Shown here piece by piece: positions 1-64,000 of a stretch of DNA of 64,000 nt. The notes below the pieces were generated by a model. That model was given only the letters and a program-made list of their open reading frames with translations, made no database searches and was not told the origin of the DNA. The stretch comes from Magallana gigas. Lineage: Eukaryota. Both the position numbers and the translations under genes were made by a program. Numbering within the stretch: position 1 is the first letter of the stretch; every line of letters begins with the position of its first letter. The stretch covers positions 41,292,001 through 41,356,000 of the forward strand of contig NC_088858.1 of NCBI RefSeq assembly GCF_963853765.1, given 5' to 3'.

Positions 1-12000: not shown

Positions 12001-15000
12001 TGATGTTCCTCGAGTTGATGTCCTGTTGATGACCCTTAAGTTGATAGTCCTCCAGTAGGTGTCCTTTCATACCCCAGTAAATATCCAGTTGATGATCGTT
12101 CAGAAGATATCCTATTCATGTCATCCAATAGATGTACTGTTGATTATTCTCAGGTTGATGTCCTTTTGCGTATCCCTGATGATGATCCTACAGTCAATGG
12201 TCAAGCTGATAGTCCTCCTGTAAATGGTATTCTTAATTATCCACCAGAATATGCCCAATAAATATCCTGTTGATTGTCCTTCAGAAGATGTGCTGATGAA
12301 ATTTAAAACTAGAAGATGTCCAGCTGATGATCCTCTTGATGGCCTTTCAGTTGATTTCTTGCTGTAGGTCCTCCAGTATATGGTCCTTCCAGTAGGTATC
12401 CTGTAGCTGGTTCTCTTGTAGATTTTGATTTGATGATTCCTGAGATCATCAAATTTACAATTGGAGTAGATTGTCAGGTTGATGATCTTCCAAAAAGTGC
12501 CCTGTTGTTGGTCCTCTAGTAGATTGTCCATTTGATGATTTTCCAAAAGGTCACCTGCTTTTGTTCTTCTTGTAGTAGGTCCAGCTGATGATCTTCTAGT
12601 AAGTGTCCTGTAGTTGGTCCATTGGATGGTCAAGGCGATGATCTTTCAATGGGCGTTCTGTTGCTATTCCTCTGGAAGTAGTAGGTCCAGTTGATGATCC
12701 TCCAATAGGTGTCAAGTTGTTGATCCTCCGGTAAAAGGTCCCATTGATTTTCCAATAGTTTTTTGTGTTGTTGGTTCACCAGTAGATGGTTGAGTTGATG
12801 ATTTTCCAATAGGTGATAGGTTGTTGTTCCTCCGGTAAATGGTCTAGTTGATGACCTTCCAGTAAATGTCCTGTTGTTGGTCCTCAAGTAGATGGTTGAG
12901 TTGACGATCTTCCAAAAGTAATGTTATTGGTCATTCAGAAGATGTTCCAGTTGTTGATCTTCCAATTAGTGTTCTGTTCTTGGTCCTCAAGTAGCTGGTC
13001 CAGTTGATGATCTTCCAGTAAGTGTCCTGTTGTTGGTCCTCCAGTAGATGGTCAAGGCAGTGCTCTTCCAATAGATGTTCTGTTGTTGTTCCTTGGGAAG
13101 TAGGTGCAGTTGATTATCTTCCAATAGGTGTCAGGTAGTTGGTCCTCTAGTAGAGGGTCCAGTTGCTTATATTCTAATAGGAGCCCTCCGGAATATTGTT
13201 CAGTTCATGATCTTCATATAAGTGTCAGGTTGTTCAAATAGCTGGTCTACTTAATGATCTTTGAATTGGTGTCTTGTTGTTGAACTTTCAGTAAGTAGCC
13301 TGGTTGATTTATTCCTCAAATAGGTGGACCTCCAGTAAGTAGCTAGTCCAATTGATGATCTTCCAGTAAGTGTCCTGTTGTTGGTCCTCCAGTAGAAGGT
13401 CCATTTGATCTTCCAAAAGATGTCCTGTTGTTGGTCCTCCAGTAGTAGAAGGTCCAGTTCATGATCTTCCAATAGGTGTCCTGTTGCTGATCCTTCAATA
13501 GATGGTCATCCTGATGATCTTCTAATCTGCTGTTGTTCTTCTGGTATTAAGTCCAGTTGATGATCTTCCAGTAGGTGTTATGCTGTCTTCCGATAGGTGT
13601 TCTGTTGTAAGTCCTCCAGTAATTAGTTTAGATGATGATATTCCAATAGGTGTCCTGTTGTTGGTCCTCCAGTAGACAGTCCAGTTGATGTTCTTCCAAA
13701 AAAGTGTCCTGTTGTTGGCCCTTCAGTAGATGGTCTTCCTAATGATCTTCTAATCCGCTGTTGTTTTTCTGTTAGAAGATCCAGTTGATGATCTTCCAGT
13801 AGGTATTATTTTGTTGGTCATCTGATAAAGGTCCAGTTGATAATCTTCCCATATATGTCCAGAAGATCCAGTTGATGATCTTCCAGTAGGTGTTATTTTG
13901 TTGGTCATCTGATAGAAGGTCCAGTTGATAATCTTTCCATATATGTCCAGTTGTTGGTCCTCCAGTAGACAGTCCAGATGATGATCTTCCAAAAAAGTGT
14001 CCTGTTGTTGGCCCTCAAGTAGATGGTCCAGTGATGATCTTCCCATAAATGTCCTGGTGTTGGTCCTCCAGTAGATGGTCCAGTTGATAATCTTCCAATA
14101 AGAGTCCAGTTGTTGGTCCTGCAGTAGATGGTCGAGTTGATGATCTTCCAATAGGTGTTCTGTTGTTGGTCCTCCGGTAGATAGTCCAATGATGATCTTC
14201 CCATCAATGTCCTGTTGTTGGCCCTCAAGTAAATGGTCCAGTGATGATCTTCCCAAAGTAGATGGTCCAGTGATGATCTTCCCATCAATGTCCTGTTGTT
14301 GGTCCTCCAATAGATGGTCCAGTTGATAATTTTCCATAGATATCCTGTTGTTGGTCCTCCAGTAGATGGTCCAGTGATGATCTTCCCATAGATGTCCTGT
14401 TGTTGTTCCTCCAGTGGATGGTCCAGTGATGATCTTCCTATAAATGTCCTGTTGTTGGTCTTCCAGTGGATAGTCTAGTTGATGATCTTTCAATTGGAGT
14501 TCTGTTGTTGGTCCTACGGTAGATGGTCCAGTGATGATCTTCCCATAGATGTCCTGTTGTTGGCCCTCAAGTAGATGGTCCAGTGACGATCTTCCCATAG
14601 ATGTCCTGTTGTTGGTCCTCCAGTGGATGGTCCAGTTGATGATCTTCCAATAAGTGTCCAGTTGTTGGTCCTGCAGTAGATGGTCCAGTTGATGATCTTC
14701 CAATAGGTGTCCTGTTGTTGGTCCTCCAGAAGACAGTCCAGTTAATGATCTCCCAAAAAAGTGTTCTGTTGTTGGCCCTCAAGTAGACGGTCCAGTGATG
14801 ATCTTCCCATCAATGTCCTGTTGTTGGTCCTCCAGTAGATGGTTCAGTTGATGTTCTTCCAATAAGAGTCCAGTTGTTGGTCCTGCAGTAGATGATCTTC
14901 CCATAAATGTCCTGTTGTTGGTCCTCCGAGAGATGGTCCAGTTGATGATTTTCCAATAAGAGTCCAGTTGTTGGTCCTGCAGTAGATGGTCCAGTTGATG

Positions 15001-18000
15001 ATCTTCCAATAGGTGTTCTGTTGTTGGTCCTCCGGTAGATGGTCCAATGATGATCTTCCCATCAATGTCCTGTTGTTGGCCCTCAAGTAGATGGTCCAGT
15101 GATAATCTTCCCAACATAGATGGTCCAGTGATGATCTTCCCATCAATGTCCCGTTGTTGGTCCTCCAGTAGACGGTCCAGTTGATAATTTTTCCATAGAT
15201 GTCCTGTTGTCTGTCCTCCAGTAGATGGTCCAGTGATGATCTTCCCATAAATGTCCTGTTGTTGGTCCTCTGGGAGATGGTCCGGTTGATAATCTTTCCA
15301 ATCAATGTCCTGTTGTTGGTCCTGCAGTGGATGGTCCAGTGATGATCTTCCTATAAATGTCCTGTTGTTTGTCTTCCAGTGGATAGTCCAGTTGATGATC
15401 TTTCAAAAGGAGTTCTGTTGTTGGTCCTCCGGTAGATGGTCCAGTGATGATCTTCCCATAGATGTCCTGTTGTTGGTCCTCCAGTGGATGGTCCTGTTGA
15501 TGATCTTTCAATTGGAGTTCTGTTGTTGGTCCTACGGTAGATGGTCCAGTGATGATCTTCCCATAGATGTCCTGTTGTTGGTCCTCCAGTGGATGGTCCT
15601 GTTGATGATCTTCCAATTAGTGTCCAGTTGTTGGTCCTCCGGTAGATGGTCCAGTGATAATCTTCCAATAGGTGTCCTGTTGTTAGTCCTCAAGTAGACA
15701 GTCCAGTTGATGATCTTCCAAAAAAGTGTCCTGTTGTTGGCCCTCAAGTAGACGGTCCAGTGATGATCTTCCCATCAATGTCCTGTTGTTGGTCCTCCAG
15801 TAGATGGTTCAGTTGATGTTCTTCCAATAAGAGTCCAGTTGTTGGTCCTGCAGTAGATGATCTTCCCATAAATGTCCTGTTGTTGGTCCTCCGAGAGATG
15901 GTCCAGTTGATAATCTTTCCATAGATGTCCTGTTGTTGGTCCTCCAGTAGATGGTCCAGTGATGATCTTCCCATAAATGTCCTGTTGTTGGTCCTCTGGG
16001 AGATGGTCCAGTTGATAATCTTTCCATAGATGTCCTGTTGTTGGTCCTCCAGTGGATGGTCCAATGATGATCTTCCCATCAATGTCCTGTTGTTGGCCCT
16101 CAAGTAGACGGTCCAGTTGATAATTTTTCCATAGATGTCCTGTTGTTGGTCCTCCAGTAGATGGTCCAGTGATAATCTTCCCATAAATGTCCTGTTGTTG
16201 GTCCTCTGGGAGATGGTCCAGTTGATAATCTTTCCATAGATGTCCTGTTGTTGGTCCTCCAGTGGATGGTCCAGTGATGATCTTCCTATAAATGTCCTGT
16301 TGTTGGTCTTCCAGTGGATAGTGTAGTTGATGATCTTTCAATAGGAGTTCTGTTGTTGGTCCTCCGGTAGATGGTCCAGTGATGATCTTCCCATAGATGT
16401 CCTGTTGTTGGTCCTCCAGTGGATTTTCCTGTTGATGATCTTCCAATAAGTGTCCAGTTGTTTGTCCTGCAGTTGATTGTCCAGTTGATGATTTTCAAAT
16501 AGGTGTTCTGTTGTTGGTCCTCCAGTAGATGGTCCAATGATGATCATCCCATCAATGTCCTGTTGTTGGCCCTCAAGTAGACGGTCCAGTTGATAATTTT
16601 TCCATAGATGTCCTGTTGTTGGTCCTCCAGTAGATGGTCCAGTGATAATCTTCCCATAAATGTCCTGTTGTTGGCCCTCAAGTAGACGGTCCAGTTGATA
16701 ATTTTTCCATAGATGTCCTGTTGTTGGTCCTCCAGTAGATGGTCCAGTGATGATCTTCCCATAAATGTCCTGTTGTTGGTCCTCTGGGAGATGGTCCAGT
16801 TGATAATCTTTCCATAGATGTCCTGTTGTTGGTCCTCCAGTGGATGGTCCAATGATGATCTTCCCATCAATGTCCTGTTGTTGGCCCTCAAGTAGACGGT
16901 CCAGTTGATAATTTTTCCATAGATGTCCTGTTGTTGGTCCTCCAGTAGATGGTCCAGTGATGATCTTCCCATAAATGTCCTGTTGTTGGTCCTCTTGGAG
17001 ATGGTCCAGTTGATAATCTTTCCATAGATGTCCTGTTGTTGGTCCTCCAGTGGATGGTCCAGTGATGATCTTCCTATAAATGTCCTGTTGTTGGTCTTCC
17101 AGTGGATAGTCTAGTTGATGATCTTTCAATAGGAGTTCTGTTGTTGGTCCTCCAGTAGATGGTCCAGTGATGATCTTCCCATAGATGTCCTGTTGTTGGT
17201 CCTCCAGTGGATTTTCCTGTTGATGATCTTCCAATAAGTGTCCAGTTGTTTGTCCTGCAGTTGATTGTCCAGTTGATGATTTTCAAATAGGTGTTCTGTT
17301 GTTGGTCCTCCAGTAGATGGTCCAATGATGATCATCCCATCAATGTCCTGTTGTTGGCCCTCAAGAAGATGGTCCAGTGATGATCTTCCTATTAATGTCC
17401 TGTTGTTGGTCCTCCAGAAGATGGTCCAGTTGATAATTTTCCATAGATCTCCTTTTGTTAGTCCTCCAGAAGATGGTCCAGTGATGATCTTCCCATAGAT
17501 GTCCTGTTGTTGGTCCTCCAGTGGATGGTCCAGCTGATGATCTTCCAATAAGTGTCTAGTTTTTGGTCCTCCAGTGGATAGTCCAGTTGATGATCTTCCA
17601 ATAGGTGTTCTGTTGTTGGTCTTCAGTAGATGGTCCTGTGATGATTTTTCCATAAATGCCCTGTTGTTAATCCTCCAGTTGATAGTCCAGTTGATTTGTT
17701 TTATAGGTGTCCTGTTGTTGGTCCCCTAGGAGATAGTCCAGTTGATGATCTTCCAATAGGTGTCCTGTTATTGGTCCTCCAGAAGAGTCCAGTTGATGAT
17801 CTTCCAATAATTGTCCTGTTGTTGGTCCTGCAGTAAATGGTCCGGTTCAGGTGATTGTCTTCCAATAGGCGTTCTGTTGTTGGTTATCTAGTAGATGTTA
17901 AATTGCTTTTCTGTAAACTGTAAAATACTTTCCCTCATAAAAATAATGTAATTATCTTTGCATTTACTATTACTAAGTGTTTTCTCTCATATGATTTGTT

Positions 18001-21000
18001 GATAATTCTCTGTAATTATTGTACCTGAAAAGTTTTGCTTTATCTTCTTCCTATATTTGTCAGTAAATGGTTTGTTGATTTATTGCTAATGGATCGTTTG
18101 TTGATGGTACTCTAGTTGTTGATCTACCAGTAGTACTGTCCTGTTGGAAGTCAACCATTGCTGCTCTTTACATCAATGTCCTACAGAAGATGCCTTGTTC
18201 ATTGTCCACTAGTAGATCCCCAATGAAACAGTGATGTCATCTTTCACCAAAATTTCATCATGTTTACCCCTCAGGTTGATTTTCGCTACAATAGATTACC
18301 TCTCCTTTACTCCAAATCCAATCCATCATTTGTGCATTTTTTATTGTCTTTATGAAGATGCCTTGTTAATTGTCCACCAGTAGATCCTCTTATAATCAGT
18401 GACATTATCTTCCACCAAAATTGCATCATGTTTACTCCTCAAGTCGATGTTCTCTACAATAAAAATACCTCTCCATTCCCTTCAAAAATCCAACTCAAAT
18501 CCATCTAGTGCGTGTTTTATCATTCTGTCAAAGAGGCAACCAGTGTGTACTCTTGCAGGATATGTTTGCGACGTGGTAGACATTCATGATGGCACTTCTC
18601 CTGTCTTCTGCAAATAAAAGCAAAAAATACTAGTACTTACACCTACTTAACAAGCAATCTTGTTGCCAATGTTCCTATTCCTTAGGTGGCCTGATGATCT
18701 TTCTCCAGGACAAGTCCCGCTGATGATTCCCCAGTTGATGTCATGTTGATAAGCCCCTTGTAGCTGTTCTGCTGATGATCATCCAGTTGATGTCATATTG
18801 ATGAACCCTCAGTAGATGTCACATTGATGGTCCTCAAAGTCTGTCCTGTTGATAGTCCTCTGTAGATGTCAAGTTTTATAAAGATCCTCTAGTATCCTAT
18901 TCTGAGATCTGCTTCTTTCCCCCCAGTAGGTCCTGTTGTTTGTCCTCCAGTAGATGGTCCAGTTGATAATCTTCTAATAAGTGCCCAGTTGTTGGTCCTC
19001 CAGTAGATGGTCCAGTTGATGATCTTCCAATAAGTGTCCTGTTGTTGTTCCTCCAGTAGATGGTCCAGCTGATGATATAGGTGTACTTATGAAAGTCCTC
19101 AAATAGGTTGTCCAGTTGTTAATCTACCAATAATTGTCCTGTTGTTGGTCCTCCAGTAGATGGTCTAGTGATGAACTTTCCATGTAGATGTCCCGTTGTT
19201 GGTCCTCCTGTAGATGGTCCAGTGATGATCTTCACATGTAGAAGTCCTGTTGTTGTCCTGTTGTTGTTCCTCCAGTAGATGGTCGAGTGGATGATCTTCC
19301 AATGGGTGTTCTGATGTTGGTCTTCCAGTAGATGGTCCAGTTGATGATCTTTCAATAGGTGTTCTGTTGTTGGTTCTCTTGTAGATGTTATTTTGCTTTT
19401 CTGTAAAATGTAAAATTCTTTCCTTTATAAGAAGAATCTAATTGTCTTTACATTTACAATGTTTTCTTTCATATGATTTGCTGATCATTCTCTGTAATTA
19501 TTGTACCTTAAAATATTTGCTCAAAGGTTCTATCTTAATTAGTATGTTGTTGATTAACTGCTGATAAATATTCTGTTGAAGGTACTCTAGTCGTTGATCT
19601 ACCAGTTGTACTCTGTCCTGCTGGAAGTCAACCATAGTTGCCCCTTACATTGTCTTACTAAAGATGCCATGTTAATAGTCCACCAGTAGATCTCAAATGT
19701 AACAGTCATGTCTTCTTCCACCAAAATGTCCTCATGTTTACCTCTCAAGTCCATGTTCTCTACAATAAATTACCTCTCCTTTTGAATAAGAAACTCCAAA
19801 TCCAATCCATCTTCTATGTATTGTCTATTGTCCTACAGAAGATGCCTTATTCATTCTCCACCAGTAGATCCCTAATGAACCAGTGACGTCACCTTCCACC
19901 AAAATTGCATCATGTTTACTCCTCAAGTCGATGTTCTCTACAATAAAAATACCTCTCCCATTCCTTTCAAAACTCCAACTCAAGTCCATCTTGTCCATGT
20001 TTTATCATTCTGTCAAAGAGGCAACCAGTGTGTACTCTTGAAGGATAAGTTTGCGGTGTGGTAGACATTCATGATGGCACTCCTCCTGCCTTCTGCAAAT
20101 AAAAGCAAAAATACTAGTACCTGCCCCTGCTTACCAAGAAATCTTGTTGCCAAAGTTCCTTTTCCTTAGGTTGCCTGATGATCTTTCTCAAGAACAAGTC
20201 CCGCTGATGATTCCCCAGTTGATGTCATGTTGATGAGCCCCTTGTAGCTATTCTGCTGATGATCATCCAGTTGATGTCATATTGATGAACCCTCAGTAGA
20301 TGTCACATTGATGGTCCTCAAAGTCTGTCCTGTTGATAGTCCTCTGTAGATGTCAAGTTTTATAAAGATCCTCCAGTATCCTATTCTGAGATGCTCTGCT
20401 TATTTTCCCCCATTAGGTCCTGTTGTTTGTCCTCCAGAAGATGGTCCAGTTGATGATCTTCTAATAAGTGTCCTGTTGTTGGTCCTCCAGTAGATGGTCC
20501 AGTTGATGATCTTCCAATAATTGTCCTGTTGTTGTTCCTCTAGTAGATGGTCCAGCTGATGATCTTTGAATAGACGTCCTTATGAAAGTCCTCCAGTAGA
20601 TGGTCCAGTGCTGATCTTCCCATGTAGATGTCCTGTTGTTGGTCCTCCAGTAGATGGTCCAGTGATGATCTTCCCATGCAGATGTCCTGTTCTTGGTCCT
20701 CCAGTAGATTGTCCGGTTGATGATCTTCTAATAACTGTCTTGTTGTTGGTCCTCCAGTAGATGGTCCAGTGATGATCTTCCTATGTAGAAGTCCTGTTGT
20801 TGTTCTTCCAGTAGATGGTCGAGTGGATGATCTTCCTATGGGTGTTCTGTTGTAGGTCTTCAAGTAGATTGTCCAGTTGATGATCTTTCAATAGGTGTTC
20901 TGTCGTTGGTTCTCTTATAGATGTAATTTTGCTTTTCTGTAAAATATAAAATTCTTTCCTTTACATTGTCCTTACATTTACTATGTTTTCTTTCATATGA

Positions 21001-22960
21001 TTTCATATGATTTGCTGATCATTCTCTGTAATTATTGTACCTTAAAATATTTGCTCAAAGGTTCTATCTTAATTAGTGTGCTGTTAATTAACTGCTTATT
21101 AATCTTCTGTTGATGGTACTCTAGTTGTTGATCTACCAGTTGTACCATGTCCTGCTGGAAGTCAACCATAGTTGCCCCTTACATTGTCTTACTAAAGATG
21201 CCATGTTAATTGTCCACCAGTTGATCCCAAATGTAACAGTCATGTCTTCTTCCACCAAAATGTCATCATGTTTACCCCTCAAGTCGATGTTCTCTACAAT
21301 AAATTACCTCTCCTTTTGAATAAGAAACTCCAACTCCAGTCCATCTTCTATGTATTGTCTATTGTCCTACAGAAAATTCCTTGTTCATTGTCCACTAGTA
21401 GATCCCTAATGAACCAGTGATGTCATCTTCCACCAAAATTGCATCATGTTTACTCCTCAAGTCGATATTCTCTACAATAAAAATACCCCTCCCATTCCTT
21501 TCAAAACTCCAACTCAAATCCATCTTGTCCATGTTTTATCATTCTGTCAGAGAGGCAACCAGTGTGTACTCTTGCAGGATATGTTTGCGACGTGGGAGAC
21601 ATTCATGATGGCACTCCTCCTGCCTTCTGCAAATAAAAGCAAAAATACTAATACCTGCCCCTCCTTACCAAGAAATCTTCCCATAGATGCCCTGTTGTTT
21701 GTCCTCCAGTAGATGGTCAATAGGTTTACTTATAAATGTCCTCAAAAAAATTGTCCAGTTGATGATCTTTAAGTAGGTGTTCTGTTGTTGGTCCTCCAGT
21801 CGATGGTCCAGTGATGATCTTCCAATAGGTGTTCTGTTGGTCCTCCAGTAGATGGTCAAGTTGATGATCTTCCAATAAGTGTCCTGATGTTGTTCCTTCA
21901 GTAGATGATCTTCACATAGATGTCCTATTGTTGTCCAGTAGATGGTCCAGTTGACAATCTTTTAATAGATGTCCTGTTTTTGGTCCTCCAGAAAGAAGTC
22001 CAGTTGATGATCTTTTAATAGGTCCTGTTGATGGTCCTCCAGATGATGGTCCAGTTGATCTTCCAAAAGGTGTCCTGTTGTTGGTCATTCAAAAAATAGT
22101 ACAGTTGGTGATCTTTCAAAAGGTGTCCTCATGTTGGTCAATCAGTAGATGGTCTAGTTGATGATCTTCCAATAGGTATCAAGTTGTTGGTCTTTAAGTA
22201 AATGTTATTTTGCTTTTCTGTCAACTGTAAAATACTTTCCTTTATAAAAAGAATGTAATTGTATTTACATTTACAATTGCTGTGTGGGTTTTTTCATATG
22301 ATTTGCTGATAATTCCTTGTTATTAATGTACCTGCAAATATTTGCTTATGTGTTGTTGATTTCTAATGGATCTTTTGTTGATGTTACTCTAGATGTTCAT
22401 CTACCAGTAGTACTGTGTCCTGTTTGAAGTCAACCAGAGTTGCCCCTTATATTGTCCTACTTAATTGTCCTCCAGTAGATCCGCAGTGCACCAGTGACGT
22501 CATCTTCCCCAAACACTGCATCATGTTTACTCTTAAAGATGATGATCTCTACAATAAATTACCTCTCCTTTTCCCTCCAAATCAATTCCATCTTTCCTTA
22601 GGTGGCCTGATGATCTTTCTTCAGGAAATGTCCCACTGATGATGCTCTAGTTGATGTCATGTTGATGAGCCCCTTGTAGCTGTCCTGCTGGTGATCATCC
22701 ATTTGATGACAGTTTGGTGATCCCTCAAGTAGACGTCCCTTTGATAGTCCTCAGTAGATATCCTGTTGTTGATCTTCCATTAAATGATGTGTTGATGGTT
22801 CTCCAGTATATGTCCTATTGATGATCCTCCAGTTGAAATCATGTAAATAATCCACTGGACTTTACTGATGGGGGCTCTTTTGCAACTGTTTTTCATTTAA
22901 AATTAACTTGCAGATGGTTTGTATCCAGTTGATGGTCCTCCAGTAATCAACTGATGATAT
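9050..22960. repeat. ~14-kb minisatellite array: 26/27-bp monomer, 52/53-bp dimer in the homogenised core (about 13500-17880)
   Basis: Core consensus GTAGATGGTCCAGT(T)GATGATCTTCCC-ATAGATGTCCTGTTGTTGGTCCTCCA. Monomers are degenerate at 9050-13400, and a higher-order duplication has a 788-bp offset (16261 versus 17049). Confidence 0.95.
11087..11236. mobile_element. TA-targeting MITE inserted into the satellite
   Basis: Imperfect TIRs CCTGCAGATCTGTA / TACAGATCCGCAGC flanked by TA on both sides. Same family as 31799-31942 and 43743-44520. Confidence 0.75.
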
Positions 22961-23520
22961 TTTAGTAATGTTTTATTGATGGTCATCGTAATTGGGGTTT
23001 TTTTTTTTGCATTCCTTTAAACTATCAAATACTCTTCTTTATAAAAGTACCGTAATGTGTTTCTGAAAAAAAAATTGATCTTTTGATAATTTTATTCAGT
23101 TATGTACCTTAAAGTTTACTGAAATTTTCTTTCAATGTTTGATCGTCGGTGAATGCAACGTTCAATGCTAATGGATCATTTGTTGATGGTACTCTTGTTT
23201 ATTATCTACCTGAAGTAGGGTGTCCTGTCAAGTGTCAATGAGAGTTGTCTTTTATTTTCCTTTTTTCCTAAGACATTGTCCAAAAGTTGATCCCCAAGGA
23301 ACCAGTCCCTTCATCTGTCCTTATATCTATTTGTATCATTCTTATAGTCCTTCACTAGATGTTTTCTACAAAAAATTACCTTTCCCTTTCCCTTATTATT
23401 TCCCAATGCCTGTTTTATTATCCCCTCAGAGCCGCAGTCAGTATTTCACTCCTTCATGGATGCTTTTGACTTGATTGACATTCATGGCAGCATTGTGCTT
23501 TCACATTCTGCAAAAAAATG
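17890..23520 (-). pseudogene. Five tandem exon-intron modules of a decayed repetitive (Ser/Thr/Gly/Pro-rich, mucin-like) gene
   Basis: Minus-strand GT-AG segments at 17911-18024, 19401-19506, 20937-21040, 22218-22331 and 23015-23107 lie at the same position in each 0.8-1.5-kb module. Flanking sequence translates to STTGRSTTRVPST- and TSTREPTT-like peptides but carries stops and frameshifts. Confidence 0.5.
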
Positions 23521-26500
23521 CTATCAAACTACCAAGTACCTGCTGGCCTCCCCAGTAGAAATTCTGTTGCAGATGTTCCTTCCAAGTTCACATGGATTGT
23601 TCTTTGGTTGATTTACCCCAGATTCATTTAACGCGTACTTGGTGAATTCAGCTTGTGATTGCTCAATCGGTGTTTTCATATTGATAACCTCCCATTTAAA
23701 CCTGTTGATAACAAAAACGTAAAGTACCTGAACAGGACCCACGAGTAGACAATTCGTTTTCTTCTTCACCCTCCTTTGGTATATTCATGCGTTCTTTGAT
23801 GGTCTACTGTTGCTTCTCAATAAGTTCCACCAACTGATAAATGGGATTATTCTGATCCTCCAGTAGTCCATTGAATGGCATGTTGGTTTTTTAAAGAACT
23901 CATTTGGGTGTTATAATAATGATAATTAATGTACATGTATATAATACTGTTTACACCTAGTAGTAGAATTTCAGGGAATATCACTATTTCTTTAAGCTCA
24001 TAAGTGTCCCAACACTCTCTCTGAGATAAAATTTCATAAACACAAACCATGACAGAAATCTTTCTTAAATAGATAAAACTTTTTTTCATTTTTAAAGCTG
24101 AACATAAACAGTTAATCTAATTTTGGAATTTACCCGTTTATCAGGAAAACGGGTCCTCAGACCTATAATTTTTACAGCAGCTTTTACATCAACCATGTTA
24201 CACAACACCTTGTTTTTGAACCTCATTTTCTAAGCTGCATCATAAAACATCTCGAACACTTCGCTGCTTCTTGGGTCAAATGCTACAAAATATTTAATTT
24301 TTTGCCATGGGTCGTTACCTTTTACAAAATGGCCCCATGTCTTTTTTCAATCAGTGCATTACATTATATAGTTGATCATTGACTTCGTCTCAATAATTTA
24401 TCTAGGCATCACCTGTAATTTCTAAAACTAGGACATTTGATTACAGCCTGTTTACCCATTCGCAACAGTCTCCTATTATGTCGATGATCAGCTTTCCATT
24501 CTTTCAAGCAGACTGGACCAATGATGCAGCATAGAAGGTTCGTGTTAACTCTTCAACAGCTTCCCTCAGACATAGACATATACTCAACAACCCATTGCTC
24601 TCTTCAAATTGATCTTGCACTTCTAGACAATGAAATGGGTTGACAAAGAAAACCCCAGGCATGTCTTACCTACATACTGTATTATTTCATTGACTGTTAC
24701 AATACTCCTTAACCTCTTGTACTTGTGAAAATGTTAAGACTATGAACTTGTAAATGGTCAGAATTCTCTTATTACAACAGCTGGATCTATCTACAAAGTA
24801 TATTACCTTGCACTTCGGACAAAAAGCTTTCCCAAACCTCTTCATTCATTGGACTAATCACAAAAGCACTCTAACTTTCTGCACATATCAGGGCTATAAA
24901 AAATTAACTTCACCCCAACTATCATACACAACAGCTAATTTCACTTTATAGTTATTTAAATTTCATTTTGTTAGAAGACAGAATATTATTTTCACATTTA
25001 AAATCAAATAAATGGGATTTTTATTTTACCAAAGGCTACCTTTCAAGAATAATCAGGGCTTGGATCACTATTGTGTGCATGGACATAGCACGTTGACTCC
25101 TCACAACATATATAATTAACAAAAACATTACACTACGAAGACTGTTGACTTCTGTTGAATCTGGAGATGCTGCAACTCTGGTATGCATGGATATGCATGT
25201 TGACTCCCTCACAAGCGGTTGTGTTGACGCGTCAAGGTGCACGGACATGCATTGATGAATCCAAGGAGACAAGCAATAAACTGCTTTTTAATCAGCACAG
25301 AAGAGTACCTATTCTTTAGATTCTCACCGAATATGCATGGATATGCATGCCGATTCCCCTCTGGTACCAGTGTCTTCATCTATAAAAGAATACCTCCGCT
25401 ACCCTCTAATCATTTGTGTGCATGGAAATGCATCGTAGACTTCAATCCGGCGTCTATGCTACAAATTCAATTCACTCCAAACACATGCATTCAACTTTAA
25501 AAATGGTCTAGTGAAATATGTTTTTTAAAGATATTAATGTTTTGTATCTTAGAGACGAAGTGTTTTAAACTGACTTGCCTTTCAGAGTATTTCCTTTTAA
25601 AAATGACAAATATTTTAGATTTTCAGTTAAATGAATGTTTGCAAATTTTTAACATAAAAGCCAAGTTTCACAATTGAAAATATACTTTCATTTGAGAGTT
25701 TTACAGCTTTATGAATATTTGCAAATTTTAAACGCCTTGTTTCATAATATATATCTTTGAAGACGTTTTGTTGATTTCTGACTAAAGGGCTTCGTAGCCG
25801 TGTTCATGGATTATGTTTATCTAGTATTTTGTGCATAGGTGCTAATCAACGTTTCCATATTGGTCTACATCCGAAATTCAAAACAATTATTTAAAATCAG
25901 TTTCAAGACATTACATTTTCTGAGGATACTATATTACTGCTAGGTCTACCGTATGTCTTTTACACCTTCAGTACCTTATCTGGTGACTTCTCTACAGTGT
26001 CCATGTATTCAACGTGTTGTTTAACTTTCATACAACCAGCTTGATATGCTTCAGTATAAACGACCAGGTGCAACATCAATGTTTATAGAGTATAGTGCCA
26101 TTTCACAATTTTTGGACGCTGCTTTAAGGACCATTTCACCAAGATCACTTTAATGGAAATGAATGCAAAATATGCTGAAGCTGTTGAGGCAAGGAGAAGT
26201 CAGTAGCATGGAGCGTGTAACAGGCTCAATACATCACTGGGTCACTCTCAAGAATAGGTCACCTTAAACTTGTCATGTCACCTTTGCATTGTCTTAAGGT
26301 TCAACTTTTATTACAGCACTTCTTAATCTCTGAAAAAGACCTTGATTACTGGCAATGTTGACCCACCCCCATTAAAATGTTTCTTTGTCAATTTTTTTAA
26401 ACAATTCATAAAAAACTTTGTATAGTAGGCATTTCTTTCAAATATTATCCCCTCTTGAAAAATACCTGTTACATGTCTGTCCCTGATTAAATGATCAAGC

Positions 26501-28430
26501 TCCATTTTTTAGAACAATGACTGGTCACCAGCAAGATTGTTCGGACGGACAAAATCAGCAAGGGGCAGGTAAATCTGTTCCATAATCTGTAAAAACTGAA
26601 CTCTCCCAGCCCCTACCCCCGAGAACAAACCCAAACTAAGAACATAACTTTACAACAAATTACCTTCCTCAAGGTGGCCTCATGGGTCCTTGAGCAGCTT
26701 ATTTGATTGACAACTTCACACGTTTTAGATGGCAGGATCCTCTGCTCAACTTAACTCTGGGGGGTCATTGTTCAGGGACAAATCTTGGATGCATTCTCTA
26801 TTTTATGGGACCCACGCGTTTCTTTGAAACGATGATAGACAATTTTCTCAAGAAAATCCAGACAATAGGCTTTGATAGTGATGGAAGAAGTTTTCATCAA
26901 AATTCTATAGAGATGATGAAAGCTGAAACAACCAATCAAATTCAATAACATTGACTTTCTCAAAATTTACAAATGTTTTCCATTATGATTTAACATTAAA
27001 AACTGTGCTACTTCGAGGTTCAAACATGCAAGTTTTCCTTTTATATTACCTTCCAACAGGTACCACCTTACTTTAATTCAACATTATAGATTATTTCTTT
27101 TTTTAATATTGTCATGGTCAGGGTTTCAGTCTGGTCCTCGGGTCTGTTTTAAATTCTCTTTAAATGCAAGAACCAGGAGACGTATCCTCCCACTCATCAA
27201 AGTGTACACCAGAAGCAATGAGTCAGCTCCCAGGTAATTCAATCATAAATTCTTGATTGGGACAATCATGATGCAAGCAAGCTGTGAAATGTTAAAGTTA
27301 TAATTTCAGAGTTTGAAAGATGAAGTTTCATTTATTCACCTTCTAGTCAAGCAGAAAACTACAACAGAATTTGACATTTAATATAATTTACTTGTCAAAT
27401 AGCCAAAATTCAGTTTTAGCTTTTTTCTCACTTGATTTAACCGAGGGCGAGGAAATGAACTCTGAATTTTATACAAAATATCATTGCCCATAGTCGATTA
27501 CCACTGTAAAGTTAAAAGTTTTTAACATTATCTGGTTTTTGAAAACTTTTGTTCGATCTACAAACCATATATACAGCAGAACACTGGGAGGTGGGTCCCA
27601 AACACAATACCTCTTTCATACATGCTAGTAAACGCAGGGAGGAGGATCACATCCATCCCATTAGTGGCAGATCTGAGGGATCGCTACATTTGGCAAAATA
27701 CCTACTACGGGGGACAGCAAGTGGAATTATGCGAGGTCAGTGAGGAATTTCTCTGCCATTATCATCCACACAAGACAGCCATGGACGTTCTTATGGAATG
27801 CCATTTTCTTAGATCTTTAATGAATGGGAATACCAAAGGCAGAAGCTAACATGGCGACAAACAGCACCAGGAATGGGGGAATCTTGAGGAGGGCCGGGAC
27901 GCTGGGTCCACTATCATCTGATTCATCAGAATACAGTCTAGTCTACACGAGCTGACCCTAACGATGTTGCAATGAACAGCCAAACATTTCAATGTCAGAG
28001 CCTCGTCGGACCCTGTACTGCAATAAATCATCGTGAAATGTTAAATTTAGAATAATATTAATTTTGTAAACAAGATTTATTCATTTATTTGATATTATCA
28101 ACAAATAACAAAACAAGTTGAACACATAGCGGTAAAAAATACTAAAAAACTGAGAAATGTTACCTGACCCAATACTTAATAACAAACTTATCTAAATTAA
28201 ACGATCTCCCCCTTTTACATCTACATCCACCGAGTGGAAATTATGATCGGCGTCCATCGAGTTTCCTAAAGTCCTCTTCCCTCCCAAAACCCTTTTCACA
28301 GTACTATGAATGAGAGCACAAATATGAGCATTTCTTGAAAATTTCTTCTTCTTTGACAGCAGTCTTTTCACCAGCTGAGTTCTTATTTCTCGTTTCCGGT
28401 CTCCATGAAAAGTGGGCGCCATTTTGGAAT
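23520..28430 (-). pseudogene. Decayed coding-like patches of unknown family, possibly the 5' part of the same relic gene
   Basis: Moderately GC-rich patches (about 24100-24670, 25030-25460, 26020-26340, 26470-26600, 27060-27240) give plausible peptides broken by stops, and several are bounded by splice-like sites. No family recognised. Confidence 0.3.
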
Positions 28431-28960
28431 TTCAACTTCACATGAAAAGTCGTTCAAATCGAAAGATTCACAGAATTATGAATATATGCTTACATCACAA
28501 TTACACCCATATAAATAATCTTTTTTAAAAAAAAACTTTAAATGCTAAGAAATCAAACAAATAACAAATTGTAACAAATTACACCAATCCGTTACGCGAC
28601 ATAGTTCATAGTGCATCTCCGCTTCCCTCGTGAAATGCTTGCGAATGAAGTTCCTTGTATTTATACCTTTCTGCTGAGGATCACTGCGCGTAATGACAGA
28701 TCAAATAGTGCACAAAGTTTAACAAAATACTACAAAGAATTGATATCAATTAAGCATAAATTTATACATATATACAATCAATTTTTCAATTTGTGTTAAA
28801 ACATGTATCGTTTAAGAAAATATATTCAATATTTTATAATAATATTTAGAAAAACAACGGACGGATATTGAAGTAAAAAGTCCTTCGCCGATGACGTGGA
28901 AACCGGATTGAACCGGTTTGATATCGATCTTGTATGACTCGTCATAATCTAAAAATAGAC
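28400..28960. promoter_or_regulatory. CpG-enriched promoter-like region
   Basis: YY1-type CCAAAATGGCGCC on the minus strand at 28415-28427 (overlapping an ATG), TGACGTGG at 28892-28899 and MEF2-type CTAAAAATAG at 28949-28958. Confidence 0.4.
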
Positions 28961-31038
28961 GTCTAGCCAACGCATTAAATACGTAATTCCAACGACATAT
29001 AGATCTATAGGTTCTATCTATTAATTGTTCTTATCATTGCTTAAGTGAAGAGCTTCTAAGACTTCAAAACAAAACGAATTTGTTAAACTCTCTAAGCAAT
29101 AAAACAAATTTGTTTACTATATAACTTAACATATATTTATTAAACTTCGTTGTTTAAAACAAAGGGATGGGAATGTATCGATTTTCGTTTTAAAGTAAAG
29201 TTTTTCATGTCAGCAATGGAATCACCTACTGAGTATACTGGAATGTATATAAAAGGGACAAGTTATATTCCAAGAATTCTTGTACTTGTGATCACAAATA
29301 GTTTCATTAATTAAAACATTATGCTTTTTGACACTACATATAGTTATTTAGAATTGATGACTTGTGTAAAGAGTCCAAGTTCAGTTTTATAATATAGCTA
29401 ACAGCTAGGCAGTGACACCCTTTATATCCAGCAATTAATGGATTAGTAGCTAAGACAAATTAGGCCTGTAAGGCACAATGTAACACTGGACCTTTTCACA
29501 ATTCATGTCGGTTTGTGAGCAGCCTCAGACATAAATAACACTGTTATATAATATGTCTCTGGTTGTGAATATTAATATAGATTGCAAGTGCATGTCTCTC
29601 CAGCTGGATTCACCCTTATAGCAGATACATTTACAATGGAGGAAACATGTACTAAATATAACATTTATAAATATTTATTAGCAAAAAACTATACAGTCTT
29701 CAGGCTACATAAATAGACATTTAATGTATGCAAGTGGTTTTACAAATACAGACATGTAACCCTATATCTTCAATATTTATTAGTATATTACTTATTAAAT
29801 AAGTATTGACATGCACCAGTTGAATAGCATTTTGAAAAAAGAAATTATTTGAGAGATGTTGTCAAATCTAACCTATACATTAATCATTTGTTCAAACTTA
29901 AAAAAGGAAAGGCTTGACCATGCAGTATATATCTAGTACTTATGACATAGATTCAATTAATGCCAATGACTGTGTTTTGGGATATCCAAGTTGACAGAAA
30001 TGAAACATGTCTTTGAGTTTATTCAATACTAGTACATGTATATGTCAACAATGCTAATTCCTTTTCAGTTTGACTATGCCCAAATCATACATCAGCTCAA
30101 TACTGGCGAGAAATACAAAGAAAAGTCCATCTGAAGATCTGTACAATTTTTATTAGTCTATAAATAGTCAGCTGTTGGTCTATTTTAATTGATTTCTAAG
30201 ATGCAATTCCTGATCTACAAGTCATCACTATAAATATATTGGTTCACAAAAAAAAAAAACAATTGAGTGAGACCGATGATTCAACATCTATAAAATATTA
30301 CATGATCGTAAATCATAAAAAAAAAAAATAAAATTCAATAATTGATAAATTTCTCAGAAAAGTAACAATTAAATACATATACATGTAATTCTACAACTTT
30401 TGATAAAAAAGATGATATTCAATTTGAAACCTTTAATTATCTAAAAAAGTAAAATGTGCAACAAAACATTGATTTTCGGGTTATGTTCTGGCTATTGGCT
30501 TCTGGGCACAGCTTGGTCACTTAATCAATTATTATCAATCAAAACACAACAGTAACAATCAGTACTTGTAAATAAAATACATTTCCATTTTGTTTTCTGG
30601 ATATAGTAGTATACAGAAGGTACCTTTATGATAATTGTAATGCTAGAAATGAAAAGATCTGTCATATCATCTCATTTCAATGCTAGATTCAATCCAATAT
30701 CTGATTAAAATCAGATCCTCGATCTGATCTTTGTTTTTCTAGTGTAGCAACAATTTCAATCAGATTGAAATTTATTCATTCCAATTACACAAACATTTAC
30801 AAATCAATTAGATTGGTCAACAATTACTCAGGGACACACTTATATAGATATATAAACCCAAAACAAAAAAAGTATGACAAACATTGGTTTTAGGCTTCAA
30901 TAAGAAAATAGTGCAAAATCATCAAATCCATAGCTATCATGGTTGGAATCCTTTTTTTTTTTTTAAGTATAATGAATAATCCTGTGGATCAATGTTATTT
31001 ACAAATATAGATCACTGCAACAGTTCTCTCTGTGGCTC

Positions 31039-31065
31039 TCAATTCTTTAGATTCTTTATATCGAG
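31039..31065 (-). CDS. S9 peptidase exon 14 (terminal)
   Basis: Acceptor TTTTCTTTTCAG, then LDIKNLKN-stop; phase 0 matches exon 13. Confidence 0.7.
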   Translation of the reverse strand, partial: LDIKNLKN

Positions 31066-34000
31066 CTGAAAAGAAAATTAAAGAATGAATTAGAACATGT
31101 ACCGGTACTTAGTTTTTTTCCCTGATTTGTTATTTTAAAATGTTTCTAACTATATAGCTAGATTCCTAATAATTGGAGATTTGTATTTTGTGTAAGAAGT
31201 CACTAAAGAAAAAATAAAGAAGTAGTAACTTTATATATTTACATTTTCAACTGTCTTTGTGTGTGGTAACATTACAAATCAATTTTGAGCCTATAACCCA
31301 ATAATTTCAAAAAAGATGAGCGACACAATAAGGTAGTGTCTTTAGCATAACTGAAAAACGGTATTGGCTGCGCTGTGCAGTAATAAAACATAACATGCCG
31401 CATGAAAAAATAGTGGTTTTGAAATGTTGTTTTAAAGTGTAAAAATTGGAAATAATATATATATAGGACAAGTAATAAGGAATCATTCTTTGAATATTAT
31501 GCGGGGATAATTTCGGTCGGAGCGTTGTCAAATCTATCATAAAGCCCTTTAGGCTTTATTGGATTTGACCACGCCCCAACCAAATTATCACCTCATAACA
31601 CTCAAAGAATGATTCCTTATATTCCTTAAATATTCTTATACCTGTTTATTATACTTTAAAATTGTTATGTTAACACAACATTTGTAAAAATACTTTGATG
31701 AAAAGCCAATGCCCCAGATAAAATAAGTAACAAGTAAGAATATATACTTGCAAAAATAAAGCAACTATATAATTAACACTGTCTGAATTATACATGTAAC
31801 TGCAGGTCTGTAGATTCCTGGTCTGAAAAGAATTCAGAAGGACAACCTGGAAGCCACATTTCCGTATGTGTAAAAAAGTTGCAATTTACGGCGCACAAAA
31901 ACTTGCACTAGTTCTCAGACCGGGGACCTACAGACCTGCAGCTATATCTGAATATGCATTTGTATTTTTAAAAAAATCGTAAAACAAAACAAACCTAAAC
32001 ATATACCGGTATATATATAAGGAATAAGGAATCATTCTTTGAGTATTATGGGGTGATAATTTTGGTCGTGGCGTGATCAAATCCAATAAAGCCCAAAGGG
32101 ATTTATGATAGATTTGATCACGCCCCGACCGAAATTATCACCTCATAATATTCAAAGCATGATTCCTTATTACTTATATTTATATAATTTTAAGCCACCG
32201 TACGATTAAATATTTAAATATAAATAAGCAAACCCCGGTGCCTCAATTTGGCGTCATTTGTATTATGGGTTATATAGTACAAAATCGATACGCAGTGTTA
32301 TCACAGGCAAAGGCACTGGAAAATGTAAATATATATATAATTTGGACTTACTGAGATGTGTTTATCTGCTGGCTCAAAACCAAAAACTTTGGCAAAAAAA
32401 TAGAACTCCCCATCCAGAGCCTTTTGTATGTTTTCAGCTTTTCTGAATCCATGTTGTTCTCCTATTGATTAAACAATCAAGAACAGCTTATGTTCATTTT
32501 ATTAACTAATCATATAGGAATATAGCTAAAATATATTTACTTCAAAATTTTTTTAAAGAAATTCTAATATGTACATTTTTCCTGTATAATGATTATGAAA
32601 GTGACATATATTCTACTTTTTCAATTCTAGGCATGAAAGGTAAACCACTAATTTTAACACCATATGATACTTTTGTGCATATGCTGCATTGCAGTTATTT
32701 CAGTGGCCCCAGAAATGGTTATCATCTTATAAATATGGTATCTACCTAGCAGCGTTCATTACTGACCTTTGAACATGACCAATACTGTTGGTAGGCCTTT
32801 GGCCATAACAGCTTCGTACATCATCTCAGCCTGGTTAGGAAGAACAATCTGAAAATAAAGGCGTACATTCAATCAGTTGCCAGGCCTCCTGAAGGAAAAA
32901 ATCCAACACTGAAACATAAAATAGTGAATGTCAAACCTTGTCTTCATCCCCTTGGAAGAAAGCCATTGCACAATTAAGTTGATCAACATAGTTTATTGGA
33001 GAGCGTTCCTTGTAAATTTTGACGGTTTCTGCAGAGTATGGTGCAATAAGATTGTCAATGTATCGACTCTCAAACTTGTGTGTATCTCTGACAAGAGCTT
33101 CTAAATCCCCTATTCCATAATGGCTAGCACCTGTTTAAAATTTAAAACTATAAAAGCCATTTTTGAAATCAAGAATTATGCATTGAGAATCGTTTAAAAA
33201 ATCTAAGCTTCAAAGAAATTTTACAAATAAATTTTTTTTCATTAAAGTTCAGCACTTTTATTATTTTATACTGTTAAAATCCCATGCGAAACATAATTAT
33301 CTAAGACAAAGTGAAAATAAAAGTGCTAATGTTTAATATGCTTAATACATCATTGATTCTAATCAGCCTTTTAATCTACCTGGTATTACATAGACAGGAA
33401 TTTATTATATTCTCCCCCCCTCAGTGTACTCTAACCTGCTTTAAATACGGTCCTGAAGGCTAGACAGGCTAACGTAGTGTATCCCCCCGCAGATCCCCCA
33501 TCAATACACAGACAATTCTTGTCTACACGACCCTCTTCCGCTAGAGCCTGAGCCCCACTACTGCAATCATCCACATCATAGATTCCCCACCTAGATGGAA
33601 GATTGACATACATGTACATGTATATCGCACATTTCAAATTGCAAAGAAAAAATTTAATTTGATATTTTTAAAAATACCATTTTAATACATGTACAATGTA
33701 CAATTGTGGTAACTCTTGGTAACTGGGTAACATTTTCTGTTTAATTTAATTTTGAATTAGTTAATTAACTTAATTTTTCATTAAAATGGTCATTAAGACC
33801 ATTGGATATCTGGATTACAGCTAAAAATTTACTTTGTTTTTAGTTTGTTCCTGTATGCAGTTCCAAAACCAAAACTTCCTCTGTAGTTAACATCCAAAAC
33901 TGCAAATCCTCGACTTGTGAAGTATTGAATACCCAGAGCTATTGTGTTGGAGCTGTAGCCTGCAAATTAGATGTGAATCAAACATGTATATTTTAAAAAA

Positions 34001-37000
34001 AACATACAAATCAGCAAATCTAATCTGAGTTACCTATTACATGTACAGTAAAACTCGGTTTTAACAAATTCATAGGGACCACTGAATTTAATGACGGATC
34101 ATGAGATTTCGTTGTGGCTCAGTTTTGTGGAATTCGTGGGTACCTCTCAACCATGAACTAACAACCTCCACGAGTTAATACATTAGATTGTAAAGTCATA
34201 TTTCCATTTGTAGGGATAAGAAAATACACGAAATTACGTCCCCATTAACTTATAACATTTTAGCAATTCGTGAAAATTGGCCACAACGAATTTTCATGAT
34301 TCCACTGTACTTAATTATATCTGTAATTTGTTATATTCGTATCACAATTTGTAATAATAAGCATAGCGAATTTGTTATATACATGGTTCCTTCCACATGA
34401 CTATCATTTGAAATGTGTTTATTGCAGCATTATATAAAAAAAAACCTTACAATAATTGGATTGTTAACAAAGTAATTTGTGTGGAAATAATCTAATTCAA
34501 ACAATAGTGTTACCAGTAATAATATCGCCTTCTTCTAACACTATAAAAATTATTGTTGTAAAAACCGTTATTTTTCATTTCTATGGGACTCAAAATAAGT
34601 TTGCTAATTTAATCCTTTAATTTGTTACAACCAATTTCTTGATTTTTGAAAAACCCTTCAAAAGTCTCAGTAACACACACACACACAAACAAAATTATAA
34701 AAATCTACTGACAACATTTCCTTCCTTCCAAATTTCTTGTTTAAACAGTACTAGTTCTGATCTAAGAGTTTGATGATGTTTGCTGATAAAAAAATTGGGG
34801 AGGTATGTACTAGTACAAGTAATATAGTATGGGCTAAATATCACATTATAAGAGGCAATAAGTGAAACAATTAAATCATGCCACACCTGTAGGTCCTCCA
34901 TGTGCCTTGACAAGAAGAGGGGGGAGGGTTCCCTCAGGAGCACTGTAATCCTTGTTCTGTGGAGTGTACAAGTATCCATAGCACACATCATTGTCCGAAG
35001 TCTTCCAGGTGTAATTTTCTGGGACACTAAAATAGCCCTTATCTAGGGATAGAGACTTGGAAACACGCAATTCTTTAATCTATAAAAGAAAGTTCTGGTA
35101 GTCAAACATTTAGATCTACCAGTTTAAGGGATGAAATCTTCATCTTCAACTAAATTTAGTGAATTTTTTATACAAATCTATGATGGCAAATCTATAGAAA
35201 AAGAGCAAAAGGGAGATTAAGATTATGATTTTTATTCAATAGTTATTTGTTGACTTTTGACTGATGAATGGAAATAATCCTACCTCCCCTGAGAGAGTGT
35301 TCAGCTGTACTATGCAGGGGAATTTTGTAGGACTCCCCACTTCACAATAAAGCTCTCCGTTCTGACCAAATGTCAGCATGTTGTGTGATGTACAATTTGT
35401 CTCCAGCTTCTTATATTCTTTTGTTTTTATGTCTAATTTTAAGATTTCCTGGAAATTAAAACAAGAGGCCAATTGGCCTTAACGGTCACCTGAGTAGCAT
35501 ATATCCAATACAAAAACTTGTCATGGAGTCTCATATATGCATCTATAATTAATTAGGTTTCATACTGGAGTAGAAAAATTATAAATTTGTAATGACAACC
35601 ACATTTAATTCAAAAAGAACTGTGAAACCTATAATTTTGGTGAAAAACTAAAAGATCTGGTCTACAAAATAATGAATTCAGTTTTCCTTTCAGGTGTGTG
35701 GGAGTAAAGAAGATAATTTTTTAACGTTATATGCATTAACATCTATACATCCATTTTGGCCCTGCCCTAGAGTCAAAACCCATACCCCAGGGGACATGAA
35801 AATTAAAATTTCAGTAGAGGACTTCCTGGTAAACATAATTATTAGTCGGTTTTTTTTATACAGATGTGTGAGAATAGAGAAGAAGATTTTTAAACATTAT
35901 ATGCATTAACACTTTATTGCCATATTGCCCCCCCCCCCCTCATGTCCTGAACCCCTGACCCAGGGGCCATGAATTTCACAATTTAGGTAAAGGAGATTGT
36001 GGATATCATAACCATGTATTCAGTTTTTTTGCCCACATGTATGGGAGTAGAGAGGAAGATTTTTTAAGATTTAAATCATTTTTACTATATGGCCATATTG
36101 GCCCCACCCTAGAGCATGAACACCTAACAAAGGGGTCATGAATTTCACAATTTTAGTAGAAAGTCTCATGGACATCATAATCATGCATTTAGTTTTTAAC
36201 AAATATATATGGGAGTAGAGAAGAAGATTTTCTAAGATTTAATACATTTTTACTATTTGGCCATATCGGCCCCACCCTAGAGCCTGAACCCCTGACCGAG
36301 GGGTCATGAATTTCACAATTAAGGTAGAAGGCTTCATGGACATCATAACCATGCATTTAGTTTTTAACAAATATATATGGGAGTAGAGAAGAAGATTTTC
36401 TAAGATTTAATACATTTTTACTATTTGGCCATATCGGCCCCACCCTAGAGCCTGAACCCCTGACCGAGGGGTCATGAATTTATCATTTTTGGTAGAGGGC
36501 TTCATGAACATCATAATCATGCATTTAGTATTTAACAAATATATATGAGAGTAGAGAAGAAGATTTTCTAAGATTTAATACATTTTTACTATATGGCCAT
36601 ATTGGCCCCACCCTAGAGCCTGAACCCCTGACCGAGTGGTCATGAATTTCACAATTTAGGTTGAGGGCTTCATGGATATCATTATCATGCATTTAGTTTT
36701 TAACAAATATATATGATAGTAGAGAAGAAGATTTTCTAAGATTTAATACATTTTTACTATTTGGCCATATTGGCCCCACCCTAGAGCCTGAACCCCTGAC
36801 ACAGGGGTCAAGAATTTCACAATTTAGGAAGAGGGCTTCATGGACATCATAATCATGCATTTAGTTTTTAACAAATATATATGGTAGTAGAGAAGAAGAT
36901 TTTCTAAGATTTAATACATTTTTACTATATGGCCATATTGGCCCCACCCTAGAGCCTGAACCCCTGACCCAGGGGCCATAAATTTCACAATTTTGGTAGA

Positions 37001-37303
37001 GGGCCTCATGGACATCATAACCATGCATTCAGTTTTTTCCTCACATGTGTTGAATTAGAGAAGAAGATTTTTGAAAATTTGGCTTTTTTTGCATATTTGG
37101 CCCCACCCGTGGCACCCCAGGGGTGGTAGAGCCATAAATTTCACAATTTAGATTCTTCTTACCATAGAGATGCTTCACACCAAAAATGGTAACGATTGGC
37201 CTAGTAGTTTTCAAGAAGAAGTTAAAAATGTAAAATTGTTAACGCACGACGCACGACGCACAACGCACGACGCACAACGCACGACGACGGACGAAGACCA
37301 ATT

Positions 37304-37340
<37 letters not shown>

Positions 37341-40300
37341 AAATGATTCATTTAGATTTAAGCAATGGGGACTTTAAATGCTAACACCAAACTTCTTTAA
37401 ATACAAATTAATATTTTGAATAATACATTTTCTGTATCTTTAATGCTTAGCTTAAAATTATTTGTAAAAAAAATTCATATGCATTGCTTCATACTGGTAA
37501 AATTGGGGAGACTTTTTTTTACAGGCATGGAAGACACTGCAGCCATATAAGGAGAGGGCGGTCTAAGTTTTTGAACTTGTGCCCAATCCCAAATGTAATT
37601 TTGTACAATATAAAAAAAAATGTTCAAATCACCTCTTTCCTTTTCATGATAACAGTGCCCCCATCTGATGGCTCCACACTGAAATCAGGTCTCCCAAACA
37701 CCCACTGACATCCGCCAACGTCCGCCTCACATGGGAGGAGGTTCTGGTGGTTCCCATCAGGAGAGTACTGATAAAGGTTCCACCAGCCAGTCTGGTCACC
37801 AATGAACAGAAGATTATTGTCAGGGGTCCACACTGGCTGCATGACACTCACTCCTTCACCCCCTGCTACCTAAAAAATCAAAGTACTGAGAGTACTATCT
37901 TTTAAAAGGAGACACAGAGAAATATTGATCGATAGCAGTTCAATGTCAGTCTATCAAAAATTAAAGAAATATATACTACAAAATTAATATCCTATAATAG
38001 AATTTGAAAAATAGTGTTCATATTCTGATAATTCAAATAAATTGTAATTAGTTTTGTTTGACCCACTTGCACTTGACATTTAAGGATTTCTTTAAATAGG
38101 AAGACATTTGTCCATACAATAAAGTAGACTGAATTCTATTATAGTATGGAGATCATCTACCTACTTAAGGTACTTCACAAGACCATGAAATAGTTTCTCA
38201 GATCAGCAGAATATTACTTGATTTTGATAGAGAGCATGATGGATAAGAAGTATATATGTCAAATAGGCGAAAAAATGTACAATTTTGGATAAAAAATGAT
38301 ATTTTCAAAAATTTCATTCAGTAAACATGAACAAAAGCCCCAGGCGGATTCGAACTCATGATCTTCGGTTCACAAGCCTGATACTTTAACCACTGAGCTG
38401 TGATGATATACATCTGAATCGATTGATACAAACAGTTTAACAAAACATTTAAATCGCCATCTTGTGACGTAGTGTCTTGAAAAGTATAAGTCTAGGTGTA
38501 GTGAAGTACCTTAAAGAAGCACCCATAAAAATAATTTTGATAAAAATTTTAAAAGTACTTTTTAAAAACTTATTTTATATCTTGAGATTCAACTAAAACA
38601 TATATACAAACATGGCAAGAATCGAACAATGTAATTTCATTGTTAACATCTACATGCTATATATGGTAGTTTAATGCCACAATGAACAGGTTTATAAATA
38701 ATTATTGGACAACAATTACAACCATGTCAGTTAAATTGAGTAAAACTACACAAACCAACACCCAGAAACTGAACCCTGTAACATCACACCGTGATTTATT
38801 CAATAAAATTGTTAGCAATGGTATTTACAGTAACAGTAAACTTACTTGCTTGGCTGTCCCAGGAACAATTTCATCTCCAGTACTAGAGAGTTCCGCCACA
38901 AACAGGGATGTGTTGTCCCAGGGCTACATAGAAACAGAGCAACAAAGCCCATTCAGAACAATGCTTTTCATCAAAACATCTTAATTAATCTGAATTAGTG
39001 ATCTACTATTAACATCGATAAAATTCACAAAGCTCCAGATTCTGTGTGTTAATCATTGTGTTACCATGTTTGGATGATTCCACTGAATCCAGGCTAGCTT
39101 TTTTCCATCTGGTGAAAATCTGGGACTGGAGTAAAAATCACAACCACTTGCCTAAAAATATCAAAGAAAAAAATTTATCAATCAAAGCTATTTTAATAAA
39201 AGAGTTATAGAATCAATCATACCAAACAACAACAGCAAAAAAACCCAAAACATACAGTACAAAATGCTGTTTACACCTAAGATTTGAACAAAAAATGATT
39301 TAATAGAATAAATATATCAATTCTAAGGACCCAAATGTGGCAATGCACATATTGAAAAGGGGTCAACTTGTTCACAATTTAACACAAAATAGACAAGCAA
39401 ATTAAGGGCTTGAGATATCCTGCCCCTGCAGACAATATATTTCTATGTCCAGAGTACTTTGATCTTTGAACTTGGGTCCAAAAAGTCACTATGGATCATC
39501 AACTACTGTAAACAGGGTTATTTTTGCCCCGTGTTATTTTCCTCTCTTTTCACTTGCATACGGTTTCCCCCATCTTGAATTTGCCCATACAAAGTTGTGA
39601 ATAAAGAAAGATAGTTTAACACTTACGAATTCGCGTTGTCTTAAATTCGCCCGCTGACAACAATGGCGAAAGGGGCAAAAATAAAATGGGACAAATATTG
39701 CCCTGTATACAGTGCCTCTGGAATACCTGCAACTGCATACAAAGTTTGAAGTCTGTTAAACAAAGGCTTCTGAAGATATTGACATTTGAATGGTCTATAC
39801 ATTGTGTATATATAAATGTCCATTAATATGAGTATAGGTGAATATATTTTGTGGTTGAGTGTTTTTCTAAAGCTCTCATTGATCCTTATACATGTATTAG
39901 ATATCACGACCTTTACAACTGACTTCAGTCAAAACCATATAAGAGGTTAAAGAAAGTAAACGAAACACTGTCATCACGAGTGAAAGACCTAGAGCAGATT
40001 TGGCTTTACTCAAGATCATAGTCGCTTTTGAAGCCAAAATCACAGAACACCTCTCAATTGCTGTTGAATTTAAAACACCGCAAGCATGCCCCAAAAAAGT
40101 TTATAAGTGGCAGGATATAATAGGGGAGACAAAGTGGAAGACTTTAAGTTTTTGTATCATTTTGCAGGAGTTTCCTGCAAACCTTGAAGGATCAACATAC
40201 AATGTACATCATACACCAACAAGATATCTGTGAGCCAATGCTTACTAGCAATACCCCCACTCTAATGTGAATATGCAAAATAAGCAAAGTCAACATTTAA

Positions 40301-43300
40301 CAGAAAGTTGGCATCCCAATGGTACAAAAATATATCCCAAAATATGGCATGCCTAAACTAATAATGTGTTAAAATTTCCAGCATCTGTGAAAAATAGTTG
40401 CTGAGAAATCTTTGACGTAAATTTGTTTGAAAATGTTAACTAAAAATAAACAAAGTCATCATTTACCAGGAAGTTGACATCCGATTAGTAAAAAAATATA
40501 TTCCACGATATGGCATTCCTAAACTAATAGTGTGTTAAAATTTCAAGCATCTGCGATGAATAGTTGCTAAGAAATCTTTGACGAAATTTTGTTTGAAAAT
40601 TTAGGCTAATAATAAACAAAGTCGTCTTTTAACAGGAAGTTGACGTCCAATTGGTACAAAAATATATCCCACGATATGGCATGCCTAGATAAATAGTGTG
40701 TTAAAATTTCAAGCATCTGCGATAAATAGTTGCTGAAAAAAATGCAACAGAAATTTTTGTTACAGACGGACAGACAGAAGGACAGTCGGACAGACAGACA
40801 CACAAGGGTAAAACAGTATACCCCCTTCACCTTGGGAGCGTGGGTATAACAAGACAAAACTGTTCCATGTCTTTGCGCCTTCTCTCAGTTTACCCACCAG
40901 CACTGTCTGTTTCTGTGTGACAGGGTCTATGGACACCACAGTGTTTTGGGGTTCTTTTGCCTCCTTTTTCTCTACAAGGCTGTGATCTTCTCGAATGCAA
41001 TATATTTTTCCTGTCTAATAAAAAATACAATTAAATAATCCAAATAAAATTGCACACAGTTTATTACATCTTCAATGTTCTACAAGTTGAATCAAAATTG
41101 CACAGAGATGATAACTAACTTAAAAACCCTTGAATTCTGTTATATACGATATCAGTGAGTGTTTTTGTAATGAAGAGAATTGATTACCTGGCATGACTGT
41201 GCACCTGTTTCAGTGTTTTGATCTTTGTTATAGAGTACTTTGTTAGAAAGTTTTGAACAGATAAACTGGTAATTTATAAGCACATGTCTCATGTTTTTCA
41301 ATTAACAAGAAGCAATCTTTAATGTTGGTTTTCTTAAACATATGCTCTTAAGGTACCAGTTCTGGTACTACACACATATAAATGCTTTTAACCCCTTTTT
41401 CATTATGGTAAATGAAATAATAGGGGTAGTATTCTTAAGATAAAGGTCTTCATACCAAAGTGATACACCAGAAAACAATGTATAATTACTATTACATTTC
41501 ATTTCTGACGGTTTTTTTTTTCAAATTAGAACAAACTAGAATTTTTTTCAAATGCAAGATATGAATCATCAATATTTACATCATCCAGTGTCTTTGTCTG
41601 TGATAACACTACGTATCGATTTTGTACTATATAACCCATAATACAAATGACGCCAAATTGAGGCGCCGGTGGGGTTTGCTTATTTATAGTTAAAGATTTA
41701 ATTGTACGATGGCTTAAATTATATAAATATAAGTAATAAGGAATCATTCTTTGAATATTATGAGGTGATAATTTCGGTCGGGGCGTGATCAAATCTATCA
41801 TAAAGCCCTTCGGGCTTTATTGGATTTAATCGCGCCCCGACCAAAATTATCACCTCATAATACTCAAATAATGATTCCTTATTCCTTAATTAAAAGCCGT
41901 AAAACAATTGAAGATAACAAAGTCATTACCCAGCACTGACCTACACAAAAATGCAAACATGCAGACATGTGATAAAAATGTGATATCGGAATACAGTCCA
42001 GTTAATATTTTTAAAAATTCATATCAATATAATTACTTTTGAACAAAGAGATCCATCCGCATATCTCCAGTTACAGTCCTTTGGAGTGATTGCTTCTGGA
42101 GAAGAATCAGGTGATTTCTGCACATACATCTGTTGATCCGAGAAGTTGGAGAAGTAGACCGCTCCATCATACACAAAGAATGCACCTCCGCCATACTCGT
42201 GGACTTTGGTCCGGGCATTGAAGTCTTTCGGTGTCCAAACTTTGAAATCTTTTTCATTCTTATTCAGGGAACATACAACATAGCGACCTCCCTCATCAAA
42301 ACGTAGTTCACTCCAGAAAACAGTTTCTAATAAAATATTGCTTCAATTTCAAAAACTTGCAAACAAAAATGTGAACAAAAGTTGTCTAAAGTTTGGAACA
42401 TTAAATAGGGGTATTATAGAGAGTTTGACCTCTGAATAAGGGTCAAACAACCAAAATTTTTGACTGTACCAAACCTGTTTTAAGAATGCAGTGATTAATA
42501 GCTGATGTCTTATAAAAAAGAAACACATAAAAACAACATTTAACATGAATTAATCTTACTCATGTAACTTTAATAATAAGAAACACATTACTTTAGCAAA
42601 GACTTCTTCATTTTCATAATTGTGCATCATTGCTATGGCACACCAAATTCACAAAAATAAGTTAATTATTGTTTTACAGTCAACAAACTTGTTTATTGGT
42701 TGTACCCGGTAAACTGTAGTTTACAGACAGTTACACTGTAAACTATAGTTAAGGACGTTCATCATATTTCACATATGCAAACCATTATGATAATCTATGC
42801 TTCAGAAGTGAAGACAATAATTAACACTGAAAACAATCAGTTTATCTGATGAATATAGTTTCATGACTTGTGAAACTACATGTATGGTTAACCACTCTTA
42901 ACTATAGTTAACAAACGTAAATATGTGAATCTATATTTGTCATCAAAATCTATTGTTAACATTTATTTACAATCAGATAAACTTAGATTAACATTTATCA
43001 ACTAAAGTTTATAACCGTTTAAGAAAGTTTACAACCGTTAAATAGGCCTGTAGTTTACTTTACATATAAAAACACAAATTAACATATAGTTACCTATAGT
43101 TTACAGTTTGTCAACTATAGTTAAATAATAGGTTTAACCATAGTAAACTATAGTAGAAAAATATAAACTATAGTAATATATACAGTAAAACTCTGCTATA
43201 TTGGAGTCCTAGGAACCAGTGGATACGCTTTGTTATATCCGTAATTTCGTTTTATCCGTCAAATGAATTCATAGTAATAACTGTAGCGAATTCACTATAT

Positions 43301-44692
43301 ACATGTTTTCTCTTACAAGACTATAATTTTTGCTAATTGAGGCTTAAAATAAAAATACATTACTATGATATTTTAATAATTGGATTGTGAATTGAAAATT
43401 TTATATGAAAATAAATACATTCATACTGTTTATGTTAAATGATAGTGCAAACATTTTAAACTGTAAAGAAATCCTTTATAAAAGTGTTAAATTTCTTTAT
43501 TATTCAACTCTAAGGGACTCAAAATCAGTTCGCTATATCTGTAAATTCGTTATATCCAAATTTGTTATAACTGTAAAATTTTGCAAAGATTTGTTCAGAA
43601 CTTTACCAGGGACTCAAAAGAACTTCCCTATAACCAAGAATTCGCTATATCCATGTTCATACTAAACGAGTTTAGTTAAATTCATAGATGAAAAACGAAA
43701 GTTAACGAATCGTTCACTATAGTTTACAGTTTGCAAACTATAGCTGCAGGTCTGTAGCTCCCGGCCTGAAAAAATTCTGATGGACGACCTGGGAGTTACA
43801 GTGCAACCCACTGAAAAAACTGTATATTTATTGCGCGAAAAAACGTGCACATACTATAGTCTGTCCCAAGATATATATGCTGCATAATTGAACGATTTTT
43901 AATAAAAATACACATACCTGTGACAGAAGTGCAATTAAAATCGATGAAAGGGAAAATTACCAAGATAACTTCATTCACACATTATTATTTTTCCCTCGTA
44001 AAAAATCACAGGAACGAAAACAGATTTCCTACGGAGATTTATATTGGGGAATGTTGACATCTTTTCTCCATTCGGAGGTACTCAGGACACCTCGCGCAAT
44101 TTTTCAACATTATCATCCGGGCATCTTCATCTCCTTGGCAATGGAAAAAACCTGTAGACTTTTTATTTTTAGCCGTGTATTGATACCCAACAAGCTAGAG
44201 GGGGCGTTTCAAAGGGGAAATCTTGGGATTTTTTCATACTATTGGATGAACATCGTCTGATACAAGAGGTATTTATAAATATCGAATAATTTAAGGAAAT
44301 ATGCGGCAAAAATATCTTGGGACAGACTATAGAGTAGTTTTGGACCAATTAACCTTATTTATACACAAATTCTGTGAACAATTAGTACCATTAAGTTCTT
44401 TGTGCAGTTTACTACTGATATCGTCTCTTAACTATATATACCATTTTTCAATGGGTTGCACTATACCTCCCAGGTCGTCCATTCGAATGTTTTCAGACCG
44501 GGTAACTACAGACCTGCAGCTACATAAACTATAGTTAACAGTCGATAAACCTAGTTTATCAAACGTGAAACTATGTTTAGCCATCTTTTGTGAATTTGAC
44601 GTGCCATACACTGCATGTATCAATTAATAGCAGGTGCATATTATAATATAAATTTGAAAGTGGGAAATTACACAACCTACAAACAGGGACCA

Positions 44693-44729
<37 letters not shown>

Positions 44730-45155
44730 GGTAGGGGGTTGCGCTGTATCATAACCATTAAAATCAGTACATTTGGCATACTTATTGTACACAGGTACAG
44801 AATACTCTCTCAAACATTCTTTGACATTCGTTGATACCTAAATAACACTAGGTCGACAATGATGCAAGGTATGTGTAATTCTTGCTGCGCTCGCCAGAAC
44901 GGTAGAACCGTAAAACATATTATGAATTAATTAAACACCTGCGACAAACCCAGGTTTTTGGTCTAGACGGATCTCTTGAAATCTGACACTGCTTTCCGTG
45001 GCAAGCTTGCTGGAGATTGGCGACTTCCATGTACCGTAAGGTGCTGTCGTTTTGGACATCTTTCTCGAGAAAATTACAGTTCGAAGTGCAAATTTTGTTG
45101 ATTTTAAGATAGAGAGGCGGAAACCGAAAGTGGCGAAACAGAATCCTCCGAGCAT
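31039..45155 (-). CDS. S9-family (prolyl oligopeptidase clan, S9C / acyl-peptide-hydrolase-like) serine peptidase; 14 coding exons, 692 aa (660 aa from the second ATG at 45059)
   Basis: Exons: 45155-44939, 42326-42037, 41014-40898, 39151-39065, 38923-38846, 37869-37633, 35448-35284, 35079-34887, 33959-33833, 33590-33436, 33130-32937, 32848-32767, 32461-32352, 31065-31039. All introns are GT-AG with consistent phases, total 2079 nt. Motifs: [36 protein letters not shown] (Ser), QGDEDK (Asp), GEQHGF (His). Confidence 0.93.
31290..31626. mobile_element. Long-palindrome repeat family B, copy 1
   Basis: ~155-bp hairpin ATAAGGAATCATTCTTTG...TAAAGCCC-apex-GGCTTTA...CAAAGAATGATTCCTTAT with related flank. 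Confidence 0.7.
31799..31942. mobile_element. TA-targeting MITE (CTGCAGGTCTGTAG TIR family)
   Basis: TIRs CTGCAGGTCTGTAG / CTACAGACCTGCAG, TA on both sides. Confidence 0.8.
32010..32330. mobile_element. Long-palindrome repeat family B, copy 2
   Basis: Same hairpin plus the ~150-bp flank that appears inverted at 41590-41730. Confidence 0.8.
32352..32461 (-). CDS. S9 peptidase exon 13 (catalytic His)
   Basis: [37 protein letters not shown]. Confidence 0.93.
32767..32848 (-). CDS. S9 peptidase exon 12
   Basis: [27 protein letters not shown]. Confidence 0.92.
32937..33130 (-). CDS. S9 peptidase exon 11 (catalytic Asp)
   Basis: [23 protein letters not shown]...ERSPINYV...FFQGDEDK. Confidence 0.95.
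33436..33590 (-). CDS. S9 peptidase exon 10 (catalytic Ser)
   Basis: WGIYDVDDC...[24 protein letters not shown]. Confidence 0.95.
33833..33959 (-). CDS. S9 peptidase exon 9
   Basis: [41 protein letters not shown]. Confidence 0.93.
34887..35079 (-). CDS. S9 peptidase exon 8
   Basis: [21 protein letters not shown]...[12 protein letters not shown]. Confidence 0.93.
35284..35448 (-). CDS. S9 peptidase exon 7
   Basis: [19 protein letters not shown]...[18 protein letters not shown]. Confidence 0.88.
35459..37340 (+). mobile_element. HINE (non-autonomous Helentron-type) element with a central array of ~168-bp Cg170-like satellite monomers
   Basis: 5' AACAAGAGGCC with subterminal repeat GGTCACCTGAGT (35484); about 9-10 monomers (GGGAGTAGAGAAGAAGATTTT...AACCCCTGA...GGTCATGAATTTCACAATTT); (ACGC/GACG)n microsatellite; 3' hairpin GGTCACCTGAG-TGA-CTCAGGTGACC followed by an A-run. 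Confidence 0.9.
37633..37869 (-). CDS. S9 peptidase exon 6
   Basis: [33 protein letters not shown]...GGCQWVFG...MKRKE. Confidence 0.92.
38169..38510. mobile_element. Kolobok-like MITE containing a tRNA-derived segment
   Basis: TTAA on both sides and a perfect 10-bp TIR GGTACTTCAC. The minus strand at 38337-38399 carries A-box AGCTCAGTGGTTAAAG and B-box GAGTTCGAATCC. Confidence 0.75.
38846..38923 (-). CDS. S9 peptidase exon 5
   Basis: [26 protein letters not shown]. Confidence 0.9.
39065..39151 (-). CDS. S9 peptidase exon 4
   Basis: [29 protein letters not shown]. Confidence 0.92.
39504..39714. mobile_element. Short TIR MITE (TACTGTA...CAGGG family; related copy at about 50874-51105)
   Basis: TIRs TACTGTAAACAGGG / CCCTGTATACAGTG, with internal TTCGCCC motifs shared by both copies. 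Confidence 0.65.
40217..40850 (+). mobile_element. HINE-type element with three ~166-bp tandem monomers
   Basis: 5' AACAAGA; monomers start at about 40287, 40452 and 40618; (GACA/GACG)n microsatellite; terminal TATACCCC...GGGTATA hairpin. Confidence 0.75.
40898..41014 (-). CDS. S9 peptidase exon 3
   Basis: [39 protein letters not shown]. Confidence 0.9.
41590..41890. mobile_element. Long-palindrome repeat family B, copy 3 (inverted relative to copy 2)
   Basis: Hairpin with apex TAAAGCCC-TTC-GGGCTTTA and the shared flank. Confidence 0.8.
42037..42326 (-). CDS. S9 peptidase exon 2
   Basis: [18 protein letters not shown]...[17 protein letters not shown]...[11 protein letters not shown]. Confidence 0.92.
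42700..44570. mobile_element. Nested DNA-transposon cluster: AACTATAGTT-motif element interrupted by a CAGTAAAACTC MITE (about 43183-43678) and a 778-bp TIR element (43743-44520)
   Basis: Many copies of the palindrome (A)ACTATAGTT at 42700-43175, 43716-43742 and 44525-44560. The 43743-44520 element has ~70-bp TIRs beginning GCTGCAGGTCTGTAG and is flanked by TA. Confidence 0.6.
44695..44727. repeat. (CT)n microsatellite
   Basis: Direct reading. Confidence 0.95.
44939..45155 (-). CDS. S9 peptidase exon 1
   Basis: [72 protein letters not shown]; phase-1 donor GCAG|GTGTTT. Confidence 0.88.
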
Positions 45156-45740
45156 CTGCACCGGATATTATGAATGCCGTGTAAAAAGTAAACCATGAAA
45201 GTTCAATTCCGGTTTGTCCGCCAGATGAGCAATATGCACGATACCACATCCCCTCAATGCGCGTACATATGCAGCAGATGGGGAGTAAAAGTGTATAAAC
45301 ACATACAAGAATGATATCAACATTATATAAGTTAGAAAGTGGTTTGTTCAATCAGGTTGAGTATGCGCCCGAGCCACAGGCAAACGACGTTAAAAAATAC
45401 TATTTTTTCCTATAAATGTTAGATAATTTTCTCTGCTACAAGTTTTTTGGTTTTTTTTTATTTTTGGTATAGGAAATTATCTCACAATAAAAAGTTAAAC
45501 AGGCTCCTTAGATGGAAGCAGAATCGCCTGACATTAAAAATAAAAGCCATTATCAGCTGTACTTTTTAAAAAATATTAACGATAGTTATCATTATAGTGC
45601 AGGGGATCATCAGTAATCTTGTTATTTTAAAATGAAATATTTTTAACGTCAGGCGCCTGTGTGTATCTCAAATCAATAATCTGTAAATTATAAATGCACA
45701 TGAAAAACAAATCTTACAATTTATATTCTGTTGTAAATAT

Positions 45741-45930
45741 ATATATTTAATTCAGGTTGAAAGATATAACAACGTTTTATCGAGCACGTGGTTTGCTATT
45801 TATAGTTTGTTTACTAAGGGTGGTTTACGCGTAGTAATACTGGTTAGACCAGTTATTAGGGCATGACTGGTATGCTTTGTGATTTTAAGTTATTCGAGCT
45901 CAAGACTTAGCGCTGTTTACACGCTTTGCA
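45741..45930 (+). repeat. Split direct repeat A1
   Basis: Matches 49522-49711 with one substitution. Confidence 0.95.
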
Positions 45931-46662
45931 ATGTCGGACTCTGATAGCGGTTTGTTGGGCGGGGACACCGACAAGAGTTCTTCAACTCCAGCCGCCGATA
46001 TAACGGACACTTTCAACCTATTTAAGTGTTACTTGGATTCTTCGCTAAACTCGTTCAAGAAGGAGCTTTTGGACAGCCAAGAAGGTAGAGATATCGATTT
46101 AGAGAAAAAACTTAAAAAAGATATAGCGTCTTCATTAAAGAGTCCGGGCAATAAAATACAGTTTGAATTCAATGAAGAAATCATCGCAGATTTGCAAAAG
46201 TTAAAGAAAAAAGTAAAATCTAAGAGTGAGTGTGAAGCATTCGATAGCATCATAACAAAGTTGTCTAAACGAAATAAACTTATCCGTATAGCAGACAATT
46301 CTCCAGCAGGGTGGGCCACAGTTCATCAATATGAGCACAACGACATTGCCTCTGATTCGGACGATGACAAAAAACTACGACAGGCAGAAAACAGAGCTTT
46401 GCGTGCTATTAAAGAGAAGAAGAGGTTCCAGCCATACAAACCACGCCCTTCCGGCTACAGCGCTCCTCAGCCTGCTACTGGCAGTATTCCTTCCGCTGCT
46501 GCTGGAAGTCAACAGCAGCTTTTTCGTGGCTTCGGGAAACGCCGTGAACCATCTTCCTACGACATCTGTTTCCACTGCAAGTCAGTCGGGCACTGGAGGA
46601 AACACTGTCCCCTGTTCAGCGCCGCCAATCAGTCAAGCGGTTCGGGATCAGTTAGTAATTGA
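45931..46662 (+). CDS. Gag-like protein of the PAT-like element
   Basis: 243-aa ORF starting immediately after repeat A1, with CCHC zinc knuckle CFHCKSVGHWRKHC (CX2CX4HX4C). Confidence 0.85.
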   Translation: MSDSDSGLLGGDTDKSSSTPAADITDTFNLFKCYLDSSLNSFKKELLDSQEGRDIDLEKKLKKDIASSLKSPGNKIQFEFNEEIIADLQKLKKKVKSKSECEAFDSIITKLSKRNKLIRIADNSPAGWATVHQYEHNDIASDSDDDKKLRQAENRALRAIKEKKRFQPYKPRPSGYSAPQPATGSIPSAAAGSQQQLFRGFGKRREPSSYDICFHCKSVGHWRKHCPLFSAANQSSGSGSVSN

Positions 46663-48074
46663 TAATTTTGCCTTTCGGTCTTTCTTCGGCACCTTACATT
46701 TTTACAAAGTGTTTACGACCAATGGTGAGATACTGGAGGCAGTCGGGTGTCAACATTGTGTTGTATTTAGACGATGGCCTGGGATTGGCTGAATCATACG
46801 AGAAAGGGGTATCTGATAGCCTTTTCGTTAAAGATTCCTTAGAAAAGGCTGGGTTTTTGGTAAATTTGGAAAAGTCTATTTTTGAACCTTGTCAAATGTT
46901 AGAATGGCTAGGAATGATATGGAACACTAACATGTTTTGTTTGTCTATTCCAGAGAGACGTATACAAGATTGTAAGAGCACTTTAGCAGATTTGTTTCAT
47001 AGATTACCAAAAATTACTGCAAGACAATTGGCTCAGTTTACGGGCAAGGTTATTTCTATGGGACCAGTGATCGGTAACATTAGTAGACTTATGACAAGAA
47101 AGTGTTATGAAATTATCGAGTCCCGATTTGCATGGGATAGTGTGATTAGATTTGATAGTTCACATGAGTTTTTGCAAGAACTTTCGTTCTGGTCGAAGAA
47201 TTTGGACATGTATAACTGTCGTTTTATGAAAGATTATTCTAAATCAATTGCTATTTTATGCACAGATGCTAGTTCAGTAGCTGCAGGAGCTGTATGTCAA
47301 TTATCAGGTACACACAAGTACTTTCACAGTAATTTTTCAGAAGTAGAGAGTGCACAAAGTTCCACCTGGCGAGAACTTAAGGCAATTCAGCTTGCTTTAT
47401 TTTCGTACAAAGAAAACCTTAGTGGGAAGTCTGTGAAAATATTGACTGACAGTAAAAATTGTGTTTCAATTGTCCAAAGTGGTAGCACGAAAAATGATTT
47501 ACATGTAATTGCTCTTTCTATTTTTCATTTGTGTTTGCAGAGAAAAATTTCGTTAGATATTGCATGGATTCCCAGAGAAATGAATGAAACGGCAGATTAT
47601 TTAAGTAAATTAGTGGATTACGATGATTGGTCTGTATCTGATGAATTTTTTGAATTTATGAATAATATGTGGGGCCCTTATACAGTGGACAGATTTGCAA
47701 ATTATCTTAATAAGAAATTACCTAGATTTAACTCTTTGTTCTGGAATCCTGGTACTGATGCAGTTGATTGTTTTTCTCAAGATTGGAGTTCAGATAATAA
47801 TTGGCTAGTGCCACCTATTCATTTAGTCATGAGAAGTTTAAGGCATCTTATGTATTGCAGATCACGAGGTACTTTGATCGTTCCTTATTGGCCATCGGCG
47901 CCGTTTTGGTCTATGATTTTTGGACCGGATATGACATATAGAAGTTATGTAACAGATGTTATTCAGTTTAATGATGTAAGAGGTATTTTGTGCAGAGGCA
48001 CGTCTAAGAACTGTATATTTGGGACTGAAAAATTTCATGGTTCTTTATTGGCTGTTAAACTTTGTTCTGTATGA
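46659..48074 (+). CDS. N-terminally truncated reverse transcriptase / RNase H / DIRS-type adenine methyltransferase-like ORF
   Basis: Begins abruptly at LPFGLSSAP (stop codon directly upstream, no ATG), then YLDDG; RNase H motifs TDAS, WRELKAI, LTDS, NETADYLS; MT-like VDRFA...PRFNS...DWS...WLVPP. Confidence 0.9.
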   Translation: MIILPFGLSSAPYIFTKCLRPMVRYWRQSGVNIVLYLDDGLGLAESYEKGVSDSLFVKDSLEKAGFLVNLEKSIFEPCQMLEWLGMIWNTNMFCLSIPERRIQDCKSTLADLFHRLPKITARQLAQFTGKVISMGPVIGNISRLMTRKCYEIIESRFAWDSVIRFDSSHEFLQELSFWSKNLDMYNCRFMKDYSKSIAILCTDASSVAAGAVCQLSGTHKYFHSNFSEVESAQSSTWRELKAIQLALFSYKENLSGKSVKILTDSKNCVSIVQSGSTKNDLHVIALSIFHLCLQRKISLDIAWIPREMNETADYLSKLVDYDDWSVSDEFFEFMNNMWGPYTVDRFANYLNKKLPRFNSLFWNPGTDAVDCFSQDWSSDNNWLVPPIHLVMRSLRHLMYCRSRGTLIVPYWPSAPFWSMIFGPDMTYRSYVTDVIQFNDVRGILCRGTSKNCIFGTEKFHGSLLAVKLCSV

Positions 48075-48331
48075 GCAGATTTGAACATGGTCCTAGTACT
48101 GTTGTACTGAGTGACGTGGTTAGATGCTTGAATTGTGCATTTGTATGTATCTGTTGTATATATTTTATGCTATTGCAGAATGACGACTGATGAGATGATA
48201 TTGTGTAAGACACGGTCCTAAGAGCATTAGGCATTAGTGACATGGTCTTGGAATTTGTTTTTGACATGGTCCCTGTTATGGACAGAGCGACATGGTCAAA
48301 TTTGAAATAAAATAATGTGAGGGACTAACAA

Positions 48332-49357
48332 ATGTTTCCGTGTTTACATTTTTCAGATGTTTTCCAAACAGGAAGATGGGCCTCAATTCAGACATCGGGG
48401 GAAAATTTGGCGGACCTGAAGTTCTTCTGTGAAAAATCCAAATCTGAAAGTACTTTTCGTAAATATCGGTATGCCTTTAATTCATGGATAAAGTGGTGTT
48501 ATTCGCAAAGTCCTAAAGTGCAACATTTCCCTGCTTCTGATTTCAACGTTTCCATATATTTGATTAATTTATCAAAACAATTGAACTCTGTTGCAAAAGT
48601 TAATGAAGCCTTTTATGCCATTTCTTGGGCTCATGAAATTTCAGGAACACAAAATCCTTGTCATTCATCATTAGTCGTTTCAGTTTTGGAGGGAGCTCGC
48701 CGCTTAAGTGCTAAACCTGTTACCAAGAAAGAACCAATAACTTCTGAAATTTTACAGCAAATAGTGAATCGTTACGGGACCGGAAGTAGCAGTTTACCAG
48801 ACATTCGAATTTCATGTATGTGTCTATTAAGTTATGCAGCTTTTTTACGTTTTTCAGAACTGGTCAACTTAAAACGCTCTGACATTACATTTTATGAGGA
48901 CCATCTTTCTTTGTATATCTCTAAGAGTAAAACAGATAAATATAAGACTGGGAGTAATGTAATAGTTTCTAAAACAAATAATGTTACTTGTCCGTATGGT
49001 ATGTTACAATTGTATTTAAAAATTGCTGACATTGCTTCGGATTCTGATTGTTTTATTTTCAGGGCGTTATCATTTTGTAAAAAATCTGGTAAATATAAAT
49101 TAAGAAATTCTGGACCATTGTCTTATAGTAGAGCAAGGGCATTATTACTTAATGCTTTGGAAAGTGTTGGTGTGGATAAGTCCAAATTTGGTCTTCACAG
49201 TTTAAGGTCAGGGGGCGCTACTGCGGCTGCTAATGCTGGTGTGAGTGACAGACTGTTTAAGAAGCACGGCAGGTGGCGCTCTGACAACGCAAAAGACGGT
49301 TATGTTCATGAAAATGTAAAATCATTGATGTCTGTGTCTCAGTCATTGAATATTTGA
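48332..49357 (+). CDS. Tyrosine recombinase of the PAT-like element
   Basis: Uninterrupted 341-aa frame with an N-terminal helical core-binding region and catalytic residues R (LRFSE), K (SKTD), HxxR (HSLR), H (KHGRW) and Y (DGYV). Confidence 0.93.
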   Translation: MFPCLHFSDVFQTGRWASIQTSGENLADLKFFCEKSKSESTFRKYRYAFNSWIKWCYSQSPKVQHFPASDFNVSIYLINLSKQLNSVAKVNEAFYAISWAHEISGTQNPCHSSLVVSVLEGARRLSAKPVTKKEPITSEILQQIVNRYGTGSSSLPDIRISCMCLLSYAAFLRFSELVNLKRSDITFYEDHLSLYISKSKTDKYKTGSNVIVSKTNNVTCPYGMLQLYLKIADIASDSDCFIFRALSFCKKSGKYKLRNSGPLSYSRARALLLNALESVGVDKSKFGLHSLRSGGATAAANAGVSDRLFKKHGRWRSDNAKDGYVHENVKSLMSVSQSLNI

Positions 49358-49417
49358 ATGTGTTCAATAATAAATATAACTTACAGTTTTTCTTTTCCCC
49401 TTTCTTTGTTACGTTCG

Positions 49418-49711
49418 AAATGCGCTAGTCTTGGAGCACTTACCCATAATCAGTGTTGTTATGATTGAATAAGGTTGTAAATATTTTATGTTCGTTTGAG
49501 ATAGTTCGAATTAGAACATAAATATATTTAATTCAGGTTGAAAGATATAACAACGTTTTATCGAGCACGTGGTTTGCTATTTATAGTTTGTTTACTAAGG
49601 ATGGTTTACGCGTAGTAATACTGGTTAGACCAGTTATTAGGGCATGACTGGTATGCTTTGTGATTTTAAGTTATTCGAGCTCAAGACTTAGCGCTGTTTA
49701 CACGCTTTGCA
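49418..49711 (+). repeat. Abutting split direct repeats B1 + A2
   Basis: B1 ends GAACATAA at 49521 and A2 starts ATATATTTAATTCAGG at 49522. Confidence 0.95.
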
Positions 49712-49872
49712 CCCACCCGCCCACCCACTTATACATAATCATTCATGTATTGGGTTTGATTGCACAAAATATTAATAAAATGCATAATGCTATAATATTT
49801 CTGTTGCAGATAATGAGTTTTGTCCCAAGAATTCGACATATATTAACGCGGTATCTATGTATTTTATTGAAT

Positions 49873-49976
49873 AAATGCGCCAGTCTTGGAGCACTTACCC
49901 ATAATCAGTGTTGTTATGATTGAATAAGGTTGTAAATATTTTATGTTCGTTTGAGATAGTTCGAATTAGAACATAA
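49873..49976 (+). repeat. Split direct repeat B2
   Basis: Matches 49418-49521 with one substitution. Confidence 0.95.
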
Positions 49977-49992
49977 TTATATAACTGGTCAA

Positions 49993-49996
<4 letters not shown>

Positions 49997-50050
<54 letters not shown>
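49997..50050. repeat. (CT)n microsatellite
   Basis: Direct reading. Confidence 0.95.
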
Positions 50051-50054
<4 letters not shown>

Positions 50055-50088
50055 CTTGTCTGTTTCCTTCACATGTACATACTTAAAC

Positions 50089-50239
50089 AATAAAATGCTT
50101 TCTTTGGTGACTCATTCGGGAATGAAGGTAGCGACATTGCAGAAAAAATACATAACCCGCGTTAGCGGTTATGTAAATTTTTTCTGCAATGATCGCTACC
50201 TTCATTACCCGAATGAATCATCAAAGAAAGCTTTTTATT
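50089..50239. mobile_element. Long-palindrome repeat family C
   Basis: ~150-bp imperfect hairpin with apex CGC-GTTA-GCG; half copy at about 55505-55535. Confidence 0.65.
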
Positions 50240-50789
50240 GTTTATATTAACATCTTTCTTTTAGCCAATTGATAAATTGATTATGAAAAGTAAGTAAAAT
50301 TCACTAAATTACTTTTAATGTACAATGAAGCGCACTGAAGTGGTAAAAATGTTCGTTTGAATGGAATATTCTAAACTTTGTATCGAACGTCAATTGTTAC
50401 ATAAGACACACCCATTTCTTTTGAAACGAGGAAAACAGTATTCGTCACAATGCTTTGTGCTAAGCCCCCCCCCCCCCCCTACAGACCCCCCCCCCACTTT
50501 TTTTGCAAAGTTATACCTAACCATTAGAAACATAGCATGATAGCGGGTTCAGCCTCCCACTTTTTCTCGCAGGAAAGATTATTGTTCCTGTATTTACCTT
50601 GAAAGATTGAGAAGTTGGATTCAGCATACTAGCCCCCCCCCCCCCCCCCCCCCCCCCGGATTAGGATTTCCATGATTTTGGGAAATACTTTTTTCTCAAT
50701 ATTTCTGAGGATTAGTCTAGCCCCCCCCCCCCCCCCACTTTCAATTTGCTTCCGACGCCAGTGGTATAGGTATAAGATATATTCAAAAC

Positions 50790-51265
50790 AGGCACGTAGC
50801 ATCCCGGGGGTGGGGGGGACAGGGGGGCCCCATCATTTTTTCTCGCAGCAAACAAATTTCTTAAATTTACATACTTTATACAGGGTTATTTCGCCTGGTG
50901 TAATTTTCACCCTTTAACAATTGCAAACGGTTTCGCCCCGTCTTGAATTCGCCCATATGCGGTGGTGTTCACAGAGATATTTGTAATGTAGAGTTCACCC
51001 AGACTTTTGATCGCAGGATCCAACGTCCTTAAATTCGCCCTCTGACAACGAGGGCGAAAGGGGGGGGGGAATAAAATGGGGCGAATATTTCCCTGCGTAA
51101 AAAAAGTGAATTAACTTGAAGTCCCCCCCCCCCCCCACTTTTTTTTGGGGGGGGGGGGGGAGCATGTAAAAAAAATTGTAGTGAAATTGAAGCATTTGCT
51201 TGTCATGATTTTATTTGGATGAGTCTGCCTCCCCTCTCCCCTTTCAAAAACGATGCTACGTGCCT
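50790..51265. mobile_element. hAT-like MITE with G/C homopolymer runs and a nested MITE
   Basis: Perfect 14-bp TIR AGGCACGTAGCATC, flanked by a 7-8-bp direct repeat (T)TCAAAAC. Confidence 0.65.
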
Positions 51266-52313
51266 TCAAAACCCTTTCCTTTCCTCGCTTGGTCATCTTT
51301 GCTACATTGGTGTATATTAAATTTTCCTTTGTCACTTATGTCTTTGTTATATATCTATAACTTATACTTTTATTTTTTGTTATGCTTTAATTGATCCATG
51401 AGTCGAAATGAACTCTTTTATTCCATTAACGAGACCACACCCCCTCTCCTCCATCCCCATTCATACACACATCACATTAAATGCATCTGGGTCGTAATAT
51501 TATTACCTTTAAACATAGATCTTATATTGCTTTAGCAAGGACGTTTAAAGTGACACTTATAATTAGCCGGGTATATGAGGGAAAAAATAACAAACTCCGA
51601 CAATTCAGAACAAATGCTAACACTCAATGGTGGCCCTCGGAGTGTATCGACCTCGTCAAATCCTCTTATAGTCTGACGTGCGAGCGATCATTATAGCAGG
51701 GAGACCCAGGCAATCTTACCACCGCGAACCTTTAACTGGGATTTGTGAAGTCCTATAAGATTTATTATACGCTGTTTATGAGACGATTGTACGAGACAAC
51801 TTATTCAGAAGTTGCGAAATTTTGTTTGAAAGATTTTGAAGAGTTCTCAACGATTCTGAGGTGAACACCAGGTAAGTTTTTATCTTTTTACCAATACATT
51901 TTTGTTGGCATCTGTTGTTCGTCCTCGGTCCCCCATTTCATTTGGAAACGGCTGACTTTAGCTACAGATATATGCTTTAGACCTTGAAATCTAATGAAAC
52001 TTTGATCAAGACAATACTTCAACGAAATCAGCTATATATGCCTATTGATTTGTGAAAGTCAAATCCACGTGTCTATATAGTTTAGTCAAGTTTTAGTGTA
52101 AATATTATGTAAACGGTGTACTATGTTTGGTTAAAATTGTATCGATTTAAATTTCTAAGAGTTTGCTACCAGTGCTTTGAAATTATCTGAAAGACTTAGG
52201 GTAAACAAGTAACACGCGATGGGTCTCTATATTTGTTGCCTTTATGCACATAGTTTCTCTCTATTTCTCACCCACACGTGATATATTTATTGGAGAATGC
52301 ATGTTACTGTGTG

Positions 52314-52320
<7 letters not shown>

Positions 52321-52380
<60 letters not shown>
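52321..52380. repeat. (TC)n microsatellite
   Basis: 30 perfect units. Confidence 0.97.
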
Positions 52381-52382
<2 letters not shown>

Positions 52383-52823
52383 GAGAATAGATGGTCATTA
52401 AGCCAGTGACCGGCCCAAGGATCCTTTACCATTTGAGATCATCGATTTGCAATATACATGATCCTAAGTGTAAATGTGTCTCCCATCAAATCATATACAC
52501 CTAGAATATCAATATTTACCTACAGCTTAATGGTCACAATCACGGCATCATCATTTCATCAGGCAAAAAGGGAAATCAACTTTGATCACATTACTAAGTT
52601 GATTAATTATTTGAAGGGAATCGGAACTGTATAAAATAGTGACAACTGTGTTCGTGTTACATTGTGTATTCAGAAATCTAAATAACTTACATTAATTGTA
52701 TTTTCGAGCAAATCAAATTCTACATCTCTTTGATGTAATTGTCATTTTCATATTGCCTCGTGTGCGGAAATGTTGTAGTGTACATATAGATTTTTATCTT
52801 CATATATTGTATTCAAGGTCCCA

Positions 52824-53036
52824 ATGTCGACAGCGGATGTTAAAGAAGACACGGAGGATCTTTCCGAACAGCAGGAAGTGAATATGAAACAGGAAGAGGA
52901 AGATGATTATCAAAAAGAGGATCCGCCCAGAATGGAAGTGCCACAATGTGACAAAGTCAAAATAGCTCTGCAGACACGTGAACGTTTCATGAGCAGTAAA
53001 CGCTACCAGCGGTCTGGTTTTACGCATTTGATTTAA
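52824..53036 (+). CDS. Putative 70-aa protein (acidic N-terminus, basic C-terminus), probably preceded by a non-coding first exon ending at 51871
   Basis: Protein-like composition (MSTADVKEDTEDLSEQQE...RERFMSSKRYQRSGFTHLI) in a GC-elevated patch; strong donor CAG|GTAAGT at 51871 and an acceptor at 52817, 6 nt before the ATG. No family recognised. Confidence 0.5.
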   Translation: MSTADVKEDTEDLSEQQEVNMKQEEEDDYQKEDPPRMEVPQCDKVKIALQTRERFMSSKRYQRSGFTHLI

Positions 53037-53315
53037 AAGTAGAAGAAAGTGATAGGCGGACATGAAATGACGAAGCAATAACCTACGCAAATCAAAATAC
53101 TGACATTGGGGTGTTCGAAAGGAATTTTTCGCTGTATGACTTGTTTCTCTTAATACTTGAACAAGCAATCGTAAATTCCAAATTTTCACCACATGTTGAA
53201 TATTTTGAAACACATATTTGTTACATTTGTTAATATTGTTATGATCGGGCAATAGAACGATGCATTTTCAAAGCAGATAGATTTCCTGTTATACTAAATT
53301 ACTAATTTTTCTTAA

Positions 53316-53825
53316 AGGGACTTGGACACGATTTTAGATCAAAAATTTTAATTCTTTTTTTTTCCCTGTATTAAATGGTTTACTGGTGCATTTTATATGA
53401 TTGACCAAAATATTGAATGTTAAAGTCAAGTTACAAGCGAGATACAGAAGGAAGAATTGATTGTTATGTAAACAAAGCTCGAGTCTTATAGTTGTTTACA
53501 AAAAATGTAATGTAGAGAATTACCATTTCTTAGACAAAATGACATGTAATAAACACTTTAAACTTATTCAATTTTTTACTATTATCAACAGAAGAAAAAT
53601 ACATTTGATTGAAACTTGCACCAATACAACACATATGTAAAAAATGACAATATTTGAGATTTGTTTACAAAACAAAGAATTATGAACTCTGTATCTTGCT
53701 TATATCTTGATGTTTGACTTTCAAATTTTGACATAGCATTATAAACTTCTATAATTATCAACATAAACATTGAAAATGAAAAAATAAAATTTGAAAATTT
53801 TAAGTCAAATCGTGTCCAAGTCCCT
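53316..53825. mobile_element. Kolobok-like MITE
   Basis: Perfect 19-bp TIR AGGGACTTGGACACGATTT, TTAA on both sides and RR termini, the established Kolobok signature. Confidence 0.8.
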
Positions 53826-53995
53826 TTAAAGGGTAACTAGCTGTAAAAGTATTCGTTTTAAAACGAAGGCCTAACACAATTCCTTATAACCACCACAGCC
53901 ACAAAAATTATTATGATATTGCAAAAATTATATAAAACATATGTAAGCACGGGTTAAAATGTACTTTCCGTGCACGTACATTATATGATAATATA

Positions 53996-54363
53996 TATTG
54001 TTATACTTTCATGTTAAATACTGAAATCTGATTGGTTAAGACGCAGTAAATAATATTTTCTATTACCCCCAGCGTTAGCAACGCACTTAGCAACGGGTAA
54101 CATTAAAAAATGTTACATGCGCGAAAATTATGCGCGTACGGTTCGCTGTAGAATTCACGTTATTCCTATTTAAAAGCAGCAAAATTTTCTTAAAAATTAA
54201 GACATTCAGTATAACAAAATAAATAGTGCCTGTTTGGGAGGATAACAGTTGAAATTGACACCCCTCGATAACCATTGTCAACCTCCGCTTCGCGTCGGTT
54301 GACAATGGTTTTCTCGGGGTGTCAATTTCAACTGTTACCCTCCCAAACAGGCACTATTTATAT
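53996..54363. mobile_element. Long-palindrome repeat family A, well-preserved copy
   Basis: Near-perfect ~140-bp hairpin at 54218-54362 with apex CGC-TTC-GCG, plus the flank shared with 6478-6745. Confidence 0.8.
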
Positions 54364-54645
54364 AATCTCTACTTACTTTTAAACCCCCTTAAGGTAAAGA
54401 ATGGAAATAAAGAAACTTTTGAAAATTTAATCTATACATTATCTATATGTATTACATGTATATCAAATAATAAAGGATATGATCAAAACCAAAGTTTATT
54501 CAAAGTGGTGAACTCATAAAGATGACCAAAAATTTTCATTTATATGTGGGTAAACGGTAATATGCCTTTCCACAGTCAGTGTAAATGTTTTTCGAATAAT
54601 GGTCGAGTTTTCCTGAAATTTTAAAAAACTCTAAATGACATGGAA

Positions 54646-56337
54646 TCAGACAGGCCATTCATACAATGCATTGTCCATAGCGCCGCTCTTGGCTAACTGA
54701 TGAAAACCGAAATCGTCGTCGCTTTCGTCCAGTATACTAAAAATCTGCAATATTGAATTTTAATGGAATTATTTCACTGTCTTTCATTAATTGTATAATA
54801 TAATTTGTGCACCCGATATCAGGTACTCGAACAACTTGAGATGACGATCTCTATTTACAACCATGTTGTTTATGGATAAAATACACAGTCAGGCAGCTGT
54901 ACCTCACATTAGGAGGTGAATTCCACAGTAGTCTGTGTATATAGCACTTACGTTTTCACTTGAATCCAGAACAAACACTTTGACCTCCCCTGCCTCCAAT
55001 TCAACTTCAAGCTTCGCTCCGTGGTTCTCTATTGTATGTGCCCCCGGGGGTACGTTTCTAAATCCCCGGAATCCCCCGACAATGGGTACCTCCTTCCCGT
55101 TACAGACGATGACGTCTTTCCAAATGTCCCTCAGTACCAACCAAGCAGCTGTTTATAAAGTCATACAACGGTGAATTAGTACATGTCATGCAACAGTGAA
55201 TTACCAACCAAGCACGTACGTGTGTATAAAACGGCATAAAGAGGGAATTAACAAACAAACAGATTCCTTTAATTTCAATAAAATATGTTTAAAATATGTC
55301 AAAATAAATTAAATTGAATTAACCAGCAGATGCTAATGTATCCAATGGCATAAGACAATACTAGTATCCAAATTCAGTATACATATACCCAAGATCATAA
55401 GACTTATGTTTGCATTGAAAATGTTAATAGAGCTTTTTGTAAGGGAGGTTGATATGGTCTAAAAATTGCCACGACCAACCAGCCCTCTTAGAACGATAGA
55501 ATGATTTCTTTGGTGATTCATGCGGGTATGAAGGTAGCATGCACAACATGCGCGGATCTAGAGGGGAAGGGGGTCCCGACCCCCCCCCCCGGAAAATGAA
55601 AATTTATTAAATTTACATAGTAAAATTATCGTAAATATGCCTCGAACCTCCCCCCCCCCCCAAAAAAAAAAATTTAATTTAAAAGCTAATATTTATTGAA
55701 ATTTTCATTCCTATATAATTATAGCTGAAAAATCATATACAAAATTTAAGGGAGATTTGATGGGTTATTTGTTGACCTCCCAGCCTCCTGAAACTAACAG
55801 AATTCTGGCAATTTGAGGATCGAATTGTATGGAACTTTAGCTTTAATAACCTATCCTCAGTTACTACACCCTTTACAACCGACGACATCCAAAACATTTA
55901 CCATTCAATGCAAGTGGACTATGTGTGTCTCGTTACACCCCAAAATGTGCATGATTGAAATGCATACAATTTTGAAATTAAATCAGGATGGTCGTAAGAA
56001 TAATATTTGCATTATTTTGCTTAATTAAGTGCAGACCAATAAAAGTAGTTCACTGTTGCATCCCCCACCCTCCAAAAAACATACACACTATAAGAAAGAA
56101 AGAAAAACCAAACCACAAAACCCCTAAACAAAACAAAACAAAACAAAACCAACGTGCGGTCAGTCGAGCAAACTCGACCTACGGCTTAGTAATTGACAAT
56201 CTTTTCTGTTATGCATGAAATGTACCTCTGGCCATTTGATTCCGCGTACAAAAATGTAATTTATTTTAATTCAACAGATATACATGTTTAATTAGTTTTT
56301 ATATGTACACCAAAAGAATCATATACTTACTTGACAT
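54646..56337 (-). CDS. 100-aa protein resembling the N-terminal domain of AAR2; 3 coding exons (56337-56331, 55148-54952, 54744-54646)
   Basis: Canonical GTAAGT donors, AG acceptors and consistent phases give MSTAWLVLRDIWKDVIVCNGKEVPIVGGFRGFRNVPPGAHTIENHGAKLEVELEAGEVKVFVLDSSENIFSILDESDDDFGFHQLAKSGAMDNALYEWPV. GGFRGFRNVPPGAH resembles AAR2 GPKFRGVKMIPPGIH as I recall it. The gene model is firmer than the family call. Confidence 0.72.
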
Positions 56338-57878
56338 ATTGGCGGAGATTGGTCTAAATTACAGTGAACACATTGAGGCTTCCATTGAATTATAGCTGAC
56401 AAACCGGGGTATTTAAACTCTGAAGTAAACACATCTATACATAGAAACCAACCAAACAATAATAACTTAAGATCACAACAAAGTCAGTACTGAAAAGATT
56501 GAATTTTAAAAATCATTAAATGCTTTCGCAGCTTGTCTTTGCAAAAATCGCGTATAAAATCCATTTAAAGAACTTAACAGCCCTGTGTTCAGATAGAAGA
56601 TGAAATTCCACTCCTTCCAAAAAGGTACCAAGTTTGTACATGATCAAAGATTAAACAGGATATACTAAGTTAGTACATGAATAATGTCATCCCCAAAGCT
56701 CCCAGCCACCCAGCTACCTAATAATGAAAGGAATATGTGTGCGGATTACTGATACAATGATGACAACAACTGAAGCAGAGAGTGCATACTATACAAAACT
56801 GAGGTCAACGTTGGTACTATAGATTACTGATTCATATTTATGAAATATAGATTGATCCAAGATATATAGATCGATCATATAAAAGAACCAAGATACATGT
56901 ACAGATATATGCACGAGTTTAATTAATTGTTCCAAGCATTTGATTTTTTGATACCATCCGAATTTAAAACCATTCATAAATAGCGTTGATGAGCACCGAT
57001 TTAATACCAAACTTATACATGAATAAAGCTCATGCAATGTTTAAAGCAAAATGCAAAAGAATGTGTGGGTGATTCGATGCCCAAAAATATTTTTTAACCA
57101 AGAGATTAAAGCAATACGAGCTGTATTTAACAAAAAAATAGCAATCTATTAATTTGCTGCAAAAACCTGCTATCCTTCTAGGATAACTAATTCTTCGTGT
57201 AACTTGATAAGATTTAAATACATCATTTATAAATTTCATAGCAAAGATGTTCTACATTAAGGAATATACATGTACATGTATATAGCAAATCAATTTTTGT
57301 ACAACTAAGGCGGCAATAATTGTTAACAATCAATTCAAACAGGGCCTCTACATAACTCAAATAAAAAAATAAATCAAATAAAAAATTAACAGCCGAAGTT
57401 AATACAGTTTAAATTATTTATTTTTACTTCTGATTTAAAGGATGGGGACATACTTATTTTTCACAAAATACTTGAAAAAAGTCCTATAAATATCTATATT
57501 TGTTTGTTTCCTTTTTTTGGCCGGCGGGGGTGGGGTGGGGGTTGAGGTATAGAAAAGTACCAAAAATGGATGGGACATTTTAGTGTTATAAAATGAATTT
57601 TTATTTGTGAAAATGAAAATAGGTCGATTTGCAGAAAAAGAGGAGTGCGAGGAAGAGGCCTCTCATGCTCTCCTTTAATGTTGCTTGCTTGTTGCTATCC
57701 CTTGCGTTCGGCTAAGAAATTGCGCCGGGAAATCCTATGTTCACCGCGTTAACTTTCTTTTTATATTCAGTCCACTAAATCCTGTTTCGAATTCGCTGGT
57801 TTTCGCAACAAGAAATTACGAATGGTGTCGCACGCTGACATGATTTAGATCTAAATTGTCACCAAAAATTCTCAGATT

Positions 57879-57992
57879 ATGATGAAACGAAAATTCAACG
57901 AAGGAAAGGGCGCACAGAACCCTGAGCAGAAACGACCAAGGAGCCAATCGGGTTACATTGGAGACCCAAGGCTTGTCCCACGTGTGAGACAA
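57879..57992 (+). CDS. NVL: NVL exon 1
   Basis: MMKRKFNEGK...GYIGDPRLVPRVRQ; donor CAA|GTAAGC. Confidence 0.85.
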
Positions 57993-58494
57993 GTAAGCAT
58001 CCTGGGCAGCGACTTGTATTCTCAAAACAGATCTTTGTATTATCATTAACTTGTAAAACTGAATTATATTTGTATGAAAATATAAGTGGTTGAACGTTAA
58101 CGTTGATATTACAAATGTGTGGGCATTAGTCTTTACAGAGGGGGCAGAAACAAAAATGTTTGATGACAAGTTCATTTTCAGTCTTTTTGAATTCCAGGTA
58201 ACTTGATCGTCTCGTTGTGAACTGGCACCTGGTCAGTTTGCGTCCACTTTGTACCCCTTGCCCTCATCCAAATACAAACTGCCCCAAATGGCATTGCAAA
58301 TAAGCTTTTACCATACAGGTCACCTCTACTAGCATGCGACCAGTCTCGCCAAGTACAATTTCTAACACTTTTCTATAAAATCTGTTTTGTTGTTTCGATA
58401 AACAGCCATTTTAACAGCCATTGTGATGTTAAGACTTGAGAGTTCCATCCAAACATCAACTTAACCCAACCAGATTTATAACTTATTATTTCAA

Positions 58495-58530
<36 letters not shown>

Positions 58531-59631
58531 AGTTTTCGTACTGTTTCTTATTATTTTTTTTTTCCAAATTTTGTGCACGAGATTTCTCGAAAACTGTTCA
58601 ACCGATTTCAACTACTTTTTCACAGAAGATATGACTTGATGTAAACTAAATATATTTTTGAGATTTTTCCTGTCGTCACTTCCGGTACCGATTTATCGGC
58701 CATTTTGTAAATTTTTACGACCTATTTTATGCAGAGCTGATCTCAGAAACTTACAGAGATATGACTATGAAATTTTCAGGATAGGTAGTCTATAGTTTGA
58801 AGTTGTGCACTATTATGTTGTTTTACGCCAGTGGCGCTATTTCTTGGAGCTCGCCTAAGCACGAAAATTGGGTACGAATTTTTATTCAAAATTTTCATAC
58901 GTTTTGATCTGTATCTTTTTATCAGTTGATATTTTGTTAAGATATATATAACAAAAGTGGTAGATAATCATAAGTTCTTTGCAACGAAATCAAGAAAAAG
59001 GGGCTGACCCCTTTTTTTTAGGGGCCAAGACACTCTTAAACTCTATTACAAATAACTTAAAAAAGATAAAGATTTTGTAATGCATTATAGAAGCACAGTT
59101 GTTGATCGTACCAATATCTATTAGAAAAGATCATTGCCACGCCCCTTTATGACGTAACAAGTGATTTTTAGGGGCCAAAGTACTTAAACTTTGACGCAAT
59201 ATATCTTGAAAAGGAGACATATTTTGTTAGACATCATAGAAGAGAACATGTTTGCATTTATGATTTAAATCGATTCCACTTATCAAAACACGAATTTTTG
59301 TCCCCATTAAGGATCTAAAGGGCTGGCCCCTAAAATATTCAAACATTTGTATCTAAAAAATGAACAACAATTTTAGATGGGTGTAAGAACAAAAAATGTT
59401 AGTGTTCCTAAGACCTTCTCAAAGAAATAAAGAAAAAGGGACTGGCCCCTTTTTTTTGGGGGGGGGGGGGGCAAGAGACTCGTAAAGTCTATTTCAAATT
59501 ACATAAAACGATTAAGATTTCGTAATGCATTATAGAAGCAAAGTTGTTGATTGTAGCAATATCTATCTGGAAAACTCATTGCAACACCCATTTATTACGT
59601 AATTTAGAATTTGTATACATTTTCTGAAAGT

Positions 59632-59662
<31 letters not shown>

Positions 59663-62600
59663 GGGTAATTCTGAAATGATATTGATTATTCATGGTATGA
59701 TTTAAAACAGAAATCGCAAGGAAGACCTACTCGTTACTCGTAACGAGATCGTATCTAGTTACAACTACTTTTCTACTTTTATGTCCAAGCTACATTCATT
59801 CACTAGAATTAAAAAAATCCAGTTTTTCTGTTTTAAAATAACCCCCTCATTGCTTTATTGCTCTGGGTTTCAATTCACAACCAAAAAAAAAAGTCTACAG
59901 GGATTACAAATGATATGAAAAGTACACAGATGTTAGTAGTGAAAAATTTTGCAAGGAGTTCTGAGAATTTCCAGATGTATAAAGGATGTCAGATTTTTCC
60001 TTTATAAATCCCGATTGGAAGTGTATTTTTCGAGGTATAAAAAGGGAACATAAGATAGAAGAAATCTTTTTTTCCACACATTGATTTTAGTTGTTTTCCA
60101 CTGATGTGTAAGTGTAAGAAAATCAACAAAAATTAATGGAAACAATAACCTGGGATAGATTATAATCATTATTTCAACATGCATAAGTCCTTTTACCAAC
60201 TTGCACCAATTTTATGTCAACATGTCCTGATAAATAAAAATTTATGGTAATTTGTTGAAATATTTAATATGTAATTAAAAAACCCCACTACAAATTTTTA
60301 ATACAAACATATTGGTTATAGGCTGTGAACATTCAAGTTTGTAATTTGGTAGGGGAGGTTGGCAAAGTGTGGAGCAAGTTGGATTGGGGTTATTTTTGTC
60401 TTGCAGTCATCTTATATATCAAAGTTAAGATTTATTTTGTGATGTTGTATTTATGTAAAAAAATGTATTCTGAAAAAAAAAAAATCAATAAGTGTTGTTT
60501 GTAATTTTTAGTACCTGGCTGCTCAGAAGTCCAAAAATGTCAATGTCAGCTCAATGGCAGAAGACCTCCAGAGACAGTATGGGTAAGTTAATGAAAGTAC
60601 AGTCTGCTGATGATGTAAGAGTTGAAAAAATGCTCACAATAAATCTTTGCATTACTTCAAAATATGAACTGCTGTATGTTTAATTCATTGGAAATAAGAA
60701 ATATGGACAAGAAGTTTTGTTTTCCTGAATTTCAGACTTTGTACCAGATCGTTTTATAAAATCATCGTACTATCACACGTTCAATAAAATTTTGTTCAGA
60801 TCAAACCAATAAGGGTATTTGTTTTGAAGATTTGTCTTATGTTGAGCTTTGGGATTTGGAAAACTCTTGTTTCTATTCTTAGGGAGTATGGAAGAAAGAA
60901 GAAAAATGCATTTTATAAGTCTGTGGAGAAAGGTATAAAATTTTTGACCTTTTACAATTTGCATTTGAAATTGGAATAGTCACTTTGAGTGAAGTGAAAC
61001 TTTTGATGTTGATGTCAAATTTAACAGAATTATTTTTTGCTAAATGCAAAGAGTTGAATTCAATTATTTTTATGTCTTAACTTTCAGCATATGAAATTAT
61101 AAGAAGGAAAGACTCTGACAACTTGTCAAGATTAGAACAAAAGCATTTAGGCAAGAGGAGGACCACATCCTCCAGGTAGGAAGTGTATTCTATTGGCTGG
61201 ACGCATGCAACTTGTATGGATTTAACAAGTTAATTTGTAATGTTATCTCAAAGTTTCTTACGGTACACTTACAACTGTTGTGTTTTCCTCTCAATTGTCA
61301 CATTCAAAGGGTAACAACTCTCTCACAAGTTTTTGTTGGAGGTACAACAGGAGTAGTTGTAACTCTAATTGTACCGGTATATGTATACATGTATTTATTG
61401 TATATCCGGTAATTTTCACGATGATCTAATTTTCGCTGTTTTTCGCAATCTGTTTTAAATCGCAAATAATTGAATACACAGAATTTATATCCTGTATCAT
61501 TTTCTATAAAAAAAAATTTAAATCGCAAAAAATTACTGACGCAAATTAAAAATTTCACAGATTTTCCCCATTTCCGCAAATTTTGTGACACACAAAAAAA
61601 AACCCGGATATATGATATTTTGTTCTTTTTCATCATTAATATGAATGATTTCACTCAGTCCAGTAAGTTTCAGTGTAAAAAATAAGAGATCGACTGTTTA
61701 AAAATGTAGCATCATGAATCGTCAGGTCTTAGTGCATCTATATTTAGATGTACATTTGCACCCAGAGGATGTACATGTAGCCTGGCTGCTTAGAGCTAAA
61801 ACTTTTGTGATGTTTATCTAAAAAATAGTCTATTATAAATTTTATAAATAAATTTCATTGTTAGAATTATCAATTACAGGTATATTTTAATTTTAATGTA
61901 ATAACTGTAAAATATGTATTTTCTTAGACCCATATTTATGTATAAGGTTTGATTGATGAATGTTGCATCCAAAAGAGGAAAGCTTTATAAATATGACATA
62001 TACTTAGAGCAAATGCTGTATGTTTATTGTGTCAAGTTAAGAAGTTATATTACTGGCTATTAGAAAATACATTAGTTTTCACCGGGTGTAATGATATGAT
62101 GTGATTTTGCAGTGAGTCGGACTCGGATTCCGATGTAATCGCGGATGACAGCGATGCAAGCTTTTCAGATGACAATCCGGACTACATCAACTACCAGGTA
62201 AGTTTCAATTTATTAAAAATGGTGATAACCTATTTGATCTTTGGTTATTATAGAAAGAAAGGATATATTTACATCAATCCCAAGAAATATGAAAAATTTT
62301 ACTCAGTTTGATTTCATCTTCATATATAGATTTCAGTCTTGTCTCCCATGTTTAAATTTCAAAAACACAACTAAAGATTAAAACTCAAATATTTAGATGC
62401 TCAAGTATTATCTACTCCAAACTTTCCTGCTTGGAAACTAATTATGCATTGCCTTTAACCCTGAAATTTTGTCATGTATTTTCAATAATGAACAGGCGGT
62501 GATTGTAACTGTATTTTAACAAACTGTACCTGTAGTACTTTGAATTTTTCTGGTGATGTGGAATGGCATCATAATTGGAGGAACAAAGCGAGGAATCTTT

Positions 62601-63982
62601 GTACTTTCAAAATAAGATGCTTTGACAATTTTTGAAAAATATTACTGATACTTGATTTTGTTACTGAAATGTTATCTAATATCTGTAATATACTTAATTG
62701 GAACATGGTACTTGTTATTGTAGGAATCTAATGCCATGAACAACATGATGTCTAGCTTCTACAGAAACGTGGCAGGACCCAGCACATCTGCCATGCCTTC
62801 ATCCATGATAGGTCCAGGCGATTTGGTTCTTGACCCTGACTTCAGAATGTCACAGTCGGGGGGGTCAGATGCCTGTATCACTATTGACGATTCCTCAGAG
62901 TCGGACAGTGAAGTTGCTTCTACTAGCCAGAAATCCTCCACTGCCTTCTTTGTGGATAGAGTTGGAGAGCGACCTCAATTAACTGTGGTCAAGGACTCTG
63001 GGTTAGGTGATACAAGTTCCCAGGGTGAGATATTGGATGTCTCTGTTTGTCTGCCTCCTCCTCCTTTACTGAAGGTGCAATCAACAGAAAAACTAAAAAA
63101 TAAGAAAAAGTCTGAGAAACTAGATGAAAAAAATGAAAAGGAAGTAAAGAGGAAAGAGAATGAGGATGTGGACTCAGGAAGGAAAACTCCGAAGACAACT
63201 GTAAGAAAGATCAATGCATCAATAACTTTGAATTAACTATTTTCTGATATGTGATTTCATTAATGATCAGTTATTTTAGAATGTACAAGGCTTCAACATT
63301 TTTTACATAGGAATTTTGGATTGTCTTTGTTAACATATTAATAATTTTTTTAATTAATCTAAAATGTTTTTAAATGTTTTTCATTAGAAAGGGAAGAAAT
63401 CCAGTGCAGATGGTGACAAAAAAGAGAAAAAATCAAAGTCTGGTAAGGAACTTAATCATGATAATCATGATTACAGCATGTATCACTGCTCATCACTGTA
63501 GGGACCTGTGAATTTTGTAAATACATGAACCTGTTACTTATAAATTTACAACATATAGGAATATTTTTATTATGTACATAATTAATGCTCTATTAGTGAA
63601 AAACAACTTTTTAGATACCGCTATTAAAATACTGGTATTTGTGGATGTATTTTTACGTGCAATTTTTCTGGAAAGGAGAAATATACATGTATCTAACTCT
63701 ATTCAAGTATGCAACTTCTAATGAAGTTGAGGTGCAAATTTTTGCATGAGTGATATTCATAGAAATCTGTTAATGTTGAGTCACCATGAACTTTGTTATA
63801 TTTTTCGTTAGTTGTTTTCAGTGTTACTGCAAATATAGAGTTCATTGAAATTGGCCCAAATGCAAAAATACATACATGCTATACAAATATTAATACACTG
63901 ATCATTATCTGTTGCAGGCATTGAGGTTCAGACATCTGGTGTAACATTTGCTGATGTAGGAGGCAATGATAATGTGTTAATG
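57879..63982 (+). CDS. NVL: Nuclear valosin-containing protein-like AAA ATPase, first 8 coding exons (335 aa); continues beyond the window
   Basis: Exons 57879-57992, 60512-60582, 60883-60932, 61088-61175, 62113-62197, 62724-63200, 63388-63442 and 63918-63982, all GT-AG and in phase. DPRLVPRVRQYL...MAEDLQRQYGEYGRKKKNAFYKSVEK matches the NVL N-terminal nucleolin-binding domain, AMNNMMSSFY follows, and VTFADVGGND starts the first AAA domain. Confidence 0.92.
58495..59760 (-). mobile_element. HINE-type element in NVL intron 1 (minus orientation)
   Basis: Terminal hairpin AGGTCTTCCG-TTTCCAA-CGGAAGACCT at the left end, matching subterminal GGAAGACCT near the right end; AACTAG start on the minus strand; degenerate internal tandem repeats. 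Confidence 0.75.
60512..60582 (+). CDS. NVL: NVL exon 2
   Basis: YLAAQKSKNVNVSSMAEDLQRQY. Confidence 0.9.
60883..60932 (+). CDS. NVL: NVL exon 3
   Basis: EYGRKKKNAFYKSVEK. Confidence 0.9.
61088..61175 (+). CDS. NVL: NVL exon 4
   Basis: YEIIRRKDSDNLSRLEQKHLGKRRTTSS. Confidence 0.88.
61403..61610. mobile_element. Short TIR MITE in NVL intron 4
   Basis: Imperfect TIRs TATCCGGTAATTTT / AAAAAACCCGGATA. Confidence 0.55.
62113..62197 (+). CDS. NVL: NVL exon 5
   Basis: ESDSDSDVIADDSDASFSDDNPDYINYQ. Confidence 0.88.
62724..63200 (+). CDS. NVL: NVL exon 6
   Basis: ESNAMNNMMSSFYRNVAG...GRKTPKTT; donor ACT|GTAAGA. Confidence 0.88.
63388..63442 (+). CDS. NVL: NVL exon 7
   Basis: KGKKSSADGDKKEKKSKS. 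Confidence 0.82.
63918..63982 (+). CDS. NVL: NVL exon 8
   Basis: IEVQTSGVTFADVGGNDNVLM; donor GTAAGT. Confidence 0.9.
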
Positions 63983-64000
63983 GTAAGTTGTTTTTCTTTC

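Follow-up and report, generated by a model that had tools for sequence, protein, structure and literature searches.

A conserved phase-1 splice acceptor before the recombinase gene of a PAT-like retrotransposon in the Pacific oyster, and an element copy that probably derives from spliced RNA

In avian leukosis/Rous sarcoma virus, the env mRNA arises by splicing a few gag codons onto env. Subgenomic spliced RNAs are also known from Ty1/copia and BARE elements in plants, in which gag is enriched by splicing (PMC5580714, PMC3735527), and the spliced integrated retrotransposed elements (SpIREs) of human L1 (PMC5860796) are genomic copies without an exact GT..AG piece, the spliced RNA having been reverse-transcribed and inserted. 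PAT-like elements carry split direct repeats in the arrangement A1 ... B1-A2 ... B2 (PMC3266345). In the searchable literature, subscription reviews aside, we found no report that DIRS, PAT or Ngaro elements are spliced naturally; the searches turned up artificial marker introns only, and the expression of the third gene in elements of the order DIRS is not addressed in what could be searched.

The stretch of DNA analysed here, called the window throughout, comprises 64,000 nucleotides of the Pacific oyster, Magallana gigas (NC_088858.1, positions 41,292,001 to 41,356,000), and contains at 45737-49982 a PAT-like tyrosine-recombinase retrotransposon, all features of which are given on the forward strand. 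Both the split direct repeats and the gene order gag-pol-YR are present, the latter as in PAT-like elements (order DIRS), where gag is followed by an RT/RNase H/methyltransferase-like gene and then by YR. A1 (45737-45930) and A2 (49518-49711) form a 194-nt direct repeat with 99% identity, and B1 (49418-49527) and B2 (49873-49982) a 110-nt direct repeat with 98% identity; B2 is the 3' end of the element, the point at which the alignments to the copies L001 and L002 stop. The gag ORF (45931-46662) codes for a 243-aa protein containing a CCHC zinc knuckle. In contrast to PAT-like elements, the first half of RT is missing from the window copy: its truncated pol ORF (46659-48074) encodes the C-terminal half of RT with the YLDD motif (Pfam RVT_1, above cutoff, profile positions 119-203 only) and RNase H (RT_RNaseH and RVT_3, both above their cutoffs), followed by a weak Dam-like methyltransferase match (20.2 bits, under the cutoff of 28.1), and the full RT is present in L002. 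The YR exon (48357-49357), whose unspliced ORF begins with an ATG at 48332, encodes a tyrosine recombinase with a Phage_integrase domain (E=1.7e-11, above cutoff), for which 1514 homologues were found. The copy is otherwise complete: both repeat pairs, A and B, are intact, and it aligns with L001 and L002 over its whole length.

The preliminary description of this locus had read a textbook branch point and acceptor before the recombinase, and had proposed that splicing from a donor-like site in gag fuses about 51 Gag residues to YR and removes all of pol. The positions given there are correct: GGGACTAAC occupies 48321-48329, the last base of TGTTTACATTTTTCAG is 48356, an exon beginning at 48357 would enter the YR frame in phase 1, the ATG at 48357-59 is out of frame, and AAG/GTAGAG (the slash marks the junction) stands in phase 1 of gag at 46084/46085. 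When translated locally, the proposed join 46084 to 48357 is open over 384 aa. It had been overlooked that the proposed intron contains an in-frame ATG at 48332, 8 codons upstream of the AG; in the subfamily of the window element, unspliced RNA could make use of this codon. Upstream, the YR frame is closed by the TAA within CTAAC. By itself, the branch-point/acceptor motif is no better than chance, as the window has one match to CTAAC-N10-35-YYYYYCAG where shuffles give an expectation of 1.49, and one to AAGGTAGAG where 0.27 is expected. What speaks for the acceptor is the comparison with other copies and relatives, and not the motif.

Three RefSeq isoforms of Magallana gigas (P0138, P0139 and P0150; XP_065944279-85) were reproduced exactly from the window, corresponding at 100% identity to the exons 46722/47058-47073, 47266-47307 and 48357-49357. 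All their junctions are GT-AG, and all three enter YR at 48357, where the acceptor reads TACATTTTTCAG/. The three use a phase-1 donor in pol, D1 (TCG/GTAACA, 47073/47074), while P0139 and P0150 include a 42-nt mini-exon (47266-47307) that is opened by an internal acceptor (GCACAG/AT, 47265/47266) and closed by a second phase-1 donor in pol, D2 (CAG/GTACAC, 47307/47308), which is also used by P0003, P0004 and P0151 at other loci. Thus, the suggestion that an RT-deleted copy could still make recombinase finds support in the RefSeq annotation, which joins the pol exons of this copy to YR.

The 3' splice-site region (48321-48356) comprises the branch-like CTAAC, a pyrimidine tract and the AG at 48355-56. 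In relatives with 81-87% identical YR, ACATTTTTCAG/AT is invariant and the flanking sequence varies; AAATGATAAGTATG is likewise invariant. Among distant loci, compared through the N-terminal YR motif by HMM alignment, an AG in phase 1 was found in 16 of 28 against a background of 6.6% (P about 2e-12, a value which, like the one given below for the donor, overstates independence, the compared loci being mutually related). Among 55 homologues, S, A or T precedes the junction, and D, A, E, G or V occupies the junction position itself. At the DNA level, the codon before the junction is always NNA (TCA 8, ACA 4, and GTA, TTA, CCA and GCA), and the codon after it always begins with G in the distant loci. 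Taken together, these comparisons indicate that the acceptor at 48356/48357 is in all probability real, deeply conserved exactly where the preliminary description had placed it, and that the conservation acts on nucleotides rather than on protein. Conservation in the 81-87% relatives extends neither to the ATG at 48332 or CTAAC nor to the acceptors inside gag and inside RT. The branch point called textbook reads CTAGC, TTAAT or TTTAT in close relatives, in which just a loose yUnAy pattern is kept. In three distant lineages (L046, L079 and L027), the donor is in phase 1 and the best acceptor in phase 0, a mismatch that a simple splice model does not explain.

Full-length copies have a conserved ATGATAA/GTATG as donor, the ATG of which overlaps the gag stop codon. 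P0136 represents L001 as ATGATAA, a 2293-nt intron and YR, and P0004 represents L002 as ATGATAA, a 602-nt intron, the C-terminal half of RT up to D2, and YR. The proposed splice removing all of pol is therefore annotated in full-length copies (P0136), but from a donor at the gag stop and not from 46084/85. In the oyster family, the in-frame join is GT-AG (GTATGA...TTTTCAG); an AT-AC reading was rejected, there being no ATATCC-type donor. Moreover, in 11 of 17 mutually related lineages a phase-1 GTR lies within 5 codons of the first ATG behind the gag stop, as compared with a background of 13% (P=1e-6). The boundaries of one RefSeq model from Pecten (P0092) are non-canonical when mapped, and a canonical join is available at that locus, ATG...TTAA/GTACCA to TTACAG/AT, in phase 1; the model was therefore dropped as support.

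The window copy retains a remnant of this mini-exon at 46659-46665, reading TTGATAA, the first codon of which overlaps the gag stop TGA, and at 46665/46666 the remnant is joined directly to the middle of RT, where full-length copies read ATGATAA/GTATGA...602 nt...TTTACAG/. What the RT deletion removes is exactly one GT..AG piece of 602 nt (GTATGA...TTTACAG), which RefSeq annotates as an intron (P0004) in L002, whose DNA keeps it. Since the lost sequence is exactly the annotated intron, the window copy appears to be a DNA copy of spliced RNA, removal at the RNA level being taken from the annotation. The exon encoding MI is not found in the window as such; it corresponds to the gag-stop ATG, here TTG and already fused to RT. 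We considered the 602-nt piece as non-coding, given its TTTACAG end, and rejected this, as it encodes the first half of RT. As in SpIREs, a genomic copy without an exact GT..AG piece is found; the oyster case differs in the class of element and in the host, and in that three copies are missing three different pieces.

The two other pieces concern the gag donor of the preliminary description. A 210-nt, in-frame GT..AG segment begins at this donor (46085-46294) and ends in a tandem acceptor, TATAG/CAG/, at 46291 or 46294. L001 is without exactly 46085-46294 (210 nt) and L002 without exactly 46085-46291 (207 nt). Because homologous sequence is present in 81% relatives, the segment is ancestral. 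The exact losses indicate that the donor at 46084/85 works, but with a gag acceptor at 46291 or 46294 as its known partner. A direct splice from 46084/85 to 48357, giving the 384-aa Gag(1-51)-YR fusion as a significant route to recombinase, is improbable. Both sites work individually, both are in phase 1 and the join is open; moreover, a Mytilus edulis RefSeq model joins gag codons 1-16 (donor AGAG/GTGAGT) to the homologous acceptor, and an Ensembl model (P0155) connects gag to YR in frame via several small exons in a deletion copy. However, no database protein carries gag 1-51 joined directly to YR, the SQE/DVFQ junction is absent from the 134-425 aa proteins carrying gag 1-51, no isoform recovered from at least four oyster loci uses the join, and no such joint was seen among the RNA reads (about 4x depth). 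GTAGAG is besides a weak donor, whose documented partner is the gag-internal acceptor. Hence this specific join was found neither in databases nor in the thin RNA reads.

The RNA data were also consulted for the acceptor as such. In two polyA RNA runs covering the element at about 1-8x, neither a joint nor a loose end was seen at 48357, which is weak negative evidence, as the reads taken made up about 1% of each run and a joint is listed from 3 reads. Junction reads at 48357, a check that the preliminary description had called for, thus numbered none at about 4x within that 1%. An RNA-library contig is colinear through 46968-49661, and no Logan fragment in the YR clusters crosses a junction. 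An alternative is that translation of YR begins at its own ATG at 48332, either on unspliced RNA or on an RNA starting in the pol-YR spacer, use of the acceptor being incidental. The in-frame ATG does give a 341-aa ORF, the unspliced ORF occurs in many RNA-library contigs (P0001, P0121), conserved GACATGGTC repeats in the spacer could act as promoter elements, and read depth rises near 48100, with tiny counts. Looked up as an exact sequence, the unspliced 341-aa YR had no match. We consider this alternative unlikely to a high degree: unlike the invariant AG 24 nt downstream, the ATG is GTG in the 87% relative and missing in the 81% relatives, and in most distant relatives checked there is no in-frame ATG upstream of the site. 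That predictors merely stitched ORFs across a repeat, with the conserved F-S-D being a protein motif and no splice site, is very improbable indeed, even though the transcript evidence behind the RefSeq models is not visible, earlier proteins can be reused as evidence by later annotation runs and one Pecten model mapped with non-canonical boundaries, since different residues stand ahead of the junction (S, T, A, P, L, V) but their codons always end in A, all eight Ser codons being TCA, and since genomic copies without exact GT..AG pieces show that the element RNA is spliced.

Set beside what is directly observed (the sites, their conservation, the identity with annotated isoforms and the intron-less DNA copies), our principal reading, which we hold to be probable, is that YR in this family is reached via the conserved phase-1 acceptor and that the window copy arose when spliced RNA was copied into DNA. 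The YR ORF of the oyster family would have no conserved start codon of its own and would be accessed by splicing to the acceptor. In full-length copies, the main donor would lie right at the gag stop, where the ATG of ATG-ATA-A/GTATG overlaps the gag TGA; the whole pol (about 2.3 kb) would be spliced out as an intron, so that YR reads M-I-N-VFQTGRW... straight after gag and may be translated by reinitiation or leaky scanning. The gag intron from 46084/85, the RT-internal acceptor, and D1 and D2 in pol would be weaker, younger sites. The exact loss of 602 nt, with the first RT half, can be accounted for if the parent RNA of the window copy joined the gag-stop donor to the RT-internal acceptor. 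As the donor was thereby lost and the initiator is TTG, YR in the window copy would be joined only via D1/D2, as in RefSeq, or conceivably via the gag donor. As to the abundance of the spliced RNA, the mode of translation and the activity of the fusion products, we infer them.

Such splicing resembles that of the retroviral env mRNA in that pol is lost as an intron, and in that the upstream exon provides the start codon of the downstream gene. The oyster element differs in that the donated ATG overlaps the gag stop and is not the gag ATG, and in that gag remains a complete upstream ORF, the mRNA having two cistrons. As in Ty1/copia and BARE, splicing would set the balance between products, but in the oyster element it exposes the third gene, the recombinase. 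Whether pol-as-intron is a general and ancient route to the recombinase of PAT-like elements in marine invertebrates, elaborated as a scheme of start-codon donor, acceptor and by-products, we regard as evenly balanced. In that scheme, an exon end at the gag stop (ATG, 0-5 codons, one base, GT) would give the start codon and a phase-1 acceptor would lie just before the YR [IV]F..G.W motif; the amount of recombinase would be set by splicing efficiency and be tied to the end of gag translation, and by-products of splicing would repeatedly return to the genome as defective elements. If true, a conserved pol-removing splice that lends the recombinase a gag-stop start codon would be a testable answer to how the third gene is expressed, and would explain the frequent recombinase ORFs without an ATG, the 'xerD homolog' genes with many isoforms in oyster annotations, and the scattered genomic copies without exact gag or RT pieces. 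For annotation, stop-to-stop calls of recombinase ORFs would have a false N-terminus, which is a translated pyrimidine tract.

The sequence under study belongs to a PAT-like tyrosine-recombinase (YR) retrotransposon of 4.2 kb (45737-49982). Its split direct repeats are A1/A2 (45737-45930 and 49518-49711, 99% identical) and B1/B2 (49418-49527 and 49873-49982, 98% identical). The first ORF, gag (45931-46662), includes a zinc knuckle; the second, pol (46659-48074), encodes RNase H, a weak Dam-like match and, of RT, just the C-terminal half; the third is YR (48332-49357). (CT)n microsatellites are found about 1 kb 5' of the element (44687-44727) and directly 3' of it (49990-50050). The preliminary description had proposed that a donor in gag (46084/85) is spliced to an acceptor at 48356/48357, preceded by a CTAAC branch point, and its coordinates for all three signals were right on re-check of the window sequence. 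It had overlooked an in-frame ATG (48332) located 8 codons 5' of the AG, within the proposed intron; the YR frame is open from 48329 only, the upstream stop being the TAA of CTAAC. The bare acceptor motif is unremarkable (1 match vs 1.49 expected in shuffled sequence). With YR as query, matches in RefSeq and Ensembl came from at least four oyster loci, and each of these proteins enters YR at ...|D/N-VFQTGRW. Among these, the annotated models P0139, P0138 and P0150 (XP_065944279-85) share private variants of the window copy, and exons 46722-47073, 47266-47307 and 48357-49357, together with two shorter combinations, regenerated the three models end to end with 100% identity when joined and translated by a local script and matched against the proteins returned by database searches; every junction mapped on the window is GT-AG. 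Thus, the window locus is annotated with the proposed acceptor but with donors in pol, namely D1 (47073/74, TCG/GTAACA) and D2 (47307/08, CAG/GTACAC). Hence, the acceptor 48356/48357 appears to be real. The RT-fragment-YR fusions at this locus are predicted products known from annotation.

We compared the window with two other copies, L001 (Crassostrea angulata) and L002 (M. gigas, full-length). In both, gag ends in AAA-TGA-TAA/GTATGA, so that an ATG overlapping the gag stop TGA is followed by ATA-A and then by GT. In L001, the RefSeq model P0136 (MINVFQTGRW...) corresponds exactly to ATGATAA joined to the YR exon across a GT-AG intron of 2293 nt (GTATGACG...CATTTTTCAG). Judged from this match, P0136 represents the pol-skipping mRNA that had been envisaged; its donor is located at the gag stop, not at gag codon 51, and the upstream exon supplies its start codon. 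In L002 (6001-6332, equal to 46331-46662 of the window), some 330 nt of open pol frame extend 5' of the gag stop and overlap gag in the +1 frame, and a conserved peptide, NDKY/KDEY, precedes the first pol ATG; this arrangement suggests that pol may be expressed via frameshifting and not from its own ATG.

The donor at 46084/85 is a working one, since L001 and L002 lack pieces that start exactly there (46085-46294, 210 nt, and 46085-46291, 207 nt, respectively); both pieces open with GTAGAG and close at a tandem acceptor, TATAG/CAG/, which places the documented partner inside gag. This piece is kept in the 81% relatives and codes for conserved gag residues, and is thus ancestral. A search with the region of gag residues 1-51, used as a stand-in for the joined protein, yielded 8 proteins with the forms SQE/DNSPAG and SQE/ADNSPAG, and none of the 8 contained SQE/DVFQ. 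The Ensembl model P0155 connects gag with YR in frame, passing through a deletion copy and two additional small exons. In P0155 and P0156, from loci of M. gigas and C. angulata, gag ...DDDKKL runs straight into pol PVIGN..., the boundary lacking a GT as read here; their source is probably a genomic deletion copy, from which fusion models of gag with pol and with YR arise.

Relative to L001 and L002, a piece of exactly 602 nt is missing from the window at 46665/46666. It starts with GTATGA, at that gag-stop donor itself, and ends with TTTACAG; the longer form is present in one RNA-library contig and 8 RNA reads. Since this GT..AG piece is exactly absent and is annotated as an intron (RefSeq P0004) at L002, where the DNA retains it, the apparent RT deletion of the window copy is a footprint of splicing prior to reverse transcription. 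The same event consumed the gag-stop donor of the window copy, in which the initiator triplet is TTG.

Conservation was analyzed in close relatives (YR identity of 87% for L003 and 81% for L004-L006). ACATTTTTCAG/AT and AAATGATAAGTATG are invariant in all four relatives and their flanks vary, while CTAAC is replaced by CTAGC, TTAAT or TTTAT. In these relatives ATG 48332 is GTG or missing, and no AG occurs at the gag-internal or RT-internal acceptor positions. When the site is read through in 55 homologues of 45-60% identity, [HR]F-S-D-[IV]F..GRW appears, with T-rich 'junk' in front of it. A metagenome scan added 80 loci, of which 28 distinct alignable ones were used; AG stands exactly at the phase-1 position in 16 of them vs a 6.6% background (P=2e-12), and the remaining 12 have a pyrimidine tract and YAG a few bases off. 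In the 16 loci, the codon 5' of the site is TCA (8), ACA (4), GTA, TTA, CCA or GCA, followed in every case by a G-initial codon, a pattern that fits nucleotide rather than protein constraint. At the donor side, the first ATG 3' of the gag stop is followed within 5 codons by a phase-1 GTR in 11/17 lineages vs 13% of other ATGs (P=1e-6), and three further lineages show this pattern at a later nearby ATG; moreover, the wobble bases that keep both ATG and GT are fixed within NDKY/KDEY. A Mytilus edulis element also carries the gag-stop ATG/GTR motif, and a RefSeq model of this species runs from gag codons 1-16 (AGAG/GTGAGT) to the homologous acceptor. Three metagenome contigs of a distant clade (L046, L079 and L027) combine a phase-1 donor, AAAGATGA/GTAT (ATGA/GTAT), with a best acceptor in phase 0, a mismatch that does not fit the simple model. 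Read in the phase-0 frame, TGA ends exactly at their donor, and the next exon of L046 opens with ATG. In Pecten maximus, the RefSeq model P0092 (L008:8350-8370, 10905-10917) enters YR at the conserved codon with non-canonical intron ends, and a canonical phase-1 pair, TTAA/GTACCA ... TTACAG/AT, lies 4 nt from these ends.

Junction reads at 48357 were not seen: in two polyA runs, each sampled to about 1%, that cover the element at 1-8x there is no joint or loose end at this position, and a 2.7-kb RNA-library contig passes through it unspliced. Hence, unspliced RNA predominates, at a depth at which rare spliced forms may escape notice. Building on the directly established sites, phases, conservation, match with annotated isoforms and intron-less DNA copies, we infer that, because of a weak donor, the bulk of the RNA would stay unspliced and serve gag, pol and replication, and that a minority would be spliced so that the YR ORF starts at the AUG overlapping the gag stop, possibly translated by reinitiation or leaky scanning. 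In the freely readable literature we found engineered marker introns only, and no natural splicing, in DIRS, PAT and Ngaro elements; L1 SpIREs (PMC5860796) and the spliced Ty1/copia and BARE RNAs (PMC5580714, PMC3735527) provide analogues.

The pol-YR spacer (48239-48300) contains three copies of GACATGGTC with one GACACGGTC just 5', invariant in the 81-87% relatives where neighbouring bases vary; these repeats could enhance splicing, bind proteins or act as an internal promoter. A minimal ATG-TGA uORF (48315-48320) lies just 5' of ATG 48332 and would be reached first by a spacer-initiated transcript of any kind. In P0132, a variant copy from a Logan contig, the ATG that corresponds to 48357, although out of frame, opens YR, and a 1-nt indel restores the frame about 15 codons further on.
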